Origin: Obrimoposthia wandeli
Taxonomy: Eukaryota
Direction of reading: 5' to 3'
DNA: 64,000 bases
Assembly (NCBI GenBank): GCA_977020255.1
Contig: CDROCS010005764.1
Coordinates: 62,001-126,000 of the forward strand
How positions within the stretch are numbered: the stretch's first letter is position 1; every line of letters begins with the position of its first letter. Under the pieces are notes generated by a model. The model searched no databases. It was not told the DNA's origin and worked only from the letters and a program-made list of their open reading frames with translations. Below, in pieces: positions 1 through 64,000 of the stretch. Made by a program: the position numbers and the translations under genes.

Positions 1-3000
1 AACATTTACAAAGTAAGAAAATCCATTCTTTATACATTCTTCCTTCCGATTCATCTTTAAATAAACCTATTTTACTATTAAATTTATTAGAATATAATGG
101 ATCATTCACATTATAATTTGACGTATCTAATAATCCATCTGCAATCATTTTTGGTAACAACTGTTTTCTTAAATTAACGTTTTTACATTCCAAAAAGAAT
201 GAGTCGGTATCACCGGCAACTATATTAATTGAACAATTGAATAAATTACGATATATTTGCAAATCATGATACTGAAGAGTATACATTCGTAATTTGCTAA
301 GGTCTAGTACAGCTTGGCCTATATAATTTGGTCGATCGAGACCAATAAAGTCTTTTCTTAATAAAACAGCTATTAAATTATCATGAATTTCAATTGTTCG
401 TTGAAACATAGGTTTGCTAGTATATGTAATTAATTTTGTAGAACTAGTGCAGATGCGAAGATTCAACCGTTTCTTAACATTTTCAACGGTCTTTCCATAC
501 AAACTAACATTTTTAAGTTTATAAAAATCTTTGTCACATTTATTCGTAGCTTGTGATCTCATTTCTGAATTATATTCTATATATTCTGCGAATATCTTAG
601 CCTGAGAGAATTTTACTGCTCGATGAATAATTGTTACCACTGCTCCTAAACTAACATACATCTGCAATAGTCTCCAATGAATAACATAATGACTTTTTGG
701 CGAATGCGTCATTAAAAGTTTTTCAACTTTTTTACCAGGTGGACATTTCTTTTCTGGAGCTATAGGAAGATCGTCTAAAAAGTCATGAAGGTTTTCTGGT
801 ATTACCAAGTCTACTTCCATAACATAACCATATTCAATATGCTCCATGTTCACATTTTTCATTTCATGCAATATTTCGTTTAATTTTATATCATCAAGAA
901 TCCATTCAAAATCTCCTTTTGGTAAAGGTTGATCAAGAGCCCATCCATATAAATTATTAACATCTATATATAAAAGACTTGTTTCTTCATCAGCGACTAC
1001 ATGATGCTTATTGACAAATGTCATTCCTCCTCGTATACCCGAAGAAATCATGTTGTACATTTCAGGATCCTGCATCAGTTCAACCTTATGTTTTAACATT
1101 TTTAGAGCACTTGCCCAACTCAACCCAGGAATGCTAAAAAAGTTAAGTGGTTCTAAACCATCTTCACTGAGAGCTTTTCTTCTGAATGTTTGAAACACGT
1201 CAGCTAATAAATATACGTCAGTCTTTAAGTAAACTAACATATAATCCAACATATTTCTACAATTGGTTATTTTCCAAACATCTTGTGCTTTTTGATATTC
1301 AGTGTCTGTGATTTTATCATTCCATTTTACAGGTAAACTTAACTTATTCTGGAGGACATTTAATAATGTAGCAAAATCATATGGGAATATTCCTTTGCCA
1401 TCAATAAGTTTAGATGGAAAAACTGATCTTGTTAATGGAATAGTTGGTAATTTACCGGCTAAATTTTCCAAAGATGATTGCAAAAATTGCAAAGAATCTA
1501 TAAATCTCAGAGTTATTTTACCTAATCTTACAATCATGGCTTGAAACTTTTCCGTTGATTGTGGTATAATATTTATATCCCTGTCAGTAAATTTATTCAA
1601 TGCATGTTTTAAAATATGATGTAAATCATAACCTCTGAGATTATGAAACACAATAGGTAAAGTTGGACGAAGTTTTCTTGATAAATTACATTCATTGCAT
1701 GCAGGACCTAGATACTTGCCAGTAAAGTGATCATGATCTTTAACATATTTTTCAGATGATTCGTGACATAAATAACATTCATCGGCATTGCTAAATGTAT
1801 GAATCTCTGCATTTGTTAAGGGAATCATTACGTTTTTAAGAGCATCTAAATACCATGGCAAAACCTTTTCTTTAGCCAAGTTCTCTATTGACTGAAGAAA
1901 TTTAACTATGCAGTCATCACCAACATTATGTTGATACTGGGTTTCAATTTCATCTGTACTCATAAATAACATACCAGATGCGACAGGCATATGCTTTTGA
2001 TGATAACTCTCATCTGGTACTAATACAGATTCAAAATCAGCGTAAACGACATATTTCGGTGATATAGTTTTTGACCAATCGTTGAATTTAACGTACTTAT
2101 TCTTAGGCATAGTATACATTGTAGTGCTTTCTTGATTATAGTCACATAAAACTTTATGCTTTTCTAATGACAAATCGGTTTTGAAACCATGTAAACACTT
2201 TTCACACCATTTTCTGCTAATTCTAGTCGTTCCAGTTCGAATATTTAATAGTCGGTTAAGACATCTTATTCCTATATAATGAAACCGTTCCTTGGATTCT
2301 AGTAACAATAAATTAACTATAGTTCCTTCCTTCATTTTTGATTTGTATGCAACATCGATATAAGGATTCTTGATAACATCAGTTTTTGATTCTTTTTCAC
2401 TTACCTCGTTGAATATGAATACATTTATTATTATACCAGGATTTTGCCTTTCAAATTTTGATATATTTGATATTTTCATAGGCATGTCTTCGAAATTATA
2501 TACAAAATCATTTAAAAATCTTTCATATTGGCTTGGTCTATTTCTATGTAATTCTATTTCATTATATTTAAGTATTGACAATATTGCATAAATAAAGCAA
2601 AGATTATCAGAGTTTTGAATATTTACGACTGCTTTAGATTTTGTAAGAGAATTTGGTGATTTAATATATGAATGACCTGACAATGCACAAATTTGACTAT
2701 ATTTAGTAGCAATAAATGCATATTCAAGTATATTCATCAATTTCCAACCACTACCCTTTTCTGAATATTCTTCAACTTTATTTTCCATTGTATCTTCCAT
2801 TTCTGAAATTATAGCATGTGAAAAAATCATTGCTCGATGTGAAGCATACCATTCTTTAGTTTCTCCATCATTCTTTTCAAACCTCATCCTGATGATGTAT
2901 TGAATCTTTGCATTTCCCATTAATTGCACTATTCTTTCTAGTTCGTTTAATAATGAATCTGGAACCTTAAGACTTACAAGATTGAGATGATCTACTTTCA

Positions 3001-3376
3001 TGGATATCATTGAATAACTATTTTCTAACGATGTTTTAGTCTGTATATTGTCATTTATTTTACGTTTTCGTGACGGAGTAGGAGCTGGAATTACTATGTT
3101 TGATGGTTCATTAATTATATCAGTTCTTTTTCTTAAAGCCGGTACTTTAAATAATGTTTTCTTACTATCATTTTTATATTCTTTTAAATGACTAACATGT
3201 CGACTATAAAATAAGTTGTAATCAACATTTTCAGTGCTTAAACATTGTGGACATATGAAATAATTTATCCTTTTGTATGAATAACAATAATAATTTTTCA
3301 TTATATCATGACATACTTGAGGATTAAAATGTGTTTCCGATGAACAAAAATTTGAATAAGTTTTACATATACTCAT
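1..3376 (-). CDS. pPolB: Protein-primed family B DNA polymerase (pPolB) with N-terminal terminal-protein-like region and EndoVII-like Zn insert; 3' end truncated by the window edge
   Basis: Manual minus-strand translation from ATG 3376 gives GSGW (2755-2744), ExoI YADFES, CYLC..KDHDHFTGKYLGPACNECNL, ExoII FHNLRGYD, motif A YIDVNNLYG, motif B KLKNVSLYGKT and motif C AGDTDS. The frame is the same at 3376, 2755 and the window edge. It is absent from the ORF track, presumably because no stop falls in the window. Confidence 0.95.
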   Translation of the reverse strand, partial: MSICKTYSNFCSSETHFNPQVCHDIMKNYYCYSYKRINYFICPQCLSTENVDYNLFYSRHVSHLKEYKNDSKKTLFKVPALRKRTDIINEPSNIVIPAPTPSRKRKINDNIQTKTSLENSYSMISMKVDHLNLVSLKVPDSLLNELERIVQLMGNAKIQYIIRMRFEKNDGETKEWYASHRAMIFSHAIISEMEDTMENKVEEYSEKGSGWKLMNILEYAFIATKYSQICALSGHSYIKSPNSLTKSKAVVNIQNSDNLCFIYAILSILKYNEIELHRNRPSQYERFLNDFVYNFEDMPMKISNISKFERQNPGIIINVFIFNEVSEKESKTDVIKNPYIDVAYKSKMKEGTIVNLLLLESKERFHYIGIRCLNRLLNIRTGTTRISRKWCEKCLHGFKTDLSLEKHKVLCDYNQESTTMYTMPKNKYVKFNDWSKTISPKYVVYADFESVLVPDESYHQKHMPVASGMLFMSTDEIETQYQHNVGDDCIVKFLQSIENLAKEKVLPWYLDALKNVMIPLTNAEIHTFSNADECYLCHESSEKYVKDHDHFTGKYLGPACNECNLSRKLRPTLPIVFHNLRGYDLHHILKHALNKFTDRDINIIPQSTEKFQAMIVRLGKITLRFIDSLQFLQSSLENLAGKLPTIPLTRSVFPSKLIDGKGIFPYDFATLLNVLQNKLSLPVKWNDKITDTEYQKAQDVWKITNCRNMLDYMLVYLKTDVYLLADVFQTFRRKALSEDGLEPLNFFSIPGLSWASALKMLKHKVELMQDPEMYNMISSGIRGGMTFVNKHHVVADEETSLLYIDVNNLYGWALDQPLPKGDFEWILDDIKLNEILHEMKNVNMEHIEYGYVMEVDLVIPENLHDFLDDLPIAPEKKCPPGKKVEKLLMTHSPKSHYVIHWRLLQMYVSLGAVVTIIHRAVKFSQAKIFAEYIEYNSEMRSQATNKCDKDFYKLKNVSLYGKTVENVKKRLNLRICTSSTKLITYTSKPMFQRTIEIHDNLIAVLLRKDFIGLDRPNYIGQAVLDLSKLRMYTLQYHDLQIYRNLFNCSINIVAGDTDSFFLECKNVNLRKQLLPKMIADGLLDTSNYNVNDPLYSNKFNSKIGLFKDESEGRMYKEWIFLLCKC

Positions 3377-3443
3377 CTGATGATATGATTGATTTGATTG
3401 GACTTGAGATATTGATTGATTTGTATACTGAATAAAAAATATA

Positions 3444-3454
3444 TATATAAATAC
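3444..3454 (+). promoter_or_regulatory. Canonical TATA box TATATAAATAC upstream of the TBP-like gene (identical copy at 3914-3924 upstream of the SSB-like gene)
   Basis: The identical 11-mer starts 35 and 44 nt upstream of the two ATGs. Confidence 0.55.
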
Positions 3455-3478
3455 AATAATTTAATTATTTTACTTACA

Positions 3479-4033
3479 ATGTTAACAAATATTAATTATA
3501 AAGGAATTTGCTTAGATGATGTATCCAAATTAAAATTTCGAACACGACCAGAACAATACGTTTATAAAGCCAAAGATTATACAATACTTATTTTTAGAAA
3601 TAAGAAATGCAGGATTATGGGATGTAAGGTACCTATTAAAAATATTTCTTACCCTTTAAGAATAAATATACTTGGTATTCAATCAATTACGGTATGTGAA
3701 AATTTAGATCAAAGTATCAATCTATTTAAATTATGGAATGTGTTACGTAATACATGTTCATTTGACCCTGAGGTTTTCCCAGGCTTAAGATTAAATATTT
3801 TCAATCCATTGTGTGTAAATATTTTCACATCTGGAAAGGTCGTAATTTTAGGTCTTAGAAATTTAGATTTTCAAAATCAAGTTAATGATATCATGACATA
3901 CATTAAAAAAAATTATATAAATACGAAACAATTTCTAATTAAATCATTCAATTTTAAATGTCTTATAAAGCCGTTCAAAAGTATTATGAGTATGATATGT
4001 TCTTCTTGGCATCTGCATGGATTCATCCAATGA
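3479..4033 (+). CDS. TATA-box-binding-protein (TBP)-like protein; the likely native stop is at ~3920
   Basis: Two TBP-type repeats: LTNINYKG...YTILIFRNKKCRIMG and IQSITVCENL..INLFKL...SFDPEVFPGLRL...VNIFTSGKVVILG. Canonical TBP reads YEPELFPGLIYR...LLIFVSGKIVLTG. The ATG at 3479 is preferred to the TTG start at 3416 in the ORF track. Confidence 0.85.
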   Translation: MLTNINYKGICLDDVSKLKFRTRPEQYVYKAKDYTILIFRNKKCRIMGCKVPIKNISYPLRINILGIQSITVCENLDQSINLFKLWNVLRNTCSFDPEVFPGLRLNIFNPLCVNIFTSGKVVILGLRNLDFQNQVNDIMTYIKKNYINTKQFLIKSFNFKCLIKPFKSIMSMICSSWHLHGFIQ

Positions 4034-4344
4034 CTATGCCAGTGACATTATCGAAAACTTCGTACAATTACCGAGTCTCTGATTTTGACGACAAAGACAT
4101 TCAACAATTCAATGAAGTCGTCAAATATTTGAAAATTGACATTGAACTTGAGAATGAGGGTATATTTATGCGCGGAGATAAGTGCAAATTTTATGATTGT
4201 TCCGGAACAAAGATTTCGGATATTCAAGAAGATGGAAGAAGTTGGATGCTCGAAATAAAAATTCTCGGATATAAAATAAATAAAAAGAATGAAACAACTC
4301 TCATCTGGAGGATTCATACAGCGACCGAATATTTTGATGTTTAA
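3958..4344 (+). CDS. Hypothetical protein, possibly an OB-fold single-stranded DNA-binding protein (T7 gp2.5/DUF2738-like)
   Basis: 128-aa ORF with good start context. The C-terminal pattern KFYD..G..I..I......MLEIKILGYKI......LIWRIH resembles viral OB-fold SSBs. This is a resemblance only. Confidence 0.45.
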   Translation: MSYKAVQKYYEYDMFFLASAWIHPMTMPVTLSKTSYNYRVSDFDDKDIQQFNEVVKYLKIDIELENEGIFMRGDKCKFYDCSGTKISDIQEDGRSWMLEIKILGYKINKKNETTLIWRIHTATEYFDV

Positions 4345-4425
4345 TAAATATTTAATAAAATGTTGTTATTGTTATAAACATGTACTTATTCTGATATATT
4401 TATTTTATATTAATATTTATATAAA

Positions 4426-5055
4426 ATGTTATTAACAAACAATTCGACTTTTCAAGTAGTAGGACCAAGTGGTAGTGGAAAAACTTTATTTGTTTGTAAA
4501 TTATTAAATTCAAAAATGTTTAAAAATAAATTTAATAAAATATATTGGCATCAAGGTGGTGACGGAGAAGCTTGTTTAACAAACCAAGAATTTAATAAAA
4601 TAAAAAACATTAAGATTATTAACGGTTTTGATGAAAATTGGACGACAAGACTCGTAAAAGGTGATGTAATTGTTATTGATGACTTATATCAAGAGGCTAA
4701 CAAAGAATCTGATTTTAATGATTTATTTACAAAAATTGCAAGACATAGAGAAGTTACTGTAATTTTTATAACCCAAACTTTATTTCATCAAGGAGGAAAT
4801 CATCGTACTCGTAATCTTAATGTACATTATTTGATTTTATTCAAAAATCCTAGAGATCAAACAGTGATAGATTTTATTGCTCGTCAAGCATTTCCTCATA
4901 ACAAGAGTTATTTAATTGATGCGTTTCATGATGCTACATCTTTACCTCATGGTTATTTATTTTTAAATTTTACTCAATCATGTCCTGATGATTTAAGAAT
5001 TGTTACTGATATATTTAACCGTAATGGTATTACAGTCTATAAACAAAATAAATAA
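4426..5055 (+). CDS. A32/FtsK-like genome packaging ATPase
   Basis: Walker A GPSGSGKT, Walker B VIVIDDL, and ARH...IFITQ and YLILFKNPRD motifs typical of Polinton ATPases. Confidence 0.95.
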   Translation: MLLTNNSTFQVVGPSGSGKTLFVCKLLNSKMFKNKFNKIYWHQGGDGEACLTNQEFNKIKNIKIINGFDENWTTRLVKGDVIVIDDLYQEANKESDFNDLFTKIARHREVTVIFITQTLFHQGGNHRTRNLNVHYLILFKNPRDQTVIDFIARQAFPHNKSYLIDAFHDATSLPHGYLFLNFTQSCPDDLRIVTDIFNRNGITVYKQNK

Positions 5056-5075
5056 TAATAATGTTTTAAAATAAA

Positions 5076-5486
5076 ATGAATTTTAAAAAGAGTATTCTTA
5101 AACATAGTAAAAGGACAGATAAAGATGAAGTTAAAAAATTAATAAACACTGTATTATATGATCGTAATAATATTGAATTTTCAAAAAATTTACCTTATTT
5201 TAAAACCTTAATTGACGTATCAAAAACGAATAAAATGAAAATGTTGAAATCATTTCCAATTTATGTAGTTGATGATTTAATAAAAATTTTAAATAAAATA
5301 ATTTATGGTAAAATTAAACCTGATCCTAATATTTTAAAATATAAAAATTCATTAATAAATTTAGCAAATTCACGTGGTAAAATTAATAAAAGAAACATTA
5401 TTTATAATCAAAATGGCGGATTCCTATTGGCCATACTGCCCGCTATAGCATCAGTAATAGCTGGTCTTATAACTTCAAGATATTAG
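5076..5486 (+). CDS. Basic core protein with an adenovirus pX-like C-terminus
   Basis: Lys-rich body ending QNGG|FLLAILPAIASVIAGLI, like the adenoviral pX motif GGFLPALIPIIAAAI that follows a protease site. Confidence 0.7.
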   Translation: MNFKKSILKHSKRTDKDEVKKLINTVLYDRNNIEFSKNLPYFKTLIDVSKTNKMKMLKSFPIYVVDDLIKILNKIIYGKIKPDPNILKYKNSLINLANSRGKINKRNIIYNQNGGFLLAILPAIASVIAGLITSRY

Positions 5487-5554
5487 AAGTTTAAAAAAAA
5501 AAAATTATAAAATTATATAAGAGTCTTACAAAGTAACATTAATAAGAAACTTAC

Positions 5555-5826
5555 ATTAAATGTTGAAGTAGATTCTCCCGATGTACCAGGAATCATTGTT
5601 GTTGATGCTGATGTAGGAATCATTACCGCGGCTGCTAGTTTAAAACAATATTAAAATTAATTTTAAAAAGAAAAAAAAAATACTTTTTATGTTTCTTACT
5701 CTGCATATGAGCATCCATTGAATATTTATTATTCATTGGTCCTGTTTGACATATTTGGCAATTAAATATAAATATAAATCATAATTAAAATATATATATA
5801 TATATATAATAAACTCACGTATTCAT
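5555..5826 (-). CDS. Candidate spliced small gene with a matrin/JAZ-type C2H2 zinc finger
   Basis: 5760-5683 on the minus strand reads CQICQTGPMNNKYSMDAHMQSKKHKK. It is flanked by ATGAATAC|GTGAGT (5826-5813), further GT donors (5699, 5554) and a pyrimidine-rich TAG acceptor (5637-5635). The exon structure is uncertain. Confidence 0.5.
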
Positions 5827-6153
5827 TTTGAGTCTTGATTTATTTAAATTAAATAAAAATAACAAAATAGTAAATTATATTTAATTTAACATTTCAATTT
5901 ATAATATATATCCTATTATGTAATTTCAATTATTGATAATAATATAATTATCTCAATTGCTACAATTGAATTGTGCCTATTTAATTAAGATAGTTGTCTT
6001 AATAACGAAAATTATAATAATATTAAATAATTACATTCTTTCGTTTTATACAAATATATAAACAGATTAAAATATATTTAACTTTTATAATAATGGGGAT
6101 AAACAATACAAAGTTGTCTAACTTATTTATAAATTTAAATTCTTCATGCTGCA

Positions 6154-7180
6154 ATGGAAAAGATTTGGAACAATCCAGAAGATCCAGACGGGTATACAGG
6201 GTTAGAAAAATTGGCAAAAAGAGTCAAACAATCAAAAACAAACACACAAAAATGGTTAAGAAATGAATTATCATATAGTTTGAATAAACCTTTAAGACGT
6301 AAATTTCCTACTAGATCATATAAAACTAATGGTATTAATTCTTTATGGCAGATGGATTTAATGGAAATGATACCTTATTCTTCAGTAAATAACGGATTCA
6401 AGTATATTTTGACTTGTATTGATGTATTTAGTCGTTTTGCAAGGGCAGTTGGTAATAAATCAAAATCGGGTATTGATTTATTACATGCAATAGAATCTTT
6501 AATTGTTGATGATGTACCAGTAAATATTCAAACCGATGAAGGTAAAGAATTTTTTAATTCACATGTTAAGAAATTATTTAAAACTGAAAATATCAAACAT
6601 TATTCAGTATATTCTCAATATAAAGCTGCAGTAGTTGAAAGATTTAATAGAACGTTAAGAGAACGGTTAATGAAATATTTTACTAAACAAGGTAATAAGA
6701 AATGGGTGAATGTATTACCAAAAATTATTTATGCTTATAATAATTCTAAACATAGAGGTTTAGATGGTTTAAAACCTGTAGATGTAAATAATAAAAATGA
6801 ATTTGATATTTTGTTGAAACAAAATCCAAAAGAAAAGAAAGTTAAATCTATATATAAAATTGATGATTATGTTCGAATATCAAAAAATAAGTACAAGTCC
6901 ATTTATTAAAAATTTTAATCAAAATTGGAGTGATGATTTTTTTCAAATTCATGATATTAATTATAAACAAAATCCAATAATGTATATTTTAAAAGATATT
7001 GATAACGTCATCATCAAAGGAAAATTTTATAAACAAGAGTTACAATTAATTGATAAACCTAAACTATATCGAATACAAGAAATTTTAGAAACTAAAGGTC
7101 GTGGTAAGAATAAACAATATTACGTAAAGTGGCACGGATACTCTGAACCTTCTAAGATATTTGCTTCTCAAATTGAATAA
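6154..7180 (+). pseudogene. Retroviral-type (RVE) DDE integrase with C-terminal chromodomain, split by a +1 frameshift
   Basis: WQMDL, IQTDEGKEF and KAAVVERFNRTL give an intact D,D,E triad. ORFs 6154-6909 and 6860-7180 fuse as VRISK-ISTSPF if one A is removed from the A6 run at 6882-6887. The C-terminus YRIQEIL..KQYYVKWHGY is chromodomain-like. The frameshift could be an assembly error. Confidence 0.9.
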
Positions 7181-8185
7181 TGTCAAAATATATTATTTTA
7201 CCTAGTAATAGTTGTCCAACCTAACAATACAGCCAATCAATTTACTGTAGATTGGGAAAACTCTCTAAATTTAGATGGTGAATGGGAGGTTGCCTTGACT
7301 GAATTTGTATTTAATTATACTCCTTTAACAATACAAACTAATTCAAAAATACTTTATAAAACAGAAAAGATAGAAATGAAAACTGTCGATGTATCTTTTG
7401 CAATTTTAAATGGATTAATTTTTAATAATTTAAATAATGTTTTCAATTTCAAAATTACAAAGAATCAAAAATTAGAAATAAGTACAATTAACAGTATTCA
7501 TCGAATGTTGTTAAAATTCGAATCTTTAGAAGAATCAAAAATTATAGGTTTTAATGAAATACAAAAAATTTCTAGTCATGTTATAACAAGTGATGAAATT
7601 GTTGACATAAATAAAAATATTCATGCTAAAATGAGAATTACAATTTATTCTTTAGCTGAATATGAATACGAAATCAAATTTAATCAAAATTATTTGATAC
7701 AAGATAGTTCTTCATTATGTAATATTATAGCCAGTAAATGTAATGCGATTTTTAAAAGCTGTAATATAGATTCAAACGGATTATTTGATATTTTAATAAA
7801 GAAAAATGTAAAATCAGTTTTATTTGACGAAAAACTTGCATCTTTATTAGGTTTAAATAATGTTTTCTTTGAGAAACGAATTAAAGGTTTTCAAGAACCA
7901 ACGCTTTCTAGCTCATATAATCAAATGTATATTTATACTAGTTTAACAGATTCTGTCTTAGTAGGATCTGATTATGTTCCACTGTTAAAGTCTATTTGGT
8001 TAAAATCATTAAAATATCGATATGGAGATGTAGTAAATGTTAAAATTGATAATCCAATGTACTTGAAAATGAGAGATTCAAGTATTAATAGAATCGAGGT
8101 AAATATACGTGATGATTCTGGTAATTTAATTCCATTTTCATATGGAGCAAAAACTAGTTTGACTCTTCATTTACGTAAAGTATAA
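7180..8185 (+). pseudogene. Minor capsid protein (penton), frameshifted near codon 13
   Basis: ATG 7180 gives MSKYIILPSNSCP; after a frame change at ~7219 it continues PNNTANQFTVDWENSLNLDGEWEVALTEF into ORF 7295-8185. The C-terminus IEVNIRDDSGNLIPF...TLHLRK is typical of Polinton pentons. Confidence 0.85.
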
Positions 8186-8222
8186 ACAATATAAATATAT
8201 TTAAAATATAAAAATATATAAA

Positions 8223-8624
8223 ATGAATACATCAATTATAAATTTTTTTAGCAAACGTCAACAGGGCGGTGAACTTCCCTATTTCATTGGGAAGCAATAT
8301 GGATCTGGTTGGTTTCAAACTATTTCTAGATTAGCTATTCCATTTATTAAAAAAGCTGGTTTATCAGCAGCTACAAGTGCTGCCAATGCAATTGGCGAAA
8401 CGGTAGGAACTGCGTTAACAAATCCAAAAAACTTAATTTCATCTCTCAAAGAAAATACAATCAAAGAAGTCAAAACTTTGATTCCAAAATTAAAAAATAA
8501 TGCTGTTGAGAGTTTAAATAAAGTCGCAAATTGTGTTGAACAAAATGGAAAGGGTCTTAAACGTAAAATAAATAATTTAAATAGTATAAACAAACGTCTT
8601 AAAGGTACTATTTTCCAAAAATGA
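8223..8624 (+). CDS. Conserved Polinton virion protein, pVI-like amphipathic membrane-active protein
   Basis: QQGG...QYGSGWFQTISRLAIPFIKKAG: a glycine cleavage motif followed by an amphipathic helix, located just upstream of the MCP. Confidence 0.7.
   Translation: MNTSIINFFSKRQQGGELPYFIGKQYGSGWFQTISRLAIPFIKKAGLSAATSAANAIGETVGTALTNPKNLISSLKENTIKEVKTLIPKLKNNAVESLNKVANCVEQNGKGLKRKINNLNSINKRLKGTIFQK
8585..8592 (+). promoter_or_regulatory. Variant TATA element TATAAACA upstream of the MCP (other copies at 4373, 5038, 6057, 8181, 10222)
   Basis: The same 8-mer lies 36-53 nt upstream of five ATGs (ATPase, pX-like, pVI-like, MCP, DEDD-like) and 97 nt upstream of the integrase ATG. Confidence 0.6.
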
Positions 8625-9841
8625 CTAGTATAAAATCTGAATTGTGTATTTTCGATAGACCACTATCTCAAGTAGTGATTGAAAATTCAAGTTTTGAAGA
8701 AATATTTCCAATCAATTCAATTACTGGTGGAAATTTAAATGACATAGAATTTAATATTCATGCATCTGAAGAAGATTATCTGGATTTGAATGATACTTTG
8801 TTAAATATTAAATTAAAAGTTGTAAATGAAGATGGTACTGATTTAATGAAAGATAACGATGTAACCCCAAATAATTACATGTTTCAAACTTTGTTTAGAG
8901 ATGTTATTCTAACACTTAATAATGTAAAGGTTGAAGGAGGAAATGGAACGTATGCTCATAAGGCTATATTCGATACTCTTTTGAATTTTAGTAGTGATAC
9001 CAAGTATACTAACCTTGAATGTTCCGGGTATGATGATGATGCAAAAAATCGTAAACAATGGATTAGTGAATCTAAAATATTTTCATTGTGTAATTCAATT
9101 AGATTAGATTTCTTTGATCAACCAAAATATTTGATTCCAGGGATTAATGTTCATTTGAGATTTATGAGAAATCAGCATAATCTTTCGCTCTATTCAGAAA
9201 CTTCAAAACCAATTATTCAAATTCTAGATGCTAGATTGTATGTTAGAAGAGTAAAAGTTGATTCTTCAGTAATGATTGGACATCAGTTAGGTTTGCAAAG
9301 TCAGAATGCAGTTTACCCAATTAGAAAAACTCAGTTAGTAACATATTCAATTCCTCAGGGTTCTTTGGAACTTAATAAAGATCAAATATTCGGAGACTAT
9401 CGTTTACCCAAGTTCATTTTGATTGCTTTCAAAGATACACCTCAGGGTGGTAAGGAATACAAAGTTAAATCTTCTACGTTCAATACATTTAATGTTTCAA
9501 CAATATCATTAGCTAGAAATACAGATTATCGAGAAACTTATAATCTAGATAATAACAATTTTTCATTAGCATATATGCAATCAATTATTCGAAATATGAA
9601 TATTTTAGATAAAAACGTGAATAATGGTATCAGATTTTCTGATTTTAAATCAGGAAGTTCGATTTTCACTTTTCTATTAGCACCAGATTTTGATATAAAC
9701 ACTACTCAAGTGCCTAAAACTGGTAATTTAAGACTTGAAATTAGATTTAATTCTCCTTTGGTTGTTCCAACAAGTGTTTTGATTTACGGAATATTTGATT
9801 CCGAAATTCAGATTACGAAAAATAAAACTGTGATTGTATGA
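8621..9841 (+). CDS. Major capsid protein (double jelly-roll, hexon-like)
   Basis: Intact 406-aa ORF. KSEL.IF...QVVIE...EEIFPI...IEFNI...DYLDLNDTLL at the N-terminus and FLLAPD...GNLRLEIRF at the C-terminus match Polinton MCPs. Confidence 0.92.
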   Translation: MTSIKSELCIFDRPLSQVVIENSSFEEIFPINSITGGNLNDIEFNIHASEEDYLDLNDTLLNIKLKVVNEDGTDLMKDNDVTPNNYMFQTLFRDVILTLNNVKVEGGNGTYAHKAIFDTLLNFSSDTKYTNLECSGYDDDAKNRKQWISESKIFSLCNSIRLDFFDQPKYLIPGINVHLRFMRNQHNLSLYSETSKPIIQILDARLYVRRVKVDSSVMIGHQLGLQSQNAVYPIRKTQLVTYSIPQGSLELNKDQIFGDYRLPKFILIAFKDTPQGGKEYKVKSSTFNTFNVSTISLARNTDYRETYNLDNNNFSLAYMQSIIRNMNILDKNVNNGIRFSDFKSGSSIFTFLLAPDFDINTTQVPKTGNLRLEIRFNSPLVVPTSVLIYGIFDSEIQITKNKTVIV

Positions 9842-10214
9842 AGTAAGCTTATTGTATATTATATTCTTTATTTAAATTAGTACTTTAGAAATTTATAAAT
9901 CCGGAAAAATATTATTGAATAAAAAATTTAATGGAGTTTATTCATTGGATAAAATTCCATCATTAAAACCCGGAGGCTACATTATCAATACTCATACTTC
10001 AAATCTAACAGGCGAACATTGGATAGCAATATTTGTTGACAGATTCGAGATTCGAGTGTTTGATCCTTTTGGATTCTATTATCCTTCAAAGTTGGTGTCT
10101 ACACTTGAAAAAGAAAACATTCCAGTCTACTATAATAGAGTTAAATGTCAGAATCCATTAACTAAAAACTGCGGACCTCTGAGTCTTTTATGGTTGAAAC
10201 TTCAACACAAATAA
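9838..10214 (+). CDS. Adenain-like (C5 family) cysteine protease; exons 9838-9842 and 9881-10214
   Basis: Catalytic GEHW, FDPFG, Q and NCG motifs. Removing GTAAGC...TTAG (9843-9880) gives in-frame MNTLEIYKSGKILLNKKFNGVYSLD. Confidence 0.9.
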
Positions 10215-10266
10215 TTTTAAGTATAAACAAATATATCATTATAGTATTTCATTTTATTTTTTTCAA

Positions 10267-10719
10267 ATGGCTTTTATTGATTTAGAATGTTTTATTGATA
10301 ATAATGGAGAATATATTCCAAAGGAATTATGTATAATGTATGTGAATGATATGACTTGTCCATTTCATTACGTGTTTAAAAATCAAATACCATGGAGTAG
10401 TTTATCATTTAAAGTTAAAAGAAAAAATCTATATTTGATAAATCATCATCATCAGTTATCCTGGTTTGAAGGTGAAAGCTCTGATATTCATATTGATGAT
10501 GTTGAAACAATATTCTATGTTATGGATTCTATTGATGGAAAGACAATTAATTTAGTGAAACGAATGTTTCCAAATTTGAGAATTGTGAATTATAATAAAA
10601 GTTTCAAAAATTTAAAGAAAATGCCAAAAAATATTCGATGTCCGTTTAGAAAACACGGAAAACATTGTGCTTATTTGAAATGTTTTTCTCTATGTATTGA
10701 TTATGTAAATTGTATATAA
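10267..10719 (+). CDS. DEDD-superfamily exonuclease-like protein with a Cys/His-rich C-terminus
   Basis: N-terminal FIDLECF (ExoI D-x-E), then KEL..., HHHQLSW and a C-terminal CPFRKHGKHCA. This pattern resembles accessory ORFs of arthropod Polintons. Confidence 0.6.
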   Translation: MAFIDLECFIDNNGEYIPKELCIMYVNDMTCPFHYVFKNQIPWSSLSFKVKRKNLYLINHHHQLSWFEGESSDIHIDDVETIFYVMDSIDGKTINLVKRMFPNLRIVNYNKSFKNLKKMPKNIRCPFRKHGKHCAYLKCFSLCIDYVNCI

Positions 10720-10820
10720 ATATATTTATTAAGGATATTTTATTTTAATATATAATTTATGTTATTTAAATAAATTTTACCATATTTCTTTAGATGCATA
10801 AGCCTGGAAAAAACTTTGAT

Positions 10821-11099
10821 CTAAATTTTCACATAGAATAGTGTGTGTATGATTACGTAATACATTCCTTAACTGATAAGAGTGAACTTTAGCTTAAATT
10901 TTCACATAGAATAGTGTGTGTGTTAAAAACCACATTCCTTAACTGATAAGAGTGAACTTTAGACTAAATTTTCACATAGAATAGTGTGTGTATGATTACG
11001 TAATACATTCCTTAACTGATAAGAGTGAACTTTAGACTAAATTTTCACATAGAATAGTGTGTGTATGATTACGTAATACATTCCTTAACTGATAAGAGT
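10821..11099. repeat. Four tandem ~73-bp repeats in the Polinton subterminal region
   Basis: Unit TAAATTTTCACATAGAATAGTGTGTG...CATTCCTTAACTGATAAGAGTG starts at 10822, 10895, 10965 and 11038. Confidence 0.95.
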
Positions 11100-11259
11100 A
11101 GAATAATTGATTGAATACTATATAATTTCTTAATTTATGCCAAATCTGACCCTTAACTTGTGAACGACCATAAAATTTTTACATGAATAAACTCGTAATA
11201 TGTTGACGAATACAACCATGTACTTGAAACTATGAAATTCCAACTTTTTTAACCCTTCA

Positions 11260-12140
11260 TCTATGGACGACCATACCTATATGGATGAATTCGTCTTCTA
11301 AAGATGAATACAACCATGTATTAAAACTTTGACATTTAAAACTTGATTTGGTCTATATCCCGACCCCTTCATATATGACCGACCATACTTTATGGGTGAC
11401 TTCGTCTTCTAAAGATGATTACAACCATGTACTAAAACCTTGATATTTTAATTTTTTTTTTTAGTCCGACCCTTTGACCTATGGACGACCACAACCCTTT
11501 AGATGTGACGGTCAACCATAGTTGACCTTAATTATACCTTCAAAGTTTCAAGTCAAAACTGACCTTGACCCTTTGATTTATGGACGACCACAACCCTTTA
11601 GATGTGATGGCCAACTATAGTTGACCTTAATTATACCTTCAAAGTTTCAAGTCAAAACTGACCTTGACCCTTTGACCTATGGACGACCACAACCCTTTTG
11701 ATGTGATGGCCAACCATAGACGGTCATGACCATACCTTCAAAGTTTCAAGTCAAAACTGACCTTGACCCTTTGACCTATGGACGACCATAGTGATATATC
11801 AAAGAAGGGTGGAGACTAGATCAATTGACCCTTCCCCCCTCCCTCCTTAAAACCTTCAAGTCAAAACTGACCTTGACCCTTTCATCTATGGACGACCACA
11901 ACCCCTTGGGTATGTTGGCCGACCATAGACGGTCACGACCATACCTTCAAACCTTCATAACCTTTCTGAGCCAGACCCTTATGGTGTGGCAAGACACCCT
12001 TATGGTATGACACCTTATGGTGTGACATTTCTATGGTGAGGCAACATATACCCTTATGGTGTGGCAAGATACCCTTATGGTATGACACCCTTTAACTTGG
12101 TGTGCGCACACCACCCTTTAACTTGGTGTGCGCACACAGG
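11260..12140. repeat. Polinton terminal-region repeat array (99-bp units plus shorter CCCTTATGGT and CCCTTTAACTTGGTGTGCGCACAC repeats)
   Basis: GTCAAAACTGACCTTGACCCTTT recurs, with TGACCTTGA at 11560, 11659, 11758 and 11868. ATGGACGACCA recurs throughout. Confidence 0.9.
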
Positions 12141-12179
12141 GGGGGGTCAAGTGGTCTAGACTCCATCCTTCTACCTACT

Positions 12180-12906
12180 TATATCTTATATATTGCTAAA
12201 ACACGACAACATGTCAACGTATATACGTATACTTGGAAATAGCTGATTGCTTTTTGACCCTTCATCGACTGTGCGGAAGAATGCTGACTTGATAATAATA
12301 TAATCATCTAAAATTATTAAAAAAAATAAATAAAATAGACGAATTTCGCGACGATTTGCTAAAATTATACCAACAACTGCAATGTTCAATTTAAGGAGTT
12401 TTCAAGCAAAATAGAGAAGAAAAGAAATTATTAATGGTTAATTCGAACCTTTTAAATCCTTTAATGATTTATATTATAATTAATAATTCAAACAATGCTT
12501 CTTTATCAGATATATCTTCAACAATTTCTTTCAGATCATTGTCATTCTCAAATACATTTCAAAGTAATTCTTCTTGTTTTCTTGTTTTCATTTTCATTTT
12601 ATTTTAAAATAAAAATTAATAAAAAAAAATATTTTTTTTCGTATAAAAATATTTTTATACTAAATATACTATATAAAGATATATAAATTGTAATATGTCC
12701 ATTGAACCGAATTTTCCATTCAAGGGTTAATAGTTGACGATATTGGGTAGTTATCTTTGAACCCATTTTTTTTGGGTGAAGGGACCTCCCTTGTTTGTTG
12801 CTTTTTCAATTTTTTTTCAAAATTTCACTCCACACACATGCACGGTTTTAAAGGTAGTCCCCAGGGGAGGGGGAGGGGTGGATTAGACCGGACACACCCA
12901 CCTACT
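12180..12906. mobile_element. Terminal fragment of a second Polinton family
   Basis: Ends GTGGATTAGACCGGACACACCCACCTACT, sharing the pattern AGTAGGT-N11-GTCTA-N2-CCAC with the first terminus at 12151-12179. It has a GC-rich subterminal block and degraded minus-strand coding fragments. Confidence 0.7.
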
Positions 12907-15900
12907 GATGATATATGAATTATGCAAACAAATTCAACTTTTGAAACGTTGTTGCTAAAATTAGATGTGAATTAAATTAAACAAATACTTTTATGTGTGT
13001 ATTTATCTATTGATGCTAATGTACACTTCGAAACATATGAATAAAATTAGAGTTCAAACTTTAACTAAACTAACTTTCCCATTGCAAGTGAAATTTTCTA
13101 AAGAAACATTTATGATTTTAAGGTTTAACTTTTTAACTTTTCATTTGTTGATGTAAAATGATATGAATAAAATGAAGCCTTCACTTTAAAAGTGAAGGTC
13201 AAATTCGCTATAATTTTTTCTTAAATTAGAAATTATGGCTGAGTTTAAGGATATTCCAAATCACAAAAATTATTAGAAAATAAAGTAAATTTCAAAAAAA
13301 TTAAAAATATATCAATAATTTTATCAAGTTTTTGTTTTTTAGGTTACTTTTAACTTTTCCTTTTATCCAATGACCCAATTAGTCAGTGAAAAACTTTGAA
13401 TAGACAATAATATTGGTGGAAAACACAACAAAAACATTACGCATGGCCATGGAAAATTTTAAAACCTCTAAAAGTACTTGAAAAATCGGTTCAGTTTCAC
13501 TTTCTTACCCGTGAGTTTACTGTGATTATTATATTGATTTTGTAACTATTATTGACATTTGAAAAGGTTTAATCTCACAATATAATGGTATAAGGACATT
13601 TTTTCTAAATCTATTCCAATTTACTGTTATAAAAGTCAATAGAAAAGTAAATGATTTAAAAATTATTCCTAAATAAAATGTAATGTAGTGAATTCAATTA
13701 TTTAAACTACTTTTGAAAATATGCCCTCTATTTTTTGTTAGCCTGTTCTAATTGGATCCCTGTTGCTTCTGGTCTGATCAGTTTATGTACCCAAAAGGAA
13801 AAATTTCTTCATATTTCATATTTCAAATAAAAAATCACCACCACTAATATATTTTATAACTCGTAATTTTAATAAAATATTTTAATTTATAAATAAAAGA
13901 AAAGATTTTGAAGCTTTTTGTTGATTTTTAAACTTTAAATATGTTGGTATAGTTTAACCTCTATTCAAAGGGTTTATTTGCTTAAAGCTGCTATCGTTAT
14001 TGACTGTATTAGTTGAGCAACTTGATGGATAATTGTAAACTAGTGAATATTTGAATCAATGGGCAAAGGTCTGGATGTTTTAAATTTTAAAAGATTTATT
14101 CTAAAAATTGGTTATACTTTGTCAATGTTTTGGTGAACTGATGTATAAGAAATTTGTCCAATTTCCAGTATTGTAATTACAAATATAAAATGACTTTTTT
14201 TAATTATCTTCTATTTCCTAAACACAATATTTGTTATTTACTTATCAATTAAAGTACAAATATATGTTTAATAGTTAAGAACACAACATAATCACACATT
14301 GGAAATTTTAAGGGTATCGTATAAAACGAGCCAGATCATTAATGATGGCTTTCAAAGAAAATATGTATTTCTCACGGTAGTCTTGAGTCCTGTTTTCTTG
14401 CCTAATTCTCTCGGTCTTCATCCCTGAATTATTTTTGAAAGTTAATTATTTTGAAAGCAAGCAGAGTACAAATATGAAAACCTTTTTCTAATAATGTCGG
14501 CATTAGTACAGCTTTACTCACATAAACAAGAAAAATGCCTATTGCAGCTGATATTTTTTTGATTTATAAAATAAAATTTTAAAACATAATTACTAAATAA
14601 AAAATATAGAGAAATATAAATTTAATTTCTATAATTGTAACAATAATTTATACTTACAAATACTCAGTAGTCGAAAGTATCAAAGAAAATAATAGGTCAG
14701 TAAATTAACCGAAATTAGCGGAAATTAACAGCTGTTTTAATGATCAATATAAACAAAGTACGGGTGAATATTTAGAATTTTTGCCTATTATAATTATTAT
14801 AAGATAATAAACAATCTTTGAAAAAAAAATCAAATATTTTTAAAGCTTTGCAAATTGTTATTTGAGATGCACCAATTGTATGGGTTATGTTTTTGTGTGA
14901 TATTTCCGTCTCACCAGTTTCCATAGTATCAAACTTGAGATTATTCATTGAGTTAGGTCCACGCTGCTATTTTTCTTTTCTAACACATGTGACTTAACAT
15001 GTTCCATTACCTCAAAGTGCTTCCCAAATGCAACGTTTCCTTGATCTAGGTTCTTTCTACAGAAATGTGAGAGTTTCTTCATTGAGTGTCAGCATTTTTG
15101 TTTGTTAAGAAACCCATTTTACCTTATCAGGTATCATCTAAAAAGCTATTTCCAATAACGTGTTATGTCGTAACATTTAATCAAAGTAATACATATAGTC
15201 GGTGATTTTCGCAACTATTTTCTTCCCAAAATAAAGCTGACAAAAAGCCGAAAGTGAGAAATTTTAGGGAGCGGCGAAACAAGCAGCACTCAAGCTGAGT
15301 CTGGTAATAATGGAAACTGTGTATGACCGGAGAAGAGCAGGAACAACTCAAATTGGAGCTACTCTCATCGACCCATTTATGGCTTCAATTCTCCTTGTTG
15401 GGGTTAGGGAAACGGGTTCATTGGGCATTGTTTCTGAACTCAATGTTGTTCTGACCGGAAATTTAAGTTGGTTGCTGCTGAACGTGAGGCTAGTTGAAAC
15501 ACAATTAAAATACGCAGAAGAATGCGCTTAAGTCTGCAAGTTTGAATAATGAACTTAATGGTTACAAATTTGAAATGCTAGTAGATGCTGATAGTTCAGT
15601 GTGTAATTCTTTACTTGACTATGTTACAAATTAACGTTTGAAAACACTTGAACTATCCTTTTCCACATCTTAAGACGGCATTATAAAAGGAAGTTCTAGA
15701 AATCCCCTTGGCTTAAAAAATTTAACTCCTTTACGGGAATCGTTGCTTATTAATTTTAGTTATTTAATAAATAAAGTTAAATTTTCATTAACTCTTAAAC
15801 CCTTTGATGGCACCGCATTGGAATTTTATATATTCTAGATTATAGTTGCAAAAACAAACATGGCCGCATCACTTTAAAACTTTATTTATTTCAGCTGATT

Positions 15901-17431
15901 TTGATATTTTGAAAACAATCACGGACACTATTTCCTTTTTACATTTTTATCATTCTATTCTTGGAACAATGGGCAAGAGTAAGTCCAATTTTCCGAAATA
16001 TTTGGTCTCCATTTGAAACCACCAACAAGCACATTACTCCTCAGTATTCTTTTTATCATTTATTTAATGTTAGTTAAGGAAGATAATGAACAATAACATA
16101 GACATTATAGTGCATTACAATTTAACAAAATATGGAAATGATTTGATAACCAATTTGCTTTTTTCAAGAATTTGTTGGATCTAAGTGGTATATCGACATA
16201 TAATAAACTATACCATACTTGTTAAAGAAAGGATCGACAAAATGTTTTTATTCAGAAACTTTCCTCAGAAGTAGTTCGAGTAAACATCCATTGAAGAGCT
16301 ATACCGAATTTTAATAAGAAGGTGAGCCGGAGTATTCCAATGTTTCAAGAAATCCCAGACTTCATCAGAAGCAACTGATTCAACAGAGCCACCTCGAAGA
16401 AATTGAAACATTCACAAACATTTCATGTATGTAGTATATGCAAGAAAAATACTTGCCAAGAATAAGTACAATTAATGTCATAGTTGTGTACCGAAATGGA
16501 TATATTTGTCGTATTTGTTTAACAAATGTCTTAATCTCTTTTCTTGTATATCCAATGGAAGTATTCTAGATCGCAATAGATTGCTGCACTGAGACGGTAG
16601 TAAAGTGTATGTAACAAATTTATTAAAAGGGTTAATCCTGCCAACATATGTCTCTAAGGCACAATTTTAAATGGACAACTAATACTTATTTAATTTATAT
16701 TGTTTGTCTAATCGAATTATTTGTCGAACAGATAGTTTCTTTCGGAATATGAGTATGACAGATGAGTATAAAATGAACATTTGGTGAATATGCAGCAGCA
16801 CAATATATCCATTATGTGATATACCATATCGTGGAAAAGAAAGTCGTAGAAATATTAGTCTTGGTCCGAGTATTAAATTGAGGTTATATGAACATTGTCA
16901 TGGTTATAACAGAAACAACATTTGTTAATTTATTACCGCCTTCGATTTATATCAGACATTTGTAGGAACTCTACTCAAACCTATGTAACAAAGAAGAACA
17001 ATGTTGTCTTTTTCTTATCGTCAATACATCATGATATAAATCTTAACCGGTTATAAATTTATTCTATAACTAAACTCCAATGGACTATGGAAATGTTGCA
17101 TAATGGATTGATGTTGTTGGTATTGCATCTTAGATAGTATGACTCAATTTGTGCTCTGATCGGAACAAAACAAAGTCCATTTATAGAAGAAAATTATTTT
17201 CAAAAGAAAGATGTGAATATCTTGTTACTTCTCTTATATGAAAGCACAGTAATACATAGTATGTACGGTTACCTATTCAATTAAGTATGGACAAAATTTT
17301 ATTTTAATGATAATAGAAATTGATCAAACCAAGCTTTATGGAATTTTAAACATTGGAAATAACATAGAATATATGGTTAATACATTTTTGGATTACAGAT
17401 CTTACTTTTTTTGATTTTGTGTCAGATTAAT

Positions 17432-18847
17432 TGTTGGGGTTTCTATATGAAACTCTTAAATAGATCCTCGGATGGAGGCCCCAACGTGAGTTCTATAGAA
17501 GTAGGGATTGCAGTTGTTTGTGGCCTACTTGGATTGTGTTTACCTGTCTCACTTGTCGAATCTGAAGGTTGTTTTTGTTTGTTGTTGTGGAGATGTGTGA
17601 AGAGCTGTGTAACTGGCACTGGAAAGTTTCCCTTAGTGTGGTGTAATGCATGGGGTTAGTACTGTTGACCTGATGTCAAGGGTTTGTTCGAGGCAACACT
17701 ATCTAATGTAGGAAATCTTTATTTTCTAAACTCACACTAACTAGGTTCCTAAAAATGACAACAATTAGTCCTAACTACGTCACTAAAATTCACGCAGTGG
17801 GGATATCCTACGTATCGATTTTATAAATTCTTTATTTGAAACGTTTACTTCTTCTTTTGATTTTATCATAAAAATATGGACGATTTTAATTTAAAACTTT
17901 AATTTCTTTTTACGATTTTATCGTACAAATTGTGGGCGGTTTTAAAGTCAACTTCTTTTAACTTTATTTTAACACTAAAAACGCTATGGTTCGAAATACA
18001 ATTCCTTTACTTTATCGCTGAAATTATTTTATGCAAAATACAAGTGCTTTACTTCAGCACTGAAAATTCTCTTAGCGTCACTCACCTTTCTCCTCGATTT
18101 GGCTGTATCCTTTCGTCCGTTTGTGCTCCTTCAACGTCTCCTCTCTGTACTCAGTTCAGTTGTGGATACAATGGCTTCTCGTCTGCTGGCTCTTCTTCCA
18201 CGTCTACAATCGGAGTAATGGTCTATATTAAAACTCGATTACTTTTTTCAATTGGGCTTTCTGAGCAATTGGCACGTTTCGCTTTATGAGTAAATTTGCA
18301 ATCTGATTTCAATTTCGATTTATCTACTTCTGGATAGCCGTTTTATGTGATATATTATTTCCAAATCTCCTTTTTCGAATTTGATATATATTTTTTCTTG
18401 GCAACGCTGTCTTCCTCTTTTATACTCCTGAATCTGGGAAACAATAATAATTTTACACTTAATTTAAGTGTTCTTACCTATCTGTGTCTGGAGATCAGCT
18501 GGATAGTTTGCAGCGTCTTCTTTGCTTCGGATACATGGCTTCCTTGTCTGGCGCAAATGTGTCGAGATTTATATTTGACCTGGCGTAAGTGTACCGCTAA
18601 TGGATCTGATTATTGGATTTCCCGTGGTAAGTTTCTTTAATTCGATTTTGCATTCTGTATTTCTTTTTGCACTTTTGGGCCCTAAATTCTCCTTACATAC
18701 AGCACATTGAACATTGGACCTCCTCAAGGTCCTAAAATACTTTTTCATTTTATTATTTTAATTTTAAATTTTATTTCATTTTTAACCTTGCTTTCAAGGA
18801 TTTATTTTACTATTATTCTTATAATTATTAGAATCCTAATCCTAACA
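17432..18847. mobile_element. Solo LTR (Gypsy-like), copy A
   Basis: TGTTGGG...CCTAACA termini, 4-bp TSD TAAT (17428-17431 and 18848-18851), and homology to the other three copies. Confidence 0.85.
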
Positions 18848-20892
18848 TAATTATAATTTGAGTTGGTAGGATTAATGTTAAACAAAACGGTAAAGGAATG
18901 TGTTTATGAATAGAAAAAATATCTATCAGAACCAACATCAAAATTAATTACACAAGCTATATTTTCATGTAAATTCAATGTTGAAAAAAGATTTATTTCA
19001 CATTTTTTATTTGATACATTATAAAAATGTAGATTTTTTTAAGCTAAAATTTTATTGAAGTTGTTTATGAATTAAGTTCATTTAAGATAATGTAATAATG
19101 TAAAAATGTATTTTGTTCGGATAAATTATTGTTTATTTAATTCAAATAGGCTTCCTACCATTTGAATTTAAATGTTATATTATAAATTTATGTTGAAATA
19201 ATTTCTAATTATCATGAAATTTCTTTTTTCACACAAATTACTAATAACAAAAAATATTCTCCCACAAACTCTAATATTTCATCATCAATTGATATTTTAT
19301 GTGTTCTCATTCATGCGATTTTGGATGCATTTTTAGTTCAGTTTAGTTATATGATCGAAATAATAAAGAAAAAGTGATAATATTTATTTGGACATTAAAT
19401 TTTATTGTGAAAACTAAAATAGGAGAGTAAATCATATTAAATACTCAACAAAATTTGATTAGTTATGACATTTTCCCACACAATCTAAATACGACTTTCA
19501 AAAGTTACTTAAGTACAATGTGTTGAATTCAAATTTCAAGAAACACCAAATGATTCAAAATAGAGGAGATAAAATAGAACTAAAGATTAACTAAAAATTA
19601 TTAATTTAATAAAGTGTTCAGCTTTTGCATCAAAGCTTAACAGCATACCTACTCAACAAGTTCGTGAATTTTCTAAATCATAATGTATTAAAAGGCAAGT
19701 GAAATTGCATTTCATTGAACCAATTATATCAGCTGGATACTGCGGAATTGAATAGCCATATATATATTTCAAATAAACTTTAGAACGACCGATTTCAATT
19801 GTAATCTGAACTACAAATTTTGAGAACATTCTTAAAAAAGATATGTCAGCATATTTCAGTCGTATAAAGTTAATATGGACGTTGTTTGTCCTTGTAAGTA
19901 ATTTAGGTTTCTTTTGACGCAGCTTTATTTTATTGTTGTTTTAATGACAATAAAACCTTTTCAAATCATTTTCTGTCTTCCGGTGTCATCTGTAACTATT
20001 GAATATCCACATTTATACATATTTATATGCTTGAATAGTTGTTACTTACTTAAGTTCTACAATTTGCGATGAAACGAGGAGCCATTTAATTTGTATGTCT
20101 GGTCAAAACACATTTACCAAACATAAAATATACACCTCGAACATTTTTAAAATCCAACTACTGCTGAAAGCATGCAGTTTTAATGAACTAATTTTTATTT
20201 ATAGCATCAAAAATTCATTTTACAAGCGTTTTTGATTTAAAACCTCTTATCGTTTTAAACATTTATCCACCCCCCTGCAAGCAAATCAAGCCACCATGTA
20301 GGTGCCTATGTATAAAATCGGAAAGAAGATCGTAAAGATCTACTATAACGTTTATAAAACAAAGCTGTATGTGTAATACAATCACCATTGCTTCCGTTCA
20401 CAATTTGCGTGTTGAGTTAATAAACAAAATTTCTAGATAAATTTCTTGAATAGTTTATAAGAAATAAAATGATGCAATCCTAAAATTTTTCTTTGGCTGA
20501 GGAAATTAAGAACAGAATTATCTTTCTCATTCATTCTCAATCCTTAGCTAAAGTAGAGATTATGTTCTCAGAAATGACAACAAACAAATCTGCCTGGTCA
20601 CTTCAAAGATTTCTCACAGTTCTCTGCTAATTTCTCTTATCAATCTAAAATTTTCATCATGAATAGTATGTAAATTGTTAAAGACATAGAAAGATAAAAT
20701 AACTATTTTTAGCACTCTACACATGATTGTACTAAGAAACCAACTTGCCACCCAGGACTATTTTTATACAAAACATCATTATTTTAAAATACAGTAAACT
20801 TTATAACTAGCGTACCTCTTATGTGACCAACGACAAAAATTTAGTTAAAATTACGACCGTTTTTTAAAATGAACTGTACTGTACTAAAAATA

Positions 20893-22168
20893 TTTTGGGA
20901 TTTCTATTTGAAACTCTTATTCAAGCAGATCCTCGTATGGAGGCCCCCAACGTGAGTTATGTAGCGATATGGCTTACAGATGGATGTGGCCTACCTGTTC
21001 GTGTCCCACTTAATTCTAGTCTCAATCTGAAGGTTTTGTGTCTTATTGTTTTGTGGTGTGTTCAAGGAGTTGTGTTCACAAAATAGCTAGTAGGGTCTCA
21101 AAACTAGTGTGGTGTGATGTAATGTAGGGTGGATAGTTTATCAGCTGAGTTAGCTTTTATGTCGGAGGGATCTGGCAACACCAAGACTGAATATCGATGA
21201 AACAGAGTCGGGACCAATCGACGTAGACAATACTTCTCTGAATCGGTCAGTACGTCGAATATTGTCTCGTTGGTTTTCCCTCGGCTAATCTATATGTTAG
21301 GGGCACACGAATTTCACAAAGAATTTAACTCGGAATGAATCTTCTATCGATTTCGCTATAATAATTATATTTAACTTAGCACACTTAAAACTTCCTAAAA
21401 TTATTACAGAATACACAATAGGGTTGACACTTTTCTATGCCGATACTTTTACACGCCTCCTGCTATAATCATCCTTCAAATTATTCCCCGTGACTTTCTA
21501 CCCGTCTATCTAACTCTTTAATTTAATATGTTATTGCCGACTAATTCATTAACGTGATTTTACTCAACAATGTAATTAAAATTACATTCGTCTTTAATCA
21601 AAATGTACTTAAAAACTCAATTCTTATTTACTCAAAATTGTATATTATGTAAGCTGTGTTTTTTGCTCACCAGTTCAATTTAAATATCAGTAGTTCCGAA
21701 TTTGCCAATTTGAATATCTGTAGTTCCAAATTTTTCTGCTATTCTGCTATTTTTCTGCAATAACTTAGAATTAATTTCTCTCTATATATCAAATTTACTC
21801 ACCTCTCACTTCTCGCCGTCTCTGAAGTGCTTCTTCACAAACTAATGGAGTCTGAGTGCTTCTTCGCGAACAAATGGAGTTTGATAGGTTCCCGTTCTTC
21901 TTACTTAACTAAATCTTAACTTCCTTTTCGAAATCCATTCATCCTCCCCCACTAGATTTATCTTCCTCGGCCCCTTCTACTCATTACACACACATTTCCC
22001 CACGACCTTTTCAAGGTCCTAATTTATTTTAATTCTATATTTTATTCTAAAATCAATTTATTTTAAATTTTCTATGTAAATTCATTTCAATTTTTGATTT
22101 TAAAGTTAAATTTTTTTTAATATAAATAATTATTTTATTTATCTTATTTAATTTTCCTTAATCTAACC
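20893..22168. mobile_element. Solo LTR, copy B (termini mutated)
   Basis: Clearly alignable to copy C over the first ~600 bp. TSD AATA (20889-20892 and 22169-22172). Termini TTTTGGG and CTAACC are degenerate. Confidence 0.8.
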
Positions 22169-25100
22169 AATAGATAAAAGTTTTATATTAGTTTTTTAAA
22201 ATAATTTCGGTTTTTATAAATTTTTTTCGAAAGCAAAATTTTTTCAAAAAACATCATATAGTAAATGTTTTAATCTAAAAGCAAATATAGCAGAATTTTT
22301 AAAAATACTATTTGCCATTTAGCCAATGAATTATAGTTCAATTCAATAACTCTATCATTATGTAGAAAACTTTAACCAACTGAAATCTTGAAATGAAATT
22401 TGAGTATAAATAATCATCTAAAATAGCTTGATTTATTACATGTTACAGAAGGGAAAAGTTATAAAATAACGAAAATTGTAAAAAGGTGTTTATAAAAGCA
22501 ACAGTAGCATATATATGTGAACTAATAATAGAATATAAGATTCAAGCTGCTATAAATTTGAAAAATCACTAAACACTAAAGTTTCAAGCCTTTGTTTCAA
22601 TGAAAATTTCCATTTACGAAACTTAGAGGCAAATAAAATCACATTTACTGAACAATTATCACAAGCGACTGCAGAAATAAGGACTCGGAGATAAAAATAT
22701 ATGATATGAAGATTGCATGTTCGAGTAAAAAACTAAGACACTAGAAATTTTCAGAGTCACAGTCACAGCCAAATCAAATATTTTGTATATTTTAAAAAAT
22801 CAGTAAAATCTCATAATAAAATATTTATCTTACCTTTTGATAAATAAGTTACAATAAACAACAAATTACATTACAATACATTTCATAACAATTCATTTGC
22901 CAAGAAAATAACAACAGACTCTTTTGCTCAGATGAAATTTGAGATTCACCCGAATTTATAGTATTATTTATGACGATTATTTTCGACATCAACGATATTC
23001 ACTGTGCAGAAAACATTATTGAACAATTTATTAGAATTTTGTAAAACAAAAAGGAAAAAACTAAATAACAAAAAAAATCAAACAGAAATAGGAAAGAAAA
23101 AACCAAATTCGGTCAGTCAACAACCAATAATTTATATCCCATTATGTCTGTAAAGATTACCGAGCTTTCCGGTCTATAGGAAATTATTGTCAAATGTTTA
23201 AAATGTTAGTTCTAAAATAAAAGATTTTGTAAATAGGATAAAATTATTGAAACGAAATTTGTAACAACTATTAAAATAATCCTAATATCGATAATGAAAC
23301 AATTTTTCTAGCTTAAACATAAATTTTCGTTTTATTAAGCTAAATATAAAACAAACTATATTTGAAAACGATACAATGTGACAATGCTACAAAATGTTTG
23401 CAAGCATTCATGTGTTTTATTCCAAAAAAATATCGAGCAAATTTTGTCATGAAATGTCATTAATACTTGATAATTATTGAAAAACTTTTTAATTACATCA
23501 CATTCCATTGAGGATTGTTGAAAAATCAATTAAATAAACCGGCTGGAACATCTGTATTTTAAGAGGATAAAAATCAGCAACACTCTTCTAAGATTCGTGA
23601 ACAATATTAGATATGCTATTGTTTCCTGCCTCTTAAGAATTTTATGATAATTTTGTTAATAATATGCTATTCATGTTATTTACAAATTTCCAGGAGGTAT
23701 TCCATGGACAAATTTATATTTTTCAATGTTGATCATATTAAATTTATAGGTTAATAATATTAAATTGACCACAAATCTAATCTTAGTATTTGCTAAGTAT
23801 ATCTGTTATGTTTATTATGTTTATTGAAATTTATTAATATATCTATATATTTAAATAAAGTTAAAAATCAACTATTTTAAAAGTTATAATTGTTACAAAA
23901 TCAATTTGAACTTTAAAATAATTTATAGTATTTATATTTATTTTACACTCTTTTATTAATATATCATACATGCATAATTGTACAAAATCAAATTTCTTTT
24001 GAAATGTTGACTATTTAAGAGCATCTGAACAAAATTAATTTGATTGTTCACTTCAAATTATCACAGTTTTACAGTAAAGGATAAAATAATGTATCACATA
24101 AATATTGACCTTTATTTCAAATTGATTATTTTAATATTTATATTAACTCAGTTGGGATTATTCCCTTGTAAGACGGTATTCAGATATGTCCTCAGTTATT
24201 CAATATCACTAGAACTTCTTAAACTTATCATTAGACGTGTAGAGTTTCGAGGCATTCATTTCGGTCACTCTTAATTTAATTATAAAAATTAAAATAAACT
24301 TTAAAGACATTTAAAAAGGAACTGAGATAATGTTACAATGGCCTTTTTTGAAGCCATATTTGTCAAATATAATATATACTAAATACTTGTTAAATTATAT
24401 GTAAAAAATTAAACTAATAAATAAACGTTTAATTAAAATGACAGTCAACTAAAAATTCAACATGTTTCTCAGAAATATTTGAAAACCAGATTAAAATTTA
24501 TAAAAATACATTTTTACTTAACAATTCCTACCATATATCTTTACATTAATAATGCTACTATTGATTACATGGATAATTCTTTGAAGATAAGGAAATGTAA
24601 ATATTTGTATCAATAACGGTAAAAAAGTACATAAATATTCTTCAGTAAAATTTTAAAATCGAGCTAAGTGATTGAAAAATAGTTACAATGTTTCATTTGT
24701 TTCTTTATGTTTTCCCATATATTTTCATAAATTGAATTAACATATTTTTAATCGAAATTAATATAATATATTGGTTTTTACACTTATTCATACTTCACTT
24801 CAATAATAATAAATAACGAAATCACGAACAAACTTCGTTTTCTTCTATAACACTACAAAATACAGCAGTTTTCCTTAAGCTAAAATAACAATAAACCTCT
24901 CTCAGTTTCTTATATAACTGAGCTTCCAATATCGTTGAGACTACATTTTTCATTTTCAGCATACTGCTGCTGGGCCGATTAATCAATTTAAAAATTGATT
25001 TTTTAAATTAATTTCATATCCCGCAATGGCTAAAAACTAGTTAAAATAAAACAACGCACTTTTGTGCAAAATTCGTTTTATATTAATATATAATAAATTA

Positions 25101-27533
25101 TAATCGACTAATAATGATAACAATAGAATAAACTTTATTTTGAAGTAAGGTAGAAAAACTGAAACAAATAATTGTTAAAAACAATTATTTCAGATTGTTT
25201 AAAAATATGCCATAAGAAAACTTTTCATCAATACTGACATAAATGAAAATATTTGTCATTAATTATGCTGACAGTAACATTATGAAATAACTAAAAAATA
25301 GTGACATTATGCAATCATATTTATAATATTTTCAGGAGAGTTTTCTTTTATAAATCAAGCATCGCGCTCTGTTCTTTAAAAATAATATATTTTTTATGCA
25401 TGAATACAAACTTATCAATAGAAAACGGCCTACTCCTACTTTCACAGCTAATTAAGTGATAAAAGATGGAAGATTTACTACAACTTTTCTTCTGATAACT
25501 CTAGTTTGGACGGTGACAATTTGTCTATGTTATGTATGTAGCGTCACTCCAATGACTTTCAAACTTTAATAATACATTAGAGATAATACATTTCGATGTA
25601 GAATATTTATTAGAACTCATATTGCATGCTTAAAATAAATGTGAAACATACTAATATTCTAGTATTGGTTTATAGTCAATTAGAACTGTCAAAAATCTAT
25701 GGAATATGAAACGATCAGACGTTTTTAAATGAAATATTTCACTAGAGATTTTAATTTTGCCTGAATAATAAGTGATTCCATGAATCCATTATCAGTAAAT
25801 GTGTTTTGAATATTCTCAAGTCTGTGTCAGGATTCGTTAATGTTGAGGATAAACATCAAACTCTATGAAGACCTTTTATTAAACTAATATTATACGTGTT
25901 GTCATTGAAGCTGATGGATTTAAATAAAAAACGGTGTCAATATTTTTGTAGTAGGTTGAGTTATTGAATGCTGAGTATTATTACTTTGACAATGAGTATA
26001 AATATAAATCGATTCTACTATCATCTGACTAGTTTTTTTTATTGGAAAAAACTACTAATGTAAAATATTCCTTTCTGAAGAGAAGCGTATTATTAGTTTC
26101 AGTATTGTGTACTATTTTCATTTGCAATAATTTTATTAATATATATAATATTAAAATCGTTTGAACAGTGTATAAAAACAGAAAATAGATAAAGTAAAAT
26201 CATTTTAAAAACAGAAAATTGGTTAGAAAACTAAAATTGGAACAAGTAAATTATTTACAAAATCAGCTTTAAAATGTTATTCATTGATCAACCAAATGAA
26301 AAATTAAATACTTCTTCATGTTACCTTTGATTGAAAGTTCTTGGAATTTTGTATTAGAAATATTTCACTAAAACGTTATTTTTTTAATTAAATACTTAAA
26401 TAATTAAACTTTTTATATACATTTATTTATAAATCGTACATTAATGAACCAAATACTCTTTTAAAGCATAAACTAATTACAATCGATTACAGTATATTTT
26501 ATAGAAATCGCACAATTGGTTCACAAAGTCCTATAGTATAAGAAGTAAATAAACCTTTACAATACTAACATGCACACACATACACCTACCTGTTGTTAAG
26601 AAATGAATATTAGATTTGATAGTTTTCTCCAAAGGTCTGTTATGTAGTCCAGGGTATCCTGTAGGAACCCATCAACTCTAAGACCAAATGAGACATAAGG
26701 TTAGATTGAAAAATTCTCGCTATTAGCAGAACCGGCCGTCTCTTTAAGGTAAGTTGCAGCAGTGTGCTATAATTTTAGTCACATTCATCATCATTACTAA
26801 ACATTTATTTCAAACTAAATTCATCAATTGACATTAACACCCATTATTCTCTGTGCATCTCTAGGCTATTATATATGTGTGTGCAACAAACTTTTTAAAA
26901 GTGCATAATAGATCTCAGCCTTTCACTGGACCATTTAAATTAATGATTTATCAAAGTATAAAGTATCAACATTTAAGATAATCACATCAAAGTCAAACGT
27001 TTACGACGGCAAGTCATCTTTTCAATTCGGGATTTGCTAATTTTTAATTTACTTAAAGTATAAAGCTCAGATTTAAATTAATCTTTTCATAAACGTAGTT
27101 ATGGATGTTTCTGATTTGTTGTCTAAGTGTTACCAAAATCTGTTCAAGTATATTTTACATGAAAGTCGATGTATGAAATCTTAGCCAATATTTTTGCTCT
27201 ATCTTACAACATATTTAATTAAAAATGCAAATAAGACATAATATCAAATTTTTTGAATACACTTAATAATGTTTTTGTTTTTATAATATTATTGACTTGT
27301 GGGTTTTAAATTGACCATCTTTCAGCCAACGAAGACCATTTCCACTTTGCACTTTTTGTTTTGCATATACAGGACATGCTAAATATATCAAAATCAATCC
27401 CAATAAAAAATTGAAACCTAACTATACATTGAGATCCGATTTGAGAAAAAGTTGGTTTTGAACGATGCTCTTTCTATTAGTAAAGACTGTTTTTAAATCA
27501 GATTCACCATTTTGGTTAGGTGAACAATTGAGG

Positions 27534-27536
<3 letters not shown>

Positions 27537-27588
<52 letters not shown>
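27537..27588. repeat. (AT)26 microsatellite
   Basis: Perfect dinucleotide run. Confidence 0.95.
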
Positions 27589-27591
<3 letters not shown>

Positions 27592-29102
27592 AATAATAAG
27601 CAGGATGATAGGAATATGGTATAGACTAATCATAATTTAAACTGAAGCTCTTGAAAAGGCCAAATAATACGCATTATAACATTTCTTTTACAATTATTTT
27701 GTATTGTTTAAATTCAAACATTTATTCTGAAACCGTATAACATAATAGTTATTTTTCAGTTTTTGACTAATATAACTAACATTTATACTCTACATAAAAA
27801 CATTTCATAAGAAAATGACGTTCAGAATTTCATTTAATAAACATGTAAAAGTACTAATTCTGTATTTTGATTTATTTTAATATATTTCATTATAATTATC
27901 CAGTCTAAATTTGACAATTTTGCAGCATATACATTATATATTTTCGTTTTTGGCAATATTTGTATACAAATGTTTAGCTTCGTTGATATTCAACTTTATA
28001 TCTGTGAAAATCAATTTGATTGGGTATATTAAAGTTTATAATGATTCAATGTTTGATTGAGATCTTGTGTGAGACACAGCAATATTGACGTAGTTCTCAG
28101 ATTTGCCGCTGCTGCATCGATACATAAATGATTTTGTTATGTAAATGTGACAGTAGCAAAAGATTTTTTCCTACCACCCGCCAAATTTCCAATAGACTGA
28201 AGATCTAAATCGACTAGGCATAAGTAAAGTTCTTTCGAGGTAACATTGTTTGCATTCTCTCCCCCTTTGAATTAATTCGTATTTTCTCAGTTTACAAACT
28301 GCCCTTGCGAGAATAATTGAAGAACTGTTATTGAATCATTAATAAATAATTCATCTCGGTAGAAAGTCAATGTTACAGACAGTTACCTTAAATAGAGCAG
28401 TAAAACTCTTCAGAAACCAAGTGACTTATTTCCGAATTGATGGCTAATTCCAAGTCAGTCAATCAACGTTAGAAGAAGTCTGAAATCCCCAAAAAATAAT
28501 CAATTTCAATAAATTACCAAATGCAGTTTCAAATGATTCTCAGTTAGATTCAGGCAAGTCTAACTCCGGCTTCGTTGTACAAATAGTCGAACAGTCATCT
28601 GGCCGAATAATTAACCATACTCAAATACCATAAGAAATATAATCAATTTTCAGTATACTCAATAATTTCATTAATCTCTCAAATCCATTGCACTAATTTA
28701 CTTTTCCCTTCCCAATACGTTCTTAGAATCAGCTTGTTTTAAAATTCGATAAGCTAAATGAAATGGTCTATGTACGGGAATGATAAAGAAGGGTTTTCTA
28801 AACATCATTAGTTAGATAAGACCTTAAGGAAAAAATAAAATTCAATGTTTGACGTATTCGATTTTCTAAATTTGTGGCCTACTTTCAAATTAATAACAAT
28901 AATATATTTATGATAGCACTAATAGTTAATAAATCTGTGTTTTATAATTCATAAGCGCTTTCTGTTTTCCACTTTAGACATTATTTTTCGTAATATTTTG
29001 TAAATAATAAAGTCTTCAGTTACTCCTTGAATTTTTCAACATTACATTCTCTTTTATTCATCGACAAATTGCTGCGTCCAATATTTATATATATATATAT
29101 AT

Positions 29103-30080
29103 TAGGGTGTCCAATATTTTTTAATTAAAAAAAGAAGTAGGTGCCATTTTTTTGTATTTTATAAGAAACGACTATTGCTTTTTAAATTGTTATAATTTAG
29201 TCAACCCCACAAGTGTTGAAAATTACTAAATTACTATACAAAAATATTAAAATTTATAATTATTAAATAATCAATAATCAAAATGCAAAATGCAAAATGC
29301 AAAAAGATACGAATAAAATGTCACAATTAAGGAATTTAAGATGTTACAGATCTTTAGTAGAGTGTAGATTAGAAGAAAGCTCCAGATTGGCCAAAAAAAA
29401 TTTACTTGATTGTTATCATTTCATTCAAAAGGAAAACCCAACATTCACTGTACATTTTTGTGCTGATTATTCATTTTAAAAAGCCGGGTTCAATCAGTAA
29501 AGCAAGATGGAATGCAAAAGCTATTTATTTATTAAAAGCATATTTGATGAATGTAGATCGGAGTGCTAGAGTTGTAGAACTGTGCAATTTTGTTAGTGAT
29601 GCTTGGGGCCTTTGTTGGTTTAATTGTCGATATAGTAAAATAGCAGAATGGGGATTATTGGAAACAGCTCTTGGTCCGGAACATCAGACTAAATACAAAA
29701 AAGCAATGAAATGCTTGTATAGACATTGGAAAAAAACAAATCACGTAAATTTGGAAATCGCATATACCAATGAGATAGCTGAAAGGGCTATAAATACTAT
29801 GATTGAGTTGATTTCTTCCTCAAAAACAGTCGAAATTTTAGAAAATAGGTGTATTATGAAATTTAATAAATACTGTTTTAAAATAATCGGTGAATGAATT
29901 GGATGTAATAATAAATATAAAATATATTTTGGTGTGTTTTATTGATTTATTTTTGTAAAATTTGGGGTTGACTAAATATCGTTATTTTTTGAATTTCTTT
30001 ACAGGTTCATAATCTACATTAAAAACGGCACTTATAGTGAAATATACTTTTCGAAATTCCAACAAAAATTGGACACCCTA
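29103..30080 (+). mobile_element. Internally deleted hAT (hATm-like) DNA transposon
   Basis: TIRs TAGGGTGTCCAAT/ATTGGACACCCTA, 8-bp TSD ATATATAT, and a transposase remnant KPGSISKARWNAKAIYLLK...TNEIAERAI. Confidence 0.8.
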
Positions 30081-31036
30081 ATATATATTATCTTATTATG
30101 TATGTAGGTAATTTTTCATATAATTAAAATTATAGTTAATAATATGCTTTCAAATTATTTTAAAGTTCAAAATAATTTTTCTAACATTTATTATTTTATT
30201 ACTGATTTTCTCTTTTAAGATAATGCAAAATTTCAACATCAATTTAATATAATTAACTTATCAAATTAACTTTTGATGATTGCCTTGTAAATCAGTAAGG
30301 TTGTATGCATCACGAAAAAAATTCAACTGAAATGTTTAATTTTTACAATAAAATTATTTCTAGATAATGATTGTACCGTTTCGGTAAAAATCTTCAATAA
30401 ATAATAGATATTGCTTAATCTTTTCATTACTTTTATGTATGGCTAAAAATAAATGTTTAGTCTAAAATAATTACAAATTGCAATAAATTTTCATATATTA
30501 TTTCTAAATCTATTTCTAAGAGTGCTTATTTACAAATAACCCTTTATTAATGCAAACAAAATAATAATCGCTTATATTTCATTATAAACTGTTGAAAAAA
30601 AAAATCAAATATTAAGAAAATAAATATTTCTCCAATATTTATGTAAAAATTCTGGTGCAAATAATTTTTAAAAATCTTTTGTACCAAAAATACTTGGTTC
30701 ATGCATTACTCAATGCAACTTTCAGAAATTGTCACCTGACTTAATGACTTGATGGATGATATAAGTTATTAGAAATTAATATCCAAAACATATTTCAATT
30801 CTAACTATCGTTAATTAATTCTTAATAAGTACCCGATTATTCTTTTTATTAAAATATTGTCATCAGTTTAATCAAAGTCAATAATTTTTGAGAAAGTCTA
30901 ATTAAAATGGCCACTGATGTATGCAAAATTTCTTATTTGTCTTGCATTTTCTAAATTTGTGTCTGGCTAGAGCGCACACCAGAACCGTGCAGATAAATTG
31001 TGTGTGTGTGTCTGTTGTCATGGTTTCCATTTGCAG

Positions 31037-31122
31037 GCAATGGCTTCATCGAGGGCACGGAATTGGATGCTTTTCTGCGAGAATTCATATGCAGCGTCAT
31101 GGGGAACAATGTGAATCCGAAC
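31037..31122 (+). CDS. Cbp53E: Calbindin-32-like EF-hand protein, internal exon (GNGFIEGTELDAFLREFICSVMGNNVNPN)
   Basis: TTGCAG acceptor and GTAAGT donor. The peptide matches invertebrate calbindin-32 GNGYIEGTELDGFLREF. Confidence 0.92.
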
Positions 31123-34100
31123 GTAAGTAAACCGGCTCCAACAATTATAATGACTGTGTTTTCTCCATGTCATCGTTGTGTTTGGTTATTGTTATTTTCC
31201 CCTTTAAATACTGGAAAAATTGAAAAGTTTGCCAAAAAACAGCGTTATTTTGGCAACACCATTGACGTTTATTCAATCTTATAGTCCAAATTTGCAGGAC
31301 TATTACTGCTCTATTAAATTGTACCTACTCATTTATAAACCCAATTACGTCATTTTGAGTCTATATTTTCACTTAAATTAGCCGCATGAGGTTTAATATA
31401 TTAATATTAATTCTATACAGTAATTTGTATAATGTGTAACTTATATTTTTGTAAAAATTTTATTATTGTTGTTCACAATCTCACGAAGATCATTCGGTAC
31501 GCGTGATAAACTTTTAATTGTTAATGAAGTGTTACTCAGTGCAGTTAGGAAAGAAATCAAACGGATCCAATTGCTATTAGAAGATGTATCAAAGATAAAT
31601 CAATTCTTGCAGTTATGAAACCATTAGAAGTGCAAACAGTTCTATCCAGAGCTAGACTCTGACTTGCAAAATAGTAAAAACAATCAAAACGAGGATAAAA
31701 AACAAGTCAATACGATTTAAAGCCCAATAATTAGCCCGGTTAATGAAGACAGACTATTCGAAAGCAAGTTGTGAATGATATGATAATTTCATGGCGAGAC
31801 TTCAAGTGTCAGTTTGTTTCGTTAGTTCGACAGGACAAACGTGGCCACAAGACTGGAAACAAGACAATAAAAGTGGAATTAATTTAATGCCTATTGGGAA
31901 TATGGATAAAATAACAATGAAGAGGAAGGCTCTGAAAATATAAAATTATCTACATCAAGATCTGAAAAAAGTGAAATCAATAAAGTAAAACAACCGCTGA
32001 TAGCAGTATTCAGCCCAGGACGAGTCAATACGAAGTTGTAGTTTTCTTTCCACATATATCATTTTCTTCAGCCAACAGGCAATCAGCTAAGATCTTTTAG
32101 TTTATTATTTACTTTTACTCATTTTGAATTTTATTCTGAATAATTTTTTAGTAATATTCTGGGGTAATGAATAGAAGAGAATTTTGAAATTTAGTTAAGA
32201 TTAAATAACTTTAGTATTATGAGTTTACTGCACAATAAAACTTTTGAAAGTTATGTTTTTACAATACAAAATCTCACATACTTGCATTTTATAATCATGT
32301 AAATCAAGACATTAGGTGGATTAATAAATTGTAGATTACAGCATAATACCTTAATAAATAACTTTTAAACACTGCTTATTGTGTTTACTGTTTTACTTTC
32401 ACTCACATGCCTTTTTAGCATTTATGTAGGAATTAGTTATAAGAATGAAACAGTTTTTTAACATTAGAAATCAATTAATAAACTGAAAAAATAACGGTAT
32501 TTTTTGGTTGCATTGTTATATTTTTTCCATTAGTAGTGTTCATAAAGTTTTCATAAACAATTTCACAACATTGAAATGAAAATGTTACTTTATAAATGTA
32601 TCAAAATAATGAAAGATTTGACCTATATCTTTATGCGATAAGCAATTAACTCAAAACATATAGTTACACATTTGTAAATATTGAATTTTCATCATACATT
32701 TTTAATCTGCTTGTACGATATAAATTATTTGTCGTCATATAAATATATCTTTTCATTAATTCATAAAATAACCATTTTGTCAACCTGAATAATTATACCA
32801 ATAAAACATTAAAACCTTACCAATTAACAAACTTGCTTAACATTTATTGTTCTAATTTTTTCATGTAATTGAGCATAGAAAATTGTAATTTGAACTTGAT
32901 GTTTAATAATAAGTCTACTAATTTGGATTTATGAGCAGATTCTTAACCATTTTCGTTTCATACTGTTTCGATGATTTGGGTTTTGTAATTTAGTGATTAT
33001 TGTTTTTATGTACCTGGAACGTTTTATTGAGTTTGCTTTGTGTTTAGAAAAAAATAATGTCAATATGTTTTCTGATTTTTTTTTCATTAAAGGACCGCCA
33101 CTAGTTAATAAATGTACTTTTATAATACATAAATGGAACAACGATGTCATTAAAGATATTCAAATATATTGTCATTCCGATATCTCACACTTCTGTATGT
33201 CAAAGAGCATTTGTTACGCATATTAGCCAGAAATTCACAGCCATGTAATTCTTCTTAAAGCTAGACTTCGGCACGTGCGTTTGCTGAATCTTCATCTGCT
33301 GTGCTTAAATGTAACTTGAACTTCCACAAAATAGTCTTTGTTACTACATATTTAGCAAAGTTGTAATGTTGAAAAATTGCAACCGCTGATTTTTCAAAAT
33401 TGCATTCAATAATAAATGATGGTGTTGGTAAGTTAAAACCAATCGAAAGTTAAATAAATAAAAAAATAATGTAAGCAATAGTTTTGATCATCAATTTTCA
33501 TGTTCAAATGTTGGTGGTTCAATAAAAAAAATCCGTTTTCTATCAAAATGTATGATAATGAGATTTTATGTATTTTTATGATTGATTTTTATATCCTTGT
33601 AATATCCCGAAAACTTAGGCACGATAAAATAATCTATCATTAGAGAAGTTTTATCAATTTTATTTAATGATACATTGAATTATATTTATGAAATGCAGCG
33701 ATTAATTGACAGAAATGGATATGGGAGTAAAGATTCTTTGCTGTAGGTAAAAAATGTGATGTAGACTTTATGTAAAATTATCGCCTTATTTGTAATTGCA
33801 AAAAACACGAAGATGGGGTTTTGTTTATTTTGATGGTATTTCAGAATTTCTTGTCTATATTTTCAATTCAAAAATAAGCACAATTCTTCCCATTTGAAGT
33901 GACTCGAATGTCCAGACTCATTAAGAGAACTCGATAAACTAGGTAGTGATACTGAAAACTGAAGTATCATCTAGTAATCATCGCATCGACAGTTTTAATG
34001 AGTTTCTGATGTCGCTGATGGGAAAACTTTGGTAAGGAAGATTATGCACATTTTATATCAATCCAATATTTTCGGTTTCATTAGCATTTTTCAATTACAT

Positions 34101-36384
34101 ATTACTAAACTCACTTTCTTATGTAGATTTCTATCGGTTTCAAAGATTATCTTTCCTTCTAAGAAAACAGATTTTAAACTAAATTCCCCTCTACACGAGT
34201 AAACAACGAAAATTGTCAAAAAATATATTAAAGATTTTATATGTACTTAAACGAGGATTTCAAAATTGTTTTATGTCACTAACCCTTTCATCTAAGACAC
34301 GATTTCAATTTGTTAAAAGTAGTAAATTGTAAATTATTTGCATCATAATTTTAAAATTATAATTTAAATTATCAATAGATTTTATTATGTATCGTCATTG
34401 TATGCAGCTTCCGGATTTTTTAAAATAAATGCAGTAATTTCACTATTAAATTAACAACAAAAAACCAATATAACAACAAATATCAAAAATCTTTACTGCA
34501 TATATTTCGATTATTCATTAGGAGATCAGTTTAAGCCATCGGTTCCACGACGCGAAAGATTGTTGTTTTCGTTGTACATATGTGAAAGGATATTAACTAA
34601 AAACAAAAGGTAAGATAGTATATCCTAATTTAAAATCTTCAGTCGCTAGTTTTTCATGATGTCAATTTAATTGTCACAATTCCGAAATACAACGTTTTAT
34701 TTAACTAAAAGGACAAGTATATTTCCATTCATTTAACGTGATGTTTCCTCTGAATTTAGATGCAATTATAATTTCCATAAATCAGATACCGAATTGATAA
34801 ATCAGAATCATTTAGTTAAATATTGTGCTTATAGATTCGGAAATTTACTTATTTTTTCCAATTATAATAGTTATATTATATTTTAACGTTATTATTGCTT
34901 TATTATATATTATATGTAGAGTCTTATTTTGTAAATATTATTGAGAATATCATTATAATTAAAATACACATTTGAAAATATTCGATGTTTATTAATCTTT
35001 ATAATAAGTTAAGTTTATATATTTATGATAGAGGATAATTAAAATACACGCAACCCACCTAGAAATCATTTTATAAACACACTAGAAAAACCAAATATTT
35101 CTTGCTTGAGCTAAGATGAATGAGAAAATTATGATGTTCGATAGAATCGATTATTGGTGTTTAATCAACCTTTATTTTGATTTAATTGGCTTAACAGAGT
35201 CAGTGGAACATTTATCTACTTGACGGAATTTGAGTCGTGCAATGAGTCAGTGATTCAACTAAAATACTAACTCATACAATCAAAATTTTCTGAGGTAATT
35301 TAATGTCTTTGAATTTAAATTTTAAATTCCTTTAATAATCACAATTAGGTTTTTATTAATGACAATGAAAAAATAGTGTTATTAATAAAATTGAAAATTA
35401 TTTAAAACCTACACCAAACTTTTTTCGATCGATTTTCATGAGATTTCTAGATATACACCGACAATTTAATTGAAATCGGTTAGTTGCAACTAGTCGCAAA
35501 TTGATGTAGAACAGATAGAAATTTGATTTTCTTCTCAAATGATGTATTATAAACATGTAGATATAAAAGAATCAAAATACAATAGTATGTAGTTTGAAAT
35601 TTAACTGTTTCTTAATTGTTGAAAATTTAGTTATTTTTTCTGTCATCTGACAAAGGACCCTTCTCAAATGATAATCACAGGTTGATTTGAAACTTTTAAC
35701 TTAAAATTATTGTTGTTTTTTATATATAGGTCTTAATGGCGTTTGAACATTTTAAGAAATGCTAAATTTAATATATTTAATATATATAATCACTAACTTT
35801 GTTCGTATCAATTAAATGAACTCTAAATTTATAGCTTTAAACCTTGAGTACCTGATTTAATTGTGATAACAAACTCAATTAATATTTTATATGGATTTAT
35901 TTAAGCTTTTTCGATAATAATAAATTTAACCAAACCTGAATAAATTGAATATTTATTCAATGTCAATTGTATTATATTTAATTGAAATAGTTTGTCGTAA
36001 CTTTCTAAAATAAAAAGACATTAAAATGATTGTCAAGGATCAGTGAAAGATCATTTTTAAAAAATGTTTAAAATTACAATTATTTTACAAATATATTTTC
36101 AATATATTTAGACTTCAGATCATTTGTTACTCGATTTATACGGAAAAATATACTGCTAAATTAAAATGAACTTTCAATTAGAGCGTGGGCCCATAAAAAC
36201 AAAAAAGAGTATAAACATTTAATTATTTATATGGGACACATTTCAAATTAATCTGTGATTATCAGTTCAGACGGTTAGCTGAAGATTAATCACAAACTTT
36301 GACTTTTCTAATTTAACATATTTTTTTTATGGAACTTTTCAACATTATAATTATTTTTGCTAATAAACAACATTTTTCTTTCAG

Positions 36385-36474
36385 AGCATCGACGAAAAAA
36401 CGCTAGCAGAAATCAAGAAGGATTTTCTGGACACATTTGATGAGAATTCTGATAACAAAATTGACATTTCTGAA
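36385..36474 (+). CDS. Cbp53E: Calbindin-32-like exon (SIDEKTLAEIKKDFLDTFDENSDNKIDISE)
   Basis: TTTCAG/GTGAGT sites, 30 codons, EF-hand loop DENSDNKIDISE, phase 0 consistent with neighbouring exons. Confidence 0.92.
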
Positions 36475-37020
36475 GTGAGTGAGGAGCATATTTATTTTTG
36501 TTTCATAATCTGCTTCGTTACTTTAGTTATCTGCATTTTATTAATTCGGTGGAATAGAAATATACATACTACTTATAGAATTTTTAAAAATTACAGTTTA
36601 AATATTACAAAATAAAACATTACTTATTTTGTGTCAAATCGTTTAGTGTTTTTAACAAATCCTTCATAATTTATTAAAATATTAAAATGCCGTACACATT
36701 AAACAGAACTCGAGCTTTCAACGGAAATATTTTTAGTCTAATGGATAAACAAGTGATTAAATAAATAAATTCAATAAAGACATGCAAATTTCTCGGTCAA
36801 TAACATACTACAATATGGAATATTCTCTTCCAATGAGTAAAAGAAACATCATTTGACTTATTTCTTTTTTCTTAGTGTTTCTTAGAGCTACCGTAAGTTT
36901 TATTTTTCTTTGTCGCAAAAATATAACTGTGAAATTACTTTAATTAAAAATCATAAAAATCATATGCATAAATTAAAGGTTTTATAAAGATTAAGTTTTC
37001 CGAAATCATTTTTGGCATTC

Positions 37021-38645
37021 TGTTGGGGTTTCTAATTGAAACTCTTCGATTAGATCCTCGTGTGGAGGCCCGCAACTTGAGTTCTGTAGCGATAGGGCTT
37101 ACAAATGGATATTTTCCCTACTTAATTCTAGTCTCAAATCTGAATGTTTTGTGTCTTATTGTCTTGTGGTGTGTTCAAGCACCTGTGTTCACAGAATAGC
37201 TAGTAGGACTTTAATACTAGTGTGGTGTGATGTACGTAAGGTGGATCGCTTATCAGCTAAGTTAGCTTTTTTATGTCGGAAGGGTCTGCAACACCAAGGT
37301 TGAATATAAATGAAAGAGAGCCGGAATCAATCGACGTAGACAATACCCCTATGAATCTGTCAGCACGAGCAATATTGTCTCGTGGGTTGTTCCTCGGCTA
37401 ATCTATATGTTAGGGGCTCACGAATTTCACAAGGGAGTTAACTCGGAATGAATCTTCTATCGATTTCGCTAGAATAACTATATTTAACTTAGCACACTTA
37501 GAACTTCCTAAAATTACTACTGATATACACCATAAGGTTGACACTTTTCTATGCGTATATTTTTATACGCCTCTTGCTATAATCACACTCAAATTATTCC
37601 TCGTGCATTACTATCCGTCTATCTAACTATTTACTATAGTATACTATCTCTACACTTATACAATATTATGGTAATTTCACTTTTACAATTATACTTTTAC
37701 AATCAACGTAAATCAATTATCTATTAGTTTCAGGCTTTACTTTTAATTCAAGAATTATTAACTTCAATAAACCTTTCAATTCAAATATGTGTTTTACTCA
37801 CCAATTCCAAATTGTGCGATTTATAGCTCAAAACCTTCCAATTCAAATAACTTTGTTCAACTTCAAATAACTTTGTTCTACTTCAAATAACTTTGTTCAA
37901 CATCAAATAACTTTGTTCAACTTCAAATAACTTTGTTCAACTTCAAATATCTTTGTTCAAATTCAAATATCTTTGTTCAAATTCAATTAAATTTTTTCAA
38001 CTTCAAATAACTTTGTTCAACTTCAAATAACTTTGTTCAACTTCAAATATCTTTGTTCAACTTCAAATAACTTTTATCTGTAACTGTAACTCCAATTCTG
38101 ATGTTTTTCTGCAATTATTAGAAAATAAGTTCTTTTTTATATTAAAATGTACCTGTCAATTTCTCCCCGGCCGCTGAGTAGTCTGAGATATGTCTTCTGC
38201 GTCTCGACTCTAACGGAGATTTTGCGAGATTGTGTTTCTAGTGGCTTTTCTGAGAGCTTTGCTTTTAACGGATAATGGATTTTCCGGATTGCTAACGGAA
38301 TTCTGTAGAGTTTTTATTCTTGCTAACGGAATTCTGTAAAGTTCCTATTGCCACTGATGGATTCTGTCTCGTGGCGCTGGGTACTCTCTGTGCACTTAGT
38401 TGATTTCCTGTCTTCTCGTTCGATCCATGCAATTTTTCAATTTTATCTAATAATTTATCTTCTTTGTTGGCCTTTTTTACACTGTTTTACTAATCTTATA
38501 AACATTTTTCCACGACCTCTTCAAGGTCCTAATTTATTTTAATTTTTTATATTAAATTTATTTCGATCTTTGATTTTTTAAGGTTAGAATTTTAGTAAAA
38601 ATAATTGTTATTATTAATTTTATTTTCAATTTTCCTAATCTAACA
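37021..38645. mobile_element. Solo LTR, copy C, intronic
   Basis: TGTTGGGG...CTAACA termini and TSD ATTC (37017-37020 and 38646-38649). Confidence 0.88.
37842..38073. repeat. 20-bp tandem repeat (TTCAAATAACTTTGTTCAAC, ~11 copies) inside LTR C
   Basis: Directly visible minisatellite that is absent from the other LTR copies. Confidence 0.92.
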
Positions 38646-41160
38646 ATTCCATTTCATGATTAATATTTTTATTATATATTTGAAATATTCCTTATTTATG
38701 CTCTACTGTAAATTTACATTTATTTGCTTTTCTTATGATACATGATACGGTTTTATTTTTAATTGCTTTTTTTCTATCAGAATTTTTCTACTGAATAAGA
38801 TTGATTTCTTGATGAAGGCTGTATCACACGTAGGTCTGTCACATTATGTAGAACAAGTGCTACATATGACAGAATATCTGGAAACTCAATGGGAACTGCA
38901 TTCTTCCCCTTTCTTCGTTTTGTTGGATCCCCCGTAGAAATGTAACAGTCAATGAGATGGTATATGGCAAAATGTCAATAATGAATTACACTCGTGGAGT
39001 AATTAGATTTCCTTTGCACATTAGACGAAATTTCGAGCTCAAAGAAGCGCCAATAAGCAGTCTACAATGAGGACAAATGGTCATTATTAGATAAACTGAC
39101 AATGTATTGGGGATATTAGATTAAATCTGTCAGTAGGCCAATAACCTGGAGTATATGAGCAGCATAATTAACGGAGCTCACAATCTCGCTATATCCAGCC
39201 GACAAACGGCGATGAAAAACAGAAACGAAAGAAACTTCCTTGAAGAGCTAATCAGTCAAAAAATTATTTACATAAATTACCAGAGCGGTCATCAGAGAAG
39301 AAGGGGAGGCTAGCAAAAGAAGGACGGTAATGGAAATGAGAGACAAGACGATGGTAAGGATGAAGCTGGCAATGAAATATTAGCTGGGTTATCAGTTTTA
39401 TACTTATCACTTATCTGAGAATTCTTTTGAGACTGGTATTAACAACAAAGCGATCCCTCTCTTGGAAAATGTCATGTACTTTCACTTATTATAATTGGTT
39501 GCAGTTTGTTTATATAACTACGATCTGAAATTTTTCTATCCAGTGTTTTTACAGTGTATAAACTAAAAATCATCAGAAGAAATATAACATTAGAAATGAG
39601 AATTAAATTATTTTCATGGATAATTAAACGTTACGATATATAATAATATATGTTAGTTACACATTCCTAAATAAGATTAATTTAAATTTGTGTTTAAAGT
39701 GTAAATTAATTATTTAAAATTTTGTGGCAAAGTTTTTGTACATTACTTTAACACGTAATTTAATACGTACTTTATTCTTTACTTCGGCTTTTTTAAGCAT
39801 AATGAATAATATTAAGTAAATATATTCGAAAGATATTTGTAATGCCATGGGAGAATGATTTTTTTAAAGTTAGTGACCGACATTACAGTTTTTCAAATTT
39901 CAAAACAATTGAATTTATCAAAACCCACAGTTTATATAATTAACTATACTGTAAAGTTGTCAATTAAATGTAAAAACATAAACCAATGGTGAACAAAAAG
40001 ATTAGTTTCAAATCAGTTAGATCTGTCAAACTGTTAGGAAATTTGGTAACTAGACAACATCAAGAATTGTAAATATTTATTTCCAAAAATATTTAACCCA
40101 AAGAGTATCCAAAAGGTGCCTAACAACTTTTCTAAGTTAAAGTATTGTAATAATTAATCAGTATAATTTAAAAAACCCTTTAAACGAAGATTAGAGTTAA
40201 TATCATTAAGAGTAGTTTCTCAAAGATTATTTTAGTATTAATCTATTTTTTCAATGAATATTACTTTTTAGTTCTTGACCCTAACAATTTCCTCCTAATC
40301 CTAGCAGTGGTTTTATAAATAATAGACCTTATAAAGATGGGACGCTGAGATTTTTAGGATAGTGACTGAATTGAAATTTGTGTATTTAAATTATCAAACT
40401 TACTGTTAACGGAGCAAAAGTTCATTCAATTTTTTGAAGAAAATATTGCGGTTTTATATAATATTTATTAGGACGACTTTTATTTCTTCGAAAATAATAC
40501 TGTAAGACTGTCAGATTTTACTTCTGAATTTATGAAATAATAGAATAAACATATTTCAAAATTTATTTGAATTTTTTTATGATAATTTTTTAAAGTTTTT
40601 TTACAAAATGGTGATAATATGTTAATTTTAAAAATTTAGTTCTATTATAAACGTGTTTTAAAAGTGTGAAACATTTTTGGCACAAAATTTAGTTATACTT
40701 CTAACTTCAACATTATTAAATCTCATTAAACTGAAGAATCTACAATAAAGCAAAGTTAATTAGTTTTATTTATAAAATTAAACATTTTAATTCATCTTTA
40801 TAAAACTATAACAAACCGTTAATTTATTGGCATTATTTTAGAAATATAAAGTGAAAAAAAAGATCTATTGTAAAATTGTACAAAGATCCCGTTTGACCAA
40901 TATGATAAATATTCAAATTTTGCAAACTATTTCTCTATCACAAAACACTCTTGATCAGGAAACTGAAGTTTTTAAGAAGTGCAATTATAGTAAGTCAAAT
41001 TTAAATTAGAAAGATAAAGAATAACTAGGTAGGAAGTATTCATTTCAATAAATCATACATGCTAAAAGTACAAAGAAACTTACAATGTCACTAAAAAGGA
41101 AAATATATAATATTTTTACAATGATTTATTTTCCTTCTTTTAAATACATTTTACTTTCAG

Positions 41161-41247
41161 CTTGCCCAATTTTTGCCAACAGATGAAAATTTCCTGCTGC
41201 TGTTTAGAAGAAACAATCCTCTTGAGTCAAGTGTTGAGTTTATGAAG
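41161..41247 (+). CDS. Cbp53E: Calbindin-32-like exon (LAQFLPTDENFLLLFRRNNPLESSVEFMK)
   Basis: TTTCAG/GTAAAT sites; near-identical to calbindin-32 LAQLLPMEENFLLLFRFDNPLESSVEFMK. Confidence 0.95.
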
Positions 41248-42805
41248 GTAAATATATCCTATTAGAGGTAATGATGTATGCTACTTGACGACAGCCTTAT
41301 TATTATTTTTATTATCATTATCATTAATGAATTTTTGCTACAGCATTTGCTAAATCAAAATAATTTTAAATTTTCATTGAGTTATCATATCGAAAACAAT
41401 AAAATGTGATGAACAATAAAAATAATTCCTGTGAAGAACAGGTTTATTACACAAGTGAATGAAATTGTAGAAGGTGTTAAACTAAGGTTAGGTTAATGTT
41501 ATTTTGCGCTATAATTTAGAAATAAATAACCAAGCCTATATGGCAAAATTGAAAAGTTGACAACAACATAATATGAAATGATACTTAGATTTTATCATGT
41601 ATGGACAGATAGCATAAGTTGTAGTTGTTTTTGAAACATCATTACAACCTTGTTCTTTTAACTAAAAAATATTTTCCATAGATTTCAATTTTGTTCAGTG
41701 ATTTGTGTCGATACTCGTGAAAGATAGAGGCAATAAAATGCAAGAAAGTGTAATAAAATAGTTGATCATAGAATAAATGAAGATTTTATGACATAATCTT
41801 CAGCAATCTTCCAAAGTTGTTTTTGTGTGATTAAATTTCAAACAAAGCTATGGTTTATATAATGTATATAATAGCTAAAGTGTATGGAATTTGTTATTTT
41901 GACAAATTAACCCGAAATTATATATTAAGTTTTATAAAAATTTATTCCAAAGTCAATTAAGTTGCTTTTTATATAATATTGAAATGATACAGGATATTTA
42001 TATTTTACTGTATCCTTTTCCAGTTAACGTTCTCAAGTGTGCACCTCTGAATTGGTAGGAATTGAATGACGATGCAGTGTTATAGCAGTTAAATGGCGTC
42101 CTGGTGTTATAATTGGAGCGGTCAAAACGTTTTCATAAAGATTTCAAAAACAACAAATACTTATATAAATATAATAAAACGTCCAGCTATGACAAATAAT
42201 TACCAGATGCATATATTATGTCTTGTAAATCCTCAAGAAGTTTGTTCACGTTCTTCAAAAATGAGTTGTTTTGAATTGCTTTACAAGTATCATGAAAGAA
42301 GTCTTTTAAATGAACATAGCCAACAAACTTTCTGTGACAGTGCTTAAATTATAAGAAATTAAATAGCCACATAACATGGAAATTAAAGTATGGACTCGAT
42401 GAGGACCGGTTTCAAACATTTACACCTATACGTTGCAAAGAAGTATTTGTTCTTTTCTATACATGCATCATTCATGTGTCGTTGTTGATCAAGCTATTAA
42501 GATAACAATAAACCATTTTAAAATATAAATTAGAGCCATAACTGTTACTTGTTTTTTCTTTAAAAAATTCATTGATTATTAATAGAGCATTTTCACTTTC
42601 TAAATTTTTAATGTTTGATACGTTTTTTTCAGTCAAAGTTGTGACACTGGAATTGTGGATGTTTAAATGGTTGCTAGTGCTAGTGCTTCAACTCCCCATG
42701 AATTTCTAGTAAATAATGAATATATGAAGGTTTCAATTTAATTTCCTTCGGGTGTAGATGAAATATTTGTAGCATTATTATTTTAATTAAATGCTTCCTC
42801 TGGAC

Positions 42806-43091
42806 CAGGGGTTCCCAAAGTGTGTTCCGCAGAACCCTAGGGTTCCGCCAAAAAAATTGGGATTTCGTCAGCTTTTTATTTATTTCTGTTACCTAACATT
42901 TTGTTTGTTCTATTATATGATTTGCGTATTTTTCAATGTATACGATTTTTTTTAAAGTTCCATGAAAGTAAATAAAGTCTTGTATCATCAAAGTTAGATA
43001 AAACTGGGTTCATTCATAAAAATAAAAAGGGGTTCCACAAGCTATGGAAAACTTTAAGGGTTCCACGGCTAACAATGTTTGGAAACCCCTG
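42806..43091. mobile_element. hAT-Charlie-type MITE (286 bp)
   Basis: TIRs CAGGGGTT(C/T)CCAAA; degenerate 8-bp TSD CTCTGGAC/CTTTAGAC resembling the NTCTAGAN Charlie target. Confidence 0.85.
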
Positions 43092-44020
43092 CTTTAGACA
43101 AAACGAATTTATTAAATATAAATATAAAATATGTGCATTAAAACTTTACGTACAAAGCTAATATTTCAAATTCTTAAAACTTATTTGATAAATCTTTTTT
43201 TAATAAATGAAAATGAATTTTGTCAAATATACCTAATTCTCTTTTTATATTGCAGATACGTTCCACAGAAAACCGTGTAAAAAAGATATAGACTCCATAT
43301 TAAAATAGGGGATACGTTCCATAACTTCCAAAAATACGTGCAAAACGAAATAAATATATATAAACTGTGCAAAAAAAACAGTTTGTAATTCTAAACGGAA
43401 TAAAAATCATAAAAAGTGATATTAAATGTGATAATGAAAATTAATCTGATTTTTGGCGACGATATATTGTTCAGATATTCACCAAATTGTAATTTACTTT
43501 AATGTAATATAATTTCAAACGGAAAAATATTATAAATGGAAATAGTAATAATAAACATGCGGAATAAGGTCTTCTAAAATTTGCTCCGATACTTTTTACC
43601 AACATTTTCATATTTCCTTTAATTATAAAAATGTTGTTTTATTACATACATAAAATTGGAAACTTTTCTCAAATAGTTGCAACCTTAATATACCCTATTT
43701 TATCGAATAGAAGCTATAAACCTACATTTCAATTTAACTCCCGATCCGATTTTTTTAAAATTAAAAATCACCAAAATTGAATACAAACATGCCTAACTAG
43801 AGTTACAAAACATGATTTTTGTAGACTCCATAATGATTCATCAGAGTCATATTACTCAATGGCATCAACTTCCATGTTGTTATCATCTTCGTGCTCGTCA
43901 TCCCCCTTGACATCGATTAACATGCATTGTTATCACTGTTTGCTCGAAGGAGATGACAAAACGTATCGAAAGGATTATCGCATTTAAAAATTATTTAAAA
44001 AAATATAAAGTACAATATTT

Positions 44021-46003
44021 TTAAACCAAACTGAGGTGAAGATATTTTGATGATATTAAATCCGAGGAAGCATTAGAAAGATGACATTGAATATCTTCGG
44101 CAAGCTTTTCATACTGTAGTTCATAATTACTCATTACTATTCTTACACATAAAGTCAGATGTTCATCTGTCAGACGAGAGCGACGTTTTGTTTGTATTAT
44201 ATTCATTGTAGAAAACGTAGTTTCACAGATATAAGTAGATGTAGTTAAGTAAGCTGCACATCTCCATAAGCATGGAAGTAGGTGGATATGTCCGGTCTAA
44301 TCCACAAATATACCTTATTGGCGTATCTCTCGTAATCAGTTCCATTTTTATTAACTACAAAAGCTTCCAATTTTTTAAAATGCTTTAAGTTTCCGATTCT
44401 CAGCTGAGCCTCTATAAATGCAAGTTTACTCACTTACCATTTCTGAGAATGTTTTATTTTTTCCCTTGGAGTTGCAGGTTTAAGAAATTCAATTTTCCCG
44501 TAAATTTTATCACACAGAAAAACAAGATCACACACACAGCTATCATCATTTCATTGGCTAAAAATCATAAAATATCTTTAAAACTTGCCGCGGCTTAACC
44601 ATCTCTCGTGGGTGTGCAGTAAAAGCTCTCTATGGTCAGATTCAGATTCTTCAAGTAATTCTTTGAACTTTCGTCTTTGCAGACTTCTTCCACGAATAAA
44701 ATTGACTATTTTAAATTCCAAATTAATTACATCATCGGTATTTAAAACTTTTAAGCACAACACCTGCGGATGAATAATGCAATGATAATCTGTAAAAGAT
44801 GGAAAATCATCATCATTCTTACAAAGAACTATGAATCCATTACGATTTCCAACTATTGATGGAGCACCATCGGTCGTAATAGATACCAACTTGTAAATTG
44901 GGAAATTTGTTTCAACGATGAACGACTTGCATAAATTATATTCATCCAAACCTCTCGTTTGTCCCTTCATCGGTAATATAGTCCATAGTTCTTCTCTAAA
45001 AGACATATCTTGGAAACACATTCTAATAAAGATACAATGTTGTGCAGTATCTTTTATATCTGTGGATTCATCGAATTGTAGGAATAAGAATTTACATTTA
45101 ATTATATCCTCTCTTCGAATTTCTTCTAAATTCTTACTTATCGCCTCTGTCCGATGCATAATTGTGTTTCTGGATAAAGACATATCCTTTATAGAAGACA
45201 ATAAATTCCGTATTATTATTAAATTATTTAAACAATAATTACCCTGCTCCAATAAAACATTTTTTATATACTTCTCCGTCTTTGAAAGGCTTTTATGTTT
45301 TATCAAAATCTGTGCTGCCTTAAATGATGCCATGGGGGCAGTTTTTGACTTGGTGATCAGTTTACGGAAGAAAGACTGCTGATTGTATAATTGTGACATT
45401 AACTGCTTTATCTTTGCTGCCCGTGTTTTGCTCCAAAAGGATACTTGTTTTCGTATTCTTTATGTATTGTTTTAAAGTGCCTTTCCACGTTGGCTCTTTT
45501 GGGATTAAGCATTTATTTGTCTTCATTGTAAAAAAGAACACATGCTTCCATTCATCATTGAAAATATTTTTTTTTGATTTTTTGTGATTCATTTTGCTTG
45601 GCTCATTGAGTGGAGGAAAATATTTAAAAGGCTTGTTAAAAATTCAAATTTAGTTTTATCGAATAAAGCATTTTTATTTTCAACAACAACAAAAAATTAA
45701 CAACTAAGATTAATTTTGAAATCAAAATTGTTGATTCCCACAAAGTACTTTTACTCCGATAATTTCATAAAAAAGATCTTGTTATATTAATGTCACTGAA
45801 AATTATAAATATCACATTTAAGCCGCCATTTGTGATTGTTCAAATAAATAATAATAAATTGCTATACATTTTAATGGTCTCTAGCCTTTATTATTAGACT
45901 TGTCCTCAAAATCCGAGAAAGATAAAAAATATTGAGTTGGCGGGCTACCAAAAAAATCTCGCGGGCTATCAATAGCCCGTGGTTCCCACTTTGATCACCA
46001 CTG
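44021..46003 (-). pseudogene. Degraded hAT-Charlie/Buster (GTF2IRD2/SPIN-like) transposon; 5' TIR at 46003, internal deletion, 3' TIR not found
   Basis: QFDESTD, SITTDGAP, HCIIH, RWLSRGK and STYICETTFS...KRRSRLTDEHL motifs spread over frameshifted ORFs; terminus CAGTGGTGATCAAAGTG on the minus strand. Confidence 0.9.
44277..44305 (+). other. Isolated 29-bp Polinton terminus inside the hAT transposase
   Basis: AGTAGGTGGATATGTCCGGTCTAATCCAC matches the reverse complement of 12878-12906 at 27/29 positions. Confidence 0.8.
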
Positions 46004-46767
46004 ATATAAAAACTTAAAAGTTTACTTTTATTAGTTTAAATCATTACATTTTGCAATTGCATCCAAATGAAATTGGCAAACTTTTAATTTTAAGTAGAAC
46101 AAATATTTTTATTTTTTTTAAAAAATTAATATAAATTATAAAATTTTACAAAATAACATAAAATATTTGAGTAAACTACAGAAACAAAAATATTTAAAAA
46201 CATTAAACATAATATAAAATATAAATAATTTTAGACTAATAATTTTTGATGAACTAAACATCATTTATATAAATTTATCTCCAAACAAGTATTTAAGTAT
46301 ATTTTCCTTCTGAAAAAGGTTATTGGACAACAAAAGTTTTCTCAGAAATGCCGAATTTAAATTTATTTCTAATTTATATAATTTCTTGGTGTCAAAGACT
46401 TCATATTTGATATATATTCTTGGTAATTTCAATTAAGCTCATTTGCCAATATACTTAAAATCACATTAAACATAATTTTTAAACGTCACCTTTGTTTCAC
46501 AAATTCTATAACCCTAAATTTCTACAATCAGATACAAAAATATTTTTAATGATTCATTGTAACTCTATTGGAAAATAATTTTCCTGGATAACAAGCTCAT
46601 GGAAAATACATGTACGTTCTGTAATTATGTATTTCGTGACATTTTATTTGAAATTCGGTCAAAAATGAGAAAATCATTGGATAACAATCCCATAGTGTAT
46701 TTTGAGATAGATTTTAATGGTAACACATGAGACTAATGAGTGACTAATGAGATATCTCATTATTTAG

Positions 46768-46824
46768 GTATGGAAGCAATTTGACAAGGACCGCAGTGGA
46801 TTCATCGAGGCCGATGAATTGAAG
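46768..46824 (+). CDS. Cbp53E: Calbindin-32-like exon (VWKQFDKDRSGFIEADELK)
   Basis: TTTAG/GTAAAT sites; canonical EF-hand loop DKDRSGFIEADE. Confidence 0.95.
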
Positions 46825-48703
46825 GTAAATTATAATTTTAAAGATCAATAATAATTTATATATCACAATACCTCGAATTGTTTTAGTTATTAGTCATTTT
46901 ATTAAATTGTAAAATTTATATTGCCAAATAATTTTAGATGGAATAGTTTAAATCTAATATAGTAAAATATAAAAATGAAGATAAATAAATGAAAATGAAA
47001 ATATTGATAAATGGTGAACTGAAGGTTAAATAAAAATAACAATTACCAAATATATTACACTTTATTGCACCTTCTTTATATGGGAAATTAATAAAAAATG
47101 CTGGTGAAAAACCAAAGCAAGTAGACGGCTTACAGGTTATATTAAAAAGTTAGTTACGAAACATAAAATACATTTTAAAAAAATCAAACGAAATGCGAGA
47201 TTTTTAACAAAAAACCCGGTTTGTAAAGTTCTAAAACAAACTGAAGTTAATTGACGAAGACAAAAATAACACTTAAACTAACAAAATATAATATGATAAA
47301 AGGAAAGAGTTTTCAGAATTTATGTTAACAGAAAGATCTGACTTTTCTACTTCTATGTATTCAGTGATAAAAAATATATTTAAATTCGATGGGTCGTTGG
47401 GGATTAATTTTATTGACACGATTTGACGCATGAAATATAAATATTTAGTAAGTCTCATTATTGTCAACCTTGTATGATTTGGGGCTGTCTATTAGCATCT
47501 GGTAAATTAGTTATACAGTTTGTTGATAGTACCTTAGATAACTCAAATTATCAAATGTTTTAAATCATCCCTTATTCCCTATTTTTGATATTACAAATAT
47601 GTTTTTCAGCAAGACACGTTAGTTGTCATGTTTCAAACTCAACTAAAATTTACTAGATCAAAATAACAACATATTTTGTCTGGCCTGCAATTTCTCGTGA
47701 TAATAGAACACTTTTGGAGAATTATATCGAGGAGTTCATAACAATTCGTTGGCGTATGATAACGTGGACTCTTTAAAAAAGTCAATTACTAAAGAAAGTA
47801 AAATTACTTTGAAAGAAACTATTCAAGAACTTTACATAAGTATGTATAAAAGAAATTTAAATGTTTAAAAAGCAACGGTCAATTATTAGTAAAATTTTTG
47901 AGTTTTTATCTTAATAAATATCGTTTTTATGTGTTATTTATGAAAATATTTCCACACCAACATTTCATATTTTTCAGTGTTTCAGTAAGAAATAAAAAAT
48001 AAATAATAATTGTTGGACACTAAAAAATACACGAATAAGAACTATCAATAAGCTTTTGATTTAAAATTCTAAAAAACATCAGTAGAAAATTATAAATATC
48101 TGTAAAAATATCGGACACACTTAAGAAAATCTAACAAATAATTATTGATATAAAACCTAAATAAAATCAATTAATAAAATGTTTAAATTAATATAGTACA
48201 AATAGAAATGTGTAATTTATCTTTAACAAAGAAGCTTATTATGGAAACATTACTTTAAAAATTCCATCTCGACAGAATTTGTGATATCGACACGGTCAAA
48301 AATATTATATACAAAATAACAATTTGACATATATATGGAACAGTAAATTTAGTTAAATAATAATAATAAAATATGAAATGATTGTATTGATTTCTAATAT
48401 ATTCCATTGTTGCAAAAGTGTGCCAAATATGTGTCTTCTCGAGCAAATTTATTTTAAAAATATTAGTGTCAAAAAAAAGTTTTTAAATTACTTGTACAGC
48501 ATTTTTACGTGAAATATTTTGTCTCTGATTTTTCCACACAATTTTTAAAAACTTATTAAAAAAAACTACTTAAAGGCAGTTTATTAAATTTAATTTCCGA
48601 GATGTAAAATTCTTGCAAAAACTTATTTCTTCATTAACATTTGTTTTACTTCATTTTAATAATTTTAAAAAATCATTAACTAAAGTATAATGAGATCAAT
48701 GTA

Positions 48704-48908
48704 CAGTCAGACCTCTACATAACGAACACCAACTTTTCAAAAAGTTCCATGTTCGTTAAAAAAAGGAACGAACAATTTAATAAACTTTTATTTATAAATC
48801 CATGTAAAGTTCAAAAAAGCAATAAAAATCCAGGGAATTTTGGTTTACCGTTCGTTAAAAAAAAAAGTGTTCGTTATGTAGAGTGTTCGTTATGTAGAGG
48901 TCTGACTG
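48704..48908. mobile_element. pogo/Tigger-type MITE (205 bp)
   Basis: Perfect TIRs CAGTCAGACCTCTACATAACGAAC and a TA TSD on both sides. Confidence 0.9.
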
Positions 48909-51239
48909 TATCTAGGTTATCACATGTATTTTATGTAATTTAACGTTTTATTGTTAAATGCATTTGTTTAATAAGTATATGAAATTAATTACTACAAGAA
49001 CAGTATAAAAGAATTTTATTACTATATTTTGAAAGGAGTTCATGCTCCCTTGTATTTAATAAAAACACTATATTTAAAATACGTATATTAGTTAAATAAT
49101 AAAAATGTAGGTAATTTCGTAAGTGTATGTATGTGTAACAAAATGATCACGTATTGCAAAAACTTGCAACTATATATATATTTATGTGTGTATATTTAAA
49201 ATAAAATGATAGTATTGAAAGTGTATAAAAATCTCTATCTATGTGTGTGTATTTGTGTGTTTCTTTGTAACTGTAAACCCCTGTACTCCGACCTTAAGAG
49301 GTCTTACCAGGGTCAGACAAAGTGCAATATGATTGACTTAAAAATGAAATAAAACAGAATTTTAAAACCCTTTAAGTCAACTCACGATAGTCAGATTAAG
49401 ATGAGAGGAAGTACATTATGATAGCTTTTAAAAAGTAGGAAAATAAGGTTTTGGTCGTTTACACGGGAAAAAATCTTCTAAAAAGCTGCTTGAGAATCCC
49501 CTAAATATTTATATATATATAATAATGAGTCATATTTCATCAAAATGAGTCATATCATAAGAGAAACAAAGGCTATTATACGTTAAACGTCTACTCTTTG
49601 CATTAATCATCAACCCTGGCGTCGACCAGATGTCTGAAAACAGATGTATTCGTGGGGAGAATCCTGCGTCGAACGTCGACGCTTGGAGGTGGTTGTCCTG
49701 AAAGACACATATCCCCTACTATTAGTCAAGGAAGCAGTATCTATGTTGCGTTCTAGTGTTAGAGTCTTGTTGGTGTTTGTAATTTGTGTTATTTGTAATT
49801 TGTTCCTCTTTACGTAAGGATTTTCTAGGCCATATTTCTTGCGTTACTTCAGCTTTAACCATTCTCGAACTTGCTTTGATAGTACAACTATATACTGTTT
49901 TTCCTGTTAAACCAATATGATATATTCAAAAATTTTACAAATGATATTTTTGTATTATATTTATTTTCAAATGAACAAAAGTTTTTTAACATCAGAGATC
50001 TTTTACGTGAATCATGCGAAAACTTATTTTATTATTTTACCTATATAATTAATAAGCTATTTTTGTTTAGAATTTTAAATTATCATTCGTTTATAGGCAA
50101 CCTTGTATTTGAGATGTCAAAATTTCATTATTATAATATTTTAGTTTTTATAACATAGTCCTGCTAATCCCATTTGATAACTTTATGAACATAAATTTAA
50201 ATTCAAAATACATTTAGTATGGCTTTTATTCGAAGGAGTAAAAATTCCCGCACAAAAGCGCCATTTATTACAAAAACACTTCTCACTATAAAGTTTGTAT
50301 GTGATTTGACGAAAAATATTGATTTGTAAGAAATGAATTAGACCATGACTTGGTTCAATTATAAAGAAAACGGCTCCAATGTGTAATTAAAAGTAAACCC
50401 TCGTCATACCTTTAAAGGGTTCACTCACAAAAGCACTATTTATTCTGACGGCATTATTTTGATAATCTACAATATTCGATGAATACAAAGATAGTTCAAA
50501 ATTTTCCAAAATAAAATGCTATATCAGCTAATGATAAAATTTTAAACAAATATCCGTACATTCAATAGGAAAAGCGTTAGAAAATTCAAATGGAATAGTT
50601 GAACATTTACGAAACTGGCATTTCTATTGTAAATATTGAAGAACGTTAATAATTGGTTTCCATATAAATGCGATTGTTTTTATTTCAATTTACCGTAAAA
50701 TTCCAAGTACAGTACGCTACCATTTAAAATAAACCCTTTACATTTGTCATGTAAGTGGGTCTAAAAGTTGGATCGACAATGTATCATTCTTATACTATAT
50801 TTATTACATATCCTAAATTGTCAACTTCATTGGAGTGAAACCTTTGTGTATTTTACTTCATAGCAACCTAATTGTACAAATGTCTTGTTGAAAGAAAAAA
50901 TCAGAAAAAACAGAAATCAAGTGCTATTAGCATCATTGTTTTGGTAAAATGAAGTTTAAATAATCGATGTGACCACTTGGCTCCAGTTTGCTGGAGAGTG
51001 AAGTCAGAGTATGAGGAAAATTTCAAAGGCACTTAACTTTACTACACATCCCATTTACTTTGTGATTTATAATTTTGGGAAATTTTGAAACACTATATCA
51101 AATTTCAATTTTGTTTTGGGGAAATTTTTACTTTAAAAATTTTAAACACATAATCACTAAAAATTGACAGTAAAATTTGTATAATTCATGTGTTTGTATT
51201 CATGTGTTTGTATTTTTAAAATAATATTCAGAAAAATTA

Positions 51240-51660
51240 TTTATCACAGGATATGCGCAGGATACTTTAAAGAACAAAATATTCTGAGAGTACCGTGTAC
51301 TAGACATTGAAACGCTTTTATTTAGAGAGCACTGTTGGTCGTGTACCAGGAAGGACATTTCATAGAATGAATCAGTCAAATATAAAGAATTGGCTTCTGA
51401 CGCTCTTAGAGAAAAGCCTTTTATGATATTTCAGTCTTATACTAATTAGATATTGCATGAAAATGAGGCCAAGGATTTATAAACAGAAACTGTCATACCC
51501 TACAAAGCAGTAAAAGGGGAAAACAAAAAATCGTATTGGGAGACTACATATAATTGATTATTACACAAAAGAGCTCTTCAAAAGATCATCGTGGATGATG
51601 AGTCATTTTTTACATTGAAGAATGATAATGTTCCAGTTGATAAATACTATTATAAGATTG
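51240..51660 (+). pseudogene. IS630/Tc1/mariner transposase remnant
   Basis: Frameshifted fragments YSESTVY..LKRF...TVGRVPG and IIVDDESFFTLKNDNVPVDKYYYK (first catalytic Asp motif at ~51585). Confidence 0.6.
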
Positions 51661-51764
51661 GCGATGCCTTGAAAATGTAAAACTTTATGAAAAGAAGAAA
51701 TTTGAAGCACATGTTTTAGTTTTATTGACAATCAGTCCATCTTGAATACTTTTATATCATCATC

Positions 51765-52043
51765 ATAAGTGTTAAATCGTTGTTGAAAAAAATTACAGCA
51801 AAGAAATAAACTTTTTTAAAATTAATTATTTTAAACAATTTCACATACTATTAAAAAATATTTATGAAGCAATTTTAGTTAAACAAAGGACTTTTATTCC
51901 GAATAATAAGTGTTAAATCGTTGTTGAAAAAAATTACAGCAAAGAAATAAACTTTTTAAAATTAATTATTTTAAACAATTTCACATACTATTAAAAAATA
52001 TTTATGAAGCAATTTTAGTTAAACAAAGGACTTTTATTCCGAA
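51765..52043. repeat. Near-perfect tandem duplication of ~140 bp
   Basis: ATAAGTGTTAAATCG...TTATTCCGAA at 51765 and 51906; the only difference I saw is one T in a homopolymer. Confidence 0.92.
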
Positions 52044-53003
52044 AAATCGTTTATTGAAAATAAAATGTAATTCTGTGAAATTTAGAAATAAATATAAAAT
52101 TTTGAAATATTAACTTAAATTTTCAATTAACCCTTTTTCATACATTCCATAATGATGATACAGCCTGGATTAAATTTATTAGGAAATATTTATTAAAATT
52201 TAACGAAGATTTTAGAGGCACACATTTTTAGGTGAATATAAAAAAAATTCTAATTTAGCAATTTAGATATTCTAAGATAATTTCAAATGACTTTAAAGAA
52301 AATTGACATTCGTATTTGTTGTGATGATTTTTAAAAGCAAGTGAAGTTCACTTCATCATTTATTGAACCATTTTTTTTACTCCAAAATTTTGATTAGCCA
52401 AATAAAATATAAGAAAATAGCTTTTAATAAATTGAATCTCTAAACAATTTATTTGCTTCCACAAAATACAGTTTTTATTAATTCAATGTAATTATTATTA
52501 TATATGAACACAAGGAAATGTTAATACAACAATCATAATACATGCTACTGTTTCTATTTTCAAGATGACATACACGCTGCTTAATTCTTACACGTAGTTA
52601 TACACAAATGTTTTGAAACAATTCTTCCTCAGATTTTTGGAAGCCTCAATATGTGTTTATTGTTTTTTATTCTGTTCCAATAGACCAGCTTCTTTATAAT
52701 CCCTCGCACTGAAATCTCCAGTGGTGACATGTCTAGGTTGAGAGGTGGACATTCAGCAGAGCCTCAGTGGCCAATTTAGTAGTTAGAAAGATTTCATCAA
52801 GGTGATTTCATACAATCCGTGCATAATGTAGAGAAGTTCCATATTGAGGCCACCACATATATGGATGGTCACGATGAAGTAGCTTGAAGCGTTGAAAAGC
52901 AAATGTATTTACAAATAACTCTCACAAGTTACAAATTACAAATGGCTAACCTTCCAATAACACTTCAAGTGACCTCAAACAGCATCACAAATGGTGTTCC
53001 ATT

Positions 53004-54186
53004 TGTTGGGGTTTTCTAATAAAATCTAATTAGAATTCTCTTATGAAGGCCCCCAACGCGAGTTGTAGGTTTTCCTTACTATCTGAAGGTTTGTTGTAAT
53101 TGTGTTGTTTGTATTGTATGGTGTTAGTAAGACTGTGTTTAGGATAACTGGAGGGTCCCTAAAATTATTGTTGTGTTATATAGGACTGATGTACAAGCCG
53201 GTTAGGCCACTTTAGATAATAAAATTCAAAAAGGGTCTGTGATACACAAAACTGGAACTAATCGACGTTGACAGTGCTCCTCTGAATATATAAGGGCTTT
53301 GACTACCGTCTCGTTGGATAATTCTCGGCCAACCTATATGTGAATTGTCCTCAGTTGTTCTCTTATTTTCCATAGTTCGGACTGCTATTCGGGATAGTTG
53401 TTTGTCTGAAATTATCTTCTAAAAACAATTCGAAGACTATATTTATTAATACACTAGCTTTACACACTAAATAACAAAAAATTAACACGTAGCAGGGTGA
53501 CACTCTACAACATACAATGGACAAATCGTTTATTTCCCCCACAAGAGTCACAATTAAAAATGCAATTCAATTTAATGGGATTCAAATTACTCTGTTCAAG
53601 AAATATGAAATACAAATTAAATTCAATACTTATTCACATACGAAAAAATATAAAATATTATTCTCATAATATGTAATACACTTTAATTCAGAAAGTGATT
53701 GTACCTATCTTGATTTCACGTCCAATTCCTCTTGTCAATTCTCCAAAAAACAAACGTAACTTCTCTAGATCTGTTTTTAACTGTTCTGTGTGATGAATAT
53801 CAAAACAATTGTTAAATAGTTTCCAGAATTACCTGCAGTCTCATATACGGCCGGATATGGTGATTCACAGAATGCGGCTGTTGAGGGAATGTGGCGGTAT
53901 TCTCGTTGAAATGCCGACGATGCAATGCTATGTTTGACTTTTCGTACCTCGATGTACTTTGTCGATCTTGGTTTGATCTAAAATAGCGCAATTCTCTGTT
54001 TGTCTACTATCTCATATGTTGCCGTTTATAAACACTTCATTTTTTCTTAAATATACATTTCCATGTCCTCTTCAAGGTCTCGATTTATTTAACATAACAT
54101 ATTTTAAATTCATTTTAAATTTGTTTTATCTCTTACTATAAATTAGTATATTATATATTTATATTCTAATTTTTCTTAATCTTACA
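53004..54186. mobile_element. Solo LTR, copy D, intronic
   Basis: TGTTGGGG...CTTACA termini, TSD CATT (53000-53003 and 54187-54190), and internal motifs shared with copies B and C. Confidence 0.85.
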
Positions 54187-57100
54187 CATTTAGTAGACAT
54201 GCCAAAATTTAGGACAAAATCACTGACATTATTTATCTGATAAAACCTTTGTACACAGAATATTCTTCGTCGGAGCATTGTTTTATTAAACATTATGAGT
54301 AAATAATGAGAAAAAAGTTAACGACTTTCACTAGAAATCGATACAATCTCTGAGGTTACTAATTACCATAGTATACATTGTACATACATTCTATTTACAA
54401 AATATAGTGCAATAAACCTATAGAAATCTTCTATTATGACATCATATATTAATAAAAATAAAGTGACACTAATGACACACCATGTATATTGTCAATTGCT
54501 CTTGATATTTTGAAAATTTAATTACTCTCAATTTTTAGAGATAATTGGTTAATGAAAAAAGTGATTTTCAACAAAAGAGGTATCAGAAAATTGAAAATTA
54601 TACAAATACTGCTGATAAAATCAAGTTGGATAAATGAAAATGAAAATTAGAAAAAATTTATGTTTAAAATAATTTTTTAATCAATTCCACTCAAACCAGA
54701 CTAGACTAGACTACCCGGTTTACGGGAGTAATCGATGCCACACACGGATATTAAATTATGATGGTAAACATTTCAATTCCGCAAAGCATTTCGAAATTGT
54801 ATTCTTTATTCGTTTATTTTTCAATATTCAGTTTGCTTTTCATTCTTTAAATATATTTTTAGTTCAGATACTTCTGCAAAAATATAAATCTCACATGTTT
54901 CCGATGTACTTACAAATTCGTTATTTTATTACACAAATTTATATATCAAGGACACCAGAGATTAAAACACGTGAGTGTTTTTAACCAAATTTCAAAAAGA
55001 ACGTAATGCAAATTGTAAAATACTCAATTATATTTTAGTGTTTTTAAACCAACTGATAAAATCACTATACACTTCCTGAAATTTTCATCGGTTTTGATTA
55101 GGTCTTGTGGGAGATGTGTGATAACTGGATGATATTTGGTGAATTACGGTTTGGATAGATTTCCATACACGTAAGGACATTTGTGTAGACGTTTCATAGC
55201 AACCTACATATATAAATGAGTTATTTGTGTATCGGACAGATGATTTACATATTTTTAAAAAATTTAATTATATTTTTATTAACATATCTATGGAAACCAG
55301 TTTTTAATCATTTTTAAGGGCACAGTAGAATGCTACTTTACTTTACAGTTAAATTTAATTGAATAGTTAAAAATGATCAATTTATAAAAGTTTATAAACA
55401 TCCAATTATTATATTTCCTCTCTTTTCCCAAATAAGGAAGCGTCCTTATATTTCTTAGCAAATTTATGGGTTTAAATGGCTTATAATTTTAGAAGCTGTT
55501 CATTTTGTCATAAATACTTGATCTCAAAATTGATACGGAAATTAAAATGAAACACATTTAAAAAGATCGTGGAAAGATAAAAGTATTAATATATAATATT
55601 ATTTGATGTTTTCTGTTATTCTTTGTTATTTTTTGTTTATTATTGGTTTCTTTTCTTAGTTGTCGCATAGTATTTTTTTCAATGATTCCCCTTAAAATTG
55701 TTCTCACTTACATTATTAACAATAAGTTAAATATTTTAAATAACACAAAACTACTTTACCATACTCGTACATTTTAGTAAATAATTATAATGACCACTTT
55801 ATTAGATTTTGTATTAGATTTTGATATCATTTGATAAATAAATCATAAACTAGAGTAGTTTTTAAAGTTTAAAATATATAGACGAATAAATAAAGATGAA
55901 AGTAGAAAATAGTGTTTCGAGATTTGAAAAGCGAGTTTTTAAATTATCCATTAAATTATTTAAATGCAACCAGTATTTAAAATGTTCAACGTCTGTTAGA
56001 TCATTCTTGCTAAGTTTTGGAAACCGAAATATTGCATTTGACGTATACTTGGTTTATAGAAGGAAAGATTCAAAATAAATGAGTTATCAGACTCTTGTGG
56101 CTTATAGTTTCACCCTGTACTCTTTGTTTGCTATATTCATGGCGTTGAAAATGTCGGTAACATATGTGTAATCATTATTTAATAATATTGCTGTTTCATC
56201 CAACTGAACATTAACATCGGAGAGAATCATAAAGGGTTTTATTTGTATCACAATTTACCTTTGAGTTGTTGCAAGTTTGGAAATAACGTGTACGTACAAT
56301 GTAACTACTGTTACTATATCTACGTTTACTTTGAGATAAAAAAATAATAGTTTGCAGTATGTATTATAATGTGTATTCAAATGAACTAAAATACAATTTA
56401 AATTTATCGTCATCGTCCTCGTATTGCCCATTGCGTTTTTTGTCACCGACTTGTATATCAATTTTGACAAAGGGAGCGATATTGTCCACTTCGTGAATCA
56501 CTGTTCTTTACAAACAAAATGTATTGCATTATTAGCAACTACTCGCCAGCTTGATTTAAAAATCACTGATCGACAGAATTAATCCTCAGTTCAATGGTTT
56601 GTCAATATGGGCTCTTTGGCTGACAGCTTTTCTGCTCATCTTCCTTTCATTCGGTGCCGAACTGATTGAATTCGGACCAATAACTGAAAACCCTTTTTTT
56701 CCACACACGTCAGAATGAGAGTAATGGTTCACTTCGCCATAGAAATAGCGTTTGTAGCAGTCGTCTTGACCACGTGGATGCAACTTTATTCACATGTACA
56801 ACCTAACGTCGCTGTGTGATTCGATCAGCTTTTATCCTTGTTTCTCTAAACGTATTCTTCTGTTGTCTATAACTATATCTATTGAATTTATCTGGTTCCT
56901 TTACACTTACATCGTAATCTGAGTTGTAATAACTACTTTGATAGTTAGGCTTACATCGACTTGGTTAATTATCTCCTTCCCCTTCTCTTAATATTGCAAT
57001 AGATTTTAACAAACTGATAAGATAAACATATAAAACGAGATATGAACTCGGAGAAAGACAATTGGAAACTAAGTGTTAAAACAAACAAAACGTCATTGTG

Positions 57101-60100
57101 TTATTTTGCGTGTTTCTAAAATTGTTTAAGATACACTTATTTTTAACACAATTTTTATTATTATTTGACAGACCTTATTTAATATAAATCTATAGCAAGT
57201 TAAACTGCGCCCATAAACGACTTCCTCATCTACTTTGTGTATGAAACTTTACAAGTGTATGCTTCAATTACTTTACATGTAAACGTTATTGTTTATTGAA
57301 AGGAAAATTTCGCTGAGGGGTTTAATTATGTCAGTAAAAACTAAATATTAAATTTCAAAAATATAATTGAAATTACTTTTACAACTATTTTCAGGCATTT
57401 CCAGATAACGTATTCCATTTATTAATAATTACACGTTTGTGGCTTTCAACGTATTCTTAATTAGAATTATTCATGTAAATTTTTGTTAATAATGTTTTGG
57501 AGTCTTAGCCAGTTAAGATACATAAGCAACATAATTTTCATATAATTAAGATAGAGTATATTTAACAACTTATGGACTTGTTTTAACTTATTTGAAGTGG
57601 GAATTATTTGGTTCATAAATTAACATATTATTCCTTATTAAAATTTCTATCGATGAATAATAATGCCATATGTTTCTGAAATATTTCTAAACATTATTCT
57701 AAACTAAAATTGTAGATGTAAAATTCCTCTACACAAATAATTAATTGAAAAATAAAATAATTGATTCTAACAATCCTAATGATTATATTAACCAGGTATA
57801 ATAACAAGTATATATTTAATATATCACTAATATCTAATAAATATATGATTTATTATTTAAAAGTGCCTCCTATTTTCCTTTATTATACGTAATATTTTCT
57901 GAATAGTAAAATATGCAGCTGTTTACTTGAATTTTTCAACATAGTTAGTCTCTTATATTTATTAGTAAATTGTTGTAAAGGTTTGGATCAAAAATTTCAA
58001 ATATTCTGTTTGTTATTTGAGAATTTCATTATCAACAAGCAGTCATTATAAATGCTCCTAATAAATGTGAAAAAATCAATTTTAGGAGAATAATTAGGAT
58101 CTTGAATTCAATTCTGAGATTTTTATCATTCTTTATAGTATCCCACCTTTCGCAGTAGTAAATCAATAGCAAGGGAATATGTACATAGAATATGATTTAA
58201 AATCATATATAAACTTTAAAAAAACATTTGAGTTAGAAGTGCATTACAAAAAATCTTGTCGAAAAATTTAATTTCTAAATCCCGTAGTTTAGAACCAATA
58301 TTTAAAAATTCAATATCTATTATTAAAAAGTTATCAATGGGATTTTTATCAAAATTTTAATAAACAATCTGGAAATTAATAATTGTAAAATTAGACAGAA
58401 ATTCAATACCTTTGTTAGTACAGTTCACTGCATAGTCGATTCGGTTTCAACTTCTGATGACAATTCGTTTGGTATTCACTTACAAATCAAAAAGTAGTTA
58501 TAGTGATATTCAGGGGCTTTTAATGTGAGGAGCAAAGTGCCTTTTTCAATCAAATATTTGAGAAAAACTGTAATTGTATACTCTTGAGAATTTGTTTTGT
58601 TTAGTTATGCTGCTACAATTTGAAGACAAACTAAAGCCAAATTAGCAATTAAGATCTATAACAAGAGTTTCTGTGACATCTAGTCCAAACGTCATTAACT
58701 TGTATTTTTAACAAAATTTTAAAAAATATGAAAAAATTATATTTTTGTAACTCAAATATATGTTTAAATTGTTTCTGTTTTAATTACGTTACATTTATAC
58801 ATGAATTGCTGTTTTAAGTATTATAATTAAAAATTGATTTGTTGTACTTATTAATAATTTATTAATAAGTTTAAATTATCAATATATTCAAATGTCACAA
58901 AATTTTAAAACCTTTTAATTTTTCGAATTTCTTTTTTGTTGTTGTAATTTTAGAGTGAAAGTTAATTTAGATTTTAGATTTGAAGTTTTAGTCAAAATGC
59001 CAAAGAAATATGATCTGGATGATGAAAGATGAAAAACATTTGACCTATGACAAAAATTATTTCGATTACTTCTATTTCAGAAATTAAAATCGACTGATAT
59101 ATATATTACCAGTCTCTTTTACTTACTTATGTTCCGTTGTTTATTTTTTTCAAAATAACATGACTCCATTAAAGTAAGAAATGAAAATGTGGCTTTCTGA
59201 AAATAAATTTGTTGTCTCGCAACATTCATCTGATCGAGAATGGGGAGTTTAGGCATGAAGTATTTATGTGAAAAAAGACAAATACATCAATACTAATGAC
59301 CTAAAAGGATCTATTAGTGAAGAAAATTCATATCAGAGAAAGAACTATTCGATAATCTTCCTAAATATTTCTCTCAAAGATTATTTAAAGTTTTATGTAG
59401 GAACAGTTCTTCTCTTTTTAAATAGATATAATTTTAAGTGTTGAGATATTTTTCGTTTTAAATGATTTTAAGCTTAATTTTAAATATTATGCAATTTATT
59501 GTTATAACTTATAATATAAAATAAATGTAATATTTGATAAATAACTTTAATTATATTATTTACCAATCTCTATGTAGTTTATATTTAGAAAATAAAATAT
59601 TTTCAGCTTCATATATAAAGAAAAAATTAATGGTTAAATAATGTTTGATAAGCCTTTGAATAATGTGTGATCATTAGAATCTGGTATTATTTAAATATAT
59701 GTTATCTTATCTTATCTTAAAGAAAATTAAAAGTATATTAGCTGCTGATTATTAAAATATAATACAGATTACAATAAAATATATGTAATAAATATATTAA
59801 AAATAATCACATGAACATATCTGAGTAAGTTCAAAATTGACCTAGACTTACTTAAAAGTTAAAACAACTCACAAATAAGCCCGATAACTAATGACGGAAT
59901 CTGTTTAGCTTTTTAGATGTTTATTTATCACAATTACGACGTTTGGATTTTGTTTTTTCTCTGTTACAATAAATCAAGGGAAGCACGATTTGGTTCGGTT
60001 CCGACTTTAAACTAATTCTAAGACTTTCGGAGATGTAAATCACTATCAAATGAGGAGATCATTTAACTGATACTGTGAGTTAATGGTTTTTTATGTCAAG

Positions 60101-60789
60101 AGACAGAGTTTTGGAAAACAGCAGATGTTGAAATTTAATTACATGCTTCATTGTAAGATAAATTATAGTCTTTAATTTACTAGATATTGATGTATGGTTT
60201 ATCAGAGTCGATTTTCTATCTTATAATGAAATTAATGTTTTAAAAATGTATTTTTATACAACAAAAGGAGCCTTTCAGTTTTAGGTTGGTATAATCCTTT
60301 AAACTCTGTAAAATTAATTATATACGAAGTTCAATTCGACAAATTTTATACGCGTTGTATAAAAATGATAATTTAAGATAAAATACAAAATATGAAAAAA
60401 GGTAATTATATTATTCCTATCTTTTCAATATAATCTTCAGCTTTATTCTTTGTTATAAACAAATATAAAACTTTGTTGGCTTGAATTTGGGGTTTTATTT
60501 TTCAGTGGGTCATTTGTCAAAGGTTTTTAAATATCGTTAGTTATATGGTTGGTTACCAGCTTACTGAAGAGTCAATCCCGAATCTATTATTCTGCAGTTT
60601 CATCACGAGGCTTTTATAAGTTAGGCTTATTTTTAAATTTAATAACTAATTGGAATTTATATTCTGAGGAAAACTTGTGGAAACTTAGATACAAGTCAGC
60701 TTATTCTAAAAGTCGACTCATGCCACATACAGAGCGAGTTAAGTTTAGTCAATATTAATTTAAGAAATGTTTATCCCAAATTGCTTCAG

Positions 60790-61750
60790 TTCAGATCGGT
60801 CAACAGCTAAGTAGTCTGAAATAGCAACCAGTACACCACGCAAGAAAAAGTAACTATAACTGTTTGGGCTCATTCGTCCGGACAATGCAGACAAAAAATT
60901 TTCATGGTCAGTAGAACAAGGAAGCAGCTCCCAGGAAAATCGTATCTAACTGGAAAGTCAAGCTTCAGGAAACAGGAAATTTTGAAAAAGGTCAACCTCG
61001 TCCGCATGCGGGGATAATAACGTACTGGCTGTTTTACAATTAGGGAGTAATGATTCACCACTTCCACTCAACGCGTATCAGATGAATTAAATCTTTCTCG
61101 AACGTCAGTATGTCGCATTTGAACGAAAGGTGCCTAAATACAAGCTAAATTATTCCCAATTTCTTAGTTATAAAATGGCTCATTTCTATGAATAGATAAT
61201 AGCAAAATTTGCAAATGATCCAGAATTTAATAGAAAGCTTTCTTTTTCTGATTTATGTGTTTTCAATACTAGTCGTAATGTTTATAAAAAACATTGTGTA
61301 TAATTGGGCAGCTAAATACTCAATTATTTGGGTAGAAGTGTCGAAAAGACTGCAAATCTGACAAATCCCGGAGATATGAACGGGGAGTGATGTAATTCAT
61401 TACTCACTGAAAAACTGGTTCCATACTTCAAGTAACCACAAATTATGTTCCAACAAGATGGTGCTTCTCCATGCTACACCGTAAACGCCACGAATGAAGA
61501 AATGCTAAATACGTGGATTTTCCGGTTAGGATGAATTACATGGCATATTAGGTCTCCAGTTCTTGTGTTCCATCTTATTCCATTCGATAATTGTGAGAGA
61601 AAATTTCCATAGAACTCAAGATCATCCTGCTGGACGTGTTCAGACGCTCGTTTAAGGATTTTCTTAACTGGTGTTAAGAGTTTTTGACAATGATGGAGGT
61701 ATTTTTGAAAAATAATCAAGTAGTAGACAATTCGTCATATATAAGTAGGT
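60790..61750 (+). pseudogene. Tc1/mariner-superfamily transposase remnant
   Basis: Fragments STQRVSDELNLSRTSV.RI, F.NDPEFNRKLSFSD, MFQQDGASPCY (61445) and W..RSP, with many stops; boundaries approximate. Confidence 0.7.
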
Positions 61751-62570
61751 GTAAATAATTTTAAAAAATAGTAAAAGCATTTATTAACATTCTTTTATTT
61801 ACATAAATGATATTTTTTCTGTTAATTTTATATTTTATTCAATTATGAAATGTCACTACTAAAGGGAAAAATTTCATTCTGATGCAGGGGCATGCATCAA
61901 TGTTTGGAATAAATACTAAAAACTTCAAAGAAACATTTATAATACTAAATATAAAAAAAGATTTTACAAGGAAAGCATTACTAATAGTGAGGTTTTTAAT
62001 TTTTAAAATTATTTTTTATAAGTCATTTTTGATTATTGCCAAATGTTTTTTTCAAAAGATATTGAAACTAAATTGTTCATTCTTGGTACATTGTAGATAT
62101 CCAGAAAGTCTTAACTTTAACATAGCTATTTGGTCGTTTATTAGTTCCACTAAAATAAATGCAAGCTGTGTTTAAAGAAACTTAAATTAAGGTTTGATTG
62201 TACAATATATATAAACACATTAATACAATCAAACTAAAGTCAATATTTAGGTCGCATGTTATTAATAATTTAATTTTTAACAGTTAGTCAAATACTGTAG
62301 AATACAAATATTTTTGTGCCACAAAACAGAAGGTCTGATGTCGTCTTTCTCAAGACCTCTGAATGTACGTTTCTATCTAGGGCTTGATACTAGTTATTGC
62401 TACTTTGTCCTTGCAAACAAAATTATAAAAATAAGTGCATAATGTGAATTTAGATATGACAATTAATGAAAAATAGCAAAATGTCATGAATTAGGGAAAC
62501 ATTTGAAATATAAATCACCGAATTTTATATTTAATTGATAAATTGTTCTAACGATTTAAAATTCTTTCAG

Positions 62571-62654
62571 AGCTTCCTGAAGCAGCTGCTTAAGGAATCA
62601 CATCCAGAGGAAGTGGTATCCGAGGAGAAGATCATTGAATACACCAGCACAATG
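62571..62654 (+). CDS. Cbp53E: Calbindin-32-like exon (SFLKQLLKESHPEEVVSEEKIIEYTSTM); the gene continues beyond the window
   Basis: TTTCAG/GT sites; matches calbindin-32 NFLRDLLKEA...VSEDKLIEYTDTM. Confidence 0.92.
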
Positions 62655-64000
62655 GTTTGCGTTTTCTTTTAAATTTCATTATTTCTTTACATTTTTAAAC
62701 TTTTTTTTGCTTCTGAAAATTGAAATTATAATTTAACAATAACTTATAATTAATATAAAGTTTATTTTTCATTTTAAAACTGCTCAATCATTTTTACAGG
62801 TAATTCTTGTATTTTTTCACAAAAACGATGTCCAATAATTTTAGTCTAAATACCAAGGATTTTCTCTAGCCATATTTGAGTACTTTTTAAATATTCGAGT
62901 AAGTAGGGAGATATAAGAAATTACCCGAGAAGAAATGGTTTTTAAAAATAGCATTTGAAGGAACTTCTTCACTGTAATTGATTATTTGAGTAATTTCGAA
63001 TACCAGACTATTCTGATTAATTTTCTATTGAAATATTGAATTATTTGTCTTCTAAAATATTATTTCAATCAAAATGATTTTTCATGTGATTTAAATGATA
63101 AATTAGTTTAGTCAGTAGAATTGGGTTACATATTCATAAATTTATCACAAATGACAATAATATATACATAGTACGTATGTCAATGATGAAGTATAAAGAA
63201 TTCTTTAAAAAGCAAATTTACTAGTGAATCTGGTTATTTATTCCTAGAATAGAAATTTAAAAAGAATCATTATTATTTGTTTTTATCTTATATTTTACTT
63301 TACTTTAAATTTACAAGATAAGATATATTTATATAGTGCCGGAATCTAAATATATACTACATATTACTCAAAGGTGCATCAAACCTTCCTATTGGATGTC
63401 GATCAATTTTACTTTTAAAGCTACATTAACGCTTTGTAGTATTTCTTATATAGAAGTTTTGCAGAATTATTTTTTAAAGTGAATATATTCTGAAAATTCT
63501 AATATATAAATGCAGTTCTCTTGTTTTTAGTCGTGGCTTCAAAAATCAGCTTTGTGATTTTTTAGTTTTCAATGTCACCTAATTTGAATGTTTAAATGTT
63601 TAAATTTAAAAATTTTAATTTGAATGTTTAAATCACATGTTGGTTTAAAAGAAGTATAATTTTCTTAATAAAATAAATCCAAGTTAATTCTAGATTTTAT
63701 TTGTAGCCAATGCAATGTTGTAAGATATCCTTTTCGTTGTTGAAATACTTATATTACAGTTTTGTTGAAAATATTAAGATTATGTCGTTTTTGGTTAAGA
63801 ACTATTTAACTTTTAAACAAAATTATTAGGGTTTTTTACATATTTGTAATTTTTTTGATCTACCGAATATCATATATGAATGACTTGTAAAGTTCTTTTC
63901 AATTCCTTGAAGTTTAGGATAAGTTTAAATTAGATGATGGGCTTTAATATAAGTTTAGAAATTCAATATGTGTAGGTACCTATATAGGTTCATATTTTAC

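Follow-up and report, generated by a model that had tools for sequence, protein, structure and literature searches.

The closest described counterparts of the gene discussed here are viral proteins with the fold of the TATA-binding protein (TBP). The TBP mimics of beta- and gamma-herpesviruses (KSHV ORF24, EBV BcRF1 and HCMV UL87) use a TATTWAA late box, and ORF24 is described as a large protein within a six-member complex that keeps four wedging phenylalanines and is missing the acidic TFIIB residues (bioRxiv 2025.08.25.672222). The TBPs of NCLDVs and the poxvirus factors VETF-L and VITF-3L are stage-specific factors of the same fold, the kind of role proposed below for the Polinton protein TBP-L; according to PMC12917281, they work for a virus-encoded RNA polymerase and have been expanded, not cut down. 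Loss of wedging phenylalanines together with a changed DNA preference is reported for TRF2 and for the TBP of Giardia (PMC10005294, PMC12209930), the latter having lost three phenylalanines, keeping normal helices and binding single-stranded DNA in an organism without TFIIB (PMC12209930).

Adintoviruses and Polintons have pPolB, the rve-chromo integrase, the packaging ATPase and terminal inverted repeats in common with the element analysed here, whose putative protease frame would correspond to theirs (Starrett et al. 2021, PMC8502044). In the text of that paper, 'TBP' and 'TATA' occur in a single figure legend, in which a 'TBP' label is given without discussion for MELD viruses with adintovirus-like PolB, and 'promoter' gives no match. 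This label was the only trace of a Polinton TBP in the literature search, which covered the running text of open papers; the searched texts of Polinton papers gave no match for TATA or TBP wording. The original prediction had placed TBP outside the core Polinton gene set, a point to be refined by the label on one MELD-virus map (Starrett et al. 2021). A paper on Cymbomonas mentions TBPs in mirusvirus-like elements, which are distinct from Polintons.

The TBP-L gene, its element and its fold

The window, i.e. the whole stretch of 64,000 nucleotides that was analysed, contains part of a Polinton of ~13.8 kb, the host element of TBP-L, which extends left of the window and in which the Polinton/adintovirus hallmarks pPolB, rve integrase and packaging ATPase are present. 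The features are:

2..3460, - strand, protein-primed PolB (pPolB) frame with an Endonuclease VII domain, continuing left of the window; PF03175 is found beside TBP-L copies of the family
3444..3451, + strand, canonical-type TATA sequence TATATAAA, 35 nt upstream of the TBP-L start; candidate early promoter
3479..4033, + strand, TBP-like gene (TBP-L), its fold formed by residues 1-144 (3479-3910), its tail differing by copy
3914-3921, + strand, TATATAAA associated with ORF128
3958..4344, + strand, ORF128, predicted T7-gp2.5-like single-stranded DNA-binding protein (model and structure matches)
4373..4380, + strand, TATAAACA box, intergenic, 53 nt upstream of the ATPase start
4426..5055, + strand, A32-like packaging ATPase (Pox_A32, E 1.4e-6)
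5038..5045, + strand, TATAAACA box inside the 3' end of the ATPase reading frame, 38 nt upstream of ORF136
5076..5486, + strand, ORF136, conserved small virion-module gene, no Pfam match
6154..7180, + strand, chromodomain-bearing rve integrase, encoded across two frames in the window copy (6154-6909, 6863-7180)
7180..8185, + strand, putative minor capsid gene by size, position and conservation, no Pfam match, broken near its 5' end
8181..8188, + strand, TATAAACA box, 42 nt before ORF133
8223..8624, + strand, ORF133, conserved small gene ahead of the putative major capsid gene
8585..8592, + strand, TATAAACA box, 36 nt before the putative major capsid gene
8621..9841, + strand, gene for 406 aa, taken as the putative major capsid gene from its size, position and conservation, without a Pfam match
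9876..10214, + strand, adenain-like protease frame (Peptidase_C5, E 0.0011, below cut-off), no in-frame ATG
10222..10229, + strand, TATAAACA box, intergenic, 45 nt before ORF150
10267..10719, + strand, ORF150, conserved gene, no Pfam match
10764..12202, no strand, right terminal inverted repeat, tandemly repetitive inside, with its partner to the left of the window

An inverted match to the right terminal repeat (10764-12202) lies to the left of the window, at 80-88%. Between 6154 and 10214 three genes of the window copy, those for the integrase, the putative minor capsid protein and the protease, are broken by either decay or assembly error. TBP-L had been predicted to lie between pPolB and the ATPase; pPolB is indeed its head-to-head neighbour, but the SSB-fold gene ORF128 separates it from the ATPase. 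The model of ORF128 (pLDDT 87) finds its best matches in Enc34 SSB (Z 7.8) and T7 gp2.5 (Z 7.0), both of middling Z, and the protein matches NCLDV OB-fold proteins at E 1e-5, with no Pfam family over the cut-off. ORF128 was considered as a transcription partner of TBP-L and ruled out by its SSB-type fold.

The TBP-like motifs originally quoted for the ORF at 3479 are present, and Pfam matches TBP (PF00352) at residues 67-130 with an E-value of 5.5e-12 (45.8 bits, cut-off 22.9). Pfam sees only the second repeat; the first is without both helices. TBP accounted for 35 of the 36 sequences returned by a PDB sequence search, the best match being archaeal TBP from Sulfolobus (1mp9, E 1.5e-14), and hhalign gave 99.5% for TBP-L against TBP. 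The expected length of ~147 aa does not apply to the window copy, which encodes 184 aa, and survives as part of a range, with 147-159 aa in the top 20 of at least 150 copies (154 aa in 14/20). Because variation among these top 20 is confined to the tail past residue ~143, the analysis was restricted to residues 1-144.

The structure model, built with 14 relatives, is a two-repeat saddle of high confidence (pLDDT 93, pTM 0.82). Foldseek against the PDB gave a best E-value of 3e-9 (TM 0.73), all 44 matches at E<=0.001 outranked everything else, and every listed match was a TBP chain. A second structural aligner matched 144 of 144 residues with TBP from yeast and human (Z 13.5, rmsd 2.5), compared with Z 6.7 for the nearest unrelated fold. 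The fold is thus clear from Pfam, the PDB sequence search, Foldseek and the structural aligner, and the two-repeat TBP-like protein of the original prediction is borne out by the model and the full-length alignment.

A canonical TBP lobe consists of five strands and two helices (PMC12917281). In the predicted structure the C-lobe of TBP-L is canonical, with both helices present, and the N-lobe consists of strands only, with neither helix. Its segments are 13 and 14 residues shorter than canonical ones, and the lobe landmarks of TBP-L are spaced by 35 and 77 residues, those of the 13 canonical TBPs compared by 48-50 and, for the most part, 86-92. Longer members of the family (~160-185 aa) align across the whole N-lobe, and the family therefore spans a range of reduction. 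At ~145 aa, TBP-L is the smallest two-lobed TBP met in the analysis.

Residues of the DNA face

Two pairs of phenylalanines let TBP kink DNA, at steps 1/2 and 7/8, and cofactors bind on its convex side (PMC10005294). In the residue survey, 174 filtered TBP-L proteins were reduced to 112 representatives under 60% identity and aligned; the filter itself required M47, N114, F116 and G119, which were already invariant in unfiltered alignments. Residues were compared with what we take to be their equivalents in yeast TBP numbering, and these equivalences were verified by profile alignment for residues 30-142.

In common with cellular TBP (PF00352; yeast 1YTB and 7O4I, human 5FUR, Sulfolobus 1MP9), to whose saddle 144 residues align, TBP-L keeps three of the four phenylalanines (F39 in 111/112 representatives, F100 in 112/112, and the filter-forced F116), the DNA-contacting Asn of the N-lobe (N4, 97/112), the C-lobe Pro and the acidic stirrup for TFIIB (E98 in 110/112; position 96 in 105/112, as E in 96 and D in 9). 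P24 is likewise kept, in 103/112. It is unlike cellular TBP in its length of ~145 aa, in the absence of N-lobe helices and in the fourth phenylalanine site, which, mapped by spacing, is occupied by K, P, R or Q in the 112 representatives. The Asn site of the C-lobe is replaced by Ser (81/112) or Thr (31/112), leaving the symmetric Asn pair incomplete. By position, the changes to the DNA face are Asn at 6 (75/112), Ser/Thr at 69, Thr/Ser at 71, and Arg at 45 in 112/112, a site where the filter also admitted Lys. The result is a polar DNA face (Asn, Arg, Ser/Thr, Asn) vs usually hydrophobic or Asn sites in cellular TBPs, to which identity is 22-24%. The element had been proposed to carry a basal transcription factor; a TBP-type protein is encoded, but it is a reduced, re-surfaced TBP with a matching promoter-like box rather than a plain basal factor, and its presumed role would be in transcription.

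TBP-L shares with TRF2 and Giardia TBP the loss of wedging phenylalanine, and differs from both in that they are cellular. TRF2 keeps the normal TBP helices. TBP-L is like the herpesvirus mimics in pairing a viral TBP fold with a non-canonical TATA-like candidate late box in a system with no viral RNA polymerase, and both have a DNA face rich in polar residues (bioRxiv 2025.08.25.672222). The boxes themselves differ, TATAAACA vs TATTWAA, and the likeness would be one of function only. Unlike ORF24, TBP-L is a bare ~145-aa domain with its acidic residues kept, and its structural likeness to BcRF1 is weak (E 3e-3, TM 0.31); Foldseek matches to NCLDV TBPs start at E 1.7e-7. None of the ORFs scanned in TBP-L elements is a herpesvirus-type complex partner, and Pfam found neither a viral TFIIB nor an RNA polymerase in 13 window frames and 17 unassigned ORFs of related loci. 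The resemblance to the herpesvirus proteins, as judged by this comparison, is analogy and not membership.

Copies, relatives and origin of TBP-L

At least 150 copies of TBP-L are present at 99-100% identity in the genome, and relatives at 41-56% identity occur in other Polinton lineages of the genome and in metagenomes, the further families within the genome standing at 43-56%. The profile search returned 52 representatives with E<=1e-30; relaxing the threshold to E<=1e-10 gave 592, among them ordinary TBPs. A phage collection gave no match, and the IMG/VR scan gave just five distant TBPs for the short family and none for the long family. The top matches in the ESM Atlas are TBP-domain clusters (0.95-0.97), which give no host range for TBP-L because the cluster taxa rest on 1-9 records.

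In a careful tree of 54 rows, a hand-picked subset from which the very long L022 row was excluded, the 26 TBP-L rows form one branch with a support of 100/100 and a stem of 1.03. The host TBP exon falls among eukaryotic TBPs, in agreement with a quick tree of 88 rows, and three canonical-like IMG/VR TBPs fall outside the TBP-L branch. Values of dN/dS from 0.11 to 0.48 over 25 pairs with pS 0.1-0.5, many of which share one sequence, point to purifying selection on the family. The original prediction had named as contrary to its claim a neutral, recent capture of host TBP found in this copy alone. Such an origin has a negligible probability: copies and relatives abound, TBP-L is nearer to other Polinton TBP-Ls (41-56% full-length) than to the host TBP exon (35% over 78 residues), and the separate branch together with dN/dS well below 1 rules such a capture out. 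TBP-L is a genuine, conserved, Polinton-specific TBP variant.

The host genome itself (1.35 Gb, AT-rich, eukaryotic and presumably that of an animal) contains TBP and TFIIB genes split by introns, and a single contig (L054 / L055) has two canonical TBP paralogues arranged back to back. Intronless, divergent two-repeat TBP-like genes are found on two further contigs (L057 1066-1758; L058), one of them near Polinton fragments, and group with canonical TBPs, apart from TBP-L. A set of short, fast-evolving, near-canonical TBPs without context (P0139, P0154, P0156, P0160, P0103, P0279-P0283) may represent other viral TBP lineages.

In 21 of the 28 metagenome loci TBP-L is accompanied by one or more of the other genes known from the window element, in three (L026, L041, L048) by the capsid-type module, and on seven short contigs TBP-L stands alone. 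One long-form member precedes an ATPase and an integrase on a Polinton fragment (L089 1-3823) made up of a PLA2-like gene, the TBP-L gene, the ATPase, a C2H2 zinc-finger gene and the integrase; the presence of this fragment, the only GTDB match with context, in a Bacteroidota MAG is likely contamination. Near TBP-L in related loci, a ubiquitin-conjugating enzyme gene (L041 225-719) and a dual-specificity phosphatase gene (L035 4008-4316) were seen.

In most loci TBP-L adjoins pPolB and the SSB-fold gene, an order which would suit a protein acting in replication or integration, by bending or holding terminal-repeat DNA or by binding single strands, with the box described below being unrelated. 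Three DNA-face substitutions of TBP-L also resemble those of Giardia TBP (V to N, N to S, V to T), according to a mapping made in this analysis from the list in PMC12209930. However, Giardia TBP has lost three phenylalanines and has no TFIIB to work with, whereas TBP-L has lost one and keeps the acidic stirrup; in the metagenome locus L048, moreover, TBP-L follows ORF150 rather than adjoining the ATPase. A role in replication would also leave the co-occurrence of TBP-L and the box unexplained, and is considered improbable.

The upstream box and a candidate late programme

Alignment of gene starts produced the motif (T)ATAAACA before late-type genes. Its core ATAAAC, usually as TATAAACA, is the top 6-mer: of 35 windows upstream of five late-type genes, taken from 11 lineages, 27 contain it. 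Two of the lineage representatives share 87% DNA identity; 2000 shuffles gave a mean of 1.8 and a maximum of 7, and the reverse complement occurs in 0/35. By gene, it precedes the ATPase in 10/10, ORF136 in 6/8, ORF133 in 2/7, the putative major capsid gene in 5/6 and ORF150 in 4/4, these five classes having been picked once the motif had been seen; in the classes left out it was found before the putative minor capsid gene in 2/6, the protease in 0/2 and the integrase in 1/8. It is also present at four starts in copies examined later (L137, L144 twice, L146). TBP-L genes themselves are never preceded by it (0/11), and in early-type windows TATATA occurs in 9/17 (shuffle mean 2.0) and ATAAAC in 1/17.

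All nine TATAAACA occurrences in the window element lie on the + strand, the coding strand of the late module (4373-10229): five lie 36-53 nt upstream of a start, one precedes the integrase by 97 nt, and the other three are internal. Across the whole window 22 were observed vs 12.4 expected. Boxes overlap genes in three reading frames, and others lie in intergenic DNA. The terminal YKQ of the ATPase is encoded as TAT AAA CAA in 11/11 copies keeping YKQ (of 13), against a background of 74% for TAT and 76% for AAA, and this codon use points to a constraint at the level of DNA. The varied frames, the intergenic boxes and the codon use rule out coding constraint as the origin of the box.

The box often stands at the end of the preceding gene and resembles AATAAA, as a 3'-end or termination signal of that gene would, and promoter signals common to virophages and their helper giant viruses have been described, which would allow it to be the promoter of a helper. 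Yet its distance is fixed to the downstream ATG though the upstream gene varies (-32 to -52 before the ATPase in 10/10), which suits the position of a TATA element, and it can precede the upstream stop codon. A termination signal or helper promoter is very unlikely for these reasons, and the TATAAACA box is better treated as a candidate late promoter matched to TBP-L. A non-standard start signal common to most packaging and capsid-type genes suggests that the element switches on its own late genes.

Forkhead factors recognise RYAAAYA, and the host genome has several TBP-like genes, two of them intronless, from which it could be argued that a host protein (TBP, a paralogue or a forkhead factor) reads the box while TBP-L serves, for example, as a decoy tying up host TFIIB. 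Wild-type TBP has been crystallised with a C(-25) TATA variant (PDB 1qn3), and host TBP could therefore read the box; a decoy would also fit the TFIIB stirrup, which is among the best-kept features of TBP-L. Unlike an enhancer site, though, the box is strictly oriented (27 vs 0) and confined to a narrow distance, and it is missing from a co-resident Polinton lineage without its own TBP-L that is exposed to the same host factors (ATAAAC in 0/44 windows, which are not independent because this control is one decayed family). One control copy has ATAAAC at about -18, just beyond the counted window, and TBP-L fragments from another, nested element adjoin three control copies. The conserved three phenylalanines and family-specific polar residues of the DNA face would be needless in a pure decoy. 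A host reader is accordingly rated as unlikely.

The preferred reading is that TBP-L, a Polinton-specific miniaturised TATA-binding protein, probably acts as an early-to-late switch. Host TBP would read the ordinary TATA sequences, and pPolB, the SSB and TBP-L would be made first; TBP-L would then occupy the TATAAACA box on late-gene promoters, preferring it to TATAAAAG or scrambled DNA. In TBP the 5' step belongs to the C-lobe phenylalanine pair and the 3' step to that of the N-lobe, and because of this arrangement the most-changed lobe would face the part of the box which departs from TATAWAWR: the C-lobe of TBP-L, with both wedging phenylalanines and Pro kept, would face the TATA half, and the remodelled N-lobe the AACA half. 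The acidic stirrup, absent in ORF24 and kept here, makes direct use of host TFIIB plausible, and it would recruit TFIIB and Pol II. Packaging and capsid-type transcripts would start 5-25 nt upstream of the ATG, 25-32 nt downstream of the box. Some cofactors use the N-lobe helices of TBP, and loss of these helices would free TBP-L from host control of the TFIID, TFIIA and Mot1 type. It may well be that a broad Polinton clade runs such a one-protein late-transcription system, in which TBP-L has been re-specified to TATAAACA, takes host TFIIB and Pol II and escapes TFIID-type control.

If this is true, Polintons with TBP-L are autonomous nuclear viruses with a staged programme that was reached independently of herpesviruses and poxviruses, and the series from long to short TBP-L records a stepwise loss of the regulatory surface of TBP. 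TBP-L and its matching box would provide a concrete mechanism for gene timing in Polintons, with a bearing on autonomy versus helper dependence, and the box could mark early and late genes in unannotated elements. The mechanism is tractable, involving one 145-residue protein and short DNA probes. TBP-L is also a natural experiment in what TBP can lose (both N-lobe helices and one phenylalanine) and illustrates how its minor-groove face may be re-specified.

Other elements were encountered alongside those with TBP-L. A second Polinton lineage (L116 8925-9587, L117, L133-L148) combines one structural module with two kinds of pPolB in different copies, and its gene starts end in A-rich runs without the ATAAAC box. 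An element of the TBP-L group is nested in a second-lineage pPolB gene (L148 9850-10000, L149), with similar juxtapositions in L137 and L152. IMG/VR scans with the ATPase alone and with a capsid alignment gave no matches, and one with an ATPase alignment found three loci of PLV-like type, at 25-26% identity. As a weak control, two of these three were inspected and have neither a TBP-L match nor a box before the ATPase; ATAAAC is in range before 1/12 ORFs in each of the two, near background. The PLV-like contig L108 has a repeated motif of its own, ATCCAGAG, upstream of several genes.
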